Positions 1 through 61,630 are shown, counted from the stretch's first letter. The stretch: DNA of 61,630 nt from Neophaeotheca triangularis (GCA_054600435.1 BAAIJX010000061.1:62001-123630), one strand, 5' to 3'. The notes: generated by a model not told the origin, from the sequence alone. Translations and numbers: made by a program.

Positions 1-272
1 AGACTATTACGACGCACTACCTGTTCGCTTTGGGTGCGTACAGGGCTCTCTACATTCCGAACTGGATCTGGCGTTACGCAACGGAGCCAAAGTGGGAGGT
101 TGATTGGATCCCCATCATCGCCGGTATCATCCAGACGGTGCTTTACTCGGACTTTTTCTGGATTTACTACACCAAGTGAGTGGGGATACATTTGCAAAGA
201 ACTACAATCGACCAGCGCTAACGACATGTGTACAGGGTCCTTCAAGGGAGAAAGTTCAACCTGCCAGTCTAG
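1..272 (+). CDS. ERD2: ER lumen protein-retaining (HDEL/KDEL) receptor, 3' part only; intron 176-235
   Basis: Manual translation, absent from the ORF track: [25 protein letters not shown]...[32 protein letters not shown], the typical Erd2 C-terminus. The intron reads GTGAGT...GCTAAC...TACAG. Confidence 0.95.
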
Positions 273-964
273 GAAGCTGTCAGCCAGGGCGTCATGCGCA
301 GACGTGAGACTCAAAGGAAGACGAACCGGGTCGCCCACTTGTATTACACTTAAAGCATAGCCGTGGCGTTGGTTGCTTGGGGGAGTGAGGCTGAAGGGGC
401 CGCCGCTTTGAAAGCACGCAAAGGAAGGTTCGCTCAAGGATGAGCTGGAGTTGGTAAGGGGGGGAGCTTCAGGAATGTCGTAGGAAAATCAGTATCACCC
501 TTCAACGTAAACATGTACTTGCCGATGCTTCTGGTATGCGAGCAGTTTCGAATAGCGTCCAGTCGACACTCTAAGCTTTTCCTGGTGTCCCGTTTTGCTG
601 CAGGTACAGTTCAAGCTGAGGCGTTCTTTCGGAGTGTTTTCCAATGGCATTGATGAAGTAATTACTAGATCGCGGAATAAGGCAAGGTACCTCTTTGTAT
701 CTCGATCGAGGCGTTAGCGTAGTGCCAAGACCATGAGAGAGAGCTTCTCCAGTTTCGGGCGGCAGCTGCCCGGCGTCGACAGCTTGAAAGACATCATCCT
801 CCACAATTCGACCCTGTACTTGCACTTTCCATTTACACCTACACCTCCTCCTAACCGCCACCCGCCCCTTCACTCATCACTGCATCTCTTCTTTAGTACT
901 CCGCCTCTGACCAGGCAATTCAACTTCACCCCTCCCCGTGCAGTCTGCGCAGACCGCCGCCGCT

Positions 965-3900
965 ATGTCCGGAGGTGACCTGCAAGAGCTGTTTGCTCGC
1001 CTCCGAGCCCAGTCCTCAGAAACACCACCGGCCGCTTCGCGCTCGTCGCAGGGTCTGCCTGATGCCTCACTATGGGCCACGGGCTCAGTGCCAGCACACT
1101 ACCAACCTCCATCTGTTTCCTCACCTCTCGTCTCGCCACCAGTGCAGACTCCGAACCCCACGCACGCAAGCCACGTCATGAGTCCGAATTCTCAATCCCG
1201 CAATGCTTCCTTTGGTGAAACGCCCAACCCGGAGCACAACCGCACCAACAACCTTCTCAATCTGCTGAAGCAGGGCGGTCAACCTTCTGCGCCTCGAGGT
1301 CCGATGGAGAACCTACAGAATGTTGCGAGTCAAGATATGCCCTCAGAACTTGCGGTACAGCTCCCCAAAATGCATATGCCCTTGTTGCATGCCGTAGTAA
1401 ATGCTTACCCGCTCCCTCAGCGCAACCCGTCGGGTGCTCTTCCGTCACCACTTGCTGGTCCCGGCGCCGAAAAGCGCCAGGACTGGAACAGCGAGCCGTC
1501 TGGCAACACTCAAGACTTTCTTCTTAACCTCCTCAAGAAGCCGAATGCGCCCAAGCCAGCAGCTTCCGAGCACCAGAAGCGCGAGTCCTCTGTGGATAAG
1601 CTCGCCCAAAGCTTCGCGCAGACGTCTGTGCAGCAGCAAGATGTGCCAAGACAGTCGATCGAGCGGTCTTCGCGTGAGCCCACACCAGCTCGTCAGTTCG
1701 GTGAAGCCTCGCGCGGCACTACGCCGTTCGAAGCCCCCAAGTCGAACAACAAGGCTAGCATGTTCACCACCTACGTCAACCCATTCGATCAACTCAACTC
1801 CTCGTCGCCCTTGAATGCCACACCACAGCCTGAGTCGCAGCCGCAGGGCAAGAAGATTGAGATCCTCAAACACAACCGTGACACTTCTGGGAACCAAAGT
1901 GGTGATGGTCCAGCTTCAAAGACCAGGAAGATGGAGTCAGGCAATCCATCGCCGTCTAGATCTACCAAGGAAGAGTCGACCTCAGCAAGGAAGGAGACCG
2001 TGTCTGAAGCGCTGGAAGATCTTGGACAAAAGGTTGACAAGCAGGTAGAGAGGGCTTTGTCTGATGCAGGATCGCCGAAGAATGGCACTGGGGCTGCTGC
2101 TCCTGGGGATAACGCTGCGAATGACAAGAACACCAAGGCGAAAGCCAATCCTGCCACAGACACAGAGGTTGATTCAAGCTGGGAAAGCGCCGAGGACGCG
2201 AAAGAAGACTTCAATGTGGCGGTCTACAACTTTCCCATGAGGCCTTTTGTGGCCATTCACGTCAAGAAACAGGACACGGCGACACCTTTCCGACAGGATA
2301 ACCTGATGGTGATTGCGCAGATGAAAAAAGAGTTTGACCAAATCGACCGCGCTCTTATCACCGCTAGCCAGACTCATATTGTCTACGCTACACCAGCGAC
2401 CAAGAAGGAGAATGCTGGTATCCGGATCATTCGCCAAGATACTGGAGATCACAAGCAATTGTTCAAGTCTCATGGCGAGCGTGTGTTTAATGTACAGCTG
2501 TGCAATCCTCCAGGTGGTGGCGATGTCGAGACTTTGCTCGGGACTGGAGTCAATGGATCCGTCTTCTGGGCTTCGATGGCCAAATCACACGGCGAGCTTT
2601 TCGATGACGACGATCTCGAGAAGAGGGGCTTTGTCATGCCTGCCATCACTACGCAGGAAGAGAACACATCTGGCTCGCCGGTTAAGACTCGTGCGAAGAT
2701 GAGCAACCGCCATAACGAGTTCTTCGCTGTGGCCCGCGGCAAGCAGATCCATGTCATATCCCCGGACACTGTCAAGATGAAGTGCTACACCGACTCTTCC
2801 ACTCGCAAAGTTGACAGTGAGAAGTTCTTCGCCGAGCGCGCTTTGAAAATTTCTACTGGCAAGGCTGGTAAGGACTTTGCGTTCTCCGAGGACGACACTG
2901 TGTTGGTCAGCCTGGACAAGAATGGCAGGTTCAAGTTCTGGGACATTCGCGAGATGGCCGGTGTCGCGCAGCAGGACAACCACGGCACTTCGCAGCTTGA
3001 CGAACCGCTTTGGAGCCTGGCCGCCGCGACCTCTGGTAGCAAAGCAGAGGACAAGCCGTCCGTCTCTTCAATCATGTTCCTCGACAAGGAGCGCCCTTGC
3101 GTCAAGGGAGTTGCTCTTCGCTATGTCATCATTGGTTTTAAGCAAAACCACATCCTTCAACTTTGGGATCTTGGTCTTGGCAAGGCGGTCCAGGAGCTTC
3201 GCTTCCCCCATGAAAAGGACAGCGACGGCATTTGCAGCATCTCGTACTCGCCCAAGACCGGTATCATTGCGCTTGGCCATCCCACGAGGAACAGCATCTA
3301 CTTTGTCCACCTCAGCGCCCCCAAGTACGACATTGGCGCTTTGGACCAAGCCATATATGTCAAGAAGCTGGCTTCCAAGGACCCAACGCTGCCACGCCCG
3401 CAGAGCACGGCCATCATGAGCGGGCTTAGAGAGTTCTCTTTCGGTAGAATTGGCCAGCTACGCAGCGTGGACATGCTTAAGACGCCTGTTCCAAATGCGA
3501 GCCAGCCTGACACCGAGGACGAGACTCTTTTCGAGCTCTACGTCATGCACTCCAAGGGTGTTGTCGGCTTGAGCATCAAAAAGGAGGACATGGGCTGGAA
3601 TGCGCAGAGCAAGATGGTTAATCCTGTTGATGCCGTCGAGGCTGGCGTTGTCACGGTGCTTGATCTGGACACGCCCAAGCTACCCGCTGCGCCGAGTGAG
3701 ACTGGTAGCACTGCCGCTGAGACTAATCCAAAAGCGAACAACAAGCCTACGAAGAAGAAGCAAAATCAAGGACAATCTGCAGCGAACAACGAGGCTGAGA
3801 ATGCCAAGGTCAAGGTTCTGCCTAGAAAGGAGGTTCCCCAAGCTGCCTCAGCTCCCACTGCCAACGGTGCTGCTCCAGCGGCTCAATCTCCAGAAAAGGA

Positions 3901-5368
3901 GAAGGGCTCCGCTCAGGTCCCAGAGGCTCCCACGCCCTCGCAACCCAACATCAACCCGCCGCTTATGACCTCTGCCTCGTACTCGATGGCGGCGCAGGGG
4001 AACGAACGCGTCAAAACTCCGGACGAAGGGCGTGCTCCCGACAACACTCAGGCGCCTGGCCCAGACTCTTCCACTAGGAACGCAGCTGTTTCGCCTATGC
4101 CTGTGGCGCCGACCGGGTCCGCCTCTGTCAGCTTGAACGATGCTTCGCTGGACAAGCAGTTCCACTCACTCATCTCAAAACTCGACGAAGACAGGCGCGT
4201 GCAAGACGCTGCTGCCAACGCCAGGCAGGATGCACTCCTTCGTCTAGTGTCTAGCACGCTTGGGGAGAACGTCGATGCCAGCCTGTCCAGGATCGTAAAC
4301 AACGGTATTGCGGAGAAGGTCTTGCCCGCTCTGACAAGCGAAACCAACAAGAATTTTGGCCAGCAATTGAGCAAATCGGTTGAGCCACAAATTGCGGAGA
4401 CCCTTCGCCAACAGCTAGGCGAAAGCTTGCCACGCCAGATCCAAGCTGCCCTGCCCGGCGCTATTCAAAAGGCTTTCCAATCTCCAGATGTCAAGCGCCA
4501 GATTGCCGATGCAGCCGCCAATGCTGTCTCACAGCAAGTGCAGCAACAACTTGGCAATATGCTCAACCAGCAGCTCCCCAAGATGGCAACGCAAGCCACT
4601 CGCACCATGGTTGAAGATCTCGACAAGCGCACGCAGACTCAGCTCCGTCAGGCCGAGACCCAACGCCAACAAGACGGCGCCAAGATTGAGCAACTCTCCA
4701 ACCTCGTCCGCAGCCTGGGTGAATCCATCCACGGTCTCGTCGAGAACCAGCAAGCCTACCAACAGCAAATGACAAAAATGCTGCAACAACAGCAACAGCC
4801 CCGCCCCGCCTCCACTAACCCCCAACAACACTCAAGCACTTCCACAATCTCTCCACCCCCTCAACCCCCCATGACAGAAGAAGAAGCCGAAATCTCCCGC
4901 CTAACCCAAATGCTCATGGAAGGCCGCTTCGACGAAGCAACCATGGAGGTGAGTCTCATCAACCAGCTCTGGTACTGCATCCTCTCTTACCTAGAAACTC
5001 ACACCCTGACTCAGTGGATCCAAGCCACGCACCGCCAAGCCGACCTCTTCGACGCTCTCTTCATCCGCACCAACCCCCTCTTCCTGCGCCAGGTCAAGCC
5101 CCTCGCCGCCCTTTCCATCGCCGTCGCCGTTACCGTCTCTATGGAAACGAATCTCAAAGAGCGTCTCGAGTGGCTTGAGTCGATTTTGCATGGTCTCGAT
5201 TTCCAGTCTCCCGAGCTTGTGGATGTTGCGCCGGGGGTTATGGATGTCTTGAGTCAGAGGTTGCAGGGTTCTTACATGGCTGTTGCTGAGCGCGATGCTA
5301 CTGATGGGAATCTGAAGACGATTGCTAGGTTGAATCGGGAGGTTGGGGGGATTAGGAATCAAAGGTAG
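965..5368 (+). CDS. EDC4/Ge-1/Pdc1-like enhancer of mRNA decapping (disordered N-terminus, WD40 beta-propeller, Q-rich coiled coil, helical C-terminus); probable in-frame introns 1355-1420 and 4949-5014
   Basis: First ATG at 965 (MSGGDLQELFARL). The central region is WD40-like (GKAGKDFAFSEDDTVLVSLDKNGRFKFWDI; LQLWDLGLGKAVQEL) and is followed by a long helical region, matching the fungal EDC4-like architecture. Confidence 0.75.
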   Translation: MSGGDLQELFARLRAQSSETPPAASRSSQGLPDASLWATGSVPAHYQPPSVSSPLVSPPVQTPNPTHASHVMSPNSQSRNASFGETPNPEHNRTNNLLNLLKQGGQPSAPRGPMENLQNVASQDMPSELAVQLPKMHMPLLHAVVNAYPLPQRNPSGALPSPLAGPGAEKRQDWNSEPSGNTQDFLLNLLKKPNAPKPAASEHQKRESSVDKLAQSFAQTSVQQQDVPRQSIERSSREPTPARQFGEASRGTTPFEAPKSNNKASMFTTYVNPFDQLNSSSPLNATPQPESQPQGKKIEILKHNRDTSGNQSGDGPASKTRKMESGNPSPSRSTKEESTSARKETVSEALEDLGQKVDKQVERALSDAGSPKNGTGAAAPGDNAANDKNTKAKANPATDTEVDSSWESAEDAKEDFNVAVYNFPMRPFVAIHVKKQDTATPFRQDNLMVIAQMKKEFDQIDRALITASQTHIVYATPATKKENAGIRIIRQDTGDHKQLFKSHGERVFNVQLCNPPGGGDVETLLGTGVNGSVFWASMAKSHGELFDDDDLEKRGFVMPAITTQEENTSGSPVKTRAKMSNRHNEFFAVARGKQIHVISPDTVKMKCYTDSSTRKVDSEKFFAERALKISTGKAGKDFAFSEDDTVLVSLDKNGRFKFWDIREMAGVAQQDNHGTSQLDEPLWSLAAATSGSKAEDKPSVSSIMFLDKERPCVKGVALRYVIIGFKQNHILQLWDLGLGKAVQELRFPHEKDSDGICSISYSPKTGIIALGHPTRNSIYFVHLSAPKYDIGALDQAIYVKKLASKDPTLPRPQSTAIMSGLREFSFGRIGQLRSVDMLKTPVPNASQPDTEDETLFELYVMHSKGVVGLSIKKEDMGWNAQSKMVNPVDAVEAGVVTVLDLDTPKLPAAPSETGSTAAETNPKANNKPTKKKQNQGQSAANNEAENAKVKVLPRKEVPQAASAPTANGAAPAAQSPEKEKGSAQVPEAPTPSQPNINPPLMTSASYSMAAQGNERVKTPDEGRAPDNTQAPGPDSSTRNAAVSPMPVAPTGSASVSLNDASLDKQFHSLISKLDEDRRVQDAAANARQDALLRLVSSTLGENVDASLSRIVNNGIAEKVLPALTSETNKNFGQQLSKSVEPQIAETLRQQLGESLPRQIQAALPGAIQKAFQSPDVKRQIADAAANAVSQQVQQQLGNMLNQQLPKMATQATRTMVEDLDKRTQTQLRQAETQRQQDGAKIEQLSNLVRSLGESIHGLVENQQAYQQQMTKMLQQQQQPRPASTNPQQHSSTSTISPPPQPPMTEEEAEISRLTQMLMEGRFDEATMEVSLINQLWYCILSYLETHTLTQWIQATHRQADLFDALFIRTNPLFLRQVKPLAALSIAVAVTVSMETNLKERLEWLESILHGLDFQSPELVDVAPGVMDVLSQRLQGSYMAVAERDATDGNLKTIARLNREVGGIRNQR

Positions 5369-6111
5369 AGATGGGAGGTTGTGTATGATACGAGGTGGCC
5401 TAGCTCGAGGGCTGGGAGGCTTTGTTACGAGCATGGCATGGCATGGTTTGGCGTTCTTGTTCTCCTTTTCTTCGAACGAATGGTGGCTCCTTTGCATGGT
5501 GGGTTTTTCTGCGGATGAAAAAGATAGCAGGTCTCATACCCCTTTGGTCGACTCTGGTCGATCTCGCTGTAGACTTCTATGGGAGAAGTTTAGTGTATTA
5601 TAGAATAGAAGGGTTTATGTATTCAATGCACGACTTTTACTTTTGGGGGAGGATCCCGAAATCGAGCTTACAAGTACCTGTCTAGGTAGCTACCTAGCTA
5701 CCTGGAACGTTGGACCTTCCAAAGGTTAGCATCAACTACTACATACAGAGATACCTTACCTGTAGCACATGTCACAGGTAACGAGGTGGCTACTTTAACA
5801 CATTAGTCTATTACTACGGCTTCGGATGCGACATTACATCGGGCTTCTTGTAATTACTAAGTACTACTCTTAGGGAGCGATCGACCAAACGGTAACCTCG
5901 ACCGTCAGGACACGAGCAACGAGCGAACGAGCACACGATAGGCAACCTCCTTCGAGCGAGCTTGCTATTTACCTCTGTCAAGACGATAGCGCATGCCTGC
6001 TGTTCGTTGCTCGCTCGCTCGATGACCACCCTGGTCCGCAATAAGCGATGTGGCGTTAGCTGAGCTCTGCTCCGGTGAAGAATTGTCCAGTAGAAACCCC
6101 TCGGGTAGCAG

Positions 6112-8424
6112 ATGAAGCCCAAGGCTTCCTGTTCCCGCTTGTGGCCTCAAGAGACAACCTTCGGCGCATGCTTCGGCCCTCTCACTTTTATTTCATTGTC
6201 TGCAACACCGGCCACTATGTCTGATGCACCGTTGTTTCCGTCTGTCTCAAGGGGGGTTTCGGGCTACACCGTCCCCGACCGGCTGACAGGGAACTACGAT
6301 TGGTACAGAGATCCAGTCTACGACATAGACTCCAAGCCCATCGTCAATGCGCTAGAATCTGCTCGAGAGAACGGCTGGAAGCGCGGAACGATATGCCCAG
6401 TCTGTTTCGGACTTACAACCAAACAGCTTCCAAGGCAATGGGGTTGGTCATGCCGAAACCGAGTCTCCTCATGCAACTTTACAGACCTCTGTGCGCGAAG
6501 AGATGATGGGTGTCTGGGCTGCACCATTTTGATCTTCACACTGCTATGTTATACTTCGCCTTCGGAGCTGTTGAAGCAAGAGAGCGAAGCCGTGAAAGTA
6601 AACTGGAAGTTGTCGAGTCGGCAGAGATTCAGATGCCGAATCACCGTAAGCAGCGATGCGACAGCTGAACTACAGCTTCTCTGGCTTGGCTGTTCACGAG
6701 ATCCCCACGATTGCATTCCACGCATGGAACACGGACGACATCCTAAATCTGACCACTCTGTTGCCACAATGAAAAACTGGATCCAAACGTGCCTAGATGT
6801 ACACCCAGAATGCCGCCCTCAAAATACTCGAGCGATACCTACAAGGCTGCTTTACGTTGGCAATGGTCAGCAGAGCACCTTGCGTCTGGTGCAGGGGAGC
6901 AAGTTGCCGATCGAAACGCCATATTGCACCTTAAGTTATTGTTGGGGTCAATCAGAAGAAGCGCGTAGCCGCCTCGTACTGCGAAAAGAACGGCTCCCAT
7001 GCTGGGAGAGCATTGTGCCGGCTGAAGCAGTCCCGGCATCTATTCAGGATGCCATCTGGGTGACTAGAGCTTGTGAGGTCGAGTACCTCTGGATCGACTC
7101 CCTGTGCATCTGTCAAGGAACTGACGGAGACTGGCTAGAAGAGTCGACGAAGATGCACCAATACTACGAGCATTCTTTGTTCACGATAGCCGCAACCAGG
7201 TCAACGGATGCATGCACATCTTGGCTCTTGCCACACCACGGCCATGTTCTAGAGCTAAATGAGATTCCACCAATTTTCGTTCGCAAATTCAGTGATCATC
7301 ACAACTTCCACAATGGAGAGCTTTCGCCCTTAACAACACGCGGTTGGGCCTTTCAAGAATCGGTCTTGTCCACTCGAACTATCCACTTCACTCTTGACGA
7401 GATGCTGTTTAGCTGCCGAGACGAAGAAGTCTGCGAGTGTGATCAGCCTTTCAGTACATTCGAAACGGGTATTCGTGATCTCGGTGCATGGCGAGACTTT
7501 GGAAAGTGGGGGGCCTGGATGCACATTGTGGAGAAGTATACTTCGCGAAGTCTCAGTGTCGATACCGACATGCTACCTGCGATATCGGGGATTGCCAATG
7601 CTTTTGCTTCTCACAACGGTGGTCGCTACATTGGGGGCCTCTGGGATCAAGATTTTCTGCATCAGTTGTCATGGAATTCAATAGATTCTAGGGTGTGCCG
7701 TCGAGTTCGGGGTTCAAGCCATCTTGCACCAACATTCTCATGGGCTTCAAGAATCGGACCTATCATTCTCCGCCATACTCACAACTACCGGGACTGTGTC
7801 GTATGGCCAGGTCCAGCCCATATAGGTACGACCTTGGCAGCATCGAGCCAGCCCTATGGTCAAGTTGTATCCGGCTCGGTCATTCTCGTCACCTCACTAC
7901 TCGAAGTCAATGCCAGCTACATCCAAGCAGAAAATTACCTCCTAGCGAGCGAGGCTTCAGGGGCAGTTGTAGGACAGCCCAGAGTCAACAATCAGATGCC
8001 TGTGGAGGCTACAGAGTACCGGGCGTGGATCCGCATTCTTGACGAATGGATTCCCCTCCGAGACAACAACCTCGTCGGTGACAGAACTGATTGGCGTGTT
8101 TATTTCGACACCTTCCAAGATCAGCAAGAATCAATTGGGCGGTCTTTAGTCGCCATGCCGTTGGTAGAGTCTTGGGATAAGGAGGAAAAGGTTGCAGCGA
8201 TGAGGCTTCTACTGCTGCGAAATTGCAGCCCGGAGCAGGGGAGTGGCGAGACGTATCGTCGTGTAGGCCTCATTGTAAAGGAGCTTCCGGAGCTTCCGTC
8301 ACTCTACCGTAGAAGCTACTCCTACGACGACATGAGAAACGCCAAACATCCTTTCTTTTGGTGGGAAAGGGTCATAGGGGCTTTCAAGGACCCAAAAAGA
8401 AGGCGCAGGATAACGATCGTATGA
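6112..8424 (+). CDS. HET-domain (PF06985-type, TIR-related) heterokaryon-incompatibility/cell-death protein; start may be the ATG at 6217
   Basis: Diagnostic motifs PTRLL, YCTLSYCWG, IQDAIWVTR...YLWIDSLCICQ, WLEESTKMHQYY..SLFTIAA, LTTRGWAFQE.VLS.R.IHF, W..IVEKYTSR.LS..TD.LPAISGIA, APTFSWAS, YRRVG. Confidence 0.93.
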   Translation: MKPKASCSRLWPQETTFGACFGPLTFISLSATPATMSDAPLFPSVSRGVSGYTVPDRLTGNYDWYRDPVYDIDSKPIVNALESARENGWKRGTICPVCFGLTTKQLPRQWGWSCRNRVSSCNFTDLCARRDDGCLGCTILIFTLLCYTSPSELLKQESEAVKVNWKLSSRQRFRCRITVSSDATAELQLLWLGCSRDPHDCIPRMEHGRHPKSDHSVATMKNWIQTCLDVHPECRPQNTRAIPTRLLYVGNGQQSTLRLVQGSKLPIETPYCTLSYCWGQSEEARSRLVLRKERLPCWESIVPAEAVPASIQDAIWVTRACEVEYLWIDSLCICQGTDGDWLEESTKMHQYYEHSLFTIAATRSTDACTSWLLPHHGHVLELNEIPPIFVRKFSDHHNFHNGELSPLTTRGWAFQESVLSTRTIHFTLDEMLFSCRDEEVCECDQPFSTFETGIRDLGAWRDFGKWGAWMHIVEKYTSRSLSVDTDMLPAISGIANAFASHNGGRYIGGLWDQDFLHQLSWNSIDSRVCRRVRGSSHLAPTFSWASRIGPIILRHTHNYRDCVVWPGPAHIGTTLAASSQPYGQVVSGSVILVTSLLEVNASYIQAENYLLASEASGAVVGQPRVNNQMPVEATEYRAWIRILDEWIPLRDNNLVGDRTDWRVYFDTFQDQQESIGRSLVAMPLVESWDKEEKVAAMRLLLLRNCSPEQGSGETYRRVGLIVKELPELPSLYRRSYSYDDMRNAKHPFFWWERVIGAFKDPKRRRRITIV

Positions 8425-8929
8425 AGAGAATGACGGCAAGGAGTCCAGCGAGTCCGCCATGGGCGTTGGTGTACGGAACCATTTTGTCCATGTTGCACCT
8501 TTCAGGCGTCCCTTTCAGATGCGACCACAGCTCAGTGAACTTGAAAGAAATGCAGATATTTCCGTGGCTGACTTCTGGATACAATCACATGTTCTGCTTG
8601 TCGAGCAAGAAGTCACCAAGCGAATGCAGAGTCGAGCCTCGCCTCTCGAAGGTTTGTTCCTTCGTGGGGTCTAGAACCCCGTCCGTGACTAACCTCGCAA
8701 GAACAGTTGTGTGGACCGAAGAGGCATGCAGAACGACGAGAGTGCAGATCGACCACAGCTTCCATCGCCGGCTCCGGATTGACGAGATGAGTTGTTGGCA
8801 CGGTCTGAGAAGCAAACAAGCAGTGTATTCTGTGGCAATCGGCTTGCTCCGTACAAGTACTGCCCTGTAAACCAGTCCCCTGCCCAACGTGCCCACTACG
8901 CTCATCAACCGCGCCGGGTAAATCTAAAC

Positions 8930-9337
8930 ATGTGCAACAACGAGCTCCCTCGCAGGCCAAGAAGTAGCGCTTATTCCGACCGCTCCACCACCCCTGCCAC
9001 ACCCCCGCCGCCGCGCTACGTCCTCTGGGGCCAACAAACACCCCTCCCCTATCTAGGTTTCTACCCATACCCGGCCATAGCCATAGCAGAGTTCGATAGC
9101 ATTGAAACTGCCAACGAAGTACTGGAAGACGAGCTGCTCGGGCTCCGGGAGCGAGGCTTTTCTCCAATCGCTAGGGAAGTGTGGGATGGCTCGTTGCAAG
9201 TGTTGCTCATCGATCGGAGTGGTGCGGGTCATCGCTGGTGGGTGCAGAGAGTGCGTGGGCGTGCGGAAGTGTGGGCGGAGTGGTATAGGCGGGAATTGGG
9301 GGTTGAGGCGTTTGAAGAGGAGATGAGGGGAGGTTGA
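8930..9337 (+). CDS. Small hypothetical protein (135 aa), paralogue of 9570-10016
   Basis: ATG in an AAACATG context. It aligns by eye with the convergent neighbour (RY.L...P..G.Y...A...AN..L...RE...DG...WV). Confidence 0.55.
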   Translation: MCNNELPRRPRSSAYSDRSTTPATPPPPRYVLWGQQTPLPYLGFYPYPAIAIAEFDSIETANEVLEDELLGLRERGFSPIAREVWDGSLQVLLIDRSGAGHRWWVQRVRGRAEVWAEWYRRELGVEAFEEEMRGG

Positions 9338-9569
9338 GGGCTTGTGAAGTAGTGCTGCCCTTCTAAATTTTGAAATGTAAGGGTATTATTCACGGTGAAG
9401 GGGATTCAGAAGAGGATTCAGAAGAGGCTTAGGCGGGATGCTGAACGTAGCTTTGTTTATAGCCAGAATACTGGGGCATTGAGACCAGCCGCTCGCGGAA
9501 AAACGCTCAATGCCGCTCCCAGTGCCTTCTGTCCCATGCTCTCACGCTCACGTGAAGCTCACCACACCA

Positions 9570-10016
9570 TCACAAGAAGAAGAACACGGCCCCGACCACC
9601 AACCCAATACCCACAGTCCCCCAAATCAAAGCGGAATGACCCTCTTCCACCACAACCTCTTCGACAGCCTCAACCCAAAAACATCCCACCCACCTGCGAC
9701 GATTCATCAGTTTAAGAACCACAAGCCCATCAGCGCTATACTCGCGCGAAGAGAGGTTTGCGTTCATTTCTCGGCAGCGCAATCCAGCCAGTTCGTGGAG
9801 TCTGTTGTTCGCTTGTACTAGGCCGACGCATTTTTCGAGGAGACGGGCCTGGGTGTAGTAATTTCCTGCTGACGGTGGGGCACTTTCGCGGTGCATAAGG
9901 CGGTAACGCCGGAATCTCAGCGATGCTTGGGCGCGGTCGAAGCTTGCCTGGGTTGGTGTTGTGCGGTCCGTTTCATCGGTGATAGCGCCAGGCTTGGTGG
10001 GCGTGGTTGTGTTCAT
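9570..10016 (-). CDS. Small hypothetical protein with C-terminal transmembrane anchor, paralogue of 8930-9337
   Basis: ATG at 10016, hydrophobic tail LIWGTVGIGLVVGAVFFFL, and a motif shared with the neighbour. Confidence 0.55.
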   Translation of the reverse strand: MNTTTPTKPGAITDETDRTTPTQASFDRAQASLRFRRYRLMHRESAPPSAGNYYTQARLLEKCVGLVQANNRLHELAGLRCREMNANLSSREYSADGLVVLKLMNRRRWVGCFWVEAVEEVVVEEGHSALIWGTVGIGLVVGAVFFFL

Positions 10017-10408
10017 TGCGTTGTTTGATAATAATGATGTCAAGGTTGTAGCGCTGAGAGGGGATTTACAGAAGTAGAAGCTCGCTATCCATTGCGTATA
10101 TTACGCCGATGGCAAGAGTACGGATGTGTGCTTGCTCTGCCGTGAGTCAGTAGATCGTGAATACTCCCACAAGCAATTGAGCGTGGAGCCTTCGGTTTGC
10201 GATCTTGATCTGTCCCACGAGCTTACTTTTCATGTTGTGTGCCCCTTACCGTACATCGCATTGCACTTTGTTGTCTGAATTGTCCGTGTGCACCGTTCTT
10301 GTATACACAGCTCCCCTAGCATACATAGGTCCGCACCAACTGCTCCCATCCATCGTTCCATCCACTCTTTCCCACTTCCTCTCCTCCCCACCAACCCCAG
10401 CAACTCAT

Positions 10409-10936
10409 CTAGAAAGGGTTGTCCTCCGGCGGGATCTCGTGATGGAAGTAGTCGCCGATCAATGGTATCTTGGCGAGGATATCGTCACGGACTTTTGGAA
10501 CTTGGCCAAAGAAGAAAAGGGCGAAGATACCGGCGACTGCGCCGAAACCGCCAGCTGTGACGCCACTGTAGAAATACTGTTAGTGGAGGGCCCAGATCAT
10601 AGGTGGTGGCGACGGCTTCTGCAGATAATGGCGAGGGCTTTGCGCAGGAAGACGTACAATTTGAGCATGCGGCCGGGGGTAAGGCCGTGGAAGTTGCGCG
10701 CGATCTTGTAGCTGTAATCGCATGTTAATACTGCGAGAATTTGCCACTCATATCACCATTTATACATACTCAGGCCCGAAGCGGCTCCTGTAGGTCTCGT
10801 AGGGTTGAGACTGTCTCCAGGGCTGCATGCCGTGGTGGCCCTCATGCTGGGTGCCGAATTGCGCCTAGCGGGGGTCAGCATTTCCTCATCAATGTATTCA
10901 GCAGGAACACACTCTTCTTATCAATGTCGGGTACAT
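10409..10936 (-). CDS. QCR10: Cytochrome b-c1 complex subunit 10 (4 exons)
   Basis: Manually spliced, absent from the ORF track: MYPTLIRR|AQFGTQHEGHHGMQPWRQSQPYETYRSRFGPD|YKIARNFHGLTPGRMLKF|GVTAGGFGAVAGIFALFFFGQVPKVRDDILAKIPLIGDYFHHEIPPEDNPF*. The three GT-AG introns have compatible phases and the C-terminus is typical of fungal Qcr10. Confidence 0.9.
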
Positions 10937-11223
10937 GTTGGCTGATGTGCTTGGGATAGGGAGGGAGGGGGTGGTAGGAGGATGTTCTTGGGAAACCCGA
11001 CATGTCGTCGCGATTCCGGGTATTGCCGCCAAACCCGAATCCGAGTAGTTCAGCTAGCTGCATTCGGCGACGTGTGTCGACTTCATCTTCAATAATAATG
11101 CGACAGCGACAGCGTGATGTGCTGTATATGTTAACTGGCTTCACTTCTGCAAATGCGCGCTACAGACTGTAAGCGCGATGCAGCTTAACAGGAAGCATTT
11201 GTCCTGTTGTGACCGCTGGAAGC

Positions 11224-14200
11224 ATGGAAGCCTCCGAGAGCTCCAAGGTAACAGGTGTGTTTCCGCATTTCCCAATCCTTTCAAATAGTACAATCCCGAG
11301 AAACTTACAACATCACCCAGTCGAGTACCATGACCCATCTGGAGTCTTTCCCCTCGTATCCCGTGATCTAGCTCATAGGTTGCCCCTCCGAAATCTCAAC
11401 TGGCAGTCTCCGTCTAGACCTTTGCGCCAGATTAAAACGCTTCATGTAGACTTCATCCCGGATAAACACACCTCTTCCTCGCTACGGCCGCCTGCACACC
11501 GAGTAGACTCGACCGGCCCGAACAGTGTCGATATTGTCAGAGGTGGAGAGGATCCTCGCAGACAGGCATTCAAGGAACGGAGACATCAGATTCCCGGGCT
11601 CAAGACCAGCCCGTACCTTAAAGTATATCTCTTACGATGCGATGACAAGGATGCTTATAAGTCGACTGAACGGCAGAAGCTCAGAGAGTGGATTCGGGAT
11701 AATGCACCTGCCGAGGGCAAGCGGGAAAAGCATGATGCGTTTGAGTGGCTGGTGATTCACGTTGTTATTCCGGATACGATTGCTTCGAGTGAGCCACGAT
11801 GGCGGGAGACAAAGGACGACGATGAGCTCAAAGAGCGGCCGAAGAGTAGTGCCAAATGGCCGGGCAAAAGTACGAGAACTGTCTTTGACAAATTGCGAGC
11901 GGACTTTAATGAGTCGAGTAAAACGGGTCCAGATCGAATTGCTCAGCTACGTCTTACCAAAGATCAGGTACCTCCGGATTTGCTGCCAACGCCTGCAGTC
12001 GCTCCTACGCTTGAAGAGACGCTACCTGAGCGGGAGAATGCTTGGGCGGATCTGGTGGCGAAGCTCAAGAATCTGATCCTAATCCCCTTTGATCTTCGCG
12101 TGAGACAGTATGAGGAAGACATTGCAGAACAAGATGCACGGAGAGCACTGCCTGGCTGGAACTTTTGCACTTTCTTCATTCATAAGGAAGGGTTGGCCAA
12201 GGCTCTGGAAAGTGTGGGCATGGTAGAAGACGCTCTCGCGTTGTACGACGAGCTCAGCGCAGGGCTTGAGAGCGTGCTGCGTGATCAAGCTGCTGGCAAG
12301 GCAGATGGCAGTGCGACGTCCTTTTCACCTCACACCGACGATATTGAAGAGAGGATACTGGGGGCGAAATCGACCAGCGGCGACGTCGCTCCAGCTGAGC
12401 GGAGCAGTAGAGATCACGGGCTCGGGCTCTTCGCCAAAGATTACAGGGAGCGCATAGTCATGAGCCAGATCTCAGTCTTTGACTTCTTCTGCTATCTCTT
12501 CGTTCGACAGAAGGCATTATTGCTTCGTCTGGCCAATGCGCAGGTCATTCGCCAGGATTTAGGCGGCAATTCCAACGAAGACTTGATGCTTATCGCGGAG
12601 GTGACACAGCGATCACTCGCATTCATTCATAGCAACGCCAGAATCCTGCGAGCAGACTTGGCGAGTGGGTACGATGACTCCTCCACCCTTCCCACAAGCA
12701 AGCCATTTGTTGATAGCATATATAGGTCACAAGACACTTTCACTCAGCAAGAAGCCCAAATCTCCACCGATTGTCTCGTCTCATCCTGGTGCCACGCCGT
12801 AGCTGGTCTCGTTCTCGACGAAACGACCACTTCCGCTCCAACTCTCGCCGAAGCTAATCGCGCCTCTGCTCTTGCAAAACTCACTGGCGGTTCCAATCAG
12901 TCAGGGTTTGGCTTCATCCAAGGCGCGGATGTCTACCCTCAGCGTTTCAGTAGTCTAAACAATAAGCGGCCTCCATCTCGTGCTACCGAGCTGAGGTCCC
13001 CGCCAGCAGGTCCGGATGATATGTTTAGCCCTCCGTCTAGCTCTGGCGGGGAAAGCGATCGAGGAAGTAAGGTTGTCTTGCCTGGCATGGTACAGCTGGC
13101 TGTGCACAGAGCGGAGCTGCTGGTTTTGAGAAGGAAGATGCTAGAATTGCTAGCGAGTCGAAGCGGCTGGGTTGCTGGGTGGGCTGGCCAGCGGAAAAGT
13201 CGCCTTGAAGAGAATAATGACGCCAATGTGAAGACTGCACCGCCAGACGACGACGAGACTCGTAAAGCTCCACCTCGCGACAGACTCCCACCATACCTCG
13301 CTCCATCTCTCGACTCCGAATCCTCTTTCCTAGACACATACGCAAAACTTAGCGATTCCGCCATCCGCCACTACCAACTGGCAAGCCACTTTAAATCTGC
13401 CGAAGCCATTCAAGGCGACCTCGCAGTCCTCAAAATACAACAAGGAGACTATGCAGCCGCTGCTACTTATTTCCAACAAGCACTCCCAACCTACGCCGCC
13501 GACGGCTGGAGCTTGGCCGAAGCTGAGGCGCTCAGTATGCATGCCAAGTGTCTGAAGGAGCTACGAGAGCGTAATGATTACGTCAGGACTGTGTTGGTTT
13601 TGCTGGGAAGGATCGCGAAGAGGAGGATGGAGAACCTGTGCGCTGGAAAACGGCTCGCAGGTGGTGCTAAACCAGAGCTTCTTGATGCTAAAGGGTACCT
13701 TCCAGACCTTTTGGAATATTCGAAAAGTCTGCCGTATGAGATCACGTCTTCGCTGGGAGATTTCTTTGCCGACTTGCATGTCGATTGCACGGTTCGACAT
13801 TTGGGGGATAGAGATGGGTTCAAACTGGCTTTGAGCTTCCGTCATGTGCTCGACGATGATTTCGAGGTGGATCAGGTCAGCCTACGTCTGGCGAGGGTGG
13901 AAGATGCAAAGGATGAGCTGTGGCTGCACCGTGATGGGCCTGTCACAGTGATGAATGGCGTCGTAGAGCTCGAGTTGGAGTCTTCGGCATCCACATTCGG
14001 TGCCTTTCTCGTCGACAGCGTCATACTCAAGGCGAGAAAACTGCGCTTTGAACGAAAGTTTCAACCACCTGAACAGCCTGATGGCGCTGCTCTCGGTATC
14101 AGCTACGAAGAGCCAAAGACGGCGCCCCCTACCCAGGCACGATCTGTCGTCTTACTCTACCCTGATACTGGCGCTTTCGAAGCCGAGGTTGCACTGGCGA

Positions 14201-15735
14201 AGTCCATTCACATTGACAAGCCGCGCCATTTGCACATTACACTCCGCAGCGGACGCAACGACATTTCAAGTATTGAGTTGAGACTTAAACCCACATCCGC
14301 TGGCCTACGACTTCATCTCGGCGACGCCACAACACAACACGTTGACAAAGCAACATCAACGGGAAAGCGCGGCAAACCTGGAATGCTGGGTCAAATCAGC
14401 TTAGGCGCCTTATCGCCCAACTCGAATGGCACGGTAACTCTCCCTTATACAATAGAAACGAACGGACAGCCCATCTCCTTGCGATTGGAAGCGACTTACC
14501 ATACCCCCGCTGGCTCTTTTACTTTCACTCTTGCGAAGAAGCTCAGCTCGGAGCTCCCTCTCGACGTCGACGTCAACGATATTTTCCATCACGACGCTCT
14601 TTTTTCGAACTTTACGGTCAGACCTATGCATAGTACGCCTGTTCGTATTGTCGGTATTAGACTCAAAGACTCGGCGATGTATGCGGTCGAGACTCCACCC
14701 TGCACGGCTCACCCCGTGATGGTGTCGGAGGCACACCCCGCGAGGCTGGCGTATAAGCTTACGCGGAAAGCGGGTTCGGCTTCGACGTCGAAAAGGGATG
14801 CTGCGCTTGAGCTTATCGTTGACTATGTCGCTATTGACGATCTCGTTGCGGATGCCGTGTTGAGATCCTTTGGGATGGCTTTGAGTGGTAGCCATCTTGC
14901 CGGACTGGAAAGGCTGTTGATGCCAGTTCTAAGAGAGCGGTGTGGGCGGCATCTGACCCCAGCGGAAAGCCAAATGGCGATGCTCACCAACGAAGCCAAG
15001 GTACCGTCACACGAGGAAGTAGGCTGGCCTGAGATCCTCGACACTTTACCGGACAATTTGAAATTTGGTGCCGAGACCTGGCTTCGTCAATGGCATCAAG
15101 AGCATCCAAAACTCAACCTGAACAGCACCGAGCACTCTACCCAAGCGTGCAAGCGAATCACACTAACAGTTGACGTCCCGACCGTCGATTTTGTCAACAC
15201 AGCGACTCTCCGCCTCCTCGATATCGAAGATAAGCAGCCAACAGGCTCCACCATAACCACCTTGGGGCAACCCCTATCAGCTGAACTCACCGTACGCTCG
15301 ACTACAGCATGGAACGGCCCGAGCAAAGCCAAATCTCCCCAATCATTCACCCTGGACATCCAGCCATCCGATCCCGACTCCTGGCTCATCTCCGGACCCC
15401 GAAGGTCACGCTTCACTTACATTTCCGAAGACGACGAACCTCACATCACATCACTGACCCTGGTGCCGCTGAAACTCGGCGAGTTGGCTTTGCCGAATTT
15501 GGAGATCGCGCCCGTAACTGCTACGGAGGGTCCCGAGGGCAGTGGAGTGGAAGCCGAGGGCCCGAGTTGCGAGACGGATTACCGGAGTGCGGGCAGGGTT
15601 GTTACGGTCGTTAGGGATGAGAGGACGCGGAGGGTATGGGTGCCTGATATCGCTGGTGATGGTGGTGGGGAGAGAGAATCGGGGGAGAGAGATACAAATC
15701 GGAGGAGTAGGAGTAGGGCTGGGGTAGCTGGGTAG
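11224..15735 (+). CDS. TRS130: TRAPP II complex subunit Trs130/TRAPPC10 (TMEM1 family); probable in-frame introns 11255-11320 and 12669-12725
   Basis: VTVEYHDPSG...LPLRNLNWQSPSRPLR, KERRHQIPGL..SPYLKVYLLRCDD, R.LPGWNFCTFFIHKEGLA, C-terminal WLISGPRR...LVPLKLGEL.LP. Confidence 0.92.
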   Translation: MEASESSKVTGVFPHFPILSNSTIPRNLQHHPVEYHDPSGVFPLVSRDLAHRLPLRNLNWQSPSRPLRQIKTLHVDFIPDKHTSSSLRPPAHRVDSTGPNSVDIVRGGEDPRRQAFKERRHQIPGLKTSPYLKVYLLRCDDKDAYKSTERQKLREWIRDNAPAEGKREKHDAFEWLVIHVVIPDTIASSEPRWRETKDDDELKERPKSSAKWPGKSTRTVFDKLRADFNESSKTGPDRIAQLRLTKDQVPPDLLPTPAVAPTLEETLPERENAWADLVAKLKNLILIPFDLRVRQYEEDIAEQDARRALPGWNFCTFFIHKEGLAKALESVGMVEDALALYDELSAGLESVLRDQAAGKADGSATSFSPHTDDIEERILGAKSTSGDVAPAERSSRDHGLGLFAKDYRERIVMSQISVFDFFCYLFVRQKALLLRLANAQVIRQDLGGNSNEDLMLIAEVTQRSLAFIHSNARILRADLASGYDDSSTLPTSKPFVDSIYRSQDTFTQQEAQISTDCLVSSWCHAVAGLVLDETTTSAPTLAEANRASALAKLTGGSNQSGFGFIQGADVYPQRFSSLNNKRPPSRATELRSPPAGPDDMFSPPSSSGGESDRGSKVVLPGMVQLAVHRAELLVLRRKMLELLASRSGWVAGWAGQRKSRLEENNDANVKTAPPDDDETRKAPPRDRLPPYLAPSLDSESSFLDTYAKLSDSAIRHYQLASHFKSAEAIQGDLAVLKIQQGDYAAAATYFQQALPTYAADGWSLAEAEALSMHAKCLKELRERNDYVRTVLVLLGRIAKRRMENLCAGKRLAGGAKPELLDAKGYLPDLLEYSKSLPYEITSSLGDFFADLHVDCTVRHLGDRDGFKLALSFRHVLDDDFEVDQVSLRLARVEDAKDELWLHRDGPVTVMNGVVELELESSASTFGAFLVDSVILKARKLRFERKFQPPEQPDGAALGISYEEPKTAPPTQARSVVLLYPDTGAFEAEVALAKSIHIDKPRHLHITLRSGRNDISSIELRLKPTSAGLRLHLGDATTQHVDKATSTGKRGKPGMLGQISLGALSPNSNGTVTLPYTIETNGQPISLRLEATYHTPAGSFTFTLAKKLSSELPLDVDVNDIFHHDALFSNFTVRPMHSTPVRIVGIRLKDSAMYAVETPPCTAHPVMVSEAHPARLAYKLTRKAGSASTSKRDAALELIVDYVAIDDLVADAVLRSFGMALSGSHLAGLERLLMPVLRERCGRHLTPAESQMAMLTNEAKVPSHEEVGWPEILDTLPDNLKFGAETWLRQWHQEHPKLNLNSTEHSTQACKRITLTVDVPTVDFVNTATLRLLDIEDKQPTGSTITTLGQPLSAELTVRSTTAWNGPSKAKSPQSFTLDIQPSDPDSWLISGPRRSRFTYISEDDEPHITSLTLVPLKLGELALPNLEIAPVTATEGPEGSGVEAEGPSCETDYRSAGRVVTVVRDERTRRVWVPDIAGDGGGERESGERDTNRRSRSRAGVAG

Positions 15736-15929
15736 CTTGTACTATGCTGCGAGACCGTCTTTTGATGAGCCCCGGACGCCAATGTGGGTCCATTGGAGTT
15801 ATAACCGTTGCCGACAACCCAAGGCCTGTGAGATACGCACATGAACATCGAAGGTAACAACGCTGCTCACCGTCACAACTGCAGAACAGCCAGCAGGACA
15901 CTCCAGCCAAACCTCCACTTTGAAACTTT

Positions 15930-16520
15930 TCACTCCTCCTCAACTCTAACCCTAAACACCCTTACCCCGGGCGCCAACACTTTACGAACTCCGTCTCTCG
16001 CCGTAAACCTATGAATGTGGCAATCAGGCCCACCTAGGGAAATTTCGGGTTTTGTAGCGAAAGCCAGAGCGCGGGTTTCGCTTTCGAAAACCCGGTAGTG
16101 TTCCTTCCGACGATGGCTACCGGCTGGCAATGGATTAGGACTGCGGACGACTAGCCAGGCGTGGTGAAGAGAGTAATGTGGCCTGCGGACTCGTCGTTCT
16201 GAGCGTCCTCGCGAGCTGGCCTGCCGATGGTAGCTCTGACGGCTTGGATTGCGGCCTCTACGGTGGGTGTGATGATCGGAGCTGCGGCGTCGGGAGGTGT
16301 TATGGCTTTCTCTTTGGCTGTGATTACGACCGCGACTACGACCGCGACTAACACTGCGACGACGGCCGTCGGGGGTGTTAAAGTGTCGACACACGAAATT
16401 GCGGCGGCTACTGTTATGGCGATCGGTGTTGTGTCGACTGGAGTCGCGAGGATGGGAGTCAGGCCAGTAGTCTTGTCGAATGCCATGGAGAGCCGACTTG
16501 AAGAAACGACGGATCGGCAT
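15930..16520 (-). CDS. Hypothetical protein: Arg/Ser/His-rich N-terminus plus small C-terminal domain (copy 1 of a tandem triplet)
   Basis: ATG-initiated 196-aa ORF. The C-terminal motif WLVV...F.SE..AL...LAPG..V.RV.V is shared with the next two ORFs. Confidence 0.55.
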   Translation of the reverse strand: MPIRRFFKSALHGIRQDYWPDSHPRDSSRHNTDRHNSSRRNFVCRHFNTPDGRRRSVSRGRSRGRNHSQRESHNTSRRRSSDHHTHRRGRNPSRQSYHRQASSRGRSERRVRRPHYSLHHAWLVVRSPNPLPAGSHRRKEHYRVFESETRALAFATKPEISLGGPDCHIHRFTARDGVRKVLAPGVRVFRVRVEEE

Positions 16521-17084
16521 TGTTTCTCGAAGTTCGTATAATCTGTGGCTTCAGACAGGGTAGAATGGACGGCTTATCTTGTTTCTGCTGGTTAGTCTTC
16601 CACAAAGTCGTACTAGCGAGAGCTTGAGAGACAATTTGCCCCCCGACTTGTTGCTGTTTGGTTTGGGGATGATTTGTGGGCGTGTTCAGTGGGCATGTTC
16701 ATCGACCGGGCAATTGACTACATTATGTTTGTAGCCCAAAACGCCAAAATCGACCAAATGAGTGCGACTTATGTCGGCCTTACACTAAACCTTATCATCA
16801 TCGGTGACTTCAGCGACAAACGATCGGGAAGAGTGTGTCATTCTCAGGGAAGGCAGCATTGTGCAAGGAATGTTTTGTCCAGTATCCATACAATTCCTGA
16901 CACGGCACTCCTACGACTAGCCGCCTCATGGTCCGTCTCGCTCCTAGTAAACGTCGCCCTTTCCAATCCGATCGCGCCTCTTAGGCTCTTCCGTTCCTCT
17001 AGGTGCCAACTGACCACGCAAACGACCCATCCTAAGGTGCTCCCAACCACTCTGTATGGATCCTTTCTCCCCCTGTCACCGCCC

Positions 17085-17408
17085 CTACTCCAACCTGCAC
17101 TTATGCACAGTCGTATCCGCAGGAAGGAACCAAGGTAAACCCCATTTGTCGGTATAGTTTGATTCTTCCATCGGAGTCTCTATCGGAACACCACCCCCTT
17201 CCCTCAAAGCATCTTCCTCCTTCCCGAAGAAGCGACCATCTTCCACCCAGAACCACTGACCCGGGGCATTAACGTCGTCGTGAGATTCTGACTTTGTCAC
17301 CGCTAGCAGCCAGATCCAGTTTTCCTCGGGTGGTAGATTGTGTATTCGGATGGGGATAACATTAGACCAGCGCGTTTGCGATCTCATGCGGGTGGATTGC
17401 CTTTCCAT
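17085..17408 (-). CDS. Small hypothetical protein (copy 2 of the triplet)
   Basis: 107-aa ATG ORF with TATAAA about 50 nt upstream (near 17456-17461, minus strand) and motif WLL...FGKEEDAL...FLPA..VHK.RL. Confidence 0.55.
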   Translation of the reverse strand: MERQSTRMRSQTRWSNVIPIRIHNLPPEENWIWLLAVTKSESHDDVNAPGQWFWVEDGRFFGKEEDALREGGGVPIETPMEESNYTDKWGLPWFLPADTTVHKCRLE

Positions 17409-17904
17409 GACGGAGCACTTGGATGACCAGCTACCTCGCCGGGGGGCAGTGGTCCTTTATAACAACAACCCATGGCCATGAAAATACGGTCTGGCTTTTC
17501 TTCCGCCAATCAGCAATCATATAAGTCGTGTTCAAGATGCTAGCCTGCTAGGTAATGCTTGCTGTTCGATCAAGACGATCAATTGCGTCGGAAGCCGCTG
17601 AATCTTCCACTCATGATGCTTGCCGGCAGCTTCAAGCAGCAAGCTCGCTCTGGCATCTGCTATGATCGAGGCTGAGGTCTTGGGCGGACAGAGATCACAG
17701 TAATCGACACAGCGGACAGCGCAATATTTTCCATAACGAACAATCACTAGATCCCAACTTTGAGAACCTTTGAAAAATGCAACATTTGCTAGCAGACTCG
17801 AATCGATAAAGTGTCGCCATCGACTACGCTTGTATTTTCAAAGCAGCTTAGACTTCACCGCATTTCACTCCCCCTTTCAGTAGCACCGCCTCCACATCTC
17901 GAAT

Positions 17905-18231
17905 CTACAGCACCTTCCTCCGCACATCTCGTTCCCGTTGAGTAGTATCCGCACGCCTCCAAACGTCGTCCAATTGATCACCTGTACCATTCCGATTAAC
18001 CTGCAACTTCTGAATCTCAAAACCCGGCGGTATGTGGAAAGCGGTCGCCAAAGCATCGAAGTAGACTGTCCGGCTTCCCAAGGCGTTGCGTCCGAGTTGT
18101 TGGGCACGGCTGGCTGCCAAAGCGTCATCCTCGTTCGCGAAGATCTGGTAAGTATCGTAGTGGCCGCGATGGTTGACAAGAAGCCAGACTTCTTGCCCAT
18201 TGAGGTTCAAGGTATTCGTGAGCTTGTTCAT
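17905..18231 (-). CDS. Small hypothetical protein (copy 3 of the triplet)
   Basis: 108-aa ATG ORF in an ACATCATG context with TATAAG upstream (near 18316-18321, minus strand) and motif WLLV...FANEDDAL...HIPPG.EIQKL.V. Confidence 0.55.
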   Translation of the reverse strand: MNKLTNTLNLNGQEVWLLVNHRGHYDTYQIFANEDDALAASRAQQLGRNALGSRTVYFDALATAFHIPPGFEIQKLQVNRNGTGDQLDDVWRRADTTQRERDVRRKVL

Positions 18232-19046
18232 GATGTCGATGTCTTGAGGGCTAGAGTAGGTGTTTTGCAGTTGCGGGGGCTAATTCAAAAACGGCAGGGA
18301 GAGACTTTGCAGGCTCTTATAACCACATATGTCCACGTACGCATATTTGCGGACATCGTCTTTGCCGCTTAGGTAATGCCCTTTGCCTGTTTGGTATGCA
18401 TAACTGCTATCCACCAAACTCCAGCTGACTTGTCTTGGTGCTGGGGATCTGTGAGTCAACGCAATGGATGGGGATCAATTTTCGTCTTGTCAGAGATTGT
18501 TTCGAGTATCGGCGAGCTCACAAACACCCCGTTAGGAGGATCCCAGAGGGTAGCCCGCTCTATCGTCGTCTGTTCTGGCATCGTTTGCTCTGTCCTAAGC
18601 TATCAGTCTAGACACTATCAATATTAACAGCGATTATTGTCGCCGTTGTCTTCGGAGACTTTGCGCACTATATCAACGCATGACAGACTTGATAGCAGGA
18701 TTTGTGATATACTGAATGTGGTCACAATGTGGTGTAAACGAAGAAAGAGCACAAAACAGACGCGTAAAATGTCAACACATGAAGTACGCTGATCTCGGAA
18801 CTCTCGGAAAAGCTATTCAGAACTCTATTGACACGACGACTGATGTTGTCTCTCGACCAACCATTGCTTCCAATGTAGGAGTACGGCGAGACACTTAATC
18901 AAACAGCGTCGCAAATCGATGTACTGTTGAACAGAAAGGAGGTGGCTAATCTGTAGCGTCGCCACCGACCTCATGCACCCGGGACGGGATTGAGAACCTC
19001 GTTGAAAGCTCGTTAAACAAGACGAATCGGCTGGCCGTCTAAAGAG

Positions 19047-20373
19047 ATGGCAGACCGAACGGACAGCGCAGATGCTGCCACGGGCCCATCGACGAATGTG
19101 CAAACCAACGTACCACTCATCCAATCGAAACGACAACGAGGATGGCGACACATTGTCCGCAATTTCACCCCGTCATGGTTCTCGGTCAACATGGGAACAG
19201 GCATTACCTCCATCCTGCTCCACAACCTACCTTACAACGGTAGCTGGCTGCAATATATCTCTTACATCCTCTTCGCCCTGAATGTGCTCCTCTTTGTCGT
19301 GTTCTTGATCATCTCGATTCTACGCTACACCCTCTACCCTAGTATCTGGCTCCTGATGGTCCGCCACCCAGCGCAGAGTCTATTTCTAGGTACTTTTCCA
19401 ATGGGGCTCGCGACCATCATCAATATGATTGTATTCGTCTGCGTTCCCTCCTGGCAGGGCGAGTGGTGGAAAGTGGCCTGGGCGCTTTGGTGGATCGACA
19501 GCGCCATTGCCGTACTCTGCTGCTTCTATCTACCTTTCGTACTGTAAGCCGCACGCTTCCTCCCACCGCTCTACACCCTCTACACCCTATTAACTCATCC
19601 CAAGCATGGCCGACCACCGTCACAACTCCCTCGACACAATGACAGCCGCCTGGCTCCTCCCCATCGTCTCCACAATCGTCGCAGCAGCTACCGGAGGCCT
19701 AGTCGCCAGCATAATCCCGCACCCGCAATTAGCGCTCATCACTCTCCTCACCTCCTACGTCCTCTGGGGTAGCGGCGTACCCCTCGCCATGGTCGTGCTA
19801 GTAATCTACTTCCTTCGCCTCGCGACGCAAAGCCTCCCACCCAAAGCAGCCGCAGTCTCGACCTTTCTACCCCTGGGACCACTCGGGCAAGGCGGCTTCG
19901 GGATCATGCAGTTGGGTAAAGTGGCCATGGACGTCTTGCCGCGGACACAGACGCTGCCGGCGGTGGGGGCGTCCAACGCAGGAGAGATGCTATACGTCGC
20001 TGGCTTCTTCGTTGCCATCATCCTGTGGGGTTTCGGACTGGTGTGGTTGTGTTTTGCCGTCGCGACTATTGTGCGGTCGAAACGCTTCCCTTTTAATATG
20101 GGATGGTGGGGTTTTACGTTTCCTTTGGGCGTGTATGCGGTTTCCACCACGACGCTGGCACAGGAGATTCCGTCGGCGTTTTTCCGGGTTTTGGGGACGG
20201 TCTTCTCGGTTTCGGTGGCTTTGCTGTGGATTGTCGTTGCGGTTGGGACTTTGAAGAGGGCTTGGACGGGTGCGATATTTGTGGCGCCTTGTTTGAAGGA
20301 AGTTGAGGGGAGTGAGGGGAAGGCTAGGGAGGTTTTTGGAGGTGATGGGAGGGAGTCAAAGGAGAAAGACTAG
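19047..20373 (+). CDS. SSU1: Sulfite efflux pump / TDT (SLAC1, C4-dicarboxylate-malate) family transporter; intron 19544-19604
   Basis: IVRNFTPSWFSVNMGTGI, HPAQSLFLGTFPMGLATIINM, MTAAWLLPIV, STFLPLGPLGQGGFG, FPFNMGWWGFTFPLGV. Confidence 0.9.
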
Positions 20374-22441
20374 AATATGCGGATTTGTTGTCATATGAGT
20401 TGTATCGCTTCGGGACTGTTTGGTGTCAATTTCAGAGACTGGCATAGAATGTCGCGCAGTAGTAGGTGAACGCTTGACAAACTGCGTTGATCGCAGGGAA
20501 ATGGGTAGGCAAGCCTGTAGCATTTGCCAAGTACGCCTTCCGGCATCTATTGCTGACAGAGTAAGAAAAGTGTATTTTGGTGCTCGACAACGATCTGCAA
20601 CGTGCATCGATATACCAGAGGAGTGTGGTCGGAAGTATCACCTATTGCCTGCCCAGCAGTCTGGTAAGCCACCTCAACTCTCCGCTCCAAACCGCAGCCT
20701 AGTAACTGAAGACCAGACGGCCCGCATACCGCTGCCGCAAGCGAGGTGTAAGCTCGACCCGGTTGTCGTGCACCATACCGGAGAGACAGCTGAAAATCGA
20801 CGTGCGACTTGTACAGCTGACAGATCTTCCGATTGGGACTTTAGTGTACCGCCTAGCACTGCGAAGCGATAAGAGAGCTTCTGAGAGTAGCAGATGGCTG
20901 CGAAATTGGATCAGCGTGACAAGAAAGCTGGAGAAGAGCGAATGGGCTTGCGCTCTTCAGGTTTTAGCCAACACACGCATTGGCTGGCATGAGCTGCGAA
21001 TTTTGACAGCTGATCAAGTCCCTTGATCAAGACACACAGCCACCTTCGGCAGGCGGAGCGTGAAGGAGATGGTGAAGGTCTCTAGAGATGTCTTGCGGTC
21101 TTTACGTCGCGAGCCAGGGAGCTCAAGACGCAGAGTTGGATCCCAATCTTACCACTCTCTTTACAAAAGACTCAAGAGCTTTCAGGTAATCTCAGGAAGA
21201 CGATGATCGCGGTGCATGAGGATTCGATCGCATGCAATCCATGGGATGTTCGCGATTGGACTGCCTTGTGTCTAGCTAAGACTTAAGTTCGCAGCACTCT
21301 CACAACACAACAATCGGCATGAGAACCTTGTCGGCACGTTTCGCTTGCAGTAGTCTACACCGGCTATTCGTTTCTGACGTTTACTACAGCAAGGTACACT
21401 GTACAGCTTGTGATAGTATTGCATGCAAACGGACATATTTCGACAGTCTTCTCTCTTCGCTACTCTAGTGCACGTAGTGTGGAGCAGACGACATTCATTT
21501 CCGAGACAATTCCGCTTGACCTCGCTCCAAGAGTCATCTCGTCCAACTCGCCCAACTTTTGAGCATGACATGTGCAAGGATGATAGTTAGCCCAGCCTCT
21601 GCCTAGGTAGGATTTCCAGGAAACGAAACTGATCGAGTCAAGGAGAGTCGGTATGTAAAAGCCCGAAGTGGTGATGCTCGCCCCAATTTTTTAACCCCGA
21701 CTCGCAGCGAGGCGCCTAGTAATAAGGCTGCCCTGTAGATTGATATCATCAGACGAAATGCCGATTGACAAAATAAACTGAATTGCGGGCTCTTACTGAC
21801 TTGGTGCTAGGTTTATGGACCCATGTCGGGTCAATATTACCGCCATGACTCTGGGAAGCGAGCACATACCTAGGTAGCTAGTACTCCAGTAGTGCACATA
21901 TTAGCAGGTGACGTTGGCACGTTGTGAGGGACGTGGATGGCCCCGAGGTCGCGGGGAAGACATGGGGTGATAGGTCTCGCTCCCACCCGCACCCACGTCC
22001 CTAGGATTAGGATTAAGCCCCATTCTGCCCATTGACCCATCCATCTCTTGGCAGGTGGAGTTTTGCGGAGACCAGCCGGCAGCCGCGTGAGTCCAGCTTG
22101 GCGTACAACGGCTTCCAAACCAGTCAACGACAAGGGATTCCCACCACGAACCCCGCCTCTTGATTATTACTACTACTAAAACTATACCAACGTCGGATAT
22201 TGCTCCTGGATTGTTCCTGCATTTGAACATACTCCACCACTCTGACCATGATGCCCGGCCAACATCGCCATCGCCACCCGTTTTTTTTTTATTACTAGCC
22301 AACATGCAAGCGGCATGCAAGCGCCATGGCATTGCAGCAAGTAGGTCCTGTCCGCAGGTATAAGTAGACACTGCTGATCACCACCATTCCTCCCTTTTCT
22401 TCCTCACCTTCACCTCCATCCTCTCAATAACCCCCGTCAAG

Positions 22442-23865
22442 ATGAAGTACTCCGCCCTCGCCGCCACTTTCGCCACGGCCGTTGCCGCCCAGCGTCGTGG
22501 GAACTACATCCAACCCCCGATTCAGACCAATGTCTCCGTCTTCGATCCCCCAGACAACTACACTCTCCCCCGTGTCCTCTACGGACGTGTGAGGGCTCTG
22601 GAGTGCACTGAGAAGGATGTCCTCCTCGCCACTTGGGAGAACTACCTCCCTACCGAGACTCCCCTTGAGAGGTGCCCCGACAACTGCCCGGAGAACCCCT
22701 ACCTCCCCATCTACCAATCTTACGACCAGGGTCAGACTTGGTCTGAGAGGTCTCGTGTCTACGACACTGAGAACGGCTGGGGTCTTCGCTACCAGCCTGA
22801 GTTGTTCGAGTTGACTGAGAAGATTGGTGACTTTGACATTGGAACTCTGGTTGTTGCCGCCAACTCTCTCCCCTCCGACATCAACGGTACCAAGATTGAC
22901 ATTTACACTTCTTGCGACGAGGGTTATACCTGGGAGTTCGCCTCGAGCGTTGCCACTGGTGGATACGGTCTTCCCGAGAACCAGGTGAGATTTGCTGAAC
23001 GTACTGCTAAACTTCGTTGAGCTTCCTACTAATTATATAATAGTACGACCCCGTCTGGGAACCCTTCATCGCCACCTACGAGGGCAAGCTCATCGTCTAC
23101 TACGCCGACCAGCGTGAAGACCGTGCCGACATCCCCGAGGGCGTCATCAGCGATGAGCGCACTCTCGGCCAGAAGCTCGTCCACCAAGTCACCGAGGACC
23201 TCCTCAACTGGGGCCCCGTCGTCGACGATGTCCGCTACGAAGACCCCCGCCAGCGTCCCGGTATGCCCATCATCACTGAGCTCCCCAACGGCAAGTGGTT
23301 CTTCTCTTTCGAGTGGTTGAACGTCGAGGCCGGCACCGGTTTCGAATACTACTACCGCCTTGCCGACTCTCCCCTCTCCGTCGCCGACGCCGAGGACGTT
23401 CCTCTCCTCCCCTACAACACCGACACCCAGCCCACCGGTACTCCCTACATGGTCTGGACCCCCGCCGGTGGCCCCGACGGCACCATCCTCTGCAGTGACA
23501 ACAACAGCACCTCCGTCTTCATCAACCGTGAGCTCGGCAACCCCGACGCTTGGGAGGAGGTCGAGACCCCGGCCGGTACCGCCTACTCGCGCTCCATGAC
23601 CGTCCTCCCCAACGACCCCTCCCGCATCATGATCATGTCCCCCGGCGACAACAACTCCGAGGGCCTGAACGAGGTCCTCGTCACCACCATTGACGTCGAC
23701 GACGAGGAGCGCCCCTACCCCGTCCCCTACACCGGCCACCAGAGGACCACTGGCCAGTGCGCCGCCAAGCGCCGCAACGGTGCCGGCAAGGGCAAATTCC
23801 CCGGCTCTGGCAAGGGCAAGGGCAAGGGCAAGGACGGCGAGTGTGTGCCTTGCTGCGAGGCTTAG
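22442..23865 (+). CDS. Secreted GH93 exo-alpha-L-1,5-arabinanase-like BNR/Asp-box beta-propeller; intron 22985-23043
   Basis: Signal peptide MKYSALAATFATAVAA; LYGR, LLATWENY, Asp-boxes SYDQGQTW and SCDEGYTW, NGWGLRYQP, PVWEPFI, RPGMP, AYSRS. Confidence 0.88.
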
Positions 23866-25059
23866 ATGAGAACTTTACGTCTTCCTGAGAGATGAATGTA
23901 TATTGTTAATTGCTGTAGCGTAAGCCCAATAATCAAAGACAGCTGCTGTTGCGGTTGGTCGTCGCTACTAAAAGCCATTTTCGCTACTTCCCCAACTGTG
24001 ATTATGCCCCTTCGCTAAACACTGATAAAGCCAATGGTGCCGAGCTCGAAGCATGGCGACGTCGTGAAGCACAGGACGGACTGTAGACATGGAATCGAAG
24101 CCAGGAGTCTAAGAGAGTCGGTCAGGAGTCTGCTTGGCACCGGGAGCATCGAACGATGAACAAACAAGCCGCTAGAGTTCTCGCAAAGCTTTGAAACTAG
24201 CGCATTAAGAGTTTAGGGGCCTCTCGCAATGACTCCTACTACGGCACGCCGTCTTTCTGTTGAGAGGCATCGAGCCCTGGTACCGCCTCAGCCTGCCACG
24301 TCGGCCGACCCAGCTATATCAATAAGTCTGGATCGCTGGGATGTGTTGCCGTGGAGTCGTCGGTGCCGATCGTGCAGGAGAGAGCTACATAGCTTGGACC
24401 GGCAACGGTGTCGTCGTGAATTTTGGCTTAAAAGGACATTCGACCGGTACTTGCAACAGTGTCGACCCCATCGGGACTGCGCTCAGACCCTCAACCGCCG
24501 GCGGAAGCAGCAGGACATCCATGCATCGATTCGATATCTAGAAGTGGAAGAGCCTATTGACGAGACTAGCTGCCAAAGTCTGCCGACGTGTCCACTACAG
24601 TCTGCCGCCATTGCTTGAGGTGAGTCTTCGCTCAGGGGAGAACGAGACGCGTGGAGTTTTTCCTGATCTCTCCCGCCCTCGCGCCTCTAGTCTTCTTCAC
24701 AACACCAGCAACATCTTTCCATCCACGCATCCCCTCGATCTCGACTTGCAGTTGATGGACCAAAAGCTGAGCCTCGCGGGCCCTAACCGCCGTAGCCTTC
24801 TCCTTACCAAGCAAATCCCGCAGAATTTCTTTTCTCCGCCTTCCTCTTCTCGAAAGCTGTAGGTTCGTTGGCGAAAGAAGCTGCGGAGACCTTACCTTGC
24901 ACTACCGCAGACATGGCTTCGTGACTTTTTAATCTTCTCGACCGCTTCGAAAGTATCGGTTCGGGCAACGGCTGCCTGCATGCGTTCAGCTGGGCTTAGA
25001 ATAGCGCTAGGGTAGGTCCGGGGCTTGGAATCTAGAAAGTGTCAGTTAGTAGAAGCTGA

Positions 25060-25692
25060 AAGGTCCGGTCAGAAAGGAAAGCGAACACGGCTACTAGATG
25101 CATTGGGAGATGGAGTAAATGCTTCCCCACTTACATAGGCCCAAGCGGTCTCAAAGCACCGCCTACACGACCACCTGACCACCATAGTGAGGTCGTAGCA
25201 GCGACGCTTCGCCTTCCCAGATCGCAATACCATCCCGGAGCCCTTCAGCAAAACCTCTACACGCGACCCCCGCCACCCCTAGTGGAACGTCTCCGAGCCG
25301 CGGGGTTCGATCTCGACGCCTGTAACGCGAGAGCTCTTAAACTCGATGCATCCTGACAAAGAGACAGAGCCGCCATAGAGGAGACTGCGGTGGGAATTTG
25401 GGAGATGGAGGCGAAGAAAACAAAATTTCGGGAGACGGAGGCGAGGAATTTCGTCTTGGCCAGTTGCGAGAAGAGCAAGGTGCAGGTGGAGGGAGGAGTG
25501 CCCGAGGGGAGGAAGGCTTGGGTACTACACTGTTGGGCAAGCGGACACGGGGACGAGCAGCTCTGTGGCATTGTGAATATGGAGGATTGGTTGGAGGCGT
25601 TGGGGAACGGGTGAGAGTTGAGAATTGCGGAGGGGAAGCAGTTCAAGAAACTGTCGATTCGGACGTCGGCCGGTACTACTGTCTCCTCTTAA
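25060..25692 (+). pseudogene. Probable gene remnant, ~200 codons, with two in-frame TGA stops (25354, 25612)
   Basis: One frame reads as protein-like sequence through both stops (...ARALKLDAS*QRDRAAIEE...WLEALGNG*ELRIAEGKQFKKL...). No start codon is evident. Confidence 0.35.
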
Positions 25693-25793
25693 GCTCAGTC
25701 CCCCTCTGTTGGCTGTCACCGTCCGGCAAAAGTGAAGTTGGAGAGCTGCCTCGGGTTGGGAACATTAATGGTGCAACGAATGATAGATGAATC

Positions 25794-26115
25794 AAAAAGG
25801 CAGTTTAAAGGGACCGGAAGCCGATTCATAACCTCCCTCCCAGTCGTAGTAATTAAAACTCCGGAGAGTAGGTAATTGATACAACCTCGCCAAAAACAAA
25901 TAAACCCCAAGACTGTCGAGGGGGTCAAATTGCAAAAAGAAACTCCCAAAGGGAGAAGAAACCACTTAGCAGAACCCGCACCCGAAGGCTGGTTTGCTTT
26001 TGCAAAGTGTATAGAGCTGGGATTCGAACCGCAGTCTCACCTATAACTTGATAATCTAAGGGGAGTCAGCAAGAGGGATAAGTCTTTGGTTACCAGCCAT
26101 TAGACTATTGTAATT
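25794..26115 (-). ncRNA. Putative Pol III-transcribed structured ncRNA or tRNA-derived SINE-like element, family not recognised
   Basis: On the minus strand: A-box TAGTCTAATGG (26107-26097), consensus B-box GGTTCGAATCC (26030-26020), several hairpins including a UUCG-capped one, and T5 tracts at 25938-25934, 25896-25892 and 25798-25794. There is no convincing ORF and no cloverleaf acceptor stem. Confidence 0.6.
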
Positions 26116-26611
26116 AATTCAAGTTTGTAAATTTCCCATTCCCACAATGGGGTTGGCAACGGGGTAAATATATAGTCTGGAGACTTTTGTCAAGGGGCAT
26201 CACCTGTGACTTGGTGATCTTTAGACTGCAGCTCTTTCACACCCACTATTGAGCGTGACGCGGGCCTCCTTAAGATCCTAGTCGGCCTGTGCTAGTCTTG
26301 ACTCCGCCTTTGAGAACTATCGCAGGGCCCTGGCATTCTTGATCGTGTTTGGCTTGCCATCTCCAGTGCCCCTTGTCGTGATGGACAACCCCACTTCCCA
26401 ACCCACCGTTGCTATCCAAGATGTAAACATGAGAGTGCAAAAAGAGCTGAACGAACGATAGTGTTACCTCAATTCAGGAAGGAAACCAAAGGCCGAATGT
26501 GAAACCGGTGGGCCGAAGGAGAAGAATATATTGGAATGGAGACGTGGAAAGTGAATGATCTTGAGACCGCCTACCTAGGTACTTGCATCACGACGACTCG
26601 CCGTGAAACGA

Positions 26612-27526
26612 CTAAGAATGAGCCTCGCCACTTCTGATCCTCCTACCCTCGTGCATCATCTCAATATCCTCATCCAAAGAACTCCAAGCGCCCTCCTCCG
26701 CCGACGCTATCTCAGCTTCCGTTGCCGGTCCGCCTTCGAGACCTATCGGGCCGCGCTCGATCGCAACCCGATCTGCCAATATCAACAACTTCACCTGTTC
26801 TTCCAAGCTATCAAGTTCTGCGCTAAGAGTTTTGTTCAGGGCTTCATCCTCGTCGGTGGCTCCAGCTCTCCGTCGTCCGTCTTGCTCGCGCACCGCATCT
26901 TGCAGCAACACTTTAGCCTGCCTGGTGAACCTCAAACACTGTTGCGCGGTCTTGATTGTCTCTTTGGTGCTCTCGCGTCCGGTCCTCAGATCCAGTCTGG
27001 TTGTACGCAACATCACGGAATTGTACACCCAATTGCGTACACCCTCGTGGTCCATTTTCTGCATCTCAACCAACTCGGCGTAGAAAGGGCAATCCCCTAG
27101 ACCCAACCCGTCCTGCACGTGACTTGGTTCCCACCCAAACATGACAAAGGCGGGCTCTTGATCAAAGTATTTTTTGAAGCAAGCTCTCCCGTGGAATTCC
27201 GTTGCGAGCCTGTCACGGTTCCACGCCTCGGCGTCAAAGTCCGCTTTTGTAGGGTCTTGGTCTGCGAGCGCCCCCAGCCTGCTGTTGTGCTCGTGCACCT
27301 GCTTGACACACCGCGCCAATGCCTCTTGAACGTTTTCCGGAAGCTTTCCTCCGAACCATGCGGCAGCGTCGTAGTAACGGACCTTGCGGTTCGTTACGCC
27401 CCAAATGTATGAAGCACGAGACAAGTGGACTTGAAATTCGGTCAAAGCTGGGTCTTCGTCACCCACAGCCTCGTGCCACACGTCCAAGGAGTGCTGGAAG
27501 TTCCTCATTGCGATCCAGCGGTCCAT
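26612..27526 (-). CDS. Hypothetical protein (304 aa, helical C-terminal half); possibly frameshifted from an upstream ATG at 27629
   Basis: Long uninterrupted ORF with protein-like composition. No motif recognised. Confidence 0.5.
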   Translation of the reverse strand: MDRWIAMRNFQHSLDVWHEAVGDEDPALTEFQVHLSRASYIWGVTNRKVRYYDAAAWFGGKLPENVQEALARCVKQVHEHNSRLGALADQDPTKADFDAEAWNRDRLATEFHGRACFKKYFDQEPAFVMFGWEPSHVQDGLGLGDCPFYAELVEMQKMDHEGVRNWVYNSVMLRTTRLDLRTGRESTKETIKTAQQCLRFTRQAKVLLQDAVREQDGRRRAGATDEDEALNKTLSAELDSLEEQVKLLILADRVAIERGPIGLEGGPATEAEIASAEEGAWSSLDEDIEMMHEGRRIRSGEAHS

Positions 27527-28259
27527 AGGGCGTGAGGTCTACGGGTTTGGAAAACGAGGTGCGGTTCTGGCGACTCCTATTGGCGCGACGCCTACGCTGG
27601 GCGGAAGATTCGGGTTTCCTGTGCGTCATACTTGATGTTGTAGTTGTTGGTGTTGATGGAATAGCAATGCAAGAATGCGATGAGTGCTAGAAATCTGTTT
27701 TTGGGAAAAGGTAATGTGAAATGTATGAGTGGGATGGACGAATGCAAAATATCTAGAAGTCAGGAGTTGGCATGGGAGAGAGACTCGAATAAGTAGTAAG
27801 AGCAAAGACAAAGACTTGCCCAAAATAGCAAGAGCTTTGTCGAGCTGTTCTTTACGAGAGGTAAAGAGTCTTGCTTCCTTCTCAAAGACAGCATAGTCGA
27901 CCCTTCCACAAAGCCACAAAGACCTAGAAAGCAACTTCCTTTGATACTCATACTGGCCTGGACAATCCGCGCACAACCTTAACAGCTGGGGGGTCATGGA
28001 AGGCTTGCAAGAAGTTCCGTGATTGGTCCATAACGCTGTGTTGAGCCGTTTCAATCAATTGTATCTGGAGATAGGCAGGGGTGGGAGATGTATTCCAGGT
28101 TGTTGTGGAGAGCTTTGGAAAGAGACAATGCTGTCTATCCACGTGGATATCCTAGAAGGGGTGTGGCACAAACGGAAGCGGGACCGGAACGGTGCTTGGC
28201 AGTGCATCTTTGCACTTCATGATCACCGCATACGCCTCAGTACCCTCCTAGAGATTATC

Positions 28260-29410
28260 TTCGCGACGTACCCTTGACCGATGATTGTGCAGAATTGCTC
28301 AGCCACGATGGCCCGAATGGAATGCAGTAGAGTGGACAGCACTTGTTGTTGTACCCAGTTGTACCTTGCATCTACCTCCATCCCGAACAAGCCTTCAGTC
28401 AGATTCATTCATCAGTCAATTGGAGCTCCAGTGCCAGTAGTGTTTCTCTTGACGGCCTTTCAAGTCGACGGTGTAGCTCCACTCGGATCAAGGACAGTCG
28501 ATCGGCTCGTTTCGCTTCCCTCTAGCAGTCGCCAGGTTGATACGCCGCTTCAGAGCCGCACTGTAGACTTTCAAAAACTCGATCCGCTCATCGGAAGGCT
28601 TGTCACCGGACCCGCTCGAGAGGTGAAATCGATAGATATCCTTTCGCATTCCTTCCCGGGTCGGCCTTCTCGGTATAACCATCGATTCTTTCAGCGAATT
28701 TCTTGTCAAGGTGGTACTTGCGGTATTGCTTGCGGAATAGCTTGCGGACTTTGTCTATGTCGTCCCATGTTGAAGCCATGCCGGTATTCTCATTGACCAA
28801 GAATTGGCGTAAATGACGGGCTGCCTAGCATTTTCTTCCTCCGCGCGCGCCTTGTGCACCGCTAATGCCGTCCGCAGCTTCTTCCCGCTCTGGCCCTGGC
28901 GCCTCAAAAACTCTGGCAGATTACCGGCCATGATAGCACCGAGAATGTCGCCATCCATTATGGTCATGATCGAGTCCGATGCCGTTTCGACGTTCTCGGT
29001 GTTGGCGCCCTCGGCATCCATGATAACGTAGCCCATGTTCTGTTTCATGAACTCTTTCAATAGAAGATCAAGACCTCGGTCAGGATCTTTCAACAGGCCA
29101 CTGTAACGCTTTGGGAGTTCGTCTGCATTCGGAGCCGTGGCATCGCCCTCTACATCTGCATCCAGGGTTTGAAGAGCTAGGTTTTCGACGCCAGTCGCTG
29201 ATGCGCTGTTCCAAAGGATTTCACCTTGGGAGATACAGCCATCGTCAACCTGGCGCGAACTTGGGTCGTCTTCGTCGTCGGAGTCGACTTATGCAAGGGG
29301 TTATTAGACGAGAGCAAATGCTTGAGCCAGGTCGATTACAAAGGCATCTCGCACGTCGTCCTCGGATACGTCAGAGAGACCAACACTGACGGCGTATTCG
29401 TCATGTCGGC
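28260..29410 (-). pseudogene. Decayed gene with a GIY-YIG-nuclease-like motif layout
   Basis: Fragments join through frameshifts and stops into ...QPVIYAN(F)LVNENTG...AERIDG...PIDCP*SEWSYTVDLKGRQEKHYWHWSSN*LMNLTEG...YNWVQQQV...AIVAEQFCTIIGQGY. In-frame TAA codons lie at 29289-29291 and 29301-29306. Confidence 0.5.
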
Positions 29411-30009
29411 ATCACCCCAACAGGCGAGTCAGGAATTGTAAACCCGGGAGAGCTGCAAAGCATGACCCAGGTGCCTGGATATCTACGGCGGCCGACGGGA
29501 GTGCCTCGTTAGACTACACTGTAATTGCAAGGCTCTTCTAAAGACCTCAACTCATTGTTGCGACAAGAGGTAACACATGGTTCATACTCACGATCCCTAT
29601 CCCCTATCCGAGTCTCTAGCCTCGCTTCCACTTTACAGACCCCTAGTAGTGATTTCCGTAACAACTCAAGGTGGAAGTGGAGGCTTTCCGATGAGACTAC
29701 GTGTAAGATTCTAATGGATAATGCTAGCCCACCTGAAAGTGGCCGGACACGTACGTCGGCCGACGGGGACGGCTCGTCAGGTCGTGTAGTAATTACGAGG
29801 TTCTTCTAGAGCACTCTATCTAACTGCGGCGACAAGAGAGGGAATCAGGCAGTGGCAGAGCTTACGTCGAGTTGAGCAGGCGACCGAGCATAGTGCAGAC
29901 TCCCGAAACCTACCCTCCGTCAGGCGTCCTCGCCACGCTCCCCCTTTGTAGATTCCTAGCAGTGATTCTCGTGACCACCAGCCTACCATCTTACCCACTC
30001 CGCCTCCCA

Positions 30010-31678
30010 TCACCCCGTAGAACGCAACCACCTCATCAGCACAGTCGAGCAAAGCAACAGCCCACTGCAGGCAATAAAACGATGCTGACGGTAGACATCC
30101 CCTGCGCAGCGTCAGCCCGAGACCCTGCCAGCGCAAGAAAAAAGAATACTCACCTTCCCCTGTCGAACTCAAGATTCCCACAACAAACGCATTCAAAGGC
30201 ACCCTCATAAGCCCATATGTCCAACTGCGGTTTGCGTCCGCCACAACCTTGCTCTTCAACAGCCCAATGCAAGGGAAGTAGAGCCCGACGGAAGCCTCGA
30301 AAATGCAGAAAGCGAGGAAACGGATGTATTCGTGGGAGTTGAGAACGGTAGTCAAGAGGCAGAGGGCGGAGATGGGGAGGCAAAGCTGGATGAGCATTGC
30401 GACCCAGGTGACGGAGTTGGAGGACTTTGTCAGCGACCAAAAAAGGTGGGAGCCGAGCATCCTGAAGGGGGAGAAAAAGGGGGGTGTTAGCGTGTTGTTT
30501 TGGGTGTTTTGCGCGTGCGACGTACATTGCGCTCATGAAGTTTGCAAAGATGATGCCGTAAGGGGCTTCCCCTGAGAGGGTCGGACGGACTCGTTCGAGC
30601 GACGGCACCCAGAAGACGACCATTGCGTACATGGAGCCTTCCATGGCGCAAGTGACGGCGGTAAGGATGACGGTGCGGAAGTCTGCGGCAATGTCAGAGG
30701 ATCAAGTCTCGTTGCAGAGACTTCATCAATCTTACCCGGGCATGCGTCTTTCAAAGACCAAGAGCGATGCGGTGGCAGTCCATATGAAAGGCTTCGAGGT
30801 CCTCCGTAGTTTTCACCCTAGCCGTCTTGTCAGCGCTATCCCTCCAGAAGATGGTTACAAATACACCAACCCAGCGAGCGGCAATTATGAAACCGGCTAC
30901 CATCAGGCAAGCAATGCTACCTGCGAAAGGCGCTCGTTTACTAGAAAATAGCGTAGCAGACGCCTCGCTAGCGAAGCCAGAAACAATCGCGACGACAGCG
31001 TTAATTGTCGCAGCAGATGCCAGCGTGTCTTGAATCATTTCATGGCTGTTCTCCCGTGAAGAAGCTTCAGCGACCATCCAAGCTTCAAAAGCACTGTACA
31101 GCAGTGTCGTGCTGACACCTCCCAAAACTCTACCGGCGAAGAGAGTAGTCTGGCTGTTGACCATGGTCAAAGCGCACGACAGCGCATAGAGGAAACAGTA
31201 GCCCAAACATGCTTTCTTCCGACCGAAGCGATCTGCCAGATATCCTATGCCAGTGGCAGAGATGGCTCCGGATGCAAAGCCCGTCGCAAAGAGGGCTGCA
31301 ACGGTCGATTCGGGGAGTGCATATTCGTGCTTGTATAGCGGGTAGATGAAGGAGCCCTGGAAGATAGAAATGAAATGGTCAGTCGGGACGTAAATAGCCA
31401 AACAAAACTGCATAATTTACCTGCAGCCAATCTGCAGCGACGGCCAAAGCGTAGACAATAAGGTATTGTCTAGAGATGGGAGCCCAGCCGTCCACACTCG
31501 CCGTCGAGGGACCAGAGTCATCCGACTCGTACTCCTTCTCCTCAACGTCTTGCTTGAGTGTCTCGACTACTCTTTCGATGTTTGTTTGACTGGTCTTGAC
31601 AGTCTTTTGATGTTTTCGATAGGCGAGGATAGCGTTGAGGGCAAGTAAAATCACCAGAACAACCAGATAAAGCTCCAT
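30010..31678 (-). CDS. MFS molybdate-anion transporter (MFSD5/MOT2, DUF791 family), multi-exon
   Basis: YLIVYALAVAADWLQ|GSFIYPLYK, ALFATGF, GYLADRFGRKKACL, GRVLGGVSTTLLYSAFEAWMV, W|GENYG, EGSMY..VVFWVP, PYGIIFANFMSAM, FEASVGLYFP, YGLMRVPLN. About five GT-AG introns. Confidence 0.88.
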
Positions 31679-32516
31679 GGTGCTCCGTGTAGTACCGATG
31701 AAAGCTGACAACCTCAGCTTTTGGTTTACACGGAGCGGTTGTACTCGTTACATATCTCAACCAACAAGTTGAAAGACACGGGATGCTGCCCGGGCAGCGA
31801 ATCAGCGGTAGATGAGAATTGCGAGCTTGGTTCTTTCGTTCTAGGCGTGACCACGACAGCGACAAGATTCCATGGCATCTCTTCCATTACGACGGTAGGG
31901 TTTGATGAAAACCATTGGCAGCACTACTGTTTCCTGAGGCGTGGCGTCGTTGGCAACGAGGGCTGTCCCAGCGAACTTCTACTCCACGAAGTTCCCCAAA
32001 CCCAGATGCGGACCATGCGGCACATGTGACAAGATCTTCGCTTGCAACATGTATTGAACAACCCGATTCACTGGATAGTAGGATAGTAAGCAGCTTAGAC
32101 CAATATCACATTCAAACGATCATGTCCGGAGACTGGGCAAAGAATGTATCCCGACGATGCGGTTACGCAAGCGGCCGAGATGGGGGATAGATAAAGTGGA
32201 CCCACTTTTCCGTCCAAACTGTGAGCTTGAACTCACTTCGCGGACGACAGAGCTCTCCTCTCCCCACATCATGCATCTTTCGAGCCCAGGAAACTCGCAA
32301 TCACTCGCTTGGGAGCTACCCAGTACCGAATGAATCCATACCACAAGCATTTATCGCCGCTTAAAGGCGTCCAGATGTCCGTTTGGCGCCAAGCGAGAGA
32401 CGTACGCAAGGGCGATCGCGAGACATTATGTAGCTACTACATACATAGCCAACACGGCTCAGTAGCTCGACGCTGCTAGAGGTTGGTCGTCTCACTCACC
32501 CTTTCCTTCCTCCACC

Positions 32517-33583
32517 ATGTCTTCTCGCCGCTCATATACCATTCTAATCTCCTTTTTCCTCACCCTCGGCTCCGTCTTCTTCTTCGTCGCCCTCGTCCGC
32601 CAACTCAACCCCGAACTGAACGTCAAAGATCAACTCAAGCAAATCATCAACAAGTACGAAAAGGGCCGTGGCGGGAGCAAAATTTCCGGAGACTTTGAGC
32701 GCGCCGAAGCACTATGGCAGAAATCCGTCGACGACCGACAAACGATGATGGCGGAGCTTTTCGACCGACTTCCAGATCGCAAAATCCAAGACTTCATCTA
32801 CCCGTACAACTTCTGGGATCTGACGCGCCCGACCTTTTACTGCCCATTCGATATCGAGCGCGTGGGTAAGCTCGGCGATGGTGGAAAGTGGACTTGCGGC
32901 ATGTCGAGGTACGAGGCTCTCTGGCCGGGACCGTCATCCGAGGGGACCAAGGAAAACGCCATGATCGCCTACTCGTTTGGCGTAGACAAGGATTCGTCGT
33001 TTGAAGCAGCCCTGCTGGAGCGCACCAACGTCGAGATCTGGGGGTTCGACTACTCGGTCGAAGGCTGGGCGTCTGAAGTGGGTAGTGGCAACGACCGCGC
33101 CCATTTCGCCAAAGCCGCCATCTTTAAAGTGTCGAACCCAAAGAGCAACCCGCCTATGCTTGCCGTCCGTGATATCATGAAGTCTAACAAGCACGACTTT
33201 GTCGATATTATGAAGATGGATATCGAAGGGGCGGAGTTTGAGGCGCTGGGGGCGCTGATGGATTCGGCGGAAAAGGAAGGGCTGAAGACTCTTCCTGTCG
33301 GCCAGTTGCTGATTGAGTTACATGTGATGGACAGCACGAGATACGACATCCCAAAGACGGTGCAGAAGATGTTGAGTTGGTTTGAGCGGTTGGAGAAGCT
33401 GGGTATGCGACCGGTTTGGAATGAACACAACTGGATTGGCGACGTTATGGTCGGACATCCTCAATTCATCGAGGTGAGTGGTCGATTTGCTGTATCATCC
33501 CTCTGGCAAGCCATCGCTAACTTTTACAGTACTCCTTTATCAACGTCGAGCACTACACGAACGTCCTTGCCTCTGGCACTTAG
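32517..33583 (+). CDS. Type II membrane SAM-dependent methyltransferase (Methyltransf_22/METTL24-like); intron 33474-33529
   Basis: N-terminal TM segment; CPFDIERVGKLGDGGKWTCG, YSFGV...SSFE, IWGFDYSV, DIMKMDIEGAEF, GQLLIELH. The spliced end reads E|YSFINV...GT*. Confidence 0.85.
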
Positions 33584-34905
33584 CGGGATAGTTAAAACCA
33601 ATATGCAAATAGGATACTTTTGACCTAGGAGTGCACTTTTAGCCCAGTCCCTCGTCTGAGTCTCCACGCTATCCTTGTGTCTTGATAGTATGCACCAGTG
33701 GCCTCCACTGCTAGGAACTTTGTCGGCTGGTCACAACAAACGCCATACTTTGTCTTCGACCCAATCACGTCCCGGTTCCTTTTACTAGTATAGAGGAAAG
33801 ATAACTAGCAGCCACCAACTCCAACAAAACTCGAAGGTATGATGATCCTCGCAAGGGACCCAACTTCTGGTTCGCTTCCAATCTTGTCGTCTAGCAGGAT
33901 CAAAAGACCGCCTTTCTTCTACTTCATCGCCCATCAAAACTAATTGGTAGACAGTCCCCGGGTGGCCTCAGACGGCGTTACGGCATCACTGGATAGAGAG
34001 GTATTGCGAGACTCAAACGATAACGTCGATAGGGATGTCGATTTCCTTGCGGTGCGCTAAAGCGTTCTCCCGATTTTAGCTCGTCGTGAAGAGGGCATAA
34101 GAGATGGAGCTAAAGGATGAGATGCAACGGAAGAATGATTGTACAACGTTTATTTCCGTGCGCCGGGAATAAGACACCGACGTTGTTTAAAGATCAGATG
34201 CACCCTTTACATACTACACCAGCAAACTCTTAAACGCGTCGATGCATCTCCATTCGTGAGTTAAGGTGGACTACACTTCCATTGCTGCCCGAGCAGAATA
34301 ACGCAGATGACCGTTTTCCCTCGTAACCGAGTCTTGGTACCTCATGTACCAAGCCTTCTAGAAGCACGCCATGTCTCAGGCGCAACATCCAGCGATCTGC
34401 CACTCCAAGTCCATACAAGAAGACTTCACCTGGGCAATGGTCCTGACTACGTGACGTCCTATCAATTACGCAAACCACGGTGGGACCTTCCCGACCTACA
34501 CTACAAATTCGTAAAGCGAATATCACAAAGCCAAAACGTTTGAAACATCGATTCACGTGCATCTACCTTTCCTATCCCTTCAACCGACGCCAAGTCGACC
34601 AAGACCGTCCAGGTCAACATTCCGCGATCTTCGCCCAATTGCCTGCATCAGGGCTGGAAAGTGATGAAGATGATTGACCGAGTTTTGTCGCCACACAGTA
34701 TACCGCTTTGATATACCTGGTTCAAGTCATGTTAGACCGACAGTCTTGGTGAGCAAGAAAGACGCATCTGCCACTTCCAACAACTGAGCCTGGATTTTCC
34801 CTCTTGGATTGACTCTCTTCTCTATGCATTGAGCCACGTTTCTGCGGCAGGATTCGGCAACGATCATCCCTCCTCCTCCCTCCTCCTCCTCCTCGTCTCC
34901 CCAGG

Positions 34906-36673
34906 ATGAAGTGGTATATTGGTTCTCACGCACCTTGTATGGGCATCTACCACGATGTCAAGAGACGACTACCCTACTACGCCGGCGACTGGAAAGATGC
35001 ATGGAATTATCGAGTCATCCCAGCCATCACCTACATGTATTTCGCCAAGTAAGTAACAGTATTCCCAACTCGAACATTACAACAAGGCTGATATTCAATC
35101 CCCAGCCTCCTCCCCGCCCTGGCCTTTTCATTTGACATGTTTTCTCGAACCGACGACTCCTTCGGCGTGAACGAAGTGCTCCTCGCGCAAGTCATCGGTT
35201 GCGGCATCTACAGCATCTTCGCAGCACAACCGCTCGTTATTGTTGGTGTCACAGGCCCCATCGCCATCTTCGCTTACACCATCTACGACATCGTGACACC
35301 GCAAGGCTACGACTATTTCCAATTCTGGGCTTGGATAGGCATCTGGTCTTTTATCTTTCATGCCCTGTTGGCGATTCTAAACGCTTGCAGTGCGTTGAAA
35401 TATGTCACAAAGTTGCCTTGCGACACCTTCGGCTTGTACATCGCTTTTGTGTATCTGCAAAAGGCAGTGGAGATTTTGCTGCTGCAGTGGGGGTATTCTG
35501 GACCGAATAGTGCGGTGCCCTACCTAGCAATCTCGACGGCATTGTTGGTCGTAATATTCGGATACGCCACCTTCCTTATCGGCAAGACGAGGCTGTTCCG
35601 TCCAGTCTGGCGAAAAGTCATTGAGGATTATGGTCTCCCACTCACCGTCATCTTCTTCAGCGGCTTCGTGCACATCGGAAAGATGAGAGCGGTAGACTTG
35701 CAGGCTCTCCCTGTCGCCGCAGCTTTCCAGCCAACAGCGAACAGAAGCTGGATCATCCCGTTCTGGCAATCCGACGCAAGCACAGTCTTCTACGCCATAC
35801 CCTTTGCCATAGCAGTCACGGTGCTCTTCTACTTCGACCACAACGGTATCCCACGGCCCCTCCCAACTCCATCGCTCCAATCATACTAACCCCCTCCCAG
35901 TCTCAGCCCTAATGTCCCAATCCTCCGACTTCCCGCTCCGCAAACCCCCAGGCTTCCACTGGGACTTTTTCCTCCTCGGCCTCATCCTCTTCATCTGCGG
36001 CATCCTCGGCCTCCCCTTCCCCAACGGCCTCATCCCCCAAGGCCCCCTCCACACCAACGCCCTCTGCGTCTATAAACCCCAAGCCACCACCACCACCACC
36101 ACCAAATCCCCCCCAACAATCTCTCACGTCGTAGAACAGCGCTTCTCCCACCTAGCCCAAGGCCTCCTCTTCCTAACAACCATGGCGCGCCCCTTTCTCC
36201 TCTGCCTAAACCAAATCCCCCAAGCAGTCCTCAGCGGCCTCTTCATGGTAATGGGCCTGCAAGCCCTAACCACCAACGGCGTAGTGGCCAAAATCCTCTT
36301 CCTGCTGCAAGACAAGCACTGCACGCCCGCCGACCACGCTTTCAACTCCGTCAGCCGCCGCGCGCTGTGCTCCGTTCTGGCGCTCCAGGTTCTCGCTTTC
36401 GCCGCCTGCTTTGCCGTCACCCAGACCGTGGCCGCGATTGCTTTTCCCGCTTTTATCGTTCTTATGATTCCGGTGAGGGTTTGGTTGTTGCCGAGGTGGT
36501 TAGCGGAAGGGGATTTGGCGACGTTGGATGGGCCCGTGGCGAGTGGGTTTGTTATGTTGAGTGTGAGTGGTGGGGAAGAGGGGCAGGTCGGTGAGGAAGG
36601 TGGGTTGCCGGTTAGTCAGTCGAGTAGTAGGGAGTCTGGGGATAGGGTTAGGGAGTTGGGAAAGCGGGAGTAG
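34906..36673 (+). CDS. BOR1: Boron/HCO3- transporter (SLC4 family); introns 35049-35105 and 35846-35900; true start could lie in an upstream exon
   Basis: GIYHDVKRRLPYY..DWKDAWNYRVIPA..YMYFAN|LLPALAFS.DM, QPLVIVGVTGPI, LFYFDHN|VS, FPLRKPPGFHWDF, PNGLIPQ.P.HT, VVEQRFS.LAQG. Confidence 0.92.
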
Positions 36674-36886
36674 ACTTGGGATCTAGGTGGATTGGAGGTT
36701 CTGATCCAAAGTCGGTGGAAAATCGTCAAGATCAAAACGCCATCGCTATCATATCTCATGCTTGTAGACGAGAGCAGCGCTTCAAAATATCGTTTGGGAC
36801 CGCCATCATCGCACAGTCCGGAGCACAAACAGCGTATCCACTCCCACGGTCAAAGATTATCTCTTCCCCTTCACAACCAACCAATC

Positions 36887-39681
36887 CTAACGAAAACTTC
36901 CTCCAACAGCACCACCACCACTTCCCCCACCCTCCCCAGCCATACTCAACCTCCCACAAAGCCCCAAGAACACCACCGTCTCAGTCGCAGCGAGATAATT
37001 CAGCGCATCGAGCAGAATCTTCAGATGCCTTGAGAAATGATCCTCATACTGCTGGAGGATAGAAGACAACTTCTCCAACTTCGCGGGGTCGGCAGCGGGA
37101 GGCTTTGTGGCAGTTGAAGCGTTGGGGTTTGGATTGGCGAGAGAGGCGTCGGCGGCGGCGAGGTAGCGCGTTAGACTACTGGTGTAGGATGCGAACATTG
37201 CGCAGGTGGACATGACTTTTGAGTTGATCTGTAGACAGACGGGCTGGTCAGCGAGAGGGGTTGAAATAAAGCAGGGAGCGGCATTGACTTTACCCTCAGC
37301 AGTTTGCTGTTCGTCAGCATGCACTCCTTCAAGCAGGTCGCGAGAAAATCGACATGGTCTTGCATGAGCTCGTCGACGGTTCTCTTGGCTTTGCTCTCGA
37401 ACCCCTTGTTGGCTTCGTTCTCCGTCTCCTCCCCACCCTGCTCCAATCGACTCATGAAACCGGCCCAATTCGGCTCAATGACTTCGTTCGTGCAGTAATA
37501 GAGTAATTGCTGCACAAAACACAACATCCGGCCCCTCAACGTCCAAGCCCGGCGTTTCCAAGCTTCGATTTTCGGGTTTGAAGATCGATGTGTCCAGACG
37601 CGAGTTTTGGTGTGCTCGGTCCAGGAAGATGTGAGTTGGGTCTCCAGATGTCGTAGACTGAGGAGGTAGCGGAAGAGGAGTTGATAGCGGGTGAGAGTTA
37701 CACGGCTGACAACGAGGGAGAGCGGGAAAGGCACGGCGTAGTCGAGGGTTAGAGCTTCGTAGCCGGAGATTTCTTTCTCGTCGCTGCTGTTCGTGCTGAT
37801 TGCGGCGGGGGTATAGGAGGTTAGAGAAGCGTCGGCGTCCATACCTTGTACGTTTACGACGCGCATCAGCCATTGGGTTAGGTTGTGATCGCTCATGACT
37901 ACTTTGACGTCTTCCTTGAAGGGATCCTCAGCGGCTACTGAGCCTGGTTGGCGGAGGACAATGTCTAGAAGTGATTGGAGCTTGTTGGTGTTGACGCCTT
38001 TTGCAGGCTTGCGCAATTCGCTGTGGGTGAGTTCGAGGAAGTAAGAGAAGAAGTCGGAACGCGAGAGGAAGAAGTAGTGTTTGAGAGAGCGGAGTCGGTC
38101 GGGGAGAGCGTGGGTTGTTAGGAGGAGCGTTAAGAGGGAGGCGTTGGCAAAGGCATATGCGGAGCTAACATTGTCGAGAAGTCGGGGGTCGTCGAAAGTG
38201 TGTGGGACGTCCGTACTAGCATCGAGATTGCGGTTGACGTTCTCGATGCCTCCGCACTCTCTTACGACGTTCAGGTATTTGCCTGCTAAGAGTACGCGAT
38301 CCTTTACGTTGTCGAGCTGCGGCGGTATCTGATCGAGTCGTAGAGTGTATCGCTTCTCCCAGTATTCGTCGGTATAGTCTTGCTCCAACCCTTCCCGTCG
38401 TATCGACTTTTGCTCTTTGATGAGGAACTCGCCATGCGGATCTCGCACGTTTCCGTGATGCAGCCATTCGTTCAACATCGCCACATACGGTCGGCTTGCC
38501 TCTCTCAACAGCCTCTCAAGCAGTTGTCGAGCAGCTGGATCTCCCGACATGGATGATAGCCGTCTCGTCACTATTCGAAGTACAGCTCCTCCTTTGCAGA
38601 CTTTCTTTCCAGGTATTGCCGTATCTTTCCCCTCCTTCAAAGACTCCAGTATGTTCTCAAAATCGTCGCTCTGATCCAAGTCGTCTTCGTTGTCAAGCAT
38701 GCTGTTCTCCTTGAGTATCTCATGCGCCACACTGTACAGCTGAAACATCATGTGCGACGTCGACTTGGTGTGCAGATTAAGCTGATGCAAAGTAAAGGCT
38801 GGATTGGTCAGCATCTGATGCTCCAATTGCGCCATCAAGACGAGATAGTCCTTCAGCAGCTTCCTCATAGCAGCACAAAGAGCGTGCGTGACCTTGCCAA
38901 AGTCGTCTCTCGATTGAACTTCAACAAAAGCCTCCACCGCATTATAATGTGTCGCCAATTTGAGCATGCTGCTTGTCAGATCTCGCAGACTCGGGTCAAG
39001 GCCAGCCAGAATCCGAAATTGCGGTCCAGAGAGCTTGCTCTTCTCATCCAGTGGGTTGTAGCTGTCGGCATAGCGAATGTACTGCCCTTCGAAGCCCATG
39101 AACACAAACAGCAAATCCTCAGCTATAGCCGTCTCTTGTGCGTCCAAAGACAACCCGCTCAGCGGCGATGGTTGTATCGAAGCTGGCGCATGAGCTGCTA
39201 GAGGAGGAACAGATACTCTGCAAGCTAACGGGGCGGAAGTGGGTGGTAGAAGTGTTGCTCGTGGACTCCATTTTGGTGCTGCTACTTTGTTACTCAATTG
39301 CGCCCTTTCAATCACGGCGACATAGGAACGCACAATCGACATACCCGAAGCCTCTTCACTCTGTTGCCTTGTCGGCGCTTCTTTTGCCTTTTCTACTTTC
39401 TGAGGGCGTTCGGCTTCTTTGGTTCGACGGTCATCAGCGCTTGAGGTCGCCGTTCCCAGTGGGCTTCGCGTTCTTGATATGTGTGCTTCTCGCGTCAGAG
39501 TCTCTGTCCGAATTTGCGTTGCGTTCGTCGAGCTTTTGCGCGTCACTGTCCTTTTCGACTCCGGCCGTTCATCTGCTATTGGCGATAGAGCTGAGGAAGT
39601 GGGGCGCGTCTTTTGACGAGCTTGGGCGGATGCTCTGCGTTCGGCAACACTTGTTGCACGAGAGGGTGGTTGCGAGGCCAT
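36887..39681 (-). CDS. SPC97: Gamma-tubulin complex component GCP2 (Spc97/Alp4); introns 37229-37293 and 39282-39344; alternative ATG at 39705
   Basis: EDLLFVFMGFEGQYI, DPHGEFLIKE, YTDEYWEKRYTL, LLAGKYLNVVRECG, LRSLKHYFFL, LDYAVPFPLSLVVSR..RYQLLFRYLL, EVIEPNW, H.DFL.TCLKECMLTN. Confidence 0.93.
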
Positions 39682-39992
39682 TTCAATATGCCCTGCGCTC
39701 ACCATGAGCTGTGATGTTTATTACTTTCTCGTCAGTGGTATGCGAATGCTCACCCACGACATGCTTTCCTGTTTGGGAAGACGCGGGGCGCGTCGTATCG
39801 GTAGAACCCCGGCTACTCGCCTTACCTTCTCCCTCTCTCCTCCCCAGGCAGCTTGAGTTGACGACAGCTCCAAACGGGCGTCCAGTGGCAGCTCCAACGA
39901 CATATGTTACAGCTCAAGAAACACTACACCGACTCTCTTCACCTCATTCCCTCTCCAAGCTCATATTAAACTCTTACATCACCACCGTCACC

Positions 39993-40849
39993 ATGTTCAT
40001 CGCAAGGTCCGAATATGGTAAGCATCGTCGCCACCACCCTCACATTCCATACTCTCCACTGACACCCTCCCCCAAGATCGCGGCATCAACACTTTCTCCC
40101 CCGAGGGTCGCCTCTTCCAAGTCGAATACTCCCTCGAGGCCATCAAACTCGGTAGTACAGCCATCGGCGTCAGCACCAGCGAAGGTGTAATCCTCGGAGT
40201 CGAAAAGCGCGTCACCTCCACGCTTCTGGAAACGAGCTCCGTAGAGAAGATCGTCGAGATCGACCGTCACATCGGCTGCGCAATGAGCGGTCTTCAAGCC
40301 GATGCCCGCAGCATGATTGAGCACGCTCGCGTCACCAGCCAAAGTCACGAATTCAGCTATGCTGAGAGGTTGCCCGTGGAGAGCTGCACGCAAGCGATAT
40401 GTGATTTGGCGTTGAGGTTTGGCGAGGGTGCTGAGGGTGAGGAGAGTATCATGAGTAGGCCGTTTGGTGTTGCGCTGCTCATTGCTGGGTACGATGAGAA
40501 CGGGCCGTCGCTGTGAGTAAATTTCACGTTTTAAGAGTGATGTAAGAGAAGGCTGACCCTCTTTATTTGCAGCTACCACGCCGAACCCTCTGGTACTTTC
40601 TACCGCTACGACGCCAAAGCCATCGGTTCCGGCAGCGAGGGTGCGCAAGCCGAACTTCAAAACGAATTCCACAAGTCCCTCACCCTCCCCGAGGCGGAAG
40701 TCTTGACTCTCAAAACACTCAAGCAAGTCATGGAGGAGAAGCTGGATAGTAAGAACGTGCAACTGGCGAGCGTCACCAAAGACAAGGGATTTAGGATATA
40801 TGGTGATGAGGAGATGGAGGGCGTTGTGGGGAGACTAGAAGGTAACTAA
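39993..40849 (+). CDS. PUP2: 20S proteasome subunit alpha-5; introns 40018-40076 and 40513-40572
   Basis: [80 protein letters not shown]. Confidence 0.96.
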
Positions 40850-41313
40850 GGCTGGTGGGTTGAGGGAATAGACGGAACAAGAGCATGTGTAACTATATGG
40901 CATCGGCGAGCGAATGGCGTCATGGCGCTGCGATATGGCTGATGAGGCCGTGGTTGATATGCTAAGAATCGGCTTTTTCATTCACAAAACTCAAGAATTG
41001 AGTGTTTCAAGGCATACATTGAAAGGGTAGAGTAGTCCAATGGGCTTCCAAGGTGTCAAGCGGCCAGATGAGATCGATCAGGTAATGGCTAGCAGATTGC
41101 TGGTGCGCTGACGAGTGTAGATCCATCGCCACGACCAATAAGGCTCAAAAGTACAGTGACAAGAAACCAAGGCGCAGAGGCTACCTAATTACCAGGCACC
41201 GTCCGTCAAACGACGAAGACAAAATCCAGCATCTTAGATCCAATGCGAAAAGCTGTGACACCTCACGGCGAGCTAAAGCACCAATCTCTCACATTGCTCC
41301 TCTTCAGGCTACT

Positions 41314-42357
41314 TTGTTAGTACCAAAAGCAGCAAGAGGAGGTTTGAACAACACTAATGATACTTTTCATAATTCAAGCAGACCACGACACGAGCAAATT
41401 CCGAACAGACAGCATCCCTCGCGGCGTCCTGCGATATCAACGCGACCAGACAGCCCTCCAGCCAATATCGAGGACCTGCTAGCTGCGACCAGAGGATACC
41501 CTCCCTCTACAGCCTTCGTAGCCGCCGACAGCATAAGGATGGGCATTCGCACTGCCGACATCCCTGCGCGGATCGATTTGGGTCAGACCCTGTACTCCGT
41601 GCCCCCAACCTGTCAAAATTATCCAAGTGAAAGCTACAATCACCGCTTGTACCCCACGGCTTCCTCCTCCCGCGCTTTTGCAAGACCGCAAGCAGAGACT
41701 CCTAGACCAGCCGTCCCCACTACGGTCGAAGAACTGAGTGCCTTCATTGACACGTTGCGAGCTAGGAATGCCGTCGTAGCTGAGCGATTAGGCTACGGCG
41801 CCCTCAGGAGGCCACAGGCTGGCGATGGAGTGGATGGAGTCGGCACTCGTTTGGCGCATGCCAGTGTTGCAGCAGAAAGCATGGCCACGTTCACGCCAGG
41901 GGATGTGTCACAACGATTACCAGTCACTCCACAACAGCAGAATTCCCTGACTCCCTTCGCTCGAACGGTATCCACGAGAAAAGCCCTCCACACGCCGGCT
42001 TTCGAATCCATAATCACACCGAACATAATAACGCTCCCACAAGAATCTCATCTTCCAGAACCACAAACCCTCGAATCCAAACCAACGCCCGTCCCCATGG
42101 ACTCAGAACAATGGTTTCCCCACCCACCCCCGTTGTCATTGGATTTCCCCCCACCGCCTGAGGACTTCGATTTCGCTGCAAATCCCTCTTACCCCGAACT
42201 GCTGGATTTCTCTAATTTACGACCATTGGACTCTTTTACTGAAGCGGAGCAAACGATGGATTTGCGGGAAAGAGTGGACTTTTGGACAGCGGAAGGGGAG
42301 CGAGAGCGCGGGATGGTAGCAGACGTGGTGAGGGAGATGTGGCAACAGGGGTGGTGA
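41314..42357 (+). CDS. Hypothetical Pro-rich, low-complexity protein; start uncertain
   Basis: ORF of more than 340 codons lying between conserved genes. No domain recognised. Confidence 0.4.
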   Translation: MLVPKAARGGLNNTNDTFHNSSRPRHEQIPNRQHPSRRPAISTRPDSPPANIEDLLAATRGYPPSTAFVAADSIRMGIRTADIPARIDLGQTLYSVPPTCQNYPSESYNHRLYPTASSSRAFARPQAETPRPAVPTTVEELSAFIDTLRARNAVVAERLGYGALRRPQAGDGVDGVGTRLAHASVAAESMATFTPGDVSQRLPVTPQQQNSLTPFARTVSTRKALHTPAFESIITPNIITLPQESHLPEPQTLESKPTPVPMDSEQWFPHPPPLSLDFPPPPEDFDFAANPSYPELLDFSNLRPLDSFTEAEQTMDLRERVDFWTAEGERERGMVADVVREMWQQGW

Positions 42358-43341
42358 TCACAAACGCTTAGTGGCAGTCTTGTTGGAGATGGAATTGGGG
42401 ACGGCGGTTGAGAACGCGATTTGCGCTTATCAAGACAAGGCACCAGCCGCCTCTTTATTGTTTAACCGTTACCGAGCGATGGAGATGAGGATCTTTGGAA
42501 AGCTGTGCGCAATGAACGCAAAGACTGCCACTGTACTAAGCACCAAGAGCGTCCATAAAGCTAGACTGTGATTTACTCCAAAGGCAGGAGTCTCCTACTT
42601 TTTCCTCCGATATCGACCGCGTCCTGGGGCTTTCAGTATGTACACGCTGGAGTTGGACAGCTTGGGGATCTGACGGGAGAGGGGTGGAGGGGTTTCGGCA
42701 GTAGAATAAAGCGGCAACTTGGAGGGCAGGCTGTGAGGATACGAAGCCCCCTCATGGAAATCGACAAGGATGTGTTGCCTGCCGCGTGAAGATGGCACTC
42801 GGTCAGAGTTGCCGTCGTCTCAATCGTACCAGGCAATTGAATTAAAGACCGTGGTTGACGGCGGATGACTTCGTGGAGCATTTACTGAAACCGATCAACA
42901 CCATTCCCGATAGTCCAAGTCTTGCAGATTAGACAAACGAAATCAATCCGGGCAGGTTGAAATTGTTGGCGGATGGCGTGCTCGAGCGCAAGGGGAAGTA
43001 TCGCGGACATTGAGCGTAGCTTTTTACGTGCCCCGCATTGGAGATGGCGGGGTAGAGTGTGAGTGCAGGTGGGGGGGTTGAATATAAACATCAATATCAC
43101 CCAAGTACCTTCGTGACTCTTTCTTTGTGCTACTGTACCCTCTGTGCCCCAATCGACGACCAATATACACGTTCTCGTTGTTTCCAATAGAGTCTGCGGA
43201 GAAGAACGAGGCGTTGCCCCGGCACAGAAGGCCGGACCGGATACCAACCCGAGAGCTAGTTACCATTTCCTCCTCCAACTAGACAGTTGCATGCCCCGAG
43301 CAGCCTCTCGACTCAAACAACTCCAAGATCAAATCGTCAAT

Positions 43342-44827
<1,486 letters not shown>

Positions 44828-45273
44828 AAGCCGGTGGTTTGAATTAACAGACGGTCATTGCTACTAAAGGTACGTATCAGTTGGTTGAGACTTCGAAGTG
44901 CTGTGTAAGCGTTGTGGGAAAGTTGATTGGCCTTGTCCGAAGATGTCGTGACTACACCGAGGGCGCGCTGCTCGCATACTGGCTCTCCGAAACCTCCATA
45001 GTTGTGAGAGCTGACTTCTCAGTAGCCTGCATCCGTGCGAATCTCGATAAAGAATGTGTCAGTCAAGCCTGGCGTCTCTGTAGCCATCCCATAATCCGCC
45101 CCCTAGTAACCACCTCGTCCAGTCTCAATCGCGTAACCACCACCTCCATACCCAATTTGACCAACTATATAAAGCGTGAAGGGTTGGCAATCGTTCGAAA
45201 AGCCCCATAGCCATCAGCAACAACTTCTTGCTAACTCGCACCGGCGACGGACTCTTCCAAGGAAGCGTCAGTC

Positions 45274-45540
45274 ATGCCCAGCCCTGTATCTCGCATCGCC
45301 GTGCTCAGTCCGACCAACCTTCGTCCCCATGACGACGAGAGTCGGCATCTCCCTCAAAGCCTCCGTGACTGCGCGATGCGAATTCACGCTGCCCAGTCCG
45401 ACCAACCTCACGGTCATACCATAAGGGGTGGCAGTCCCTCCAAAGCCTCCAGGGTACTCGGCGCCGCCGTCTTGTCGGACCCAGCGAAGAAGGCGTCGGT
45501 CGTGCTAGATGCTGCAGCCACTGGGGAATCCCAGCTGTGA
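45274..45540 (+). CDS. Possible small protein (88 aa)
   Basis: TATATAAAG at ~45167, ATG in a GTCATG context, and an internal 15-bp duplicate CAGTCCGACCAACCT. No homology recognised. Confidence 0.25.
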   Translation: MPSPVSRIAVLSPTNLRPHDDESRHLPQSLRDCAMRIHAAQSDQPHGHTIRGGSPSKASRVLGAAVLSDPAKKASVVLDAAATGESQL

Positions 45541-46120
45541 GAGCCTTCACGCCCCCCTAAGCCCCTGAGTCGAGATTTCAGCGCGTGCAAGTGACGTCGT
45601 CGTCGTTGTCGCCAACGCAGGCAGTGAAGCCAACCCCATCCGCACCTAGGCGCGTCCGTTCGGTGAGAGAAGAGGTGAGATGAGAAGCGTGAAAGAGACA
45701 GTCTTGTCGGCCGCAGGCGGAGAGCAAGCCTTGTTGGAAGTGTTGGCACAGTGCGTAAGTAAGCTAGACTACGTACAGTCGGTCCACAAGATCCCTCTTT
45801 CTCGGTCCCGCGAGATTTGAAACAAAGCAACCTAAGGGGTATCTCCTGACCAGAGCGAAGGGCGCACGCGGCGAAAAGCAAGACTCGCAATCGGCGGGGA
45901 CGGGGGCGGCGACAGCGACATCGGCCCGGCGGAGAAAAGCTAAGCAACCCGGTGAAACCTCTTCCGCTGTAATCGTAGCAGTGACTGCATTCTTCTCGTC
46001 TCTATCGTAGAAACCCAGCCTCATCATCAAGCCGAAACGCCTTGCTAAAACCCGACAACAAAGGCACAAAAATGCACTGGCCCATTTCTCCTCCTCCAAT
46101 TCAAACCACCCCCCCGGATA

Positions 46121-49100
46121 TCAAAGCTTCAACCTCATCTGATACCCGACCCCCTCCTCCCCCAACCCACGAACCCACTCCTCAATCACCCTAACCCCAA
46201 CTCTAACCGCAACAAGCGGCTCGGTGCCCACGCCCAACGGCAGCCCAAAACCACCCTCATAACCACCAGGCTCGCCATCAACATCCACGCCCACATCCCC
46301 TTTGAGACTCCTCCCAGCCCAAGTCCGAGGAAAACTGCCCTCCCACCCCGCCTCCCCACCCAACAACCCCGCCTCAACCTCCCTGCGCAAAACCTCCACA
46401 TTCCCACAAACCTCCAAAACCCCTTCAACCCCGCCGACAGCCCTTCCGACTTCACTCTTCGCCAAGCCGCCCTCCTTGCCACTGGCCAGGCGCAAGAAAT
46501 GCCAACTCCCCACCACCCCGACCCCGGCCGCAATCGCCGCGAGCTTTGGAAAGGGGCGAGTGAAATTCTTCACAAAGGGGAGGAAACCTTGGAGACTGCG
46601 CCAGAGTTTTAGGGGCGGGGGGAGAGGGGGCTGGGATGTTGTTGCGAAACGGTCGGCGGCGTGGAAGGCGAGGACGAAGGTTAGGAGGGCTTCGAGGGAG
46701 TGGAGGGCTGCTAGGGTGGTGTGGTGGGTTGAGTTTGGATTGGGATTGGTAGCGCTGGTGCTGGGTTGTTTGGATTTGGTTAGGTGGTCTGAGGCGGTGT
46801 GTTTGAGTTCGCGGCCGAGGGTTTGGAGGCGGGTTTGCTCTGTTGCCCAGGCTTGGGCGACGGGGTTGGCGTTGGAGTTGGTGGGGTGCGGTTGGGAAGG
46901 GGTAGAGGTTGGAGGATGCGAGGGTTTGGTTGTGGAAGCGGGTTGGCTGCTTGAGCTATTGGCGGTAGGCGTCTTAGGCAAGTCGGACGCGGCGGTGTTG
47001 GCAGCGCTGCTTTCTCGCGGGTGCTCGGGTTTGGTGTTGGTGGGTAAATCCCGACGAGCGGACGGCGTGGCCTGTTGAGATTTCTGCGCGCTGGAGACTG
47101 CTGATGGCGTGGGATGGTCGGCTGCGGTGGGTGTGCTTGGGTCTTTGAGGTTTGGGGTTTCGATTTTTGGGCGCTTCTTGGGTGCTGCGTCAGCGCTGTC
47201 GTTGCTGCCTGATGTCTTTGGTTCCTGCTTGAGATCTTCCACGGCTGAGGGTCTCTTGGTGACTATTTGCGATGATCGGGCTGGCTCGGAAGATCGAGAG
47301 GTTATGGACGTTTCGCGCTCCTTGACTTTCTCTATCGGGTCTGGCTTCTTACGCTTGGCAGGCTGTTCGCTTTGGTCGTCTGCAGGACGAGGTCTTTTGG
47401 TAGCAGTTGCTTGTTTGGCTTCTGACTGCTTCTCCTGCTTCGATTCTGTCTGCTTCTTCTCCGCAGGCTTGACCTTTGGCGGCGGACCAATCTTCTGCGC
47501 CACACCCTTGGAATTAGCGTCTCGTTTCGTCGATCCACCTTGCCGCTCAGCCGTCTTCTTTGCCGTAGACTCAGCATCATGCTCGATGTTTGACGACCGC
47601 TCTTTCTGACGTTTGGGAGGCATCCTCAGAATTCTTGCCAGCGTCTCTCGCCTATCGCGTCTGAACTTGAGCTTGACAATCTTGCTCGTAGCCGGCTTGT
47701 CCCCAGCCGATGCTTTCTCAGCGCCTGACTCCTCACCGTACGACCGCTTTGGACTTGAAGCGCGCTTGACAGCTGATGTCGGAGCCTGCACCTTGCGTTT
47801 CTCTACCACGTCAGCAGGAGCAGGAGAATCGGAGGGCGAATCAGTGCCAGCGCGGAACCCATTCTTTGGTTTGGATGAGACGTGTTTCGCCGCGACACTC
47901 TTCGTACTTGGGCGATCACCACTCTTGGAAGCTGAGTTGGGAGCTGAAGAGTTTGGTGTATTCTCAGCTGTCTTGACCGCTTTTGCTCCTTCTGCTTCCT
48001 TGATAGCTTTCTCGATATCTGGGGGCAAATTTGGAGACAATAGTCCAGGTAACGCTAGTACACCGCTGTCTTCACTTGCTCCTCCTTTCAAATGCAGTCC
48101 TTCCTCTTCACTCTTCTCCTCTCCCTTACTCGCCGCCATCCCCTTGCTTTCCCCCTTCTCCACCAGCTGTGATCTGTCGTCCTTCACTTCGGCGCTGGCA
48201 TGGAGCGGCGAAAGCTTGGGCGGTAGAGTTGAGTCAACGCGGTCCTTTGCCGGTAGATGTTCTCCTCTAGCGCTCTCAGAGGGTCCACGGGGCGCAGGAG
48301 AATCAGCGGCCTTTTGCATCCTGGGAGATGGACGCGGGTCGGCCACTTGGTGGTCGTCAGCGTGGACAGGCGGAGCACCTCCGCGCGACGGTCGTCCTCG
48401 CGCTGCTTCCTTCTGAGTTTCTGAGGTGGTATGTTTAGTAAAGGCTGGTGATTTCGGAGGCGATGCGTCATGTCCTGAATTGGTTACCTGCGCCTCCATC
48501 TTCGCCTCCTTCTCGGCCTTTTCCACCCTCGCGCGCTTGTTCTCCATCTCACGGCGAAACTTGTCGCTCTCGCCCTTCACGCCGCTCTGGCCATCGTCGT
48601 CCTCCCTCTTGCGCTTCGTACCCTGACCAGGGACAGCCGCTCCCGCCTTCAAGTCTCCACCGCTAACCCCCTCCCGGCCACTCCCCTTCAACCCCTCCCC
48701 ATTGGCTTCGCCCATACGCTCCTTGGCTACACCACTGGTCTTCGCCTTCCTCTCCACCTTCTCCTCCTTCCCCACCTCCCCCTTCGCCGGGGACGCACCC
48801 TCAGCCGCCGCCTTCTTATTACGGTAGTCCTCGAGGCTGATCTTCTTCTTCGGCATCCCATTTGCCGGCGTTCCTGGGCTCTTCTTCGCCGCCTTGGCCA
48901 CGTACGATGGTACTTGCTTGAACAGCTGCGTCTCTTCGGCGCCCTGCTCGTGGATGGCGTAGGTGAGGTACTGAGCATCGTTGTGCTCGCCGGGGAGGAA
49001 GGGAGTCTCTTGCAGCCATTGGTTTCGTGGGTAGGGGTTCTTGTCGGCGGGTGGATGGTGGTATCGTGGGGTGTTGTCTTCGTGTGGAATGGTGAGGACG

Positions 49101-49237
49101 TAGGGGTGCTCGGGTAGGACAGGACGAATGCGGTCGATCATGGCGTTCATTGCGCGGACGTGCTCTTGGTCGGACTTGTTGAGAGGCATCGCGGTTTCTT
49201 TGCCGGAGTTGGTGTTTGCTGCCGAGGAAGAAGACAT
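46121..49237 (-). CDS. Large charged low-complexity nuclear protein with helical C-terminal domain, Ebp1 (Ell-binding, AF4/AFF-CHD-like) type
   Basis: Likely ATG at 49237; PYVLTIP...TPF.P.E...QYLTY, KKKISLEDYRNKK, and C-terminal LGRELKH.A...SLEALL.FVLAF...W.SL..F...FP.TW...LPLG...P..AVR. The family call is from recall and unverified. Confidence 0.55.
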   Translation of the reverse strand: MSSSSAANTNSGKETAMPLNKSDQEHVRAMNAMIDRIRPVLPEHPYVLTIPHEDNTPRYHHPPADKNPYPRNQWLQETPFLPGEHNDAQYLTYAIHEQGAEETQLFKQVPSYVAKAAKKSPGTPANGMPKKKISLEDYRNKKAAAEGASPAKGEVGKEEKVERKAKTSGVAKERMGEANGEGLKGSGREGVSGGDLKAGAAVPGQGTKRKREDDDGQSGVKGESDKFRREMENKRARVEKAEKEAKMEAQVTNSGHDASPPKSPAFTKHTTSETQKEAARGRPSRGGAPPVHADDHQVADPRPSPRMQKAADSPAPRGPSESARGEHLPAKDRVDSTLPPKLSPLHASAEVKDDRSQLVEKGESKGMAASKGEEKSEEEGLHLKGGASEDSGVLALPGLLSPNLPPDIEKAIKEAEGAKAVKTAENTPNSSAPNSASKSGDRPSTKSVAAKHVSSKPKNGFRAGTDSPSDSPAPADVVEKRKVQAPTSAVKRASSPKRSYGEESGAEKASAGDKPATSKIVKLKFRRDRRETLARILRMPPKRQKERSSNIEHDAESTAKKTAERQGGSTKRDANSKGVAQKIGPPPKVKPAEKKQTESKQEKQSEAKQATATKRPRPADDQSEQPAKRKKPDPIEKVKERETSITSRSSEPARSSQIVTKRPSAVEDLKQEPKTSGSNDSADAAPKKRPKIETPNLKDPSTPTAADHPTPSAVSSAQKSQQATPSARRDLPTNTKPEHPRESSAANTAASDLPKTPTANSSSSQPASTTKPSHPPTSTPSQPHPTNSNANPVAQAWATEQTRLQTLGRELKHTASDHLTKSKQPSTSATNPNPNSTHHTTLAALHSLEALLTFVLAFHAADRFATTSQPPLPPPLKLWRSLQGFLPFVKNFTRPFPKLAAIAAGVGVVGSWHFLRLASGKEGGLAKSEVGRAVGGVEGVLEVCGNVEVLRREVEAGLLGGEAGWEGSFPRTWAGRSLKGDVGVDVDGEPGGYEGGFGLPLGVGTEPLVAVRVGVRVIEEWVRGLGEEGVGYQMRLKL

Positions 49238-50010
49238 GTCGGACGACTTGAGATGGTTGAGTTGTGGTAGGGTGTGGTGGGCTGAGGAAGTAATGAGGAT
49301 TGTACGCGGCGCGTTGGAAGCGAGGTGAGCAATTGGATGCTGGTATGCTGTCGCTATGCCTGAAAGTAGCGTGTGGAAGAGTCTGGTATGGTATGATATG
49401 GTATGAAAGGATGTAGTGAAGCGCTGAAGAAACAACGAAAGGCAAGGTCGGTTCGAAGAGAAGGAGACGGTTTTGTAAGTGTGCGTCCTATTGTCGGCTA
49501 GCGCATCTTGATTGCTATTGTCAGTGGGAAGGAGGAAGTGAAGCGTCGATTGTAGAAGACTCACTGGCTTCACTTTGCACCCAAGTTGCCTTCTCTTCAC
49601 TTGACGACACGCACAAGCCAGCTCAAGTGAAGTCACTCCACCACCTCTTTTGCGATAACTCCTCCAGTGATGCACCATCGGTTGCGCAAACTCTTACACT
49701 AGCGTCATGGCGATGGGAGGGCGGCATTGAGTCCGCCAAGAATATATAGAGGAAGAGGTGAGGTTGTGAGGATGTCGTTGTTCAAGGAGAGAGAGAGAGA
49801 AACACGGAGAGAGACATGTCCATTCGCGTGCTGGTGAACCGAGCGCAATTGGAGGTTGGATGACGGAGCTTAGGCTCGCTTAAATTACTTTTTTGGGATG
49901 TGGCCAAACTTAGAGTCCAGGTTAGGTTGTTACTGTTTTGTTGTAAGGCTGAGGACTCGACGATGACCTCGAGCATATGGAAGTGAGAAAGTAAAGTACT
50001 TGACGATACC

Positions 50011-50057
50011 TAATATTTATGTATTATATTAATGTATTATATTAATGTATTAATATT
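50011..50057. repeat. AT-rich tandem repeat, 13-bp unit ATGTATTATATTA x ~2.6
   Basis: Units begin at 50019, 50032 and 50045. Confidence 0.8.
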
Positions 50058-51239
50058 GCACGATAGCTTACGTGGCCGTGGCAGTGGATATCAAAAATGA
50101 TGCCGTCTTAACTACTCTCCCGAGTCTCCCATGGAATAGATGCAGTCCGTCGCCTTTCCGACCCAACGGCACTGAAAAAGCAGCCATCCACTAGCGTCGC
50201 AATCTCCCAACCTCCCATCCCACCGCAGTCGTCTGTCAAACACTGGCACGGCTTCTCGTTGCGCCAACGACATCCCTGTGCCCGACCGTGCGACGCTGCA
50301 TAGGTTAAGTCTGTGTTTTGATGAGAGTTTGACCTGACTGCCAAACCCTCCATCGACTCCGCCTTTACATGTCGCGAGAACAGTAACAGTAACAGCACCG
50401 CTCCCAACCCCAGCCGGTCGAAAACAAGCGGATACGGTGAAGACATTGCTGCTGCGCTGAGGGTGTAATAACTATCTCCTCTATGATTGCAGAGCCCGCC
50501 AGACTTTTGCCCTTGGGTCCCTGTCTCACGAAACAATGCGGATCCCGCGGGTGCGTAGGAACTGGCATTCATTGTGCTCCATGTCCATCATCAGCGTCTC
50601 TATTGCCATACCAGAGTCTTGGAGTGCCTTGACTAGGAATCCCACGGACTATGAGCGACCCTGCTACGATTGAAAAGCCTCTTCGAAGCTGGTGGTCTTG
50701 GAAAAATACTTGGATTGGCAGTCGCAGCACATTGCCTCGTGGAGCAATTCAACGCTGGGGTTGCCTTCTGGTCGACTTTGTTCTTCCTGGCAATTCTGAG
50801 TGCTAAGGCTTCAATTACTCTGTATGGATGTACTCGTTTTCCCCCCATGTGAGAAGCTGGGTCCAAGCGAACAGCTACTAGAGCTGCCGGGGATCATGTA
50901 AGTTAGGGCCGTAATTCTTTGTCCTGGCGTTTTAGAAGAAGAGAGAAGCTGCATCCGCTAGACACCACGGTTATGCTAAAGGGGATCTAGCAAACTGCAG
51001 TAGCGTAGGCAGCGTATAAAACCATCAATCCTGCACAGGCAGGTCGTAGTCCCTCCGCATCATCACCCTTTACTTTCTCCATAAACAAGCCTCAGACAAT
51101 AGTCTCTCACATGCAAAGACCAAATAGTAAGCAACCGCCATTTTCATTCACGTCTCCTGTCCAGTCCAGCATCACCTGGTTCCCCCTAATTCCCACGTGC
51201 CAGCTAACATCCCATTCACGAGCAGAAAAGCACACAACC

Positions 51240-52217
51240 ATGAGTATAAGAAAGCCCTCCCTCTCGGGAGAACCTCTAACTTTACAACAACCTTCCACAA
51301 ACAAACAACTTGGACTCTCTCCCATTTTCTCGATCTCGGTACCACCAGATCAGCCAGTCCATACCACAATCACCCAAGTCTCTCGAGACAACAACCACCT
51401 CGGTCTCTCACCCATCTACTCGATCTCGATACCACCAGACCAGGCATTCCATACCACGGTTACCAAAGTCTCTCAAGACGACCCGAACGCCGATACCACA
51501 TCCAACATACCAGCTCTTCCCGTCCATCTCCCAATCAGGACCACAAATCGCGAAAGTACCCCACCAGACTTCGGCCCAAGATATCCCAAACCCCATCACC
51601 CCAAAAACCCCGATACCACAAAAATGTCCACCCCTTCCAGCCTCGACATGAACCCAACCAAACCCAGCAACCACCGCTCCTTCACCTCGGTCCTCACGAC
51701 CGAAATGCGCATCGCCCTCCACATCGGCTTCAGCACCTACGACCACCTCACCCCGAGCCTCCGCACAACCGTTTTCAACACCCTCTTCGCGCCGCACCTC
51801 CTCGCCACCCCGCACGGTCTGGCAACGCAAGAGGAGCTCATCTACCAGGATGCGATTCGCATCTGGGATGATACGGCGGAGAAGGCGACGTGGGATGCGT
51901 TCGACAGGGGCTGGTGGGTGGAGAATGCCGAGGAGGAGGTGAGCTGGGAGATGAGGGCGATGGAGTTGAGGTGGGGGAGGGTGCTGAGGGGGATTGAGAG
52001 GCTGGGGAGGGAGGAGAGCGTGGAGGGGGAGAGTGATCCTGAGCCTGGGTCTAGTGAAGAGGAGGGGGAGTGGGAGACTGAGGACGATGGGGAGGATGCT
52101 GGGGGTCATGGGAATCGCGAGGCCGGTGGCAGTGTTACGGTTGTTGATGGTCCTGGGGGTATCAAGTGGCATACCAATTCTCAGGGCCAGAAATGGTATA
52201 CCATGGTTCAGAAGTGA
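51240..52217 (+). CDS. Hypothetical protein with a 30-aa (90-bp) internal tandem duplication; alternative starts at 51111 and ~51623
   Basis: LGLSPIFSISVPPDQPVHTTITQVSRD / LGLSPIYSISIPPDQAFHTTVTKVSQD, followed by a Trp-rich helical core and an acidic tail. Confidence 0.5.
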   Translation: MSIRKPSLSGEPLTLQQPSTNKQLGLSPIFSISVPPDQPVHTTITQVSRDNNHLGLSPIYSISIPPDQAFHTTVTKVSQDDPNADTTSNIPALPVHLPIRTTNRESTPPDFGPRYPKPHHPKNPDTTKMSTPSSLDMNPTKPSNHRSFTSVLTTEMRIALHIGFSTYDHLTPSLRTTVFNTLFAPHLLATPHGLATQEELIYQDAIRIWDDTAEKATWDAFDRGWWVENAEEEVSWEMRAMELRWGRVLRGIERLGREESVEGESDPEPGSSEEEGEWETEDDGEDAGGHGNREAGGSVTVVDGPGGIKWHTNSQGQKWYTMVQK

Positions 52218-53247
52218 GGATAGCGAGCGTGGCTGAGGGATTGTCGAGAGGAAAGGCGAGAGGAAAGGCGAGAGGAAAGCGAAAACGATGGTGGCGAAGT
52301 GAAATCAGCCTACCCATGCACTCCTCGCACGGAAATACTGCTCTCGCTCCCCTCACGCTCCCCCGCGAGCCATTCAACCCCATCTTCAAGCACATAGATA
52401 CACCATCAATCCCGCCACGTCCCAAACCCCGACCACCCACTTCCCCTCCCACGATCCGCGAGACCCGAGACAGGACCAAGCAGCCAAGACCCCAAGCCAG
52501 TCACCAGAAGCAAAACCCTCGTCCCACTCTCAGATAGAAAGACCTCCACCTCCCGGGCAAAACCACTCTCCTCCCACCCTCCTCATTCCCGCCCTTCCCC
52601 CCTTCTCCCTGTCCAAAACCACGCACCCCCTAACCCCATTGGCCCCGCTGCGAAAACAGACACCACACACTAGCACCCACACCCTTCACACCCATCTCCA
52701 CCCCTTTCTCTACCCAGCAGCTACAGCTACAGCGGACAGCAACTACAACTACAACAATAACGAAAACTCCAACTCCAGCCCAGCGCCCCTAGCCCTCGAC
52801 TCAACTCAGCCAATACGCGATTGCGAGTGGTTCGACAAGCAAGAGTAGGGGCCGGGGAGAATTGTGAAAGACTCGCCAGACGGGGGGAGAGGGGGGGGGG
52901 TTGTTTCTAGAGGAAGGTTTGTTTGCGAGCGCATGGGAGTAGAGTTTCGAGGTCTGGGGTTCGGGCTTCTGGGAAGGCAGTGCGCCGGTGGTGGTACTGG
53001 TGTTGGAGAGTTGAAAGTTTCGGGCTACCGTTTCACTGCGGGTGTCCTTGCTGCGGGGTGAGTGTGGAGATGGTACTTTTCTGGAATCATGGTCTGGACG
53101 CTAGGGAGGCTATTAAGGGGAGGGGGGTTATCTGTTCTTCGAAATTTCTTATGGATCGGCTGGTGCTACTTTGTAAGAAAAAAAAAAGAGGGAGATATGG
53201 CGGTACATTGTTGCAGCTTTCAGACCCGATAGGCTATAGCCGTTTCA

Positions 53248-54453
53248 TCAAAGTTCGTCATCCGTCTCGTCATCATCTTCGTTCATACTACTTTTGGCAA
53301 GGGTGTTGGAAGGTCGGGCAGGCAGCCCTAAACCCGCATCTCCCTTCTCTACAACCCCCGTAGCTAGCGAATGCCCCGGTTCGGCATCACCAGCACCGTC
53401 GAGACTCGGCGAAATGCCCCTCTCCCGCCGCTTCGACCCTTGAGTCCCGGATGCAGGCGCGAAAGCATCAGCACCTTCACCATTACTCGCATCGCCTTCG
53501 TCTTCAACTTCTGTAGCATCGTCGGTTTCGTCGGGAGTTTCTTGGTGGAAAGCCATGCCTTCGTCCTCGCTATCTTTGGCGTCTTCGTCCTCGTCTTTGA
53601 CATCAATTTCAAGAGCGGGTTCTTCGTCGTCGCCATCTTGGTCTACAATGGCCGTGGCCTTGCGTTTGCCTTTCCTAGAAGCAAGAGCGGTTTTGCCATT
53701 GGCTTTGGTGGCGTTTCCAGTCCTAGCTTCGCCAATACCTTCAGCCTTTCCCCCACCACCACTCGCCACGCCCACAGCCCTAGCGACACCCCCGTCCACC
53801 CTCGCGCTTTCAAGTAACCGCTGCTGATCCCGAACCTTTAGTTTCTTAGCATTCAGCAGCTGCATAAACTTGCCCATCAACAGATCCTCATGCTCCTTCT
53901 TCGCCACAACCAACTCGTCCAACTGCCGCGTCAATTGCTGAACTTGCGACTGCTGCTCTCGCGCAGAGTTTTGCAGACTCTCAAGCTCATCGCGTAGGGA
54001 ATCGGAAGTCGCAACGGCCTCGTCAACCCATTCGAAAATGCCGACTTCCTCACGAGCGTCGTCTTGCGTCAGCACTAGACTTCCTAGCCGCTGGGTGATG
54101 CCGCCGACGTTTTTGCGGAAAGTTAGAGTTAGAGATTGAGGGGGGTTCGTGCCGGAGATGGTTGCAACGGTTTCGAGACCTTGGGTGGAGGTGCTGTCGG
54201 AGGGTTTGTGGTGTAGTAGGGCGGCTTGGAGGAGGGTTTTCCATTCTGAGAGGTTGCCCGTGTAATTTGTTGCTTGGAGGGATTTTATTGAGGTTTCTTT
54301 TGTGGTTGCGTGGAAGAGGTTTTCGTGTTGGGTTGCTATGAGTTTGAGGTCGAGGGGGTGAGTGCCTGCGGGGGTGATGTGGAGGAGGATATGGGTGTTG
54401 GGGAGGTCGGTTCGGGGGATGCGGTGGATTATTGTTGAAGTGGGAGCCGCCAT
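53248..54453 (-). CDS. XRCC4: XRCC4/Lif1-like NHEJ factor
   Basis: N-terminal head (PLDLKLIAT, RKNVGGITQRLGSL.L, IFEW), a coiled coil with the ligase IV-binding-type motif LMGKFMQLLNAKKLKVR, and an acidic tail ending DDDETDDEL. Confidence 0.85.
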   Translation of the reverse strand: MAAPTSTIIHRIPRTDLPNTHILLHITPAGTHPLDLKLIATQHENLFHATTKETSIKSLQATNYTGNLSEWKTLLQAALLHHKPSDSTSTQGLETVATISGTNPPQSLTLTFRKNVGGITQRLGSLVLTQDDAREEVGIFEWVDEAVATSDSLRDELESLQNSAREQQSQVQQLTRQLDELVVAKKEHEDLLMGKFMQLLNAKKLKVRDQQRLLESARVDGGVARAVGVASGGGGKAEGIGEARTGNATKANGKTALASRKGKRKATAIVDQDGDDEEPALEIDVKDEDEDAKDSEDEGMAFHQETPDETDDATEVEDEGDASNGEGADAFAPASGTQGSKRRERGISPSLDGAGDAEPGHSLATGVVEKGDAGLGLPARPSNTLAKSSMNEDDDETDDEL

Positions 54454-55079
54454 GGTTGTTGATGGTGCGGTTGCTACATGGGTATTGCTCTAGTGAAAGT
54501 CACGTGGGCCAGTTGGCATAGGGTGTACTCAAGGGGGGGAGCGGTCTGGGGCGTGCCGCATTAGTCCAACGGGCAAATAAAGTCAACAACAACGTGGCGG
54601 CCTTGCCTATCACTCATGTGTTGGGCTATTGAAAAAAGGGGAAGTCGGGTGTTTCTAATTACCTAGTCCCGTGACTCCCGTCGTGAGTCGTGACAGTACA
54701 TACCTAGGTATATGTACTAGTAAGGTTCCAGGTTGTCTCGAAGGGCCCGCTTGAAGCTCGGAATCGACCAACCTCCTGCCGAGCTGCCTCTCTCTCCGTC
54801 TCGTCTGTCGACTACTGCACCCCAATTCTCTATGCCAGCACATCTGGTGGGCCCCAACGTAAGCAATCGACGGCGACAATACCTAACAACCACCACGACG
54901 ACATCTCCGAGGGATCCGCCCTTGTCTCATTATCGCATCCACCTACCTCCCAAACGCGTATTCGTCGCGCATGGTGCAAGCACAACCACAACCACAAGCA
55001 GCCCAGCCACCACCTCGCGCAAACTTCCCAGGCACCAACAACCGCTGCTGCAAACACACATCCTGCCGACACCGCCAAC

Positions 55080-57932
55080 ATGGCCAATTCAATGGCGGTG
55101 GAGGATTGGGACAACGACCTCGACTTTGATGGCGACTTTCAAGGCTTCGCCAACAGCACCGGCGCTGCTAGTGTCGCTCCCTCGTCGCGCATGAGTATGA
55201 AATCCGAATCTCTAGCCGGCGACGACGATTGGAACATCTCACTTCAACCCGACGAACCCCAATCTACCGACAATGCCATCCAATCTGCAAAACAAGCCGG
55301 CATACCTCTCCCTGCCAACATACCGCAGAGCGCGCTACTGGGTGGTACCATCAAACGGCTTGGCAAGGCCAAATCTAGACAGAAACTAAAGGACGACTTT
55401 GACGATGACTTTGACATGCCCGAAGGTGACACGGATGGCGGTCTGACTTTGAAGCCAAGGTTACAAGAGAGGGCTAAGAGTCCGTTTGGAGGGTTTGGAG
55501 GGTTTGGCGGGTTTGGAGATGACGATGAGGGTGGCTTCGATGATCTGGAGGGCAGTCTGGGGATAAGATTCGCGGGCACCAAACGAGACAACAGAGGACG
55601 TAGTTCGGATGCTAGTGCTATGAGTCCTAGTATGGGTTCCGTCACTGCTGAGAGTGAAGTTGATGATCTGGGCGGCCTTGATATACCCGAAGGACCGATG
55701 GATTTCGATGCGATACTCAAGAAAAGGAATGCGAGAGATGCTGAATTGAGTGAGGCCAGCCAACACTCTGGGCAGAGTCCGAATCCCATGGCTATTGAGC
55801 AGCCGACAACGAACAATAACCATAAAAAGTCTAAGCTCCTGGCCGATGACAATGAGGACTTTCTCAATGACTTTGACTTTGGCGGAGGCGAGATGCTGGA
55901 CACGCGAAAGAGAACAATCAACAAGAACCTCAAGGTCACGAACAATAGCAAAGCCACGCCACCGACTTCAAGACCTGCCACTACCCTCAACTTCCACGAC
56001 AAACCTACAGAGAAGCCGACACACGTTCGCTCGCATATTCCACGCCCGGTGACCAGCTCGAAGCCTACCTCCCGTCTTGAGCCAGTTTTTGAAAGCGGCG
56101 CTACTCCAGGGCAGAACAACAACAGACGCCAGCCGACTACCACTCACTCTCAACTGCTTCGTTCGAAACGTTCGATGCCGGCTTTGCGAAGCGGTGGCGG
56201 TGGTGCGCAGACTACACAGCCTGGGAACCGTCCCCCTCCCACGTTTATGCAGCCTACTGCTTCGAGTCGACAGCCACCTTCTGCACACGCCGGCGCACAA
56301 CGTGCAGTTCCATACCATCTCAGGCGCGACTCGGACCCCAATAACCGCGGGGGAGCTCAGTCACCACCAGCGAGGTCTTACTCCCGTCTTTCGAATACCT
56401 TTAACCCCGACACACCGTCGAGACGCCGAGACAATCGACCAGACATGGCACCAGCAGCTCTTGCTCGGGAGGCGGCTTCCAAACGCAACGTCACGAAGCC
56501 GACTAGGCGACGAAACTATGGTGACGGCAATGAGTTGGAAGTGTTTGACGACCTACCGACCAGCACAACAAAGGAAGCCAAATACATGAAGGAGCCTATC
56601 GCTCGAGGACCGCCCAAACTCGGCAATCGAAACCCACCTCCATCAGCTCCCTCCGCACCGTCGACTCTCCGCCAAAAGCCTTCGCAGCGTAATCTCAACA
56701 CACAAACAGCCTCGGCAATACCCGACCGCATGGCCATGGAAACGCCGGCGCCCCAGACCCCTCGCAGCCCTACCAAAGGTTTTGCAGAAGCCCAGAATAA
56801 CACTCCCAGCTATCTGCGGGACACTGCTGCGAGCCGGATAGCACGAGAGACGAGGCTGAGCAGACAGGAGAGACCGAGAAGTGAGGGACCATTGCAGCCG
56901 TTGAGTACGAATTGGAAAGCGCAAATTGCCGCGAGGAGTCCGGTTAATAGTCCACAAGCGCAAAGGAAAGGGAAGAAAGTGGCGCCGCAATTGATCAAGC
57001 CGCTAGGAGGGGATATACGGAAGAGTAAGGTCATCCACCCACCACTGCATATCTCATCACACCAGCTAACCCCTCTCCCTTTCACAGCGGAAAAGGGCAT
57101 GACCTACAATCCGACTACCAAACGCTGGGAAGGCAACGAAAACACGCTCAACCTCAGGGGTTTCGACAGCTACGACGCGACCCTAGTCCCGCCCCTGCCA
57201 ACCCCAACCCCACAATCCAGCAACCCCTCCCACCTTCACCACCGCGACAGAGACTACCTCTCGCGCCCAAAATCTCTCAACCTGCCTGCGCCCAGCCAGC
57301 CACACCATCAAACCAGCTCCATCCCAGCCCCAGCGCCCTCCCCACCTCGCCCCGCCCTCATAGCCCCAATGAATCCCTCAACGGGCGGCCAAAACATCCA
57401 AGTCAACGGCGGCATGGTCTTCGACCCCCGACAGATGAAATGGCTGAAGTTGAATTCCAAAACCGGGCGGGATGTCAGCGGCGGTGGGCACGCTTTGCAA
57501 CGCGGTCCGCTGAGCCCGAGTCTCACGGAAAACGACGACGAGGACGAAGATCCCTTTGCCGGACTCGAGGATTTGAAAGTCGAGGAAGAGACGGCTGGGG
57601 CTGCGGGTGGAGGATTCGGGGGGAGTATGCATGCTGGTGGTGGTGGTGGTGGTTTGGGCAGTCCGTTGAGTTTGCCTGTTGATGGGAGTGGGGGTGTTGG
57701 GAATGCGGGGAATGCTGGTGGTGGGGAAATGCACGAGGAGTTTGATCTCGGGCCTGCTTTCATTACTCGGCAGCGTGAGGAGGAGGCCGCTTGGCGGAAG
57801 AGGTGTGCCGGATGGTTTCCGGAGGAGGGGATCAAGAGGGTCGAGGATGGTGGATGGAGATGGGCGGTCAGGGGGTTGGTTGCTGAGGGGGACGGAAATG
57901 GTGTGAGTGGGTTGGACGGGTTGGTGGTTTGA
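55080..57932 (+). CDS. byr4: SIN/MEN two-component GAP scaffold Byr4/Bfa1; in-frame intron 57025-57087
   Basis: VEDWDND.DF, ALLGGTIKRLG, EGSLGIRFAGT, YGDGNELEVFDDLP, KGMTYNPTTKRWEGNEN, GGMVFDPRQMKWLK, EEFDLGPAF. Confidence 0.88.
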   Translation: MANSMAVEDWDNDLDFDGDFQGFANSTGAASVAPSSRMSMKSESLAGDDDWNISLQPDEPQSTDNAIQSAKQAGIPLPANIPQSALLGGTIKRLGKAKSRQKLKDDFDDDFDMPEGDTDGGLTLKPRLQERAKSPFGGFGGFGGFGDDDEGGFDDLEGSLGIRFAGTKRDNRGRSSDASAMSPSMGSVTAESEVDDLGGLDIPEGPMDFDAILKKRNARDAELSEASQHSGQSPNPMAIEQPTTNNNHKKSKLLADDNEDFLNDFDFGGGEMLDTRKRTINKNLKVTNNSKATPPTSRPATTLNFHDKPTEKPTHVRSHIPRPVTSSKPTSRLEPVFESGATPGQNNNRRQPTTTHSQLLRSKRSMPALRSGGGGAQTTQPGNRPPPTFMQPTASSRQPPSAHAGAQRAVPYHLRRDSDPNNRGGAQSPPARSYSRLSNTFNPDTPSRRRDNRPDMAPAALAREAASKRNVTKPTRRRNYGDGNELEVFDDLPTSTTKEAKYMKEPIARGPPKLGNRNPPPSAPSAPSTLRQKPSQRNLNTQTASAIPDRMAMETPAPQTPRSPTKGFAEAQNNTPSYLRDTAASRIARETRLSRQERPRSEGPLQPLSTNWKAQIAARSPVNSPQAQRKGKKVAPQLIKPLGGDIRKSKVIHPPLHISSHQLTPLPFTAEKGMTYNPTTKRWEGNENTLNLRGFDSYDATLVPPLPTPTPQSSNPSHLHHRDRDYLSRPKSLNLPAPSQPHHQTSSIPAPAPSPPRPALIAPMNPSTGGQNIQVNGGMVFDPRQMKWLKLNSKTGRDVSGGGHALQRGPLSPSLTENDDEDEDPFAGLEDLKVEEETAGAAGGGFGGSMHAGGGGGGLGSPLSLPVDGSGGVGNAGNAGGGEMHEEFDLGPAFITRQREEEAAWRKRCAGWFPEEGIKRVEDGGWRWAVRGLVAEGDGNGVSGLDGLVV

Positions 57933-58168
57933 TGACCCTAGGGGTGAGGGAGTTGGAGGCGGGGTTTTTTCGTATCGATATCTCTGATTCCCCTTCCCTG
58001 CTCGAGCAAGCGAGGGAAGGGAAATTCCCGGCTTTCATAGACGGAGGGTGGTCTGGGAGGGCTTTCCGCTCGCTCTGGGACTCTCCTCGTCGCTCTCCCA
58101 CAAGCGTGTCGAGGTCTCGGTTTGCTCCGCTCTGCTCTGCCATGCTCTCATTATATCCACGACGAAGC

Positions 58169-58194
58169 ACGACGGACGACGACGACGACGACGA
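58169..58194. repeat. (GAC)n microsatellite
   Basis: GACGACGACGACGACGAT run, read directly. Confidence 0.8.
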
Positions 58195-58542
58195 TAATGG
58201 CCGATGGTTATATATACACATACTTCTTTCCTGTCGCATGTCAGTGGTACTGGTACTACAGTAGGCAATGTACTTTGCCCGTTTTCCCACCCTCAAGCCA
58301 ACGCTACTACTACTGCTCCCTCTCGTCCCATGCATGACTGTCATGATCCCCTTTCCCCTGCCTACAATCCACCATACCCTACTCGTCCTGTCTAAGTTAC
58401 CTGAGGTAGCGCGAAATGCCGGCAAACAAGCCAGCTGGCGTCGCTGACGGTCATCGCCGTCGCCGTCTAAGTCTCGAGCAATGTCGTTCGTCTCTAAAGT
58501 GCTTTTGTCTTTCTCGAGTCTCGCCGTTTCAATCGCGGTTCT

Positions 58543-58708
58543 GCCTACTTACCTACCTATCTACCTACCTACCTACCCACCTACCTACCTACCTACCTGA
58601 GGTCTGTCTGCTCAGATCATCGGCATCCATCCATCCATCCCTCGGCGGGCGTGCGTGCGTGCGTCAAGGTCGTGCGAACCACGTGTCTCTCTCTCTCTCT
58701 CTCTCTCT
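58543..58708. repeat. Microsatellite cluster: (CTAC)n 58543-58598, (CATC)n ~58624-58640, (GCGT)n ~58648-58664, (CT)n ~58686-58708
   Basis: Read directly. Further (CT)n tracts occur at ~58987 and ~59053-59070. Confidence 0.85.
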
Positions 58709-59287
58709 GTGTTTATCGTTTCCAATCCGAGCTCTCCGGGGACGGGAAGCTGCAGCTCCGAGCGAGCACTCGCCGTTGGTCGGTCGGGTGAGGATGTAGA
58801 TGATATGATGGCCCTGCAGATGAGTGAGTAGAGAGAGAGGACGAGACCTCGGGAGCATGTGAAAGAAAAAGAGGTCGAGAGCTTTCTTATCTTATCTCTG
58901 CGGTAACGCTGAGGAAGGACGGAGCACGGAGGTTGCTTGAATGATGGACCTCGGCTTGAGCGTGGCCGAATGAACAAAGCTCCCGCCTCTCTCTCTCTCG
59001 AGTCTCGAGGGATGGTCCGGATGGTCAACTGACTACCGACTACCGACTACTTTTCTCTCTCTCTCTCTCTTTACCATCTACCTGCTCTATTCCTCCCGTC
59101 GTCGTTTTTGCTTCAACAAGGCTGACTTTGTTGAGTTCTTGTCGACGGTACAATATATAGAGAGGGAGATTTGCTTTCTGGTAGGATGGATTGCAAAGGT
59201 TGGGACGTGAATGCGGATGGCTAATCATGCTTCGACAGACGTAGGTCTTGATTTCTCCTTTACGAGGGCCCAACGCATCTTCCCATC

Positions 59288-61611
59288 ATGTCCGCAATCG
59301 CCATCGAACGCGCTCAAACGATCATCGAGCCTCCACCGCCAGGCTCCCCTTACTCGGTCCCCCTCCCAGGAAGCGAGCAAGCAGGTCGCAGCGCAGTCTA
59401 CAGACACTGGCGTCAAAAGGACAGCCTCCTCACCACCCTCGACGCCGACGTCAAGAGCGCCCACGACTTCTTCGAGCAATCCGCCAACCGTAACCCCACC
59501 CAGAAATGCTTGGGCCACCGTCCCTACGACGCGCAGACTCAGACCTGGGGTGGCTATGTCTGGGAGACGTACGGAGAGATTCAAAAGAGGAGGGCCAACT
59601 TTGGTGCCGGGTTGAAGCAGATTCATGAAGCCGTCGGGGTCAATGGCAGTCAGTACGGCGTGGGTTTGTGGTGTCAGAACCGTCCCGAGTGGCAAATCAC
59701 CGATTTGGCTTGCATGTCGCAGTCGCTGTATTCTGTCTCCATCTACGATACCCTGGGCCCGGATACGACCGAATACATCATCAACCACAGCGCGTTGACT
59801 TGTGTGGCCACTTCGCTACCGCACATTCCGACCTTGCTCAAGTTGGCGCCCAAGTGTCCCTCTCTCAAGCTCATCGTCTCCCTCGACCCGCTTAGCAACG
59901 GCACTGAATTGCCGGGGACTTCCAAAGCGGACCTCCTCAACGCCATGGCTGCAGAGGCTGGTATTCAAATCCACTACCTCCGCGACGTCGAGGCAATGGG
60001 AGAGCATTCCCCTCGTCCTTACCACGCCCCTAAGCCTTCCGACACCGTCACCATCAACTACACCTCCGGCACGACGGGCCCACCCAAAGGCGTCGTCCTC
60101 ACCCACGCCAACGCCGTAGCTGCCGCTTCCGCCTCCCTCTGCATCTGTCGCCAGTCCAAGAACGACATGGTCTGCTCCTACCTTCCACTTGCACACATCT
60201 TCCAACGCGTGACCGAAGGCTCCGCTCTCTGGGCCGGCAGCAGCATCGGCTACTTCCATGGCTCCATCCTAGAACTCGTCGACGACCTCAAACTCCTCCG
60301 CCCCACCGCCTTCACCTCCGTCCCCCGCCTCTACAATCGCTTCGGCGGCGCCATCAAAGCCTCCACGATCGAAGCCCCTGGTTTCAAAGGCTCCCTCTCC
60401 CGCCACATTGTCAACACCAAAAAGGCCAACATGGCCCTACCCCCTGGCAAAGCCTCCAACACCCACCTCCTCTACGACCGCATCTGGTCACGCAAAGTCG
60501 CCGCCGCCCTGGGTCTCGACCGCGCACAAACCATGATATCGGGCTCCGCACCCCTCGACCCCTCCCTCCAAACCTTCCTCCGCGCCACTTTCGCAAACAA
60601 CATCTACCAAGGCTACGGCCTAACGGAAACCTACGCCATTGGCACAGCCCAACTCGAAGCCGACTTCAGCACAGGCAACTGCGGCGCCGCCTCGCCAGCT
60701 TCCGAACTCTGCCTCGCCGACGTCCCAGACATGGAATACCTCTCCACCGACCGCCCACATCCCCGGGGCGAGCTCATGATCCGGGGCCCGACAGTCTTCA
60801 CGGGCTACTTCAAGAACCCCGACGAAAGCGCCAAAGTCATCACGGAAGACGGCTGGTTCCGCACCGGCGACATCTGCAGCATCGACGAAGCCGGTCGTTT
60901 CAAAATCATCGACCGCCGCAAAAACGTCCTCAAGCTCGCCCAGGGCGAGTACATCTCCCCCGAACGCATCGAAAACGTCTACCTCGGCAACCTTCCCTGG
61001 CTAGCCCAGGGCTACGTGCACGGCGACAGCAGCCGGGCAACCCTCGTAGGCATTTTCGGCATACAACCCGATCTATTCGCTTCGTTTCTGGACAAGAACG
61101 CGGGCATCAAAGTCGAAGCGACGGACCTAAAGGCTTTGGAGGCGGCGGCGCGCGATGCCAAAGTGCAGAAGTTGGCGCTTAAAGAGATGCGCAAGACGGG
61201 GCTCAAGGCAAAGTTCAATTCTTGGGAGCATGTCAAGGCCGTTAGGTTGAGGTTGGAGCCCTTTTCTATCGATAATGAGTTGTTGACGCCGACGTGAGTA
61301 TTCTCCCTTACCCCTGTTTATCCCCCTCCCCCCCCCCCACCCCTCCTCCTTTCTAGCGTCACTCTGTTTTCCGAAGACGAGATGGCGCGTCTGGCCTTGC
61401 TTCTTTTTTTTCCCCCCCTTTTTTTGGTTCTTCCGCTCCTTTCGCCGCAATGGTTTTTGGCAAAAATTGGACTTTTGACAGCTAACCTGTGAGGCGACGA
61501 TGCAGTCTCAAGCTCAAGCGCCCGCAAACGGCCAAAATGTACCGCGGCCTCATTGACGAAATGTACGCCGAGTTGGATGCTGAGGAGGCTAAGCCTAAGG
61601 CGAGGTTGTAG
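59288..61611 (+). CDS. Long-chain fatty acyl-CoA synthetase (ACSL/Faa2-like), peroxisomal PTS1 (-ARL); intron 61294-61505
   Basis: AMP-binding motif INYTSGTTGPPKG, SYLPLAHIF, QGYGLTET, GWFRTGD, IIDRRKNVLKLAQGEYISPE. The last exon reads LLTPT|LKLKR...KPKARL*. Confidence 0.93.
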
Positions 61612-61630
61612 TTGCTTTGTGCTGGGGGGG

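Follow-up and report, generated by a model that had tools for sequence, protein, structure and literature searches.

Fungal SINEs, as described in the sections of PMC5063351 drawn on here, are 140-493 bp long and are flanked by target-site duplications (TSDs) of 4-14 bp. In one of them, AfuSINE2, both the A box and the B box are degenerate and a cloverleaf is lacking; others are present in 11-160 copies. SINEs that are mobilised by RTE elements have 3' ends made of TTT, TTTTT or a T-rich, microsatellite-like stretch, not poly(A), in the part of PMC6007223 that deals with them. Helenus elements (TRIMp3) are non-autonomous LTR retrotransposons whose LTR contains a tRNA-like sequence and which are often met as solo LTRs, according to the account consulted in PMC10886601.

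In a 61.6-kb stretch of DNA (the window, that is, the whole stretch that was analysed), which comes from a filamentous ascomycete, holds a HET-domain ORF and typical eukaryotic genes and has Ascomycota as its Atlas taxa, a preliminary description had taken positions 25787-26120 of the minus strand to be one unit, an uncharacterised and highly structured Pol III RNA of ~300 nt. It had ranked this RNA first among possible new systems in the window and had named a tRNA-derived SINE as the alternative reading. In this report we use contig depth, contig ends, folding, searches against known RNA families and divergence between two isolates to re-examine the locus. On balance, we read 26128-25932 on the minus strand as one copy of a SINE-like family of non-autonomous retroposons with tRNA-type boxes in a filamentous ascomycete. 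The object had been mis-delimited and over-read, and its motifs are real.

The element lies within ~2.6 kb of DNA that holds no convincing ORF, bounded on the left by a BNR-like gene (plus strand, end near 23865) and on the right by an orphan ORF of 304 aa (26612-27526, minus strand), and the 3' ends of both neighbours face it. ORFs that overlie the 197-nt unit gave no Pfam match. The orphan ORF belongs to no Pfam family, and its sole relative among 2316 candidates scored from a collection of 5.8 billion proteins was itself.

Contig depth and limits of the repeat unit

Contigs from two DNA runs with one organism label, X1 and X2, were placed on 24900-27600 and their summed depth was compared. 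X1 is possibly the source of the window, and X2 is a relative in which 0.40 of the sampled words were present. A third run with the same organism label, X4, gave 0 contigs on this interval and a metagenome run, X3, gave 1; neither was used as evidence. The X3 contig (26719-26939) corresponds to 221 nt of the orphan ORF, with 1 difference, and the ORF has changed little in X2 as well, where the coding piece 26842-27600 shows 12 differences over 759 nt and 2 gaps.

The single-copy baseline in X1, flat on both flanks of the repeat, was 130.1 (left) and 125.8 (right). Depth was 267-302 over 25719-25900, and the means of the successive bins that follow were 2636.6 (25901-25991), 2791.7 (25992-26082), 733.6 (26083-26173) and 313.1 (26174-26264). 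At single points, X1 depth was 257.8 at 25925/25926, 3785.6 at 26009, 862.8 at 26052-26079 and 1119.7 at 26081-26086. The same two peak bins had depths of 1916.7 and 2425.5 in X2, against a baseline of ~100. Expressed as copy-equivalents, which like the limits of the core are arithmetic on the depth values (bin means 2636.6 and 2791.7), these figures come to ~30 over 25932-26051, ~7-9 over 26052-26128 and ~2 over the next 100-200 nt on each side. The minus-strand unit is thus divided into a high-copy, ~30-fold core (25932-26051), which contains the B-box hairpin and the downstream module to just past a T5 tract, and a 5' part with the A-like box (26052-26128), which is present in only ~7-9 copy-equivalents at 80% identity or more. 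A unique RNA does not agree with a ~30-fold repeat depth.

The X1 contigs that match the region number 55, at identities of 80-100%, and fall into classes of at least 99% (12 contigs), 95-99% (16), 90-95% (11) and below 90% (16); in X2, 75 contigs matched on 24900-27600. The X1 contigs of the locus itself break within the repeat, stopping at 25961 and restarting at 26008, which is the pattern that a repeat would produce in an assembly graph. Judging from these two break points, all 31-mers of the 106 nt between the contig breaks would be common to other copies.

The copy at this locus is 197 nt long and occupies 25932-26128 on the minus strand, from ACAAACTTGAATT... to ...GTTTCTTTTTGC. Among the loose ends listed, at least three contigs in X1 and at least four in X2 cease to match at 25932, and at least two per run, in both X1 and X2, cease to match at 26128. 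Summed depth is ~2-fold beyond these two positions and 7- to 30-fold between them. The loose ends listed are at 25932, 26001, 26030, 26109/26110 and 26128, and they continue into mutually unlike sequence, with a consensus agreement of 0.54-0.9 where at least two contigs were pooled and of 1 at 26109/26110, where there is a single contig each. Beyond 25932 the other copies have T-rich sequence, among the loose ends listed. In at least three contigs of each run, the 3' module is fused at 26001 to other sequences that resemble tRNA 3' ends, with a noisy consensus (agreement 0.6).

Both limits are abutted exactly by the direct repeat AATTT on the minus strand, with its upstream copy at 26129-26133 next to 26128 and its downstream copy at 25927-25931 next to 25932, and this pair is a candidate TSD. 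An exact flanking 5-mer at such a spacing occurs at 0.12% of window positions, or at 2.6% when a slack of +/-2 nt is allowed. The limits that it abuts were set independently by the contigs, for the one copy examined. An 8-bp repeat, TTAATTAC (26110-26117 and 25849-25856; direct repeat D5), was considered as the TSD of a 253-nt unit and was rejected, as depth is already ~2-fold at 25925/25926.

The sequence at 25787-25931 is flank and lies outside the element. It has ~2-fold depth, and in X2 it shows 26 differences in 263 nt and 4 gaps (~10% diverged). The span of 25787-26120 had therefore joined most of a repeat, 25932-26128, to a piece of its flank, and does not stand as one unit.

A blastn search of the window at word size 7 gave no second copy; the best off-target match was 23 nt long, with an E value of 1.5. 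In JGI metagenome contigs, a 21-mer over the B box and the acceptor-like strand was found at 0 loci. A 20-mer over the 3' hairpin was found at 6 loci (L001-L006), each of which matched over only 20-33 nt by blastn, and we take these to be chance matches, not relatives. Within the window, the upstream flank at 26166-26221 (minus strand), which includes a TATA-like tract, resembles the B-box region at 26005-26058 (AGATCACCAAGTCACAGGTGA against AGATTATCAAGTTATAGGTGA; direct repeat D1). The two sequences differ at four positions, always by C/T, and three of these changes have the CpA/TpA context of RIP. A transition-tolerant local alignment of the two segments scored 38 against 24 +/- 4 for shuffles, a score that was reached by 1 of 200. 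The segment 26166-26221 may be a decayed partial second copy.

Pol III-type motifs, folding and searches against known RNAs

The A-box, the B-box, the hairpins and the T5 tracts of the preliminary description are all present on the minus strand as they had been listed. The A-box-like motif TAGTCTAATGG (26097-26107) fits the relaxed pattern TRGYNNARTGG, which we take to reflect the A-box consensus. The B box GGTTCGAATCC (26020-26030) is the sole exact match in the window. With up to one mismatch, the B box has 5 matches in the window against 5.19 expected, and the A-like pattern has 6 against 2.97 expected; loosely defined A and B boxes are not rare in it. The feature that departs from chance is the combination of the exact B box with an A-like box that precedes it by 66 nt on the same strand. 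Other A-box-like motifs in the window, for example at 41033-41043 (plus), 44331-44341 (plus) and 59808-59818 (minus), have no B box nearby.

At 26010-26045 on the minus strand, the B box is enclosed as the loop of a hairpin with imperfect pairing, TATAG-GAG-CTG-GG / CC-CAG-CTC-TATA, which looks like an acceptor/T-arm minihelix with three bulges. Further hairpins on the same strand are CTCCC-TTT-GGGAG, GACCCC..GGGGTT and AATTA..TAATT, together with a segment that contains UUCG. Inverted repeat I1 on the minus strand, TTGCAAAAG / CTTTTTGCAA, pairs 25930-25943 with 25992-26005 over 14 nt at 86% complementarity; it is internal to the 197-nt unit, and its bounds, 25930-26005, disagree with the depth limits. 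A T5 tract at 25934-25938 (minus strand) is a likely Pol III terminator, with the unit ending 2 nt beyond it, and a second T5 tract on that strand, at 25794-25798, is outside the repeat unit. The proposal that an internal T5 could give a form of ~180 nt agrees with where the repeat unit actually ends on its 3' side. A second A-box-like core, GCTAAGTGG (25962-25970, minus strand), lies downstream of the B box; it is preceded by GCGGGTT and so resembles the 5' part of another tRNA. From its sequence, the element may have been put together from two tRNA-like pieces.

Folding was compared with that of shuffled sequence. The minimum free energy was -91.5 kcal/mol for the 334-nt candidate and -86.8 +/- 5.5 kcal/mol for its shuffles (z -0.86), and 19 of 100 shuffles were as good. 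The repeat pieces fold no better than shuffles, with z values from -0.39 to -1.12: -0.65 for the 195-nt repeat copy, -0.39 for the 118-nt core, -0.60 for the 75-nt module that had been called multibranch and -1.12 for the A-box part. High structure is not borne out by these values. The B-box hairpin is present as a sequence, and only its inner GAG.CTG.GG pairs fold (-7.9 kcal/mol, z -0.36). Only in the non-repeated 3' part, 25787-25931, does the fold exceed chance, and modestly so (z -2.06, equalled by 4 of 200 shuffles). Directly 3' of the repeat copy, at 25831-25927 on the minus strand, there is a long hairpin with imperfect pairing, GACCCCCTCGACAGTC ... GACTGGGAGGGAGGTT.

Rfam 15 gave 0 matches at gathering thresholds over the whole 61.6-kb window. 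Permissive Rfam scans (of 1.3 kb and of 211 nt) gave only rows at the level of chance, with a best E value of 0.23, and models for tRNA, 5S, SRP, RNase P/MRP, snRNA and Y RNA were absent at E values of up to 10 in focused scans. The Rfam Vault model scored 15.8 bits against a gathering threshold of 34 (E 0.55 in the 211-nt search), in a truncated alignment that covers 25925-25981 only and is underlain by the GCTAAGTGG core. The earlier likening to Y and vault RNAs, which had been made for a different part of the sequence, is not upheld.

ARAGORN found 0 tRNAs in the window. A tRNA gene, intron-bearing or permuted, was considered and rejected on manual reading, as the acceptor strands cannot pair: when the B box is set at positions 52-62, the 3' acceptor strand is CTCTATA, which has no pairing with ATTACAA, the 7 nt that precede the A-like box, so the element is not an intron-bearing tRNA. 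The signs of a tRNA in the head are the two boxes and the T-arm/acceptor-like hairpin only. It is to these that the label 'tRNA-derived' refers, and homology of the head to a tRNA is not demonstrable from them. Four strings of the element's sequence were absent from 8.4 million full-text papers, in a search that is blind to Repbase and to figures, and four motifs of the element gave no match in the text supplement of PMC5063351.

Isolate divergence and the origin of the repeat

The X2 contig that covers 26008-26218, with the 5' half of the element and 90 nt upstream, differs at only 2 of 211 positions. To the left, the four non-coding pieces among those listed have 71 differences in 903 nt, and the piece 26332-26742 has 17 in 411 nt. 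Against the rate of 7.9%, 2 differences in 211 nt have a Poisson P of ~1e-5. As this contig crosses the 5' limit of the unit, the insertion is probably shared by the X1 and X2 isolates. The 5' half of the locus looks, from these counts, more conserved than a neutral insertion, and the low divergence could be due to selection, to gene conversion among copies or to a locally conserved block. Non-coding DNA on the left side of the element (24900-25900) shows a divergence of 7-10% in X2, together with indels of 93 and 45 nt, and all sequence to the right of 26008 is 1-4% diverged, which places the element at a sharp change in divergence between the isolates.

The size of the unit, its ~30 copies, the order of its boxes, the T-tract, the TSD and identities that run from above 99% to below 90% together argue for a SINE-like retroposon. 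The unit is short and non-coding (197 nt); its copies are dispersed, with unrelated flanks, at ~30-fold depth (3785.6 against ~128); it has Pol III boxes at the level of motifs, with the A-box part in only ~7-9 of the ~30 copy-equivalents at 80% identity or more; and one copy is flanked by a TSD, AATTT. What had been the alternative reading in the preliminary description has thus gained by the analysis, from the repeat depth, the spread of identities and the 5-bp direct repeat at the one copy examined. The A-like box and the exact B box would then form a type-2 internal Pol III promoter, in which TFIIIC on the B box would place TFIIIB upstream and Pol III would produce an RNA of ~190 nt that ends at the T5 tract (25934-25938) or in the T-rich tail. 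We infer that an autonomous element would supply reverse transcriptase and endonuclease in trans, that the RNA would be copied into new sites, and that each insertion would leave a short TSD, here AATTT. Counting against a SINE are the 3' end without poly(A) and the position of the T5 tract 2 nt inside the end of the unit, so that a transcript that stops there would be without the last bases. The joining of the 3' module to other tRNA-3'-end-like sequences is also unusual for one young SINE family.

A rather unlikely alternative is that the copies are dispersed Pol III genes, a multi-copy family that encodes a functional small RNA and is maintained by selection instead of spreading as a parasite, with the B-box hairpin acting both as promoter and as a mimic of the top half of a tRNA (an acceptor/T-arm minihelix), at which RNase P and RNase Z could cut to give a ~75-nt 3' module that ends in oligo-U. 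The low divergence of 26008-26218 in X2, which extends over the 90 nt upstream with the TATA-like tract, speaks for such a family, and if the family were real, 2 differences in 211 nt against 71 in 903 nt in nearby non-coding DNA would reflect selection; however, the same low divergence may represent the conserved block to the right of 26008 (1.6-4.1%) or gene conversion. The core would have all its 31-mers in common with other copies though the locus seems older than the split of X1 and X2, and similarity of ~84-88% continues past the core in X1 record 7 (26087-26247) and record 2 (25729-25832), which resembles old gene duplicates with decaying flanks. The 3' module also stands behind differing tRNA-like 3' ends, in at least three contigs per run. 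Against these points, the exact 5-bp flanking repeat points to insertion, the identities from at least 99% to below 90% are those of ageing repeats, no part outfolds its shuffles and no Rfam family is matched. In its full form, in which the ~30 copies are conserved Pol III genes and the minihelix is both a promoter and an RNase P/RNase Z handle that releases a ~75-nt, oligo-U-tailed RNA, we hold this reading to be quite improbable. Similar arrangements exist in murine gammaherpesvirus 68, which has small RNAs linked to tRNAs, and in plants, which have tRNA-snoRNA dicistrons; to our knowledge, no tRNA-mimic-linked small RNA of this type is known in filamentous fungi.

Still less to be expected is that the repeat is some other short mobile element. 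This could be a Helenus-like TRIM that carries a Pol III promoter, was inserted by an integrase and is present as a solo LTR or a fragment, or else a MITE formed by the 76-nt module with 14-nt inverted ends. A 5-bp TSD is typical of fungal LTR elements and of fungal Helenus, going by the relevant part of PMC10886601, and among the loose ends listed the other copies, read on the plus strand, are A-rich and polypurine-like just before 25932 and carry the complement of a tRNA 3' end just after 26001. This plus-strand LTR-PBS reading was rejected, as the 'LTR' would be only ~70 nt long, the ends of the unit are AC...GC instead of TG...CA, and no LTR pair is present, the 61.6-kb window holding no second LTR copy. 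Among fungi, moreover, the reports of Helenus given by PMC10886601 are confined to basidiomycetes (Pucciniales and Agaricomycetes), with none in ascomycetes. For a MITE there is the inverted repeat 25930-25943 / 25992-26005 (14 nt, 86% complementary), but the 30-fold depth reaches 26051, beyond the end of the module at 26005, and the ends of the 197-nt unit have no terminal inverted repeat, as none of 9 inverted pairs joins 25932-25945 with 26115-26128. The TSD flanks 26128 and 25932, which is to say neither an LTR pair nor the 76-nt module. The original proposal of a single-copy, highly structured Pol III RNA gene of ~300 nt at 25787-26120 is scarcely credible in spite of the correct order of its motifs, the lack of a known family and the T5 tract at 25794-25798: its 5' 60% is a ~30-copy repeat that ends at 25932, its 3' part is flank with the depth and the X2 divergence given above, the T5 tract at 25934-25938 would halt Pol III before that 3' part, and its fold is no exception among shuffles (z -0.86).

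If the SINE-like reading is true, the result is a routine gain in annotation, namely a family of short repeats, not filed before, that bear Pol III boxes in a filamentous ascomycete; it helps repeat masking and the avoidance of false calls of 'novel ncRNA' and adds possible TFIIIC-binding sites scattered near genes. At less than 400 bp, the element could escape RIP. The conservation of the locus between the two isolates is the only feature that could raise its significance.

Comparison with known elements

Vault and Y RNAs share with the element a Pol III-type A-box-like sequence and a U-rich end. They differ from it in that the Vault score is below the gathering threshold and the Y RNA model has no match at the E values scanned, and we know of no Vault or Y RNAs that are 30-copy repeats with TSDs.

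Helenus (TRIMp3), as characterised in the parts of PMC10886601 used here, resembles the element in being a short interspersed repeat with A and B boxes that encodes no working tRNA, and the TSD of fungal Helenus is 5 bp, as it is here. Unlike Helenus as portrayed in that source, the element has no LTR pair, no PBS or PPT in sense orientation and no TG...CA ends.

The Au-like and other RTE-mobilised SINEs, in the account given by PMC6007223, end in a stretch of T, as does the element (...TTTCTTTTTGC), and other copies of the element continue T-rich. Within the coverage of PMC6007223, those SINEs come from plants and animals, their RTE partner is known and their TSDs follow a characteristic pattern, and the element is likened to them by its tail only.

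The fungal tRNA-related SINEs differ from the element, on the descriptions in PMC5063351 by which the two were compared, in having A-rich or (ACT)n tails where the tail here is T-rich, and in having a degenerate B box where the B box here is exact. The element resembles these SINEs, as presented in that source, in several respects. Like AfuSINE2 of Aspergillus fumigatus, MgSINE, Foxy and nrs1, it is short, at 197 nt compared with 140-493 bp (PMC5063351). Its copy number is low (~30, compared with 11-160), its A box is more degenerate than its B box, its head is without a cloverleaf, and it is flanked by direct repeats, which are 5 bp long here and 4-14 bp long in the fungal SINEs covered by PMC5063351.
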